Virus record (IMG/VR): IMGVR_UViG_2721755724_000001
DNA: 30,675 nt
Reading direction: 5' to 3' (one strand)
DNA from: a virus
Lineage: Duplodnaviria > Heunggongvirae > Uroviricota > Caudoviricetes
The notes beneath the pieces were generated by a model. That model had not been told where the DNA came from and searched no databases. It saw nothing but the letters and a program-made list of their open reading frames with translations. The position numbers and the translations under genes are program-made. Shown here piece after piece: positions 1-30,675 of this stretch (the stretch's first letter is position 1; the number at the start of each line of letters is the position of its first letter).

Positions 1-19
1 CTATTTGATAAATATTAAA

Positions 20-1315
20 TTAATTTTTCATTGCTTCGTTATGGGGCATGGTTGGGGCAAACTCGCTTAACTGTGTATTTAACAAAGCTACCTGTGCATT
101 ATTGTTTTCAGACATCCATTTTCCGTATACCTGAAATACCATTTGCGCATCTGCATGGCCCATCTGGTTTGCTATAAATGCCGGGTTAGCACCAGCTGTC
201 AGCGACCAGCAGGCATAAGTATGTCTCGACTGATATGATTTTCGATGGCGGAGTCCGGCACGTTTTATCGCTGCGTCCCACATCTGCCTTATTGAGTCAA
301 CGGTAAAATGGTCACCATAATTTTTTACTCTCGCTGACACTTCAGGTTGAAAAACAAAGGTGCATTTTTGTTTTTCTGTTCTGCCATACTCTCTGAGGTG
401 AACATCAATGATATGCTCTTTGCTCAGTCTCGTTAATGTCATCTGGCTCCGGAGAGCGTCGATTGCTGGCTTAATAAGATGAATGACCCGATTGGTTCCC
501 GCCTGTGTTTTTGGTACCGTGAAACGGTCTTTTGCTAAATTTCTCCTGATCATCATTGTTCCATTTTTCAGATCTATGTCCTCCCATCCAAGTGCACACA
601 GCTCACCAGGGCGAACGCCAGTATAAACAGAAACACACCATAAATTTTTTGCTTGCTGATTTCTGCACGCATCGATAAGACGGATAAATTCCTCCCGCGA
701 AAGAGGATCCGGAATGGTTCTTGATTCCTTTAATGGCGAGATCCCCTTAAGCGGATTATCTGGCAGGTAACCGTTATCAACACCAAACTGGAACACGGCG
801 TTAAGATTTGTCATGTAATTATTTACAGTTACAGCCGATCGCCCTGGTTGTGTAACAATATAGTTACTTTTGGGGATCTGGTATCCAGTCAGTAGCTCTT
901 TACGAACCTCCAGTAATTTTTCTTTATTAATCGATGAGGCAAGATTTTTTTCACCGATTATGCTCAGGATATTTTTGATGACGGCACGGTATGTGTTGAG
1001 TGATGTTTTGGCGACTTCAGTTTCTTTCAGTGCCAGAAATTTTTCAGCCAGTTCTTTTATGGTTAAATCTTGTCGGGCCTCACCAAATTTTTCCAGATTG
1101 CGTGAGGAGGGAAACTGTTTTGCATAGTCGAAAACACCAGTTTTTATTGCGTAACAAACAGAGGAGCGTAGTTCACCTGCAACGCGCCTGTTTTTTGCTG
1201 TGTCAGGAACCCCCAGATTTTCCCTGACTCTTACGCCTTTATAAACAAACCAGATACGTAATTTCCCTCCATGGTTTTCCACGCCTGTCGGATATTTCAT
1301 TTCAACTTCTCTCAT
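20..1315 (-). CDS. int: Phage tyrosine integrase (site-specific recombinase)
   Basis: 431-aa ORF; C-terminal catalytic region with conserved R...H..R...Y-type motifs (HTYACWSL, GHADAQMVFQVYG); sits at the prophage edge next to an excisionase-like gene. Confidence 0.9.
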   Translation of the reverse strand: MREVEMKYPTGVENHGGKLRIWFVYKGVRVRENLGVPDTAKNRRVAGELRSSVCYAIKTGVFDYAKQFPSSRNLEKFGEARQDLTIKELAEKFLALKETEVAKTSLNTYRAVIKNILSIIGEKNLASSINKEKLLEVRKELLTGYQIPKSNYIVTQPGRSAVTVNNYMTNLNAVFQFGVDNGYLPDNPLKGISPLKESRTIPDPLSREEFIRLIDACRNQQAKNLWCVSVYTGVRPGELCALGWEDIDLKNGTMMIRRNLAKDRFTVPKTQAGTNRVIHLIKPAIDALRSQMTLTRLSKEHIIDVHLREYGRTEKQKCTFVFQPEVSARVKNYGDHFTVDSIRQMWDAAIKRAGLRHRKSYQSRHTYACWSLTAGANPAFIANQMGHADAQMVFQVYGKWMSENNNAQVALLNTQLSEFAPTMPHNEAMKN

Positions 1316-1334
1316 TAGTTAGTGTGGCTTTTAG

Positions 1335-1586
1335 TCAAGTAAGATGACGTCTTGGTCTCGCTGATGCCTGGCGCTCAATCCAGCGATCAATTTCTTCCAG
1401 GTTGTAAAAGCATGGACTGTTATCCCATGGCATACCGTCATGAGCGACATGCTTATATTCCCTTCCTTCCATAAACGATTTTTCCCGGGCCTTTTTTAAC
1501 GTACCTTTTTTTATTCCTTTCAGCGCAATTAACTGCTCTTCGGATACCCATTTGCCGGGAGAGACAATCATGATTACTTCGCTCAT
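1335..1586 (-). CDS. Excisionase-like small protein
   Basis: 83-aa ORF immediately upstream of int on the same strand; size, position and basic C-terminus fit prophage excisionase-like proteins. Start codon uncertain (a downstream Met is possible). Confidence 0.6.
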   Translation of the reverse strand: MSEVIMIVSPGKWVSEEQLIALKGIKKGTLKKAREKSFMEGREYKHVAHDGMPWDNSPCFYNLEEIDRWIERQASARPRRHLT

Positions 1587-1658
1587 CGATTTCTTTATCT
1601 CTTACATCAGACGAGCGCCGGTTGCAGAATACCAGTCACAACCGGCGACAGTTGAACA

Positions 1659-4130
1659 TTAAGAATCAGCCTGACTCGGGATCAGTTTTTGCCAGATAAC
1701 TGAAACGTATTTTGCCTGGTAACGGGCGTCATCAAGTGCATTATGGCGCTCACCTTCGAATGGAATAGCCGTTCTGGCATCGAAGTCTATGGCTTTCCCC
1801 AGCTCAACGATTGTGCGTACATCGCGATCGTTGTAGTAACGCCACGGGCAGGGGATCCCCTGCCGTTCGTATGAACGGCGCAAAATCGTGTTGTCGAAGT
1901 TGGCTCCATTTCCCCAAACCTGAACAAAAAATTCACCGGAGTTTTCGTCGATAAATTCCCGCAATTGTAACAGTGCATCATCTAACGGGATTTCATCGGT
2001 CATAATGGCAGATTGCGCTTCGCGTGATTGCTTAAGCCACCATTTAATGGTGTTCCGATCAATGACTCCGCCAGCAGTTTCCAGATCGATAGTCTTACTA
2101 AATTCCGGTCCCATATCTCCGGTTTGCGGATCGAAAAATATTGCACCTATTGAGATGATCGGGGCATCAGGATTTTTTCCCATGGTTTCAAGGTCGATCA
2201 TTAGATGGTCACACGTCCTGCTGGTGGATGTGATTTCGTGATGACCGTTCACCTTAATTGAGTGATCTGCCGTCTCGCCAGTTTCATTATCGCTATTGTG
2301 ATGCTGATTGCCGCCAGTGTTCTCCTTGTGTGGATGTTCAGCGCCTTCCATTTCCTCCGGATCATCTTCCTGAACTTCAACCTGATATTCTTCATCGAAT
2401 GTTTCTTGATATGTTGCGTCGCCCATCACCGCGCCACAATCAGGGCAGTTGCCGCCGCCGGTCTGACCGCAGGCGGTGCAGACTTTTTCCACTTCCTGTT
2501 GCGCCACTGGTTCAGGCTGTTTCGTTTCTGGCTCGTTTTGTAACGCATTTGTGCTGTTTTGTTCCGCTTTTTGGTAGTTCCGTTCCGATTCATGCTGGTT
2601 CTGGTTCACAGAATCGCGGGTCTGGATCCCCTTAACCCATTTCGGATCATTCGGGTCACTAATCCCTTCAACAAATTCACCACGTGATGCAGCAAGCAAC
2701 TTATCGGCGTCAGGCTGGCTGATATTGGCTGCCTGCATAATTTTGTTTACTTCGTCAGCGGTAACTTTTATCGGCTCTGGTTGTTCTGAATCTTCAGCGG
2801 TATCTACATTTTGCGGTAAGCCCGTGTATGTGCCATTTTTTCGGGCAAAATATTCTTCTTTTGTGATTTCAGTGGCGCCAGCAGCCAGTGCCTTATCCAG
2901 ACCAGAAAGTTTGTTTGCGCGACCGTATTTTTCTCCGTCCTTATCTGCGAAGAGGAAATAGAACGGCCCCTCACGCTCTACAGATGGTTCAGCTTCCGGC
3001 GCGGTTTCATTTTTTGGGATATCAGATACCTCAGTTTCCACTGCATCAGTTTGTGTTTCTGATGACTGGAGAACATCAACAGTGCCCAGGTCTGTTTCTT
3101 CATTCTCAAACACGCCCTTTGTCGTCAGGTATTCGCAGATATATTTGTTCAGTGCTATGGGATCTTTGTGAATGTCGATCGGACGCTCACGGACAAGGCC
3201 AAAAATAGTCTGGCGGTCGTAGCGAAGGGCATCAGGCTGTTTGCGCATTGATGCCGAGATACGCTTCCAGTCTTCGCGGTCGTTGTCGATAACTTCTTTT
3301 TTTGCCCAGCGATGGATGCTGCCGTCAATGTTTCCGGCATCCACATCACCAGGCCAGAGAGCGTAGGCCAGTTCGTCATCCAGTGTTTTCCATGTCTGCT
3401 TGTATTCGCGATGAATGGCAGCAATGACCGGGCTGATTTTTCCTGTTGAATTTTCAGTGTACTGTTGATTGGCTCTGGCGCGGGCGAGATCAACAACAGA
3501 CGTGTATTTTCCGGTTTCCTTGCGTTCACCTTCGCGACGTTTTTTCCAGATGCGCATCTCTGCCTGAATTTCGGGCCATTTAGCACCAGGAATACATTTA
3601 TGCTTAACCCACCCAATGGCGTGCAACTTAAGCTCCGGATACATGGCGTTAACTTCTGGCATTTTCATCAACGCTTCAACGATATGTCCGTCGAATGTTG
3701 CCATGTCTTCCTGCAACAATTCCTGTGCGCTAATAACCATATCAACGGTGATGTTTTCACATGTGTCGAACTTAACCATGACAGCGTTCTGTACTTCAGG
3801 GGCCAGCTTGTCAAAAGTGACGTTCATCGGATCGGATTCAGTCTCAACCGGGACAAAAGAAGCAGACTCCTCATCCCAGCGGTTTTCCTGCATATATTCA
3901 GCATCCCATGAATCGAGGGCAGGGCGGGGTATGCCAGGTTTATCCTCGCAGACAATAAATTTATAAGCGCAGTCCTGAGCAGCCGGATAATGTTCCAGGA
4001 ACTGCCAGTGAAATTTTGCTCGAGCACGGCGTTCGTCGCCAGCTTCAATGGCTGTGGCTACAGCCACAGCGCCTTCTTCCCTTGTTGCCAGTTCGTCAGG
4101 AATAGCGGCGCAAATAAAGACTTTACTCAT
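1659..4130 (-). CDS. Large prophage exonuclease of the size usually annotated exodeoxyribonuclease VIII, with a C-terminal DnaQ-like DEDDh 3'-5' exonuclease domain
   Basis: 823-aa ORF; C-terminal about 190 aa carry Exo I (IDLETMG), Exo II (VWGNGANFDNTIL) and Exo III (HNALDDARYQA) motifs; acidic low-complexity middle region with a CxxC..CxxC cluster. Confidence 0.7.
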   Translation of the reverse strand: MSKVFICAAIPDELATREEGAVAVATAIEAGDERRARAKFHWQFLEHYPAAQDCAYKFIVCEDKPGIPRPALDSWDAEYMQENRWDEESASFVPVETESDPMNVTFDKLAPEVQNAVMVKFDTCENITVDMVISAQELLQEDMATFDGHIVEALMKMPEVNAMYPELKLHAIGWVKHKCIPGAKWPEIQAEMRIWKKRREGERKETGKYTSVVDLARARANQQYTENSTGKISPVIAAIHREYKQTWKTLDDELAYALWPGDVDAGNIDGSIHRWAKKEVIDNDREDWKRISASMRKQPDALRYDRQTIFGLVRERPIDIHKDPIALNKYICEYLTTKGVFENEETDLGTVDVLQSSETQTDAVETEVSDIPKNETAPEAEPSVEREGPFYFLFADKDGEKYGRANKLSGLDKALAAGATEITKEEYFARKNGTYTGLPQNVDTAEDSEQPEPIKVTADEVNKIMQAANISQPDADKLLAASRGEFVEGISDPNDPKWVKGIQTRDSVNQNQHESERNYQKAEQNSTNALQNEPETKQPEPVAQQEVEKVCTACGQTGGGNCPDCGAVMGDATYQETFDEEYQVEVQEDDPEEMEGAEHPHKENTGGNQHHNSDNETGETADHSIKVNGHHEITSTSRTCDHLMIDLETMGKNPDAPIISIGAIFFDPQTGDMGPEFSKTIDLETAGGVIDRNTIKWWLKQSREAQSAIMTDEIPLDDALLQLREFIDENSGEFFVQVWGNGANFDNTILRRSYERQGIPCPWRYYNDRDVRTIVELGKAIDFDARTAIPFEGERHNALDDARYQAKYVSVIWQKLIPSQADS

Positions 4131-4223
4131 TTTGTTTTAACCTCATGACAGATTTAAGGATGAACAAATCCCTGCCATTGCTGGCATATAAGAATGAAAC
4201 CGGATATTTATTACGGAACTGTT

Positions 4224-4415
4224 TTAAAGACCTGCCGGGATTTCGATATTATCCTGGTGAATAACTTTATCGACCGGGTAACAGTTACCGGGAATTTTCT
4301 GTTCGGTTGCTGCAGTCATACACTCCTGCATTGTCCTGTGAACACTGACTGCAATATCAACTGGCTCTCCGGAAACAAGAAAAACTGTCAGAACAAGCGC
4401 AAATGCTGAATTCAT
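4224..4415 (-). CDS. ydfD: YdfD-like small lysis protein
   Basis: 63-aa product from the internal Met (MNSAFALVLTVFLVSGEP...), N-terminal hydrophobic segment; start overlaps the dicB stop as ATGA, as in the Qin dicB operon. Confidence 0.6.
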   Translation of the reverse strand: MNSAFALVLTVFLVSGEPVDIAVSVHRTMQECMTAATEQKIPGNCYPVDKVIHQDNIEIPAGL

Positions 4416-4600
4416 TGTGCACATCCTTTTGGCATCAGACGTAAACGAGCCAGCATTGAAACAATGCATATTTTATTTAATAGCTCCCGTTCTTGTTTTC
4501 TCTTGTTAATGGCATCTTCAGTAAATACAGGGTTACTGATAGTGACACCAATTTCAAAACAACCTTCAGACGTATTAACGTTTGGTAATAACGTTTTCAT
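4412..4600 (-). CDS. dicB: Cell division inhibitor DicB
   Basis: 62-aa product MKTLLPNVNTSEGCFEIGVTISNPVFTEDAINKRKQERELLNKICIVSMLARLRLMPKGCAQ matches DicB as I recall it; GAGGA Shine-Dalgarno 7 nt upstream; DicF lies immediately upstream. Confidence 0.8.
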   Translation of the reverse strand: MKTLLPNVNTSEGCFEIGVTISNPVFTEDAINKRKQERELLNKICIVSMLARLRLMPKGCAQ

Positions 4601-4770
4601 TATCGCGTCCTCAACAATGAATTTTGTGATGCAGTGCCTGGTGCCTCCAGGTGACGTTAACCAGTTAACAATTAACGCCGGATACAGAGAATCCACCCAT
4701 AACACTGTTTTTGGTTTTAACTGTTCCGCGTGCGCTTAGCCGCATTCACCGCATCACAAAATTCACTTTA

Positions 4771-4827
4771 AAAACGGCGGCAGAGCAGTCACGGAGTAAA
4801 ACTGATACCGCCAAACGTCACCAGAAA
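4771..4827 (-). ncRNA. dicF: DicF small RNA (ftsZ-targeting) with intrinsic terminator hairpin
   Basis: Minus-strand sequence UUUCUGGUGACGUUUGGCGGUAUCAGUUUUACUCCGUGACUGCUCUGCCGCC followed by GUUUUU matches DicF as recalled; GGCGG...CCGCC stem plus U-run. Confidence 0.85.
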
Positions 4828-4858
4828 ATTGATAACAGAGGGCGTTGCAGCGGGGTTG

Positions 4859-5089
4859 TCACTTAAGCGTATGGTCAACCTGACAACTCGGTGTCCTCAA
4901 CGGGGAAGGAATAACCCCGCCATACTTACCGCCGCGCCATTTCGCGGGTTGCCACAACCGGAAGCGCACGGTCGAATTAAATTTAACGACACCGTACAGT
5001 GAGACGAACTTCGCCGTGCGCTTTCGTGTTGTGTGCCTGCTTTTAACCACGTCAGGCGAGGTGGTATCCTTCTTATTCCGAATAACCAA
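4859..5089 (-). CDS. Small basic protein in the ydfC position of the dicB operon
   Basis: 76-aa ORF directly upstream of DicF on the same strand; only a TTG start is available; Arg/Lys-rich. Identity as YdfC is positional only. Confidence 0.4.
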   Translation of the reverse strand: MVIRNKKDTTSPDVVKSRHTTRKRTAKFVSLYGVVKFNSTVRFRLWQPAKWRGGKYGGVIPSPLRTPSCQVDHTLK

Positions 5090-5102
5090 GAAGGAAATCT
5101 AT

Positions 5103-5303
5103 ATGACTAAAGAAGAATTTGTCTCTTATATTTTTGATAAAACGGTTGAAATGTATGCCGCTACTTACGGGTCCTGTAATCCTCTGAATAAACCAGAGGG
5201 GAAAGATGATTTCGACAAAATTTACCGCTTCTTGGAGGACCGCTATATCAAAAGGTTAGAGGACGCAGGGATCAAATCCCCAGTGAAGTCACCATTGTCC
5301 TGA
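5103..5303 (+). CDS. Hypothetical small protein (66 aa)
   Basis: ATG preceded by AAGGAAA Shine-Dalgarno at good spacing; the opposite strand over this span contains no ATG, so Qin-type ydfA/ydfB are not encoded here. Confidence 0.4.
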   Translation: MTKEEFVSYIFDKTVEMYAATYGSCNPLNKPEGKDDFDKIYRFLEDRYIKRLEDAGIKSPVKSPLS

Positions 5304-5637
5304 GAACTTGCAGGACGTCATGATCGTAACTTCCATCCAAACCGCGACGGCAAATTGCTTCTCGTATTACCGGAAGCAGTTCGCTGGAAATCTCGGTGCA
5401 TATTTCACCTGCTAATACGCCTGGCTCAAGTGAGAATATTGGTGAACTTACGGTCTTGGTCTCGACAGTTTCAGAGTCAGTGCCAACATTATAAAGCTCA
5501 ACGAAAGCGGTCTTGATTTTCCGGGCCAGATCTTTTGCTGGCTCGCTTGCAATATCTTTCCCGATTTCTCGCAGCACAGAATGCAATGTATGAGCTGCTG
5601 TTTTCTGTACATCAGACGGTAAATCTTTAAATTCCAT
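5272..5637 (-). CDS. Hypothetical acidic protein (about 121 aa) in the position a DicA-type repressor would occupy
   Basis: Open frame MEFKDLPSDVQKTAAHTLHSVLREIG...; no recognisable helix-turn-helix by eye; start could also be the upstream ATG at 5649. Confidence 0.45.
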   Translation of the reverse strand: MEFKDLPSDVQKTAAHTLHSVLREIGKDIASEPAKDLARKIKTAFVELYNVGTDSETVETKTVSSPIFSLEPGVLAGEICTEISSELLPVIREAICRRGLDGSYDHDVLQVLRTMVTSLGI

Positions 5638-5849
5638 CGTCAGCCTCATCAGTCAGTGTTTCTGGCTAACCAGCAACGCGCGCCAGATTCGGTTTTAAAC
5701 GTTTTGCTTTTGGTATATGTCATCGCGGTGAACGTACCGTCCTGGTTGGGGAACACGCCACATACAGGAGGCATCTGGCGGCGAGCTTCTGTATGATCCC
5801 AAGGTTTATGACGAATATCGTAAGACGAAGCGGGCGGGGCGGTTGAACA
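5638..5849. promoter_or_regulatory. Divergent intergenic region, probable immunity/early promoter-operator region
   Basis: About 210 bp between divergently oriented genes; contains the palindrome AAACGTTT and the dicC remnant. No operator repeats confidently identified. Confidence 0.3.
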
Positions 5850-5866
5850 ATGAAAATCACTCCTGA
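5732..5866 (+). pseudogene. dicC: 3' remnant of Cro-like repressor gene dicC
   Basis: Frame encodes ...QEASGGELLYDPKVYDEYRKTKRAGRLNNENHS*, matching the C-terminus of DicC as recalled; the frame is closed by a stop at 5729 with no start codon, so only about 44 codons remain. Confidence 0.45.
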
Positions 5867-6371
5867 ACAGGCTCGTGAGGCTCTGGATGCCTGGATATGT
5901 CGACCAGGAATGACACAGGAGCAGGCGACGATATTAATCACTGAAGCATTCTGGGCTTTGAAAGAGCGCCCGAACATCGATGTTCAGCGTGTCACAGATG
6001 AAGGTGGCGCGGTTGATCAGCGAGCGCTTGGCGTTAATCGAGTGAAGATATTCGAACGCTGGAAGGCTATCGACACTAGGGATAAGCGTGAAAAGTTCAC
6101 GGCGCTAGTGCCTGCAATTATGGAGGCTATCCGGATTAATGATTTCAGGTTGTATCGTGAAATTAGTGACGGAAAAAGCATCACGTACATGATCGCCGGG
6201 TTAAACAAAGAATATGGCGATGTGGTGGAGTCCGGACTGCTTTTTGCTGATCCTGCCGTAGTGGATCGTGAAACTGACGAACTTATAGAAAAAGCAATTG
6301 CTTTCAAACTTGCGTATCGACAGCAATACCAACAAAAAGCTGGATGGAATTATGAGCCTTCTTTTTGCTGA
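5850..6371 (+). CDS. Hypothetical phage early protein (173 aa)
   Basis: ATG-initiated ORF downstream of the cro-like remnant and upstream of the replication initiator; family not recognised. Confidence 0.55.
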   Translation: MKITPEQAREALDAWICRPGMTQEQATILITEAFWALKERPNIDVQRVTDEGGAVDQRALGVNRVKIFERWKAIDTRDKREKFTALVPAIMEAIRINDFRLYREISDGKSITYMIAGLNKEYGDVVESGLLFADPAVVDRETDELIEKAIAFKLAYRQQYQQKAGWNYEPSFC

Positions 6372-7317
6372 ACGCCCACTGGTTATAAACACACAGCTTG
6401 CGATGAAGATTGGCTTAAATGAAGCCATTGTGTTGCAGCAGTTGCATTACTGGTTGAGAGATACCAATTCCGGCATGGAATGTGATGGTGTTCGCTGGAT
6501 TTACAACACAACGGAACAATGGCTGGAACAGTTCCCATTCTGGTCAGAGTCAACGTTAAAGCGCGCGTTTGCAAGTCTGAAAACGCTGGGGCTTTTGCGT
6601 TGTGAAAAGCTCAATAAATCAAAGCGCGATATGACCAATTTCTACACGATCAACTATGGGAACGAGCTTTTAGATGGTGGCAAATTGAACGAATCCATCG
6701 GTTCAAAATGCGCCGCTCCATCAGGTCAAAATGACACGATGGAAGAGGTCAAAATGAAACGCTCCATTGGTTCAAAACGACCCAATGTCATCGGGTCAAA
6801 ATGGCCTGATGATCTTACAGAGAATACAACAGAGATTACTACAGAGAATAAAAACACTTTTCGTCCGGAAGCTTCGCAACCGGACCCGCAGACCGCTGAA
6901 CAGGATTTTTTAATCCGGAACCCCGACGCGGTTGTGTTTAGTGCGAAAAAACGCCAGTGGGGTAGCAGGGAGGATTTGGCGTGTGCGCAGTGGATTTGGG
7001 GGCGGATCGTGAACCTTTACGAACAGGCTGCCAGCGACGATGGAGAGATCATGCGACCAAAAGAGCCTAACTGGACAGCCTGGGCCAATGACGTGCGCAC
7101 AATGCGGATGCTGGATGGCAGAAGCCACAGACAAATTTGCGAAATGTTTGGTCGGGTACAGCGAGATCCATTCTGGGTAAAAAACATCATGAGCCCGTCA
7201 AAACTCCGCGAAAAATGGGACGAACTGGTCATCCGCTTGGGACGTTCACCTGTACAGCGTTGTGTGAATCATATTTCTGAACCGGATACAGAAATTCCGC
7301 CTGGTTTCAGGGGATAA
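6352..7317 (+). CDS. Phage replication initiator / replisome organizer (O-like)
   Basis: N-terminal winged-helix-like region (ERPLVINTQLAMKIGLNEAIVLQQLHYWL...), a central linker encoded by an iteron array, and a C-terminal region resembling DnaT/replication protein C-termini; start taken as the ATG at 6352. Confidence 0.65.
   Translation: MSLLFAERPLVINTQLAMKIGLNEAIVLQQLHYWLRDTNSGMECDGVRWIYNTTEQWLEQFPFWSESTLKRAFASLKTLGLLRCEKLNKSKRDMTNFYTINYGNELLDGGKLNESIGSKCAAPSGQNDTMEEVKMKRSIGSKRPNVIGSKWPDDLTENTTEITTENKNTFRPEASQPDPQTAEQDFLIRNPDAVVFSAKKRQWGSREDLACAQWIWGRIVNLYEQAASDDGEIMRPKEPNWTAWANDVRTMRMLDGRSHRQICEMFGRVQRDPFWVKNIMSPSKLREKWDELVIRLGRSPVQRCVNHISEPDTEIPPGFRG
6695..6805 (+). repeat. Five direct iterons (core GGTCAAAATG-like) at 23-24 bp spacing, followed by an A-rich stretch: probable phage origin inside the initiator gene
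   Basis: TCAAAA cores at 6703, 6726, 6749, 6772 and 6796; A/T-rich ACAGAGAATACAACAGAGATTACTACAGAGAATAAAAACAC follows at 6810-6850. Confidence 0.6.
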
Positions 7318-7644
7318 GTGTTGATTTCAGGTCATGAGGTAATTTTAAGGAGGACTTGTGGCAAAAGTTTTTACACAGGAAGAGCGGGAAAAAATTAAAG
7401 AGCAGGTGGTCGAACTTGTGCGCCAGAGCGGTCGCGAGACATTACGACAGTTGGAAGCTAAAACAGGTGCGACAAGATATCTGATGAGCATTCTTGCCAG
7501 AGAGCTGGTTGCCAGTGGTTATGTATACAACTCCGGCTACGGGTTATTCCCGTCTGAACAGGCACGAAAGGACTGGCAAAATGCCCGCAAAAAACTCTCT
7601 AGGGCGAAGGTGAAGAAACCCGCTGTGGTTGATTGGATTTGCCC

Positions 7645-8550
7645 CTATATTTCCAGACATCTGTTATCACTTAACCCATTACAAGCCCGCTGCCGCAGAT
7701 ATTCCCGTGGCGAGCGATAACCCAGCGCACTATGCGGATGCCATTCGTTATAATGCTCGAACGCCTCTGCAAGGTTCTTTGCTGCCGTTAACCCGTCTGG
7801 TTTGGGCATGATACTGATGTAGTCACGCTTTATCGTTTTCACGAAGCTCTCTGCTATTCCGTTACTCTCCGGACTCCGCACCGCCGTGTTCTTCGGTTCA
7901 AGTCCCAACATCCGGGCGAACTGGCGTGTTTCATTAGCCCGGTAGCATGAACCATTATCCGTCAGCCACTCCACTGGAGACGACGGAAGATCGTTGCCGA
8001 AGCGGCGTTCCACCGCTCCCAGCATGACGTCCTGTACTGTTTCACTGTTGAAGCCGCCGGTAGTGACCGCCCAGTGCAGTGCCTCACGATCACAGCAGTC
8101 CAGCGCGAACGTGACACGCAGTCTCTCTCCGTTATCACAGCAGAACTCGAACCCGTCAGAGCACCATCGCTGATTGCTTTCTTTCACGGCCACTCTGCCT
8201 GTATGTGCCCGTTTCGATGGCGGTACAGCAGGTTTTCGCTCAAGCAACAGCGCATTCTGGCGCATGATCCGGTAAACACGTTTGGCATTGATCGCAGGCA
8301 TACCATCAAGTTCTGCCTGTCTGCGAAGCAGCGCCCATACCCGACGATAACCATACGTGGGCAGCTCTCCGATAACATGGTGTATACGGAGAAGCACATC
8401 CGTATCATCAGTGTGACGACTGCGGCGGCCATCCATCCAGTCATCGGTTCGTCTGAGAATGACGTGCAACTGCGCACGCGACACCCGGAGACAACGGCTG
8501 ACTAAGCTTACTCCCCATCCCCGGGCAATAAGGGCGCGTGCGCTATCCAC
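7645..8550 (-). CDS. insD: IS2 transposase OrfB (InsD), full length
   Basis: 301-aa ORF ending ...[37 protein letters not shown]; normally expressed as an InsCD frameshift fusion. Confidence 0.9.
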
Positions 8551-8873
8551 TTTTTTGCCCGTCCATATTCAACGGCTTCTTTGAGGAGTTCATTTTCCAT
8601 CGTTTTCTTGCCGAGCAGGCGCTGGAGTTCTTTAATCTGCTTCATGGCGGCAGCAAGTTCAGAGGCAGGAACAACCTGTTCTCCGGCGGCGACAGCAGTA
8701 AGACTTCCTTCCTGGTATTGCTTACGCCAGAGAAATAACTGGCTGGCTGCTACACCATGTTGCCGGGCAACGAGGGAGACCGTCATCCCCGGTTCAAAGC
8801 TCTGCTGAACAATTGCGATCTTTTCCTGTGTGGTACGCCGTCTGCGTTTCTCCGGCCCTAAGACATCAATCAT
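8508..8873 (-). CDS. insC: IS2 transposase OrfA (InsC)
   Basis: 121-aa product [26 protein letters not shown]... matches IS2 InsC. Confidence 0.9.
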
Positions 8874-9273
8874 CTGTTCTCCAATGACTAGTCTAAAAAC
8901 TAGTATTAAGACTATCACTTATTTAAGTGATATTGGTTGTCTGGAGATTCAGGGGGCCAGTCTATTGATCCGGACCTTATCTGGTCACTACCTGATGGAG
9001 AAATACGTCGCTACGACAGTCGTCTAAACATAATCTGTCGCGAGTGCCGGAAGAGCGAAGTTATGCAGCGCATACTGGCATTTTATCAGTGAAATTTTCG
9101 TTATTTATAGACGTAACTAGATTAAAGAGCATTAGTTCAGATGTGAATTGACATTTTCACGGCACAGGATTGAGCTAGCGTGGTTGTCTGCTTTGCGTCA
9201 AAAGCAGATATTACCAGATTTAGACATCTATTCCCGATAGCCCTGCTCTGATGCCACACTCTGTGCTATTTTC

Positions 9274-9735
9274 ATGACCCCAATAAAAATATTTATGACT
9301 ATTGCTGATTTCAAACGGCCTAAATTGGAGCTCCCAAACGGGGCAAACAAACTACTACTGCACTCTTGCTGTGCTCCATGTTCCGGTGAAGTGATGGAGG
9401 CGCTTCAGGCCTCGGGAATCGACTATACCATCTTTTTCTACAACCCGAACATTCATCCTCAGAAAGAGTATTTAATTCGTAAGGATGAGAATATTCGCTT
9501 TGCTGAACAACACGGCGTGCCATTTATTGATGCTGATTACGACACAGACAACTGGTTTGAACGTGCCAAAGGAATGGAATGGGAACCCGAGAGGGGGATC
9601 CGTTGTACCATGTGTTTTGACATGCGTTTTGAGCGGACAGCGCTGTACGCTGCTGAAAATGGTTTCAGTGTGATCAGCAGTTCACTGGGCATTTCACGCT
9701 GGAAAAATATGCAGCAGGTTACCGTCACTGGATAA
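9274..9735 (+). CDS. QueH-family (DUF208, epoxyqueuosine reductase-like) protein, short form
   Basis: 153-aa ORF with the family-typical [12 protein letters not shown] block plus FFYNPNIHP and RCTMCF motifs; ends after ...[13 protein letters not shown], shorter than the canonical enzymes as I recall them. Confidence 0.55.
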
Positions 9736-9810
9736 TCTCAGTCAGATTGCCTTACTCCGAACGCCCACCGCGTCCGTCCCGTACATTCCAGCAACGCATC
9801 TGGAGGTAAC

Positions 9811-10860
9811 GTGCGGGTATTACTTCAACCTGTTCTGGTACCGGAACTCGGGCTGGTGGTCGTTAAGCCGGGCCGTGAATCCATGCCGGTATTCCACAAT
9901 ACCCGGGTACTGGTGGAGCCGGAACCGAAAAGCATGCGTAATCTGCCGTCCGGGGTCGTTCCTGCCGTTCGCCAGCCGCTGGTGGAAGACAAAACATTGC
10001 TGCCGTTTTTCAGTAACGCACGGGTAATTCGTGCTGCTGGTGGTGCTGGTGCATTGTCTGACTGGCTGTTGCGCCATATTAAATCCTGCCAGTGGCCACA
10101 CGGCGATTATCATCACAGCGAAACCGTTATTCACCGTTATGGTACCGGCGCAATGGTGTTGTGCTGGCACTGCGACAACCAGCTGCGTGACCAGACATCC
10201 GAATCACTCGAGCAACTTGCTCATCAAAACCTGTCAGCATGGATGATTGACGTCATCGGTCACGCAATAAGCGGTACGCAGGAGCGTGAATTATCTCTGG
10301 CTGAATTATCCTGGTGGGCGGTCCGCAATCAGGTGGCGGACGCGCTACCGGAAGTGGTATTACGTCGCTCGCTGGGATTACCAGCGGAAAAAAACTGCTC
10401 GGTGTACCGCGAAAGCGACATCGTACCGGGAGAGCAGACCGCCACCAGCATATTGAAACAGCGCACAAAAAATCTTGCACCGTTGCCTCACGCCCACCAG
10501 CAACAAAACCCATCACAGGAAAAGACGGTGGTAAGCATCACCGTTGATCCAGAGTCTCCGGAATCTTTCATGAAGCTGCCTAAACGTCACCGTTGGGTTA
10601 AGGAGAAATACACACGCTGGGTTAAGACACAGCCGTGTGCTTGCTGCGGTATGCCAGCCGACGATCCGCATCATCTGATTGGTCACGGGCAGGGCGGAAT
10701 GGGAACCAAAGCACATGATCTCTTTGTGTTGCCTTTGTGCAGAAAGCATCACGACGAGTTGCATACGGATACCGTGGCATTTGAAGAGAAGTATGGCTCC
10801 CAACTGGAGCTGATTTTTCGATTTATCGATCGCGCGCTGGCAATTGGTGTGCTGGCCTAA
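9811..10860 (+). CDS. DUF968-family prophage protein (YdfU-like)
   Basis: 349-aa ORF, GTG start with GGAGG Shine-Dalgarno; Cys/His-rich C-terminus ([21 protein letters not shown]...CRKHHDELH); position just upstream of Q as in Qin. Confidence 0.75.
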
Positions 10861-10877
10861 TTTTGTGGAGTAAGTTG

Positions 10878-11255
10878 ATGCGTGATATTCAGATGGTTCT
10901 TGAGCGTTGGGGGGCATGGGCGGCTAATAATCATGAAGATGTGACCTGGTCGTCCATTGCCGCCGGTTTTAAGGGATTAATTCCTTCAAAAGTAAGATCT
11001 CGTCCGCAATGCTGTGACGATGACGCGATGATCATTTGTGAATGTATGGCTCGCCTGAAAAAAAACAACAGCGATTTACATGATTTATTGGTGGACTATT
11101 ATGTCGGCGGCATGACTTTTATGGCGCTTGCACGTAAGCATGGGCGATCTGATTGTTGGGTTGGCAGGATGCTCCAGAAAGCTGAGGGCGTAGTGGAGGG
11201 CATGCTGATGGTGTTGGATCTCCGATTGGAGATGGATGCTGATTGTTCGAAATAA
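10878..11255 (+). CDS. Late-gene antiterminator Q (QuuD-type)
   Basis: 126-aa product [33 protein letters not shown]... closely matches the DLP12 QuuD antiterminator as recalled; GGAG Shine-Dalgarno upstream. Confidence 0.85.
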
Positions 11256-11289
11256 TTAAAGGAAAAGTTGCTGTCTGATTTTCATTAGT

Positions 11290-11353
11290 CTAACATTTTA
11301 AATGTTGGAATCGCAACGTAGTTATTATCATATAACAGCTTGTTTCCTGATTT
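11290..11353 (+). promoter_or_regulatory. Candidate late promoter (PR'-like) and Q-utilisation region
   Basis: TTGGAA...TATCAT/TCATAT promoter-like hexamers immediately after Q and before an intrinsic terminator; assignment by position and motif only. Confidence 0.3.
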
Positions 11354-11383
11354 AGCCAGCCTCCCCAAAGGCTGGTTTTTTTC
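11354..11383 (+). terminator. Rho-independent terminator (tR'-like)
   Basis: AGCCAGCC-TCCCCAAA-GGCTGG hairpin followed by a 7-T run. Confidence 0.6.
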
Positions 11384-11410
11384 TAATAAGTATCATTTCG
11401 GGTGGGGATT

Positions 11411-11935
11411 TTATTGTTTAACCCATAATAGTTCATTGACATTGAATCCCAACTTTTGAGCGGTACGCACATAGTCTGCTTTTACATTATCTGGAATAGT
11501 TTGGGTCCTTGCCAGAATCCATAGGTATTCTCTGTTCGGACCACTGACAAGAGCATACTTATACTCATCATCCAGTTTGATTACATTATAGCCACCATAG
11601 AAGGGGCCAAAAAACGAAACTTTCAACGCTGCAGTTTTAGTATCTCCAGTAAAGTATGCTTTACCTTCGCTCTCGCTCCATTTGTTTTTCGTTGGATCGT
11701 ATCCACGGTTAAGTACGCGAATCCCTCCGTCGTTCCGTTTTTCATAAGTAGCGCTGACCTGTTCCAGACCACGTTCGAACCAGTTCTCGAGGCGAGCTAT
11801 TTCATACCATTTTCCGAGGTAGCGGTTGGCGTCAAAATTTGTAATCGGCTGCACACCTTTAGGTGGTGTCGGGGCCTTACATGCTATAAGAGTGAAAGAG
11901 AGTGCAATGCCAGTCAACACAGGCCATAACTTCAT
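11411..11935 (-). CDS. blc: Bacterial lipocalin (Blc-family outer-membrane lipoprotein)
   Basis: 174-aa ORF with lipoprotein signal peptide (LIAC lipobox) and strong similarity to E. coli Blc throughout (NFDANRYLGKWYEIARLENWFERGLE..., KVSFFGPFYGGYNVI, YLWILART). Confidence 0.8.
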   Translation of the reverse strand: MKLWPVLTGIALSFTLIACKAPTPPKGVQPITNFDANRYLGKWYEIARLENWFERGLEQVSATYEKRNDGGIRVLNRGYDPTKNKWSESEGKAYFTGDTKTAALKVSFFGPFYGGYNVIKLDDEYKYALVSGPNREYLWILARTQTIPDNVKADYVRTAQKLGFNVNELLWVKQ

Positions 11936-12127
11936 AATAAATCCTGTACTTTTGATAGTTGAGAGTAAGTATGAAAGATAGATGAGTACGACCGATCACT
12001 TAAAGAACTTTCCTACTATATTAGGAATAGTCAATAACAGAAAAATTGTCAGTGATGAAGCCAGAAAGGCAATTTAGTCCGTGCACTACAAAGTTTATGT
12101 GTTAATGAATTAGTCAAGGGGGAGGAA

Positions 12128-13087
12128 ATGATAAAAAAACCTGTGATTGGGATCAGCGGTTGTTTGGGCGGTTCTGCTGTTCGTTTTGATGGTGGTCACA
12201 AAAGAGATGACTTTTTAATGGACAAATTAGTGGAATGGGTAACATTCAGACCAGTATGTCCGGAAATGGCTATAGGGCTGCCAGTTCCGCGTCCTGCTCT
12301 ACGACTTGTGCGCTCGAAGCAAGGAAATATACGGATGTGTTTCAGCCACGACCAGAATGAGGATGTGACAGAGAGAATGACAGAGTTTAGTCGTTCTTAT
12401 ATGGACAAATTAAAGGATGTATCGGGTTTTGTGGTTTGTGCTAAATCTCCCAGCTGTGGCATGGAGCGCGTGCGTGTCTATGATGAAAATGGTAATCGAG
12501 GTCGTAAAGATGGAGTGGGACTATTTACGAGCACTTTGATGGAAAAGTTTTCCTGGCTACCGGTTGAAGAGGATGGGCGATTACATGATCCAGTGCTTCG
12601 TGAGAATTTTATTGAAAGAGTTTTTGCTTTGCATGAGCTCAATCACCTTTACAAGGAGAAATTATCAAGAAGAGAGTTATTAGCTTTTCATAGTCGTTAT
12701 AAGCTTCAGTTGTTGGCGCATAGCCAGGCAGGCTATAAAGATATGGGACCATTTGTGGCTGCAATACACGAGTGGGCGGACCTTGAATCATACTTTGAGG
12801 TGTATCGTGATAATCTGATGGCGATTCTCAGAAAACCAGCATCACGTAAAAATCACACGAATGTGCTGATGCATATACAGGGGTATTTTAGTAATTACTT
12901 AAGTACACGCCAGCGTAAAGAGTTGAGCGAGGTTATACTTAACTATCGCTTTGGCACATTGCCTCTTCTTGCGCCGTTGACTCTGCTGAAGCATTATCTG
13001 GGTGAGTATCCTAATGATTACTTGCTTACACAGAATTACTTCGATCCCTATCCGGAAGAACTGGCTCTAAGACTGATGGTGAATTAA
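12128..13087 (+). CDS. Two-domain DUF523 (TudS-like thionucleobase desulfidase family) / DUF1722 (YbgA-like) protein
   Basis: 319-aa ORF with GGGGGAGG Shine-Dalgarno; N-terminal Cys triad (GISGCLGG, PVCPE, AKSPSCG) typical of DUF523 Fe-S proteins; C-terminal half resembles YbgA. Confidence 0.65.
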   Translation: MIKKPVIGISGCLGGSAVRFDGGHKRDDFLMDKLVEWVTFRPVCPEMAIGLPVPRPALRLVRSKQGNIRMCFSHDQNEDVTERMTEFSRSYMDKLKDVSGFVVCAKSPSCGMERVRVYDENGNRGRKDGVGLFTSTLMEKFSWLPVEEDGRLHDPVLRENFIERVFALHELNHLYKEKLSRRELLAFHSRYKLQLLAHSQAGYKDMGPFVAAIHEWADLESYFEVYRDNLMAILRKPASRKNHTNVLMHIQGYFSNYLSTRQRKELSEVILNYRFGTLPLLAPLTLLKHYLGEYPNDYLLTQNYFDPYPEELALRLMVN

Positions 13088-13385
13088 CTGTATGCGATAT
13101 CATCTGAAAGTGATGAGTTCCTGTATGCAGGATATTTACAATCGTAAAAACTACGCTATGATGCTCATAGTGTCAGTTTTTATAAAAATCCTGTTCACGC
13201 TAAAGAAAACATTGAGATGCAATTTAATGTTGGTAAACATACCAGCCCCAAAAGATTTTATTCAATCTGTTTTTATATGAAGATATTTCAAGTGAATATA
13301 AAGAGCATATAATATTATTATTGCACGCAGGGTGATGCTGCCAACTTACTGATTTAGTGTATGATGGTGTTTTTGAGGTGCTCCA

Positions 13386-13661
13386 GTGGCTTCTGTTTCT
13401 ATCAGCTGTCCCTCCTGTTCAGCTACTGACGGGGTGGTGCGTAACGGCAAAAGCACTGCCGGACATCAGCGCTATCTCTGCTCTCACTGCCGTAAAACAT
13501 GGCAACTGCAGTTCACTTACACCGCTTCTCAACCCGGTACGCACCAGAAAATCATTGATATGGCCATGAATGGCGTTGGATGCCGGGCAACTGCCCGCAT
13601 TATGGGCGTTGGCCTCAACACGATTTTACGTCACTTAAAAAACTCAGGCCGCAGTCGGTAA
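13386..13661 (+). CDS. insA: IS1 InsA
   Basis: 91-aa product [37 protein letters not shown]... matches IS1 InsA. Confidence 0.95.
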
Positions 13662-14084
13662 CCTCGCGCATACAACCGGGCAGCGATGTGATTGTCTGCG
13701 CTGAAATGGACGAACAGTGGGGCTACGTAGGTGCTAAATCACGTCAGCGCTGGCTGTTTTACGCGTATGACAGGATACGGAGGACGGTTGTGGCGCACGT
13801 CTTCGGTGAACGCACTCTGGCCACACTGGAGCGTCTTCTGAGCCTGCTGTCGGCCCTTTGACGTGGTGATATGGATGACGGATGGCTGGCCGCTGTATGA
13901 ATCCCGCCTGAAGGGAAAGCTGCACGTAATCAGCAAGCGATATACGCAGCGAATTGAGCGGCATAACCTGAATCTGAGGCAGCACCTGGCACGGCTGGGA
14001 CGGAAGTCGCTGTCGTTCTCAAAATCGGTGGAGCTGCATGACAAAGTCATCGGGCATTATCTGAACATAAAACACTATCAATAA
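13580..14084 (+). pseudogene. insB: IS1 insB, frameshifted
   Basis: InsB-homologous sequence is split into two frames around 13855-13865 (...LSLLSAL* then [15 protein letters not shown]...), consistent with a 1-bp insertion relative to canonical IS1. Confidence 0.75.
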
Positions 14085-14271
14085 GTTGGAGTCATTACCT
14101 GCACGCAGCTATTATAATATAACAGATTAGTTTAATGATTTGTTTTTTGTGAGTTAAACACATGGTTTTATAGTTGTGATGCAATGAGATTTTCCTTATT
14201 GTTGAACTGGCGAATATTGATTTTCCACCTATACTTACCTGGTGTAACCCCAATGATATCAGGTGGATAAT

Positions 14272-14985
14272 ATGCCATACATATGTTCTATCATTTTGGT
14301 GTTGAACTCGTTTGGTGTCCGAATTGGTAAAGAAGATATTTTGTTTAAAAAAGGAAATGCTGTCCTCATTGAATACAATTTAAAAGATCTTTTTTCGTCA
14401 AATACAGATCATCTAATGATCGTAGATATTGAGGAGAAAACAGTTAATGATTTCTTTAAAAACTACACACTCTCACCTTTTTCTGTAAGAAGGTTTTATC
14501 CGTCATACTTGATAGTAGAATGTGAAGATTTTTCATTGTTAAGGAACTTGGTTGCATGCTTGAATTGTGATAGCAAAACCGTGGATGTAGTTAGAAATCA
14601 AATATCACTTGCATGTCTTGCTGTCTTATCTTCAGAGAAAATAGTGCAAAGTTTTTTGTTCGGAAGTCTTAATAGCTTAGGTTGTAAAGTTAAGGCTATT
14701 ATTCACTCGGATATCTCAGCGTCATGGAGACTTTGTGATATATCTTCAAGATTATATATGAGCGAGAGTTTGTTAAAAAGAAAATTAAAAGACGAAGGAT
14801 TATCGTTTAGTAAATTAATTCTTGAAGAACGAATGATGATGGCGCAAAGATTATTGATCTACAGTAACCATACTGTCGGCAAGGTGGCGGGAATATGCGG
14901 GTATGACAATGCATCATATTTTGTAAGTGTTTTTAGAGGATATTTTGGTGTGCCTCCGCACCAATATTTATCAAGATTTTCTTAG
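14272..14985 (+). CDS. AraC-family transcriptional regulator (AppY/Rns-like)
   Basis: About 237 aa from the ATG at 14272 (AGGTGG Shine-Dalgarno); C-terminal AraC helix-turn-helix (AGICGYDNASYFVSVFRGYFGVPPHQY); visibly AT-rich gene. Confidence 0.8.
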   Translation: MPYICSIILVLNSFGVRIGKEDILFKKGNAVLIEYNLKDLFSSNTDHLMIVDIEEKTVNDFFKNYTLSPFSVRRFYPSYLIVECEDFSLLRNLVACLNCDSKTVDVVRNQISLACLAVLSSEKIVQSFLFGSLNSLGCKVKAIIHSDISASWRLCDISSRLYMSESLLKRKLKDEGLSFSKLILEERMMMAQRLLIYSNHTVGKVAGICGYDNASYFVSVFRGYFGVPPHQYLSRFS

Positions 14986-15052
14986 AAGATATGATGTGAT
15001 GGCATTTTATAAAGTTATTTTTTGAAGTGTAAGATTATACGATATTTTTAGC

Positions 15053-15086
15053 TACGCCAGAATAATTGCTGGCGTTTTTTTTTTTG
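15053..15086 (+). terminator. Rho-independent terminator after the AraC-like gene
   Basis: CGCCAG-AATAATT-GCTGGCG hairpin followed by an 11-T run. Confidence 0.6.
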
Positions 15087-15175
15087 AATAGATGTTCGGG
15101 CCTTACGCTAATGTAACTTCTTTCCTTCTTCGAACCAAACCGTGTACACCATCCGTTATCTGCGGAGGTGAGGCT

Positions 15176-15391
15176 ATGAAATCCATGGATAAGTTAACAA
15201 CGGGCATCGCCTACAGCACCTCTGCAGGCAGTGCTGGCTACTGGTTTTTACAGTTGCTCGATAAAGTCACGCCCTCACAGTGGGCGGCAATAGGTGTATT
15301 GGGTAGTCTGGTATTTGGCATGCTGACGTATCTGACAAACCTTTATTTCAAGATTAAAGAAGACAGGCGTAAGGTTGCGAGAAGAGAGTAA
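15176..15391 (+). CDS. Holin, S21-type pinholin
   Basis: 71-aa product [60 protein letters not shown]... closely matches phage 21 S; dual-start MKSM motif; GGAGGTGAGG Shine-Dalgarno. Confidence 0.85.
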
Positions 15392-15395
15392 TCCA

Positions 15396-15947
15396 ATGAC
15401 TCAAGACTATGAACTGGTTGTGAAAGGAGTTCGCAATTTTGAGAATAAAGTGGCGGTAACTGTAGCCTTACGGGACAAAAAACACTTTGACGGTGAAATT
15501 TTTGACCTGGACATCTCGCTGGACCGTGTTGAAGGTGCCGCGCTGGAGTTTTATGAGGCAGCAGCCAGAAGGAGCATCAGACAGGTCTTCCTGGATGTTG
15601 CTGCCGGGTTATGTGAAGGGGATGAGCAGTCGCCGGAAAAGCGCCCCATAATTTTAGAGGCGCAGAATGTGTGGATAACCTACAAAGGAAAGCTACCGGG
15701 AAGAATTACTGGTTCTCTGAAGACGCCACCGACGGCATTGCGGTCAGAAAAAGATGATATTGAATCGCCCATTGAAAAACTGGAGGGCAGCGTCGCTGAT
15801 CTGAATAAAAAATTGTCGGTGCTGATTCCTTCTGAAGATGAAAAAAAACGCCGCGATGAGCAGTTTGCGGCGTTTTACGATTATTGCATTGAAGTTACTC
15901 GCAGGAATTTTGTGAAGATTTTTGAGGAGGGTAAATCTCTTCAGTAA
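15396..15947 (+). CDS. Hypothetical acidic protein (183 aa) between holin and endolysin
   Basis: ATG 5 nt after the holin stop; no transmembrane segment or lysozyme motifs evident; family not recognised. Confidence 0.5.
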   Translation: MTQDYELVVKGVRNFENKVAVTVALRDKKHFDGEIFDLDISLDRVEGAALEFYEAAARRSIRQVFLDVAAGLCEGDEQSPEKRPIILEAQNVWITYKGKLPGRITGSLKTPPTALRSEKDDIESPIEKLEGSVADLNKKLSVLIPSEDEKKRRDEQFAAFYDYCIEVTRRNFVKIFEEGKSLQ

Positions 15948-16155
15948 GCTTATTGGCGGACGCTGCAATTAATTCAGGAAGGTCCGCAAGGTCATCTGTC
16001 AGTGGATATGATGAAAAATCGGCGGCAGTTCTGTTAAGAAGCGCTTTAACTAATTCCTTTTCCTTCTCCGGCAACAAGTTGATTAGAGCTACGACTGCTT
16101 GCCTGAGTGCGATTAAATCAGCAAAAGTTTGTTTAGGTAGATTTGTGTAATCCAT
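15895..16155 (-). CDS. Hypothetical small acidic protein (86 aa), convergent with the preceding ORF
   Basis: ATG-initiated ORF with a weak Shine-Dalgarno; 3' end overlaps the 183-aa ORF by 53 bp; could be spurious. Confidence 0.3.
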   Translation of the reverse strand: MDYTNLPKQTFADLIALRQAVVALINLLPEKEKELVKALLNRTAADFSSYPLTDDLADLPELIAASANKLTEEIYPPQKSSQNSCE

Positions 16156-16268
16156 AGTCGCCTCTGTGTTTATCAGATTGACATCCTCCTCCCGCCAGTG
16201 CCCATCACTGGTGAGGTAAGATTTAACATATCCGGGGATTTGAAGCCGATAAATCCTGATAAATATCC

Positions 16269-17296
<1,028 letters not shown>

Positions 17297-17659
17297 ATTA
17301 ATATTAAATCGGATTATTTTTAGCGCTGAATGTGAAATTTAAATAAAAAGGACTCTTCCATGAGTCAAAATCCTTGAAATCTTAAGGGTAAGATAAAAGG
17401 TCATTAGACAGAATGACACGTTTTATTAATAAATAAAGCTATTGTTTCATTCGTGTGTTTTTCTTTACAAAAGTAATCCTTGCTATGGTTGGTTAATCAT
17501 GCGTTAATGGTGTTCTGGTTTGTTACAAAATTATCTGAAGCAGTCATTGTTATAATTTTATTATTTGTACCTCTTGAGATTTCCTTGTTGGTTTTTCTCT
17601 CTGATATTTTTTTTCGGACCATTCTGCCCAAGGGCTAACTTCTTCAAAAGGTAATAATG

Positions 17660-17872
17660 ATGTCTAACACAATGACTGGTTTAGTGAAATGGTTTAACCC
17701 TGAAAAAGGTTTTGGTTTCATCACGCCGAAAGATGGTAGCAAAGATGTGTTTGTCCATTTCTCAGCTATTCAGAGCAACGATTTCAAAACGTTAACTGAG
17801 AATCAGGAAGTCGAATTTGGTATTGAGAACGGACCTAAAGGCCCCGCGGCTGTTCATGTTGTGGCACTTTGA
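17660..17872 (+). CDS. cspI: Cold-shock protein, CspA family (CspI-like)
   Basis: 70-aa product [70 protein letters not shown]; preceded by a long AT-rich leader of about 350 bp. Confidence 0.85.
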
Positions 17873-18071
17873 GGTAGAAAATATTACAAACCATATTCAC
17901 TTTAGATGCCCGTGTTGCCATGGTTCTCAGTATAGAACATCATCTTTTGATGTTTCTGACAGGAATCCTTTCGGGGCAAAATGTATCTTTTGTAAATCAA
18001 TGATGATTACATTTGATAATATTTCACAATACTTAAATGTTAGCCGTCTATCGTTAGATTTAAGAAAGTGA
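17856..18071 (+). CDS. Small Cys-rich protein in the ynfN position (possible zinc ribbon)
   Basis: Frame encoding ...[41 protein letters not shown]...; start uncertain; position after cspI matches Qin gene order. Confidence 0.4.
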
Positions 18072-18076
18072 AAATG

Positions 18077-18100
18077 AAGGCTCCTTCGGGAGCTTTTTTG
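18077..18100 (+). terminator. Rho-independent terminator
   Basis: GGCTCC-TTCG-GGAGC hairpin followed by a 6-T run. Confidence 0.55.
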
Positions 18101-18257
18101 CTTAGTGTCTAGTCGATGGATACTCACATATTACGGTAACATTATGAAAAAAATAATAGTTTTTTTAACTCTGAACCAGCAATGGTAGTGCCAGTGATGA
18201 CCGGAGTTAACACCATCATGCGTGAATTGATCCTACCCACGTAATATGGACACAGGC

Positions 18258-19124
18258 CTAAGCGAGGTTCTTGTTTTCAAATTGTTCCGGACTGAGGCCG
18301 CCACACCAACTGTGCCGCCGCCACCGATTGTAATCACATTCGATATAATTAAACACCGTTGCCCGCATTATTTCCCGGCTGATAAAGTGTTCTCCATGGA
18401 TACATTCCACTTTCAGCGAATGAAAGAAGCTTTCCACGCAGGCATTATCGTAGCAGCAACCTTTTGCGCTCATACTTCCACGCAGATTATGCCGCTTCAG
18501 TTGCGCCTGATAATCTGCTGAACAGTACTGGCCTCCACGGTCCGTGTGAACGATAACGTTCCGGGGCCTCTTACGCCGCCACAGCGCCATCTGCAGGGCA
18601 TCGCAGGCCAGTTGCGCCGTCATGCGTGGCGACATTGACCAGCCAATAACGGCACGTGACCACAGGTCAATGACCACTGCCAGATACAGCCAGCCTTCAT
18701 CTGTACGTAAGTACGTGATGTCTCCTGCCCACTTCTGGTTCGGGCCACTGGCGTAAAAATCCTGCTCCAACAGATTTTCTGACACAGGCAGGCCGTGTGC
18801 GCGGTAGCTGACCGGGCTGAACTTCCGGGAGGCCTTTGCCCTCAGTCCCTGACGGCGCAGGCTTGCCGCCACGGTTTTTACGTTAAAGGGGTAACCCTGA
18901 GCACGCAGTTCATCCGTCAGGCGTGGGGCACCGTAACGCTGTTTTGACCGGGTAAAAGCCGCGAGGACAACGCTGTCGCAGTGTTGGCGGAACTGCTGAC
19001 GCGTGCTTATCCTTGTCCGCCGCTGACACCACGTATACCAGCCGCTGCGGGCCACCCGGAGCACGCGGCACATTGCTTTGATGCTGAACTCAGCCTGATG
19101 TTTTTCAATAAAGACATACTTCAT
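18258..19124 (-). CDS. insF: IS3 transposase OrfB (InsF)
   Basis: 288-aa ORF matching IS3 InsF (DDE catalytic region); normally expressed as an OrfAB frameshift fusion. Confidence 0.9.
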
Positions 19125-19420
19125 TTCAGGCGCTTCGCGAAGTATGTCGCGGCCTTTTGGAGGATAGCCAGCTCTTCATCCCGTTCTGCCAGCTGGCGTT
19201 TGAGACGTGCAATCTCGGTAGACATCTCCAGTTCACGTTCAGAAGACGTCTGCTGATTTTGCTGTTTACTGCGCCAGTTGTAGAGTTGTGATTCATACAG
19301 GCTGAGTTCACGGGCTGCGGCAGTAACACCGATGCGTTCAGCAAGCTTCAGGGCTTCACTGCGAAATTCAGGCGAATGCTGTTTACGGGGTTTTTTACTG
19401 GTTGATACTGTTTTTGTCAT
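19121..19420 (-). CDS. insE: IS3 transposase OrfA (InsE)
   Basis: 99-aa product [31 protein letters not shown]... matches IS3 InsE. Confidence 0.9.
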
Positions 19421-19806
19421 GTGAGTCACCTCTGACTGAGAGTTTACTCACTTAGCCGCGTGTCCACTATTGCTGGGTAAGATCAAATATCCAAATGGCG
19501 AAACAACACACCTCACTGTAATGGCTGCAGGGTTTCCATCTCTGACCGGAGATCATAAAGTCATTTATGTAGCAGCGGATCGACATGTAACTTCAGAAGA
19601 AATTCTGGAAGCAGCAATGAGACTCTTGAATTGATTTGATTCTAATGCATTGATAATAAATGATAATCATCTTTATCTGTTTGTGTGAAATTTAGACCGT
19701 CGTATGTTGATTATTGCGATGTTTCATCTTATCTTTTATACGTTTGCTCCATATAATTGACACTACTGTGTACCAGGAAAGTCATAACAGACTAAAAGAG
19801 GAAATG

Positions 19807-19980
19807 ATGAACATTGAAGAGTTAAAAACAAAAACAGAAGCAGATATTTCTGAATATATAACAAAAAAAATCATTGAGCTTAAGAAAAAGACCGGGAAAG
19901 AAGTTACCAGTATCCAGTTTACTGCACGGGAAAAAATGACTGGTCTTGAAAGCTATGATATCAAGATTGATTTAATCTAG
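19807..19980 (+). CDS. gnsB: GnsB-family small protein
   Basis: 57-aa product MNIEELKTKTEADISEYITKKIIELKKKTGKEVTSIQFTAREKMTGLESYDIKIDLI resembles GnsB; a hairpin plus U-run follows at about 20044-20070. Confidence 0.8.
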   Translation: MNIEELKTKTEADISEYITKKIIELKKKTGKEVTSIQFTAREKMTGLESYDIKIDLI

Positions 19981-20273
19981 TCTGTTTAGTATTAGCATCA
20001 ATTTCTCATCAGATGCTATTCAACAATACAAATTACCCATAAACCTCGTTTTTACGGGGTTTTGTTATATTTAAACATTACCGAATAGGTATAAATCTCG
20101 ATTGTCGATGGTATTGGTTGTGTGACAATACCTAGTCTTTCCGGTATGCCTGAAGAGAATACAAACGACAGATTATGTAAGGGAAACGCGCTGAATCTTT
20201 AACTCTTTCATGCTGAGTGATTTGACGTTATATTTTTAGCCGTAAGTGAAGAGCAAACGCATGGAGCGACAAA

Positions 20274-20480
20274 ATGCATAAAGATCAATACACTGATGCC
20301 CCCTCCCAGGAGCAGGTTCGTGTAAAAACTATGCTTAATAGCACCATTTCGATGGGTTACCCGGATGTTGTAATTGCATGTATAGAACATCAAGTGTCTC
20401 TGGAAGCATTCAGGGCAATTGAGGCCGCGTTAGTAAAGCACGATAAGAATACGAAGGATTATTCCCTGGTGGTTGACTGA
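20274..20480 (+). CDS. Hypothetical small protein (68 aa)
   Basis: ATG with GGAGCG Shine-Dalgarno-like sequence; lies where Qin carries ydfO/ynfO; family not recognised. Confidence 0.35.
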
Positions 20481-21031
20481 TCACCATAACTGCTAACCAT
20501 TCTGACCATTTCACAAGTGACAGAGTCAATATCGTATTCTGTCACTGTCAGGCTAATACAGCAATGCAATTCAACTACAGCAATGCCTCGTATTTAGGTG
20601 AATTTACAATATCGTCCAGTTCGGATGCCGGCTGCATTTCTGAAGATAAGGCATTTCGGTTCTCGTATTTTCCCCTCATGCTCGTCAGTCCTGCGCGTAG
20701 TAAGAAACAGGACACTCACACTAATTTGTGTGGGCATGCTGTGATGTCCTTCTGAATTATCCCCATGCCATTATGTAAAGCTCTGTTTCAGATGCTCGTC
20801 ACGGTTGTCAGGCTGTCGGGTCCTCCCAGTGGGGGTCCCTGCCACGGGGCGGGAGCGTCGCGGAAAAAGGCTAGTTTTTGCATTTCCATGGCGGCGGCAG
20901 CATGTTTGGTAATTTATTGATAATTAAAAAGTTATTTCTCTTTTCAGCTGTACAATATTTTTTTCTCCCTGTCATTAGACTAGTTTGCAATTAATTGAAA
21001 TATATAAATAAACCTGATTTTCACCTGCCAG

Positions 21032-21588
21032 ATGGAGTTGCTTATGTCAAATGTGAGCGGGATCGGTGATGCTTATTACTGGAGTGTTTTTAAAATCGCC
21101 GAGGCCTTTGGGCTTCACCGGGACACAGTAAAAAAACGGCTCCTCGCGGCCAACACTCCTGTGGCTGCGACTGTCAGGGGGAACCCCGTTACCGGTTTGT
21201 CGCCTTAACCGATTACGACCGTTTTCCGGAGAATATCGACAGCGAGGGTGATGGTTTCTCCCAGGCCTCAAAACGTACCACCACATTTATGTCCGCCGGG
21301 ATGACTCTGGTGGAGAGCTCGCCGGGACGTGACATCTGCGACAGCAAATGGCGACGTAAGTCGCCTCATGAAGCGCCACCGACGACTGGTATTCTTTCCC
21401 TTTACAATCGTGGTGACCGCCGCCGCTGGTACTGGCCATGTCCGCACTGCGGTGAATATTTTCAGCCAGCCATGGATGCCATGACCGGCTACCGTAATGA
21501 ACCGGATCCCTTTAAAGCCAGTGATGCGCTGTATGCCGGTATGGAACGGGCAGACGCTGACGTTCGTGCAGGACCGACCATCAGATAA
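21032..21588 (+). pseudogene. Remnants of the terminase region: short small-subunit-like N-terminal ORF and an internal large-subunit (GpA-family-like) fragment
   Basis: 59-codon ORF (MELLMSNVSGIGDAYYWSVFKIAEAFGLHRDTVKKRL...) then a frame containing WYWPCPHCGEYFQP, similar to the CPHCGE motif of lambda gpA; no ATPase domain is present. Confidence 0.4.
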
Positions 21589-23968
21589 GGTGTGGACCTA
21601 TAACCGCAGTAATGTGGTGATGCCGGATGATGGCGCGCCGTTCCGCTACAGCTTCAGCGCCCTGAAGGACCGCCATAATGCCGTTGAGGTGAACTGGATT
21701 GACCCGAACAACGGCTGGGAGACGGCGACAGAGCTTGTTGAAGATACGCAGGCCATTGCCCGTTACGGTCGTAATGTCACGAAGATGGATGCCTTTGGCT
21801 GTACCAGCCGGGGGCAGGCACACCGCGCCGGGCTGTGGCTGATTAAAACGGAACTGCTGGAGACGCAGACCGTGGATTTCAGCGTGGGTGCTGAAGGGCT
21901 TCGCCATGTACCGGGCGATGTCATTGAAATCTGCGATGATGACTATGCCGGTATCAGCACCGGCGGGCGCGTGCTGGCGGTAAACAGCCAGACCCGGACG
22001 CTGACGCTCGACCGTGAAATCACGCTGCCATCTTCCGGCACCACGCTGATAAGCCTGGTTGACGGGCAGGGGAGTCCGGTCAGCGTGGAGGTTCAGTCCG
22101 TCACCGACGGCGTGAAGGTAAAAGTGAGCCGTGTTCCTGACGGTGTTGCTGAATACAGCGTATGGGGGCTGAAGCTGCCGACGCTGCGCCAGCGACTGTT
22201 CCGCTGCGTGAGTATCCGTGAGAACGACGACGGCACGTATGCCATCACCGCCGTGCAGCATGTGCCGGAAAAAGAGGCCATCGTGGATAACGGGGCGCAC
22301 TTTGACGGCGACCAGAGCGGCACGGTGAATGGTGTCACGCCGCCAGCGGTGCAGCACCTGACTGCCGAAGTCACCGCAGACAGCGGGGAGTATCAGGTAC
22401 TGGCCCGCTGGGACACGCCGAAGGTGGTGAAGGGGGTGAGCTTTATGCTTCGCCTGACCGTGGCAGCGGACGACGGCAGTGAGCGGCTGGTCAGCACGGC
22501 CCGGACGACAGAAACCACATACCGCTTCACGCAACTGGCGCTGGGACGGTACACGCTGACAGTCCGGGCGGTAAATGCGTGGGGACAGCAGGGCGATCCG
22601 GCGTCGGTATCGTTCCGGATTGCCGCACCGGTAGCACCGTCGCGGATTGAGCTGACGCCGGGCTATTTTCAGATAACTGCCACGCCGCATCTTGCGGTTT
22701 ATGATCCGACGGTACAGTTTGAGTTCTGGTTCTCGGAAACGCGGATTACCGATATCAGGCAGGTTGAAACCACAGCCCGCTACCTTGGTGCGGGGCTGTA
22801 CTGGATAGCCGCCAGTATCAATATCAAACCGGGCCATGATTATTACTTTTATATCCGCAGTGTGAACACCGTTGGCAAATCGGCATTCGTGGAGGCTGTT
22901 GGTCAGCCGAGTGATGACGCATCCGGCTATCTGGATTTTTTCAAAGGCGAGATAGGGAAAACCCATCTGGCTCAGGAGCTGTGGACGCAGATTGATAACG
23001 GTCAGCTTGCGCCTGACCTGGCTGAAATCAGGACATCCATTACGGATGTCAGCAATGAAATCACACAGACCGTCAATAAGAAACTGGAAGACCAGAGTGC
23101 AGCGATTCAGCAGATACAGAAGGTTCAGGTTGATACAAATAATAACCTGAACAGCATGTGGGCCGTGAAACTGCAGCAGATGCAGGACGGACGCCTTTAT
23201 ATTGCGGGTATCGGTGCCGGTATTGAGAATACGCCAGCAGGAATGCAGAGTCAGGTGCTGCTGGCGGCAGACAGGATTGCGATGATTAATCCTGCGAATG
23301 GCAACACAAAGCCGATGTTTGTTGGTCAGGGTGATCAGATATTCATGAACGACGTGTTCCTGAAACGCCTGACGGCTCCCACCATTACCAGCGGCGGTAA
23401 TCCTCCTGCATTTTCCCTTACACCGGACGGGCGACTGACGGCGAAAAATGCGGATATCAGTGGCAGTGTGAATGCGAACGCCGGGACGCTCAACAATGTC
23501 ACGATAAATGAAAACTGTCGGGTTCTGGGAAAACTGTCTGCGAACCAGATTGAAGGCGATCTCGTTAAAACAGTGGGCAAAGCTTTCCCCCGGGACTCCC
23601 GTGCACCGGAGCGGTGGCCATCAGGGACCATTACCGTCAGGGTTTATGACGATCAGCCGTTTGACCGGCAGATTGTTATTCCCACGGTGGCGTTTCGTGA
23701 CGCTAAACATGAGCGGGAGAATAACGATATTTATTCGTCATGCCGCCTGATAGTGAAGAAAAACGGTGCTGAAATTTATAACCGTACCGCGCTGGATAAT
23801 ACGCTGGTTTATACAGGTGTTATTGATATGCCTGCCGGTCACGGTCACATGACGCTGGAGTTTTCGGTATCAGCGTGGCTGGTAAATGACTGGTATCCCA
23901 CAGCCAGTATCAGTGATTTGCTGGTTGTGGTGATGAAGAAATCCACAGCAGGTATCAGTATCAGCTGA
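21551..23968 (+). pseudogene. Host specificity protein J (central tail fibre), C-terminal roughly two-thirds only
   Basis: Near-identity over hundreds of residues to lambda J from ...[29 protein letters not shown]... to the C-terminus; the apparent N-terminus of the 823-aa ORF is out-of-frame terminase-region sequence. Left boundary approximate (about 30 bp). Confidence 0.8.
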
Positions 23969-23987
23969 ATTTTATAACCCATATGCG

Positions 23988-24015
23988 GGCGCCATTTCTG
24001 GCGCCTTTTTTATTG
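23988..24015 (+). terminator. Rho-independent terminator after J
   Basis: GGCGCCA-TTTC-TGGCGCC hairpin followed by a T-run. Confidence 0.6.
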
Positions 24016-24035
24016 CAGAAAAGCGAGAGGTAATT

Positions 24036-24635
24036 ATGCGTAAAGTTTGTGCAGCCATTTTGTCCGCAGCCATCTGTCTGGCCGTATCCGGTGCGCCTGC
24101 ATGGGCGTCTGAGCAGCAGGCCACACTGAGCGCAGGGTATCTTCATGCCTCGACGAACGTTCCCGGTAGTGATGATCTGAACGGGATTAACGTGAAATAC
24201 CGTTATGAGTTTACGGACACGCTGGGGCTGATTACGTCATTCAGTTATGCCAACGCTGAAGATGAGCAAAAAACGCATTACAGCGATACCCGCTGGCATG
24301 AGGATTCCGTGCGTAACCGCTGGTTCAGCGTGATGGCGGGGCAGTCTGTGCGCGTGAATGAATGGTTCAGCGCGTATGCGATGGCGGGTGTGGCTTACAG
24401 CCGTGTGTCGACTTTCTCCGGGGATTATCTCCGCGTAACTGACAACAAGGGGAAAACGCACGATGTGCTGACCGGAAGTGATGACGGTCGCCACAGCAAC
24501 ACGTCTCTGGCGTGGGGGGCTGGCGTGCAGTTTAACCCGACCGAATCCGTGGCCATTGATATTGCTTATGAAGGTTCCGGCAGTGGTGACTGGCGCACTG
24601 ACGGTTTCATCGTGGGTGTCGGTTATAAATTCTGA
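24036..24635 (+). CDS. lom: Lom-family outer-membrane protein (Ail/Lom/PagC beta-barrel)
   Basis: 199-aa ORF with signal peptide and an Ail/Lom-type beta-barrel pattern ending ...GFIVGVGYKF; position after J as in lambda. Confidence 0.9.
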   Translation: MRKVCAAILSAAICLAVSGAPAWASEQQATLSAGYLHASTNVPGSDDLNGINVKYRYEFTDTLGLITSFSYANAEDEQKTHYSDTRWHEDSVRNRWFSVMAGQSVRVNEWFSAYAMAGVAYSRVSTFSGDYLRVTDNKGKTHDVLTGSDDGRHSNTSLAWGAGVQFNPTESVAIDIAYEGSGSGDWRTDGFIVGVGYKF

Positions 24636-24662
24636 TTAGCCAGGTAACACAGTGTTATGACA

Positions 24663-24689
24663 GCCCGCCGGTTCAGGCGGGTTTTTTTG
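24663..24689 (+). terminator. Rho-independent terminator after lom
   Basis: CCCGCC-GGTTCA-GGCGGG hairpin followed by a 7-T run. Confidence 0.6.
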
Positions 24690-25029
24690 TGGGGGGAATA
24701 TGGCAGTACGGATTTCAGGTGTACTGAAAGATGGCGCAGGTAAGCCGATACAAAACTGCACCATTCAGCTAAAGGCCAGGCGCAACAGCACCACGGTGGT
24801 GGTGAACACAGTGGCCTCAGAAAACCCGGATGAAGCCGGGCGTTACAGCATGGACGTTGAGTACGGTCAGTACAGCGTTATTCTGTTGGTGGAAGGCTTC
24901 CCGCCATCGCATGCCGGGACCATCACCGTGTATGAAGACTCACAACCGGGTACGCTGAATGATTTTCTCGGTGCCATGACGGAGGATGATGTCCGTCCGG
25001 AGGCACTGCGCCGCTTTGAACTGATGGTG

Positions 25030-25700
25030 GAAGAGGTGGCGCGTAACGCGTCCGCAGTGGCACAGAACACGGCAGCCGCGAAGAAGTCAGCCAGTGATGC
25101 CCGCACATCAGCCCGTGAGGCGGCAACCCATGCGACTGATGCTGCGGACTCCGCACGCGCAGCCAGCACGTCAGCCGGACAGGCCGCGTCGTCGGCTCAG
25201 TCAGCGTCTTCCAGCGCAGGAACGGCATCAACAAAGGCTACTGAAGCATCAAAAAGTGCTGCCGCTGCAGAGTCTTCAAAAAGCGCGGCAGCCACCAGTG
25301 CCGGTGCAGCGAAAACGTCAGAAACGAATGCCGCAGCATCACAAAAATCTGCGGCCACTTCTGCATCCACCGCGACCACGAAAGCGTCAGAAGCTGCCAC
25401 CTCAGCCCGGGATGCGTCGGCTTCAAAAGTGGCGGCAAAATCATCAGAAACGAGCGCAGCCTCGAGCGCCGGCAGTGCAGCTTCCTCGGCAACGGCGGCA
25501 GGAAATTCCGCGAAGGCCGCAAAAACGTCTGAGATGAATGCGGATAACAGCGCACAGGCGGCAGCAGACTCACAAACTGCATCGGCAAATTCCGCGACAG
25601 CAGCCAAAAAATCAGAAACCAACGCGAAAAATAGTGAGTCAGCAGCAAAGGTCAGCGAAACCAACGCTAAAGCGTCAGAGAACAAGGCGAAAGAATATCT
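25030..25700 (+). repeat. Ala/Ser/Thr/Lys-rich low-complexity repeat region within stf
   Basis: About 200 codons of short degenerate SA..A..S/KSA repeats, as in lambda Stf; generates long spurious ORFs on other frames and strands. Confidence 0.7.
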
Positions 25701-27612
25701 CGACAAGGTCGGGGGACTCGTCAGCCCGATGACGCAATACGATTGGCCCGTTGTTACTGGTAATGAGTCTTTTTACATAAAGATCGCGAAACTTTCCGAT
25801 CCCGGAAGCAACAATTGCCATGTAACGCTAATGGTTACTAACGGCGGTGACTACGGCTCCCCTTACGGAAACATTGACTTTATCGAGATCTCGGCGCGCG
25901 GTCTGCCTTCTTCGCTTACTGCTGATAATGTATCTCGTTACCTGAGTATACGCCGTTTAGGGCCAACCGGGCTAATCAATAGCATGCAAATGCGTTACGG
26001 CCTGGTTAAAGATGATGGCTTTATTGAGGTTTGGGCCTTCCAGCGTGCATTTATCAACGGCGCAAAGGTTGCGGTACTGGCGCAGACGGCACGCACGGAA
26101 TTATACATTCCAGACGGATTTGTTAAGCAAACCGCCGCGCCTTCTGGATATGTTGAAAGCCCCGTTGTAAGGATTTACGACCAGTTAAACAAGCCGACTA
26201 AAGCAGATTTGGGTCTTTCTAATGCTATGCTTACAGGCGCTTTCGGTCTTGGCGGTAGCGGGATATCAACAAACGGCAAGATGAGCGATGTAGAGATCTT
26301 AAAAGCTCTGCGTGACAAAGGTGGTCATTTCTGGCGCGGTGATAAGCCGACCGGAAGCACGGCGACCATTTATAGCCACGGTTCTGGTATATTCTCGCGG
26401 TGCGGCGATACGTGGTCAGCGATCAATATCGACTACTCAACCGCGAAGATTAAGATCTATGCCGGCAACGATGCCCGGCTTAACAACGGGACTTTTAGCA
26501 TCAATGAGCTATACGGCTCGGCAAACAAGCCGTCGAAATCGGATGTTGGACTTGGCAACGTAACGAACGATGCGCAGGTAAAAAAAACCGGCGATACAAT
26601 GACCTGTGACTTGACAATCAAAAAAGGTACACCGTCAGTCTTCCTGCGGGCAGACAGTGGAGTCACCGCTTTGCGGTTTTATACTGGCGATAACACAGAG
26701 CGCGGCATAATCTATGCTGGTCCTAACACTGATTCGCTTGGCGAAGTTCGCATCAGGGCAAAGACAGCAGGGGGGACATCAGGAGGGGATCTTGTTGTTC
26801 GTCACGACGGGAGGGTTGAAGTCCGTGATCTCACAGTAGCGTATAAAATTAAAAGCAGAACGATTGAGATTGCAAATACCGACACTGACTCATCGGCAAC
26901 TACGCTCAGCATCTATGGAGTACAGCACACGCCGTTGGTTTTAACGCGTTCTGGTTCTTCTGAAAATGTGTCCATTGGGTTTAAGTTAGACAACATGAAC
27001 CCAAAGTATCTTGGAATTGATACTAATGGGGATCTGGCTTTTGGTGAGAGTCCTGATCAGAAACAAAACAGCAAATTGATCACGCAAGCGAAACTCGACA
27101 AGGGATTAACGATTGGTGGTCAACTGGCTTTCAAAGGTACGACAGCGTTTTCAGCCGTTGCTACGTTCAGTGCCGGGATAGCAGGAGCCATCGAGCCGGA
27201 AAACATTGACGGCCAGACGGTTAATCTTAACAACCTGACCATCATCAAGTCAGATGCCGGGGCAGTTAAATACTATATTTGTCCATCCTCTGCAGGTGGT
27301 GCAAATATTACCAATAAGCCTGACGGCATAGCCGGTAACTTTTTGCTCCGTGTAGAGTCGACTCGTAAGGTTAGGGATTCAGATTATGCGAACATGCAAA
27401 CGCTGATTAACAGCGACACAAAACGTATATACGTTCGCTTTGTTGTTAATGGAAACTGGACAGCGTGGAGTCAGGTTGTTGTTTCCGGATGGAATCAGGA
27501 TATAACTGTCAGGTCGTTAACTAGACTGGCCCCCTGAATCTCCAGACAACCAATATCACTTAAATAAGTGATAGTCTTAATACTAGTTTTTAGACTAGTC
27601 ATTGGAGAACAG

Positions 27613-27978
27613 ATGATTGATGTCTTAGGGCCGGAGAAACGCAGACGGCGTACCACACAGGAAAAGATCGCAATTGTTCAGCAGAGCTTTGAACCGGGGA
27701 TGACGGTCTCCCTCGTTGCCCGGCAACATGGTGTAGCAGCCAGCCAGTTATTTCTCTGGCGTAAGCAATACCAGGAAGGAAGTCTTACTGCTGTCGCCGC
27801 CGGAGAACAGGTTGTTCCTGCCTCTGAACTTGCTGCCGCCATGAAGCAGATTAAAGAACTCCAGCGCCTGCTCGGCAAGAAAACGATGGAAAATGAACTC
27901 CTCAAAGAAGCCGTTGAATATGGACGGGCAAAAAAGTGGATAGCGCACGCGCCCTTATTGCCCGGGGATGGGGAGTAA
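27613..27978 (+). CDS. insC: IS2 transposase OrfA (InsC), copy 2
   Basis: Identical 121-aa product to copy 1. Confidence 0.9.
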
Positions 27979-28757
27979 GCTTAGTCAGCCGTTGTCTCCG
28001 GGTGTCGCGTGCGCAGTTGCACGTCATTCTCAGACGAACCGATGACTGGATGGATGGCCGCCGCAGTCGTCACACTGATGATACGGATGTGCTTCTCCGT
28101 ATACACCATGTTATCGGAGAGCTGCCCACGTATGGTTATCGTCGGGTATGGGCGCTGCTTCGCAGACAGGCAGAACTTGATGGTATGCCTGCGATCAATG
28201 CCAAACGTGTTTACCGGATCATGCGCCAGAATGCGCTGTTGCTTGAGCGAAAACCTGCTGTACCGCCATCGAAACGGGCACATACAGGCAGAGTGGCCGT
28301 GAAAGAAAGCAATCAGCGATGGTGCTCTGACGGGTTCGAGTTCTGCTGTGATAACGGAGAGAGACTGCGTGTCACGTTCGCGCTGGACTGCTGTGATCGT
28401 GAGGCACTGCACTGGGCGGTCACTACCGGCGGCTTCAACAGTGAAACAGTACAGGACGTCATGCTGGGAGCGGTGGAACGCCGCTTCGGCAACGATCTTC
28501 CGTCGTCTCCAGTGGAGTGGCTGACGGATAATGGTTCATGCTACCGGGCTAATGAAACACGCCAGTTCGCCCGGATGTTGGGACTTGAACCGAAGAACAC
28601 GGCGGTGCGGAGTCCGGAGAGTAACGGAATAGCAGAGAGCTTCGTGAAAACGATAAAGCGTGACTACATCAGTATCATGCCCAAACCAGACGGGTTAACG
28701 GCAGCAAAGAACCTTGCAGAGGCGTTCGAGCATTATAACGAATGGCAATCCGCATAG
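27936..28757 (+). pseudogene. insD: IS2 insD, copy 2, frameshifted near the 3' end
   Basis: Copy 2 reads GAATGGCAATCCGCA where copy 1 reads GAATGGCATCCGCA (one extra A), giving ...EHYNEWQSA* (273 aa) in place of the 301-aa product. Confidence 0.8.
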
Positions 28758-29813
28758 TGCGCTGGGTTATCGCTCGCCACGGGAATATCTGCGGCAGCGG
28801 GCTTGTAATGGGTTAAGTGATAACAGATGTCTGGAAATATAGGGGCAAATCCATTAACCACATCTAGTCCGGTAAAATCTGGCGGAGGGCGAATTGATGT
28901 CCTTGGAAGCACGTCAGACTATAGCAAAATGGATTGCTTTGTACGTGGGTTTGATAGCACCGGTAATTCTCTCGCGTGGGCGTTGGGTTCATCAGCCGGC
29001 GTAAGTAAGATGCTGTCGCTAAAAAATTTCTTTAGCGGAGCTGAGATACTGTTAAATGGTAATGACGGCACGGTTCAACTCAAAACAGGTGCTGTTAACG
29101 GGGCTACAGCGCAGGCGCTCACTATCAACAGGAATGAGGTTAACTCAACTGTTGATTTAACCCTTACAAAACAATCAGGGACTGGCAATCGTTTTGTTTT
29201 ACAGAACTCAGGTAATGCAGAACTACCGTTTTCTGTCAGGGTGTGGGGTTCCAGTACTCGACAAAACGTTTTTGAGGTTGGCACGTCTGCTGCGTATCTG
29301 TTTTATGCGCAAAAAACGTCAGCAGGCCAGTTGTTTGATGTAAATGGCGCTATTAATTGCACAACGCTGAATCAGTCATCAGACCGCGACCTTAAAGACG
29401 ATATTCTCGTTATCAGCGACGCGACGAAAGCAATCCGTAAAATGAACGGATACACCTACACGCTCAGGGAAAACGGGATGCCTTATGCTGGCGTTATTGC
29501 ACAGGAAGTAATGGAGGCGATACCAGAAGCTGTGGGATCGTTTACTCATTATGGTGAAGAGTTGCAAGGTCCGACCGTTGACGGCAACGAGCTACGCGAA
29601 GAAACGCGCTATCTTAATGTTGACTACGCCGCCGTGACGGGCTTACTTGTTCAGTTCGCCCGTGAAACAGATGATCGCGTTACCGCGCTGGAAGAGGAAA
29701 ACACAACGCTACGTCAAAATCTGGCAACAGCAGACACCCGGATCAGCACTCTGGAAAATCAGGTAAGCGAACTGGTTGCACTTGTCCGGCAGTTAACAGG
29801 AAGCGAACATTGA

Positions 29814-29987
29814 TATCCTTCAAGCTCTGAAGGAGGCTGTTCCCGGTACGTTCAGACTGTTGTTGAGCTGGAAATCGCAACGGAGGAAGAAACCTTGTTG
29901 CTGGAAGCCTGGAAAAAGTATCGGGTGTTGCTGAACCGTGTTGATACGTCAACTGCACAGGATATTGAATGGCCAGCACTGCCGTAG
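29814..29987 (+). pseudogene. tfa: 3' remnant of tail fibre assembly gene tfa
   Basis: 57 codons without a start, ending ...[40 protein letters not shown], matching the conserved C-terminus of TfaE/TfaQ-type proteins; in frame with and directly after the stf stop. Confidence 0.65.
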
Positions 29988-30084
29988 GGTAAAACATATA
30001 AATTCTATAATTAGATGTATCTTTCCATTTACGGCAAGGAAGGGGGCTTGGAAGACGTAAAGCATCTCACACCGAGATTATTTT

Positions 30085-30675
30085 TTATATGTCAGGTGTC
30101 TGAAGTTTTGCTTTGGCTCTTAAAATGGTTTGCCGCGAGGTTTTGAATTCCCGGGCAATGGCACTTATACTTACACCTGACTTAATTCGTTCGAATACCA
30201 CCTGTTTCTGTTCTTCATTTAACACAGGTGGTCGACCAAAACGTTTCCCTGCGCCGCGGGCTCTTACTATCCCGGAATGAGTGCGTTCAAGTAAAAGGTC
30301 TCGTTCAAATTCAGCGACTGCTGAAATTACGTGCATCATCATTTTTCCTGTTGGACTGGTCAGGTCAATGCCCCCCAATGCTAAGCAATGCACTCTGATA
30401 CCTGTTTCGGTCAGTTGTTCCACTGTTTTCCTGATATCCATTGCATTACAACCAAGGCGATCCAGTTTTGTCACAATCAATTGATCACCACATTTCAGGC
30501 GAGCAAGCAACCGGTTAAAACCAGGACGCTCACTGGTTGCTGCTGAGCCGCTAATGTGTTCTTCGATTATTTGCTGAGGTTTGATTTTAAAACCTGCACT
30601 TTCGATTTCCCGGCGTTGATTTTCGGTGGTCTGATCCAGCGTTGATATCCGACAGTAAGCAAAAATTCGAGACAT
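30085..30675 (-). CDS. pin: Pin-family DNA invertase (serine recombinase), PinQ/PinR-like
   Basis: 196-aa [38 protein letters not shown]... with catalytic-Ser N-terminal domain and C-terminal helix-turn-helix; start codon is the last three bases of the window. Confidence 0.9.

Follow-up and report, generated by a model that had tools for sequence, protein, structure and literature searches.

An IS2 Insertion Splits the stf Gene of the Qin Cryptic Prophage Upstream of Its Distal Tip and a Predicted S74-Type Chaperone

Introduction

The side tail fibre protein of phage lambda, Stf, depends on a separate protein, Tfa. T5 pb1 brings its chaperone along: a C-terminal domain of 133 residues, with the pair Ser1264/Lys1269, is removed after folding by cleavage at Thr1263-Ser1264 (PMC4690869). 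Side tail fibre proteins are also encoded in cryptic prophages, among them StfE2 of e14, an Stf chimera reported to block the adsorption of phage T2 (PMC12529663).

The stretch of DNA analyzed here (30,675 nucleotides, hereafter the window) contains an stf gene with a lambda-type start and an S74-type end, and this gene is interrupted by the insertion sequence IS2. An earlier note had described the locus as a side tail fibre gene whose body was uncoupled by IS2 from the C-terminal domain that it would need to fold. We reconstructed the gene, compared it with intact alleles, and weighed several explanations for its present state. The features discussed are listed in table 1.

Table 1. Features of the disrupted stf locus and its surroundings (window coordinates)
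Feature	Position	Strand	Remarks
IS2 copy 1	7634..8964	-	1331 bp, inverted relative to copy 2, own duplication TTGAT
J, truncated tail tip gene	21497..23968	+	C-terminal 823 aa only; Pfam J domains; fused upstream to terminase fragments
lom (Ail/Lom outer membrane protein)	24036..24635	+	Upstream of stf; PF06316, E 6e-126
stf 5' part	24700..27521	+	Codons 1-940 and two bases of codon 941
N-terminal attachment domain, lambda Stf type	24700..25101	+	Residues 1-134; Pfam PF08400 phage_tail_N
Ala/Ser-rich heptad-repeat shaft	25042..25734	+	Residues 115-345
Target site duplication, left copy TTAAC	27517..27521	.	
IS2 copy 2	27522..28853	+	1332 bp, same orientation as stf, imperfect terminal inverted repeats
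Insertion-created ORF	28827..29813	+	328 aa; ATG in IS2 right end, about 10 IS2/duplication residues, then tip and chaperone
Target site duplication, right copy TTAAC	28854..28858	.	
stf 3' part	28859..29813	+	Last base of codon 941 to stop; residues 941-1258, distal tip and chaperone
Distal tip of mature fibre (predicted)	28860..29378	+	Residues 942-1114; no Pfam family
C-terminal intramolecular chaperone (predicted)	29379..29810	+	Residues 1115-1258; S74 domain 1115-1166, then long helix/coiled coil
tfa remnant (tail fibre assembly gene)	29862..29987	+	Last 41 codons only; Pfam Caudo_TAP 90-130 of 131, E 1.1e-18
pinQ, Qin serine invertase	30085..30675	-	Resolvase and HTH_7; RefSeq pinQ, WP_000086522.1

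Results

The Qin Prophage Around the Fibre Gene

The window belongs to Qin, a cryptic prophage of Escherichia coli, and aligns at 99-100% identity to RefSeq regions that carry dicB, ydfD, essQ, rrrQ, rzpQ, cspI, gnsB, pinQ, ydfK, and ydfJ. The ydfK-ydfJ side of Qin lies just past the end of the window. This copy of Qin is without head or tail genes: a terminase fragment is fused to a truncated J, annotated in RefSeq as "phage tail tip protein, missing N-terminus" with terminase fragments before it, a structure that marks the prophage as defective. As expected of an Stf gene, stf is placed after J and lom in the lambdoid late operon. Directly downstream, where a separate and full tfa would stand in a lambda-type arrangement, there is only the remnant listed in table 1, which RefSeq names "tail fiber assembly protein, missing N-terminus." A terminator-like hairpin (24662-24683) is located between lom and stf.

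We also considered an invertible fibre segment served by pinQ, of the Mu G or e14 P type. The Pin crossover sequence TTGGTTTGGGAGAAGG is absent from the window at up to three mismatches, no site for AAACCNNGGTTT was found in or near stf, and the region around the fibre end has no significant inverted repeats except the IS2 ends. This arrangement was rejected because the crossover sites were not found.

Anatomy of the IS2 Insertion

The element in stf (copy 2) starts with TAGACTGGCCCC and ends with GGGGCAAATCCA, and RefSeq names it "IS3-like element IS2 family transposase." Its InsC matches HTH_Tnp_1 and its InsD matches rve. The two IS2 copies of the window show attributes of IS2, a member of the IS3 family, namely a length of 1331 or 1332 bp, terminal inverted repeats, InsC and InsD frames, and a 5-bp duplication; copy 2 differs from IS2 in its shortened InsD. 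Copy 2 matches copy 1 exactly but for one extra base, an A at 28747, which cuts the InsD reading frame short and may be either a genuine mutation or a sequencing error in a homopolymer. Copy 1 interrupts a DUF977 gene, according to the RefSeq annotation.

As it stands, the fibre body is encoded by an ORF (24700..27537, 945 aa) that enters IS2 and stops after four IS2-encoded residues (...VRSLT-RLAP*), so that 941 native residues are followed by RLAP. Removing IS2 and one TTAAC joins 24700..27521 to 28859..29813 in frame and restores a gene of 3777 nt, without internal stop, that encodes 1258 aa. The TTAAC duplication and this clean reconstruction bear out the proposal that IS2 had disrupted a coding sequence. 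The insertion point falls in codon 941, 174 codons upstream of the predicted scissile residue Ser1115, and coincides with a conserved module junction, VRSLT/TSxPVKSGGG; in other proteins, the domains that precede the distal module at the same ...SLTT... junction are unrelated. The downstream piece is therefore the whole distal tip with the chaperone and not the chaperone alone. IS2 had been placed in the earlier note between the fibre body and the chaperone, which is right insofar as it lies upstream of the chaperone but has to be amended with respect to the distance from Ser1115 and to the tip, which also lies downstream of the insertion.

Intact Alleles and Distribution

A search for intact homologs across the insertion site retrieved the stf gene of E. 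coli HS (3777 nt; WP_000290867.1, NC_009800.1 1657550-1661326), from which the reconstructed gene differs by 4 nt and 2 aa (identity of 99.9% in the 5' part and 100% in the 3' part). The alignment runs across the insertion point, where E. coli HS, with no element inserted, has TTAAC only once. This Qin stf occupies the same chromosomal locus, has the same length, and has the same tfa scar and pinQ downstream of it; it is uninterrupted, whereas the window copy contains IS2 at codon 941. RefSeq names for such proteins include "prophage tail fiber N-terminal domain and S74 family ..." and "pyocin knob domain-containing S74 family peptidase."

The distal module is common: of 5426 complete E. coli genomes, 654 have it, and it also occurs in the sequenced phages mEp460 and Ayreon. 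The stf::IS2 query was covered at one place over at least 80% of its length in only 4 of the 5426 genomes, and among these four the TTAAC IS2 junction is common to EC190486 and strain 127 only. An IS2 site shared by all four was thus rejected: in strain ES2, the Qin stf is intact and IS2 lies elsewhere in Qin, and in strain 2017-03-3CC the insertion arose independently, in a different prophage and at a different site (duplication CTACC). Strain 127 has undergone a further IS2-driven deletion inside the tip-chaperone fragment. In EC190486, the disrupted locus is already annotated in RefSeq as two pseudogene fragments around IS2.

Domain Architecture of the Reconstructed Fibre

The lambda Stf-like N-terminus announced in the earlier note was recovered by a Pfam scan, in which phage_tail_N (PF08400) matches over its full length (134/134 profile positions, E 2e-72). 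Moreover, residues 1-94 are near-identical to the 94-aa "Tail fiber protein" chain 9e7m_Ta (E 1e-51), from an entry cited in the Ur-lambda structure paper (PMC12617516). The Ala/Ser-rich repeat that follows was likewise found (34% Ala, 21% Ser, and 10% Thr), and its self-identity peaks at lags 7, 14, 21, 28, and 35, reaching 0.41 at lags 7, 14, and 28 versus about 0.16 at other lags. Tandem Repeats Finder, run on the gene, detected no DNA tandem repeat under this region; the repeat exists at the protein (heptad) level only. The shaft is weakly similar to that of T7 gp17. Pfam gave no match for residues 801-940 or 942-1114, and an NCBIfam scan of the 1258-aa protein returned no family match, which leaves the RefSeq "pyocin knob" label without support from that scan.

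The distal tip, given its position, is probably the receptor-binding end of the fibre. It is homologous to the fibre ends of phages mEp460, Ayreon, FritzHoffmann, and slur09, and a profile built from homologs matches a T4 gp34 fibre domain just upstream of Ser1115 (E 1e-08). The S74 domain proposed for the C-terminus was detected by a Peptidase_S74 (PF13884) profile search, both in the whole protein (residues 1115-1166; E 9.2e-12, 45.5 bits, cut-off 22) and in the C-terminal piece alone (E 4.5e-13, 49.7 bits, same cut-off). The Ser-x4-Lys pair of its SDRDLK motif consists of Ser1115 (codon 29379-29381) and Lys1120 (codon 29394-29396), which correspond to Ser185 and Lys190 of the ORF 28827..29813, and both residues are invariant across 37 homologs (48-88% identity). 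In addition, SSDRDLKDDI aligns with SSDRRIKKDI of chain 6f45_A. Beyond this pair, the Arg and Asp that act as folding sensors in T5 pb1 were not identified in the stf sequence.

An AlphaFold2 monomer was computed for one 453-aa homolog (P0001), which spans the insertion junction, from the 37-sequence alignment. The model is poor (mean pLDDT 55, pTM 0.27), as the fibre is expected to be an intertwined trimer, and it was rejected as a source of domain boundaries. A C-terminal helix is predicted in it (block-mean pLDDT of about 65-87), and matches to coiled-coil profiles are weak. A Foldseek search of the model against the PDB retrieved nothing at E <= 0.001, T4 gp34 and the R2 pyocin fibre being matched weakly, and was uninformative.

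Discussion

A Probably Neutral Step in Prophage Decay

Taken together, these data favor a simple scenario, to which we give a probability of roughly 0.9, in which the Qin stf was inactivated by a plain IS2 insertion, as one more neutral step in the decay of the prophage. The ancestral protein would have docked on the tail tip through its lambda-Stf N-terminal domain, followed by the heptad-repeat shaft, a variable middle part with a knob-like region, a distal tip of 174 residues, and an S74-type intramolecular chaperone of 144 residues. If it works as in T5 pb1 and the K1F endosialidase, this chaperone would trimerize and template the folding of the distal fibre, which would depend on it, and would afterwards release itself by cleavage immediately before Ser1115, with Lys1120 activating the serine. 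An end that is its own chaperone would make a separate Tfa chaperone gene unnecessary; only a scar of tfa is left. IS2 inserted at TTAAC, between exchangeable fibre modules, and thereby separated tip and chaperone from the stf start; no promoter was detected for them.

The functional loss that the earlier note implied from the uncoupling of the two parts does not follow, because Qin was already without head or tail genes and nothing working would have been disabled. With these genes and half of J gone, there was no virion to carry the fibre even prior to the IS2 insertion, and the prophage context thus suggests that the insertion was neutral. On the other hand, the loss of an intact Qin stf might not be entirely neutral, by analogy with other cryptic-prophage fibre genes, which can have host functions (PMC12529663).

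The most serious alternative, which we nevertheless regard as unlikely, is that the intact Qin stf was useful before the insertion, either as a donor of modules, through recombination, to incoming lambdoid phages or as a fibre provided in trans to co-resident prophages, and that IS2 destroyed a selected function. Consistent with it, the gene is intact in E. coli HS and ES2 despite the loss of head and tail genes, near-identical copies exist in prophages with a full-length J and in phages, and one paper deals with the acquisition of DNA from defective prophages by temperate phages (PMC3945230). A dN/dS of 0.18 also indicates that stf had not decayed before the arrival of IS2; however, this value compares stf with the allele of an intact-looking prophage, having a full-length J, rather than Qin with Qin, and a low ratio may reflect recent transfer from functional phages instead of selection in place. 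Moreover, the four IS insertions in the window's Qin (IS2 in stf and three further) suggest that selection on the element as a whole is relaxed.

Far less probable is the reverse possibility that the insertion created a functional unit, the ORF 28827..29813, whose product would be a free, self-trimerizing, and self-processing tip that masks a receptor and protects the cell from phages. This ORF keeps the frame and spans the entire module from its natural junction onward. C-terminal fragments of T5 pb1 that include the chaperone fold by themselves, and the processed fragment inhibits infection competitively (PMC4690869); the reported block of T2 adsorption by an Stf chimera of a cryptic prophage points the same way (PMC12529663). 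Against this, a search of positions 23900-30143 on the + strand gave no sigma-70-like promoter, and no ribosome-binding site is evident before the ATG. The deletion in strain 127, of the same lineage, argues against selection to keep the fragment, and the insertion is rare (at least 80% coverage in 4 of 5426 genomes, this junction in two). Slightly more doubtful still is the idea that the ORF, if expressed, parallels the receptor block reported for e14 StfE2, having arisen by accident through an IS; were it so, its product could fold, cleave itself, and shield the cell from phages that use the same receptor. Finally, a split created by a repeat-collapsing assembler that misplaced IS2, for which the two identical IS2 copies of the window and a possible sequencing error behind the one-base length difference at 28747 might speak, is hardly credible in view of the perfect 5-bp duplication around copy 2 and of the recurrence of the junction in EC190486 and strain 127, complete RefSeq genomes that are independent of each other.

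The IS2-disrupted Qin stf is therefore a real, ordinary, and already catalogued case of prophage decay. For annotation, the two fragments and IS2 should be treated as one IS-disrupted pseudogene, the stf of Qin. The locus makes a textbook case of modular fibre-end exchange, in which a self-chaperoning S74 tip would have replaced a Tfa-dependent one and left a tfa scar, as well as of IS-driven erosion of a cryptic prophage and of exact reconstruction by means of a target-site duplication. Those who engineer lambda-type fibres could also make use of the tip module, its intact alleles, and its phage relatives. The module would need no separate chaperone gene.

Comparison with Known Fibre Systems

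The closest relatives in sequenced phage genomes, as opposed to a cryptic prophage, are found in mEp460 and Ayreon. The last 317 aa of the mEp460 side tail fibre (AFM76057.1, 1202 aa, gene order J-lom-stf) are 93.7% identical to the window stf, and those of Ayreon 83.9%. The N-terminus is of the same type (92.7% nucleotide identity over the first 974 nt), whereas the DNA that encodes the middle of the protein is unrelated. In mEp460, no tfa gene follows stf.

With T5 pb1, the window stf shares a chaperone at the C-terminus, about 130-145 residues long, in which Ser-x4-Lys comes first and a helical coiled coil, predicted in the case of the window stf, comes next; the spacing of the pair is the same as in Ser1264/Lys1269 (PMC4690869). 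The pb1 chaperone is cleaved off after the trimer has folded (PMC4690869), and that of the window stf would be released likewise. The structure chains of T5 pb1 matched neither the window protein nor its homolog profile at E values up to 1, which indicates that the receptor-binding tip differs.

Lambda Stf, as represented in Ur-lambda, has the near-identical N-terminal 94 residues and the same gene position after J and lom. Where lambda pairs Stf with Tfa, the fibre gene of Qin encodes its own S74 chaperone at the distal end, and 41 codons of tfa are left behind it.

Domain structure of the reconstructed fibre

The best-supported reading of this locus is a lambda-type side tail fibre gene (stf) with a self-chaperoning S74 distal module, inactivated by IS2 within a defective prophage (see table). 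That an S74-bearing side tail fibre had been disrupted by IS2, as the earlier note proposed, is borne out by the gene structure, the domains, the Ser/Lys pair, the anatomy of the insertion and an intact allele, and the prophage around it is defective. When IS2 and one copy of TTAAC are excised, 24700..27521 joins to 28859..29813 in frame, giving 3777 nt with no internal stop and a protein of 1258 aa.

Features of the stf region and its surroundings
Feature	Coordinates	Strand	Position	Description
Truncated J	21497..23968		upstream of lom	C-terminal 823 aa of tail tip protein only
stf 5' ORF	24700..27537	+		945 codons from ATG 24700
IS2 copy 2	27522..28853	+		starts TAGACTGGCCCC at 27522, finishes GGGGCAAATCCA at 28853
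tfa remnant	29862..29987		directly 3' of stf stop	41 codons, C-terminal; Caudo_TAP 90-130 of 131, E 1e-18
pinQ	30085..30675	minus	after tfa remnant	intact

The N-terminus had been described as lambda Stf-like, which is correct because residues 1-134 match the Pfam family phage_tail_N (E 2e-72) and the 94-aa "Tail fiber protein" chain in PDB 9e7m is nearly identical to residues 1-94 (E 1e-51), an entry cited by the Ur-lambda structure paper (PMC12617516). Residues 115-345 (Ala 34%, Ser 21%, Thr 10%) form a heptad-repeat shaft with strong 7-residue periodicity (self-identity of 0.41 at lag 7 versus about 0.16 at other lags); no DNA tandem repeat was found under them. For the distal tip (residues 942-1114), we found no Pfam family match, and the homologue profile has a match, shortly before the Ser, to a fibre domain of T4 gp34 (E 1e-08). 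The C-terminal S74 domain claimed from the sequence was detected by Pfam as Peptidase_S74 at residues 1115-1166 (E 9.2e-12; 45.5 bits, for a cut-off of 22 bits), and the last 144 residues searched alone gave S74 at 49.7 bits, followed by weak coiled-coil matches. The numbering Ser185/Lys190 is also right, as the SDRDLK motif starts at residue 185 of the downstream ORF, which is residue 1115 of the reconstructed protein. Its Ser and Lys do not vary across 37 aligned homologues (48-88% identity to the first sequence of the alignment), and the motif aligns with SSDRRIKKDI of the solved chain 6f45_A. All elements of the locus are of known kinds and already catalogued: the protein falls in existing PHROGs tail fibre families (phrog_6578, E reported as 0), its relatives are named "S74 family peptidase" or "chaperone of endosialidase" in protein databases, and for the same disrupted locus in E. 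coli strain EC190486 RefSeq already gives two pseudogene fragments, one on either side of IS2.

IS2 insertion at a module junction

The element inside stf has imperfect terminal inverted repeats (pair I1) and encodes proteins with HTH_Tnp_1 and rve integrase-core domains; at this position in a nearly identical genome, RefSeq annotates an "IS3-like element IS2 family transposase". TTAAC stands on both flanks, at 27517-27521 and at 28854-28858, as expected of a 5-bp IS2 target duplication. The last four codons of the ORF starting at 24700 (RLAP, then stop) lie inside the insertion sequence. This IS2 is identical to copy 1 (7634..8964, opposite strand) apart from one extra base, an A at window position 28747 (GAATGGCAATCCGC) that is also absent from the same-site IS2 of EC190486. 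As a result, its InsD frame ends early (...YNEWQSA*); the extra A is a genuine, inactivating frameshift or else a sequencing error in a homopolymer. The two copies are inverted relative to each other, with 18.6 kb between them; because the 5-bp duplications at the two ends of each copy still match (TTGAT for copy 1, TTAAC for copy 2), the intervening segment has not been inverted by recombination between them.

The reconstruction has an intact homologue that matches across the insertion site: at the same locus of E. coli HS, the gene is 3777 nt long and uninterrupted, and it differs from the reconstructed stf at 4 nt and 2 aa (C636G and S824I). Its empty site reads ...GTCGTTAACCACATC..., with TTAAC once, and the alignments of the window to HS on either side of IS2 overlap by exactly these 5 bp. 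The gene is also uninterrupted in strain ES2.

The earlier note had placed IS2 upstream of the S74 domain, at the border between fibre body and chaperone. The insertion is indeed within the coding sequence upstream of that domain, but not at this border, since it interrupts codon 941, 174 codons before Ser1115. Comparison of homologues instead identifies the stretch ...V(R/K)SLT|T(S/T)xPVKSGGG... as a junction: in P0001, a 453-aa homologue spanning the insertion junction, the distal module, made of tip and chaperone, is preceded by what sources call a knob, and in the homologues P0004 and P0007 by a quite different domain. IS2 therefore cuts a complete exchangeable module, the distal tip (942-1114) plus the chaperone (1115-1258), off the rest of stf.

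Other IS2 events in stf

Strain 127 (L007 3823..5326) has the same TTAAC|IS2 junction. Of that IS2 only 131 bp are left, which abut stf nt 2957; another complete IS2, with the duplication CTGAG, follows at about stf nt 3010. This arrangement reflects a further IS2 transposition, combined with a deletion, within the same lineage. In strain 2017-03-3CC (L003 6195..7525), an IS2 with the duplication CTACC lies further downstream by about 370 bp, near nt 3195 of an stf with 94% identity; that stf belongs to a different prophage, with a full-length J, and the event is independent. All three insertions share their orientation with stf, which is no evidence for a hotspot given so few events.

One reading alone is less ordinary: the 328-aa ORF created by IS2 (28827..29813, with its ATG in the right end of the element) would yield a free receptor-masking tip, which would parallel both the fragment competition of pb1 and StfE2 of e14. 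However, a promoter search of the + strand between 23900 and 30143 gave none, and the further deletion within this fragment in strain 127 counts against the idea.

A fibre gene in the defective Qin prophage

RefSeq regions that carry dicB, ydfD, essQ, rrrQ, rzpQ, cspI, gnsB, pinQ and ydfK, then ydfJ, align with the window at 99-100%, and the element is the Qin cryptic prophage. Terminase fragments (upstream to about 21190) directly precede the J remnant, and the entire head and tail module is gone, as in E. coli HS, whose stf is intact; Qin lost all of this morphogenesis region, head and tail, in one deletion. The terminase-J fusion is common to HS and the window. No particle made by this Qin could have carried the stf fibre, and the IS2 hit is thus a further decay step rather than the loss of a working fibre. 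Consequently, the uncoupling of fibre and chaperone does not hold as a functional loss: with the head and tail module missing the prophage was already dead, and the event would have no functional consequence for it.

Besides IS2 copy 2, Qin in the window holds the second IS2, an IS1 and an IS3. The sites of the IS1-like element (13331..14099) and of the IS3 element (18215..19487) are empty in EC190486, the closest RefSeq genome, whose Qin has IS3 at another place. None of the complete genomes examined is identical to the source strain, a distinct and IS-active relative. Between lom and stf (24662..24683), a terminator-like hairpin precedes a run of T; phage mEp460 has an annotated terminator at the equivalent place, so stf would depend on antiterminated late transcription, which IS1 and IS3 interrupt in the window.

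Downstream of stf, the tfa scar marks an old swap of a Tfa-dependent fibre end for the S74 module, and travels with it. Neither a Pin crossover site in the window nor an invertible segment near pinQ was found, so nothing is invertible here; according to a 2025 paper (PMC12529663), the P segment of e14 is a target of PinQ in trans, and T2 adsorption is blocked in this way.

Relatives and comparison with known fibres

A search of 5426 complete E. coli genomes finds the last 955 nt of stf, at a coverage of at least 80%, in 654 of them. In strain CH459, an apparently intact prophage next to sitABCD, with a full-length J, contains an stf copy of 98.3% identity that is followed by the same tfa scar; the dN/dS of 0.18 between this copy and the reconstructed gene indicates that stf showed no decay up to the time IS2 inserted. 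Among phages of the collection, the side tail fibre of mEp460 shares 93.7% identity with the last 317 aa and that of Ayreon 83.9%, with weaker relatives in FritzHoffmann, slur09 and others. The gene order of mEp460 is J-lom-stf, without tfa after stf, which fits a fibre with its own chaperone.

The Ser-to-Lys spacing of the reconstructed Stf equals that of Ser1264/Lys1269 in T5 pb1, in which the scissile Ser is activated by the Lys, the Thr1263-Ser1264 bond is cut once the trimer is correctly folded, and a 133-residue chaperone is then released (PMC4690869). By analogy with T5 pb1 and the K1F endosialidase, the chaperone of Stf would drive trimerisation and self-cleavage would occur before Ser1115, while a fibre deprived of its chaperone would misfold.
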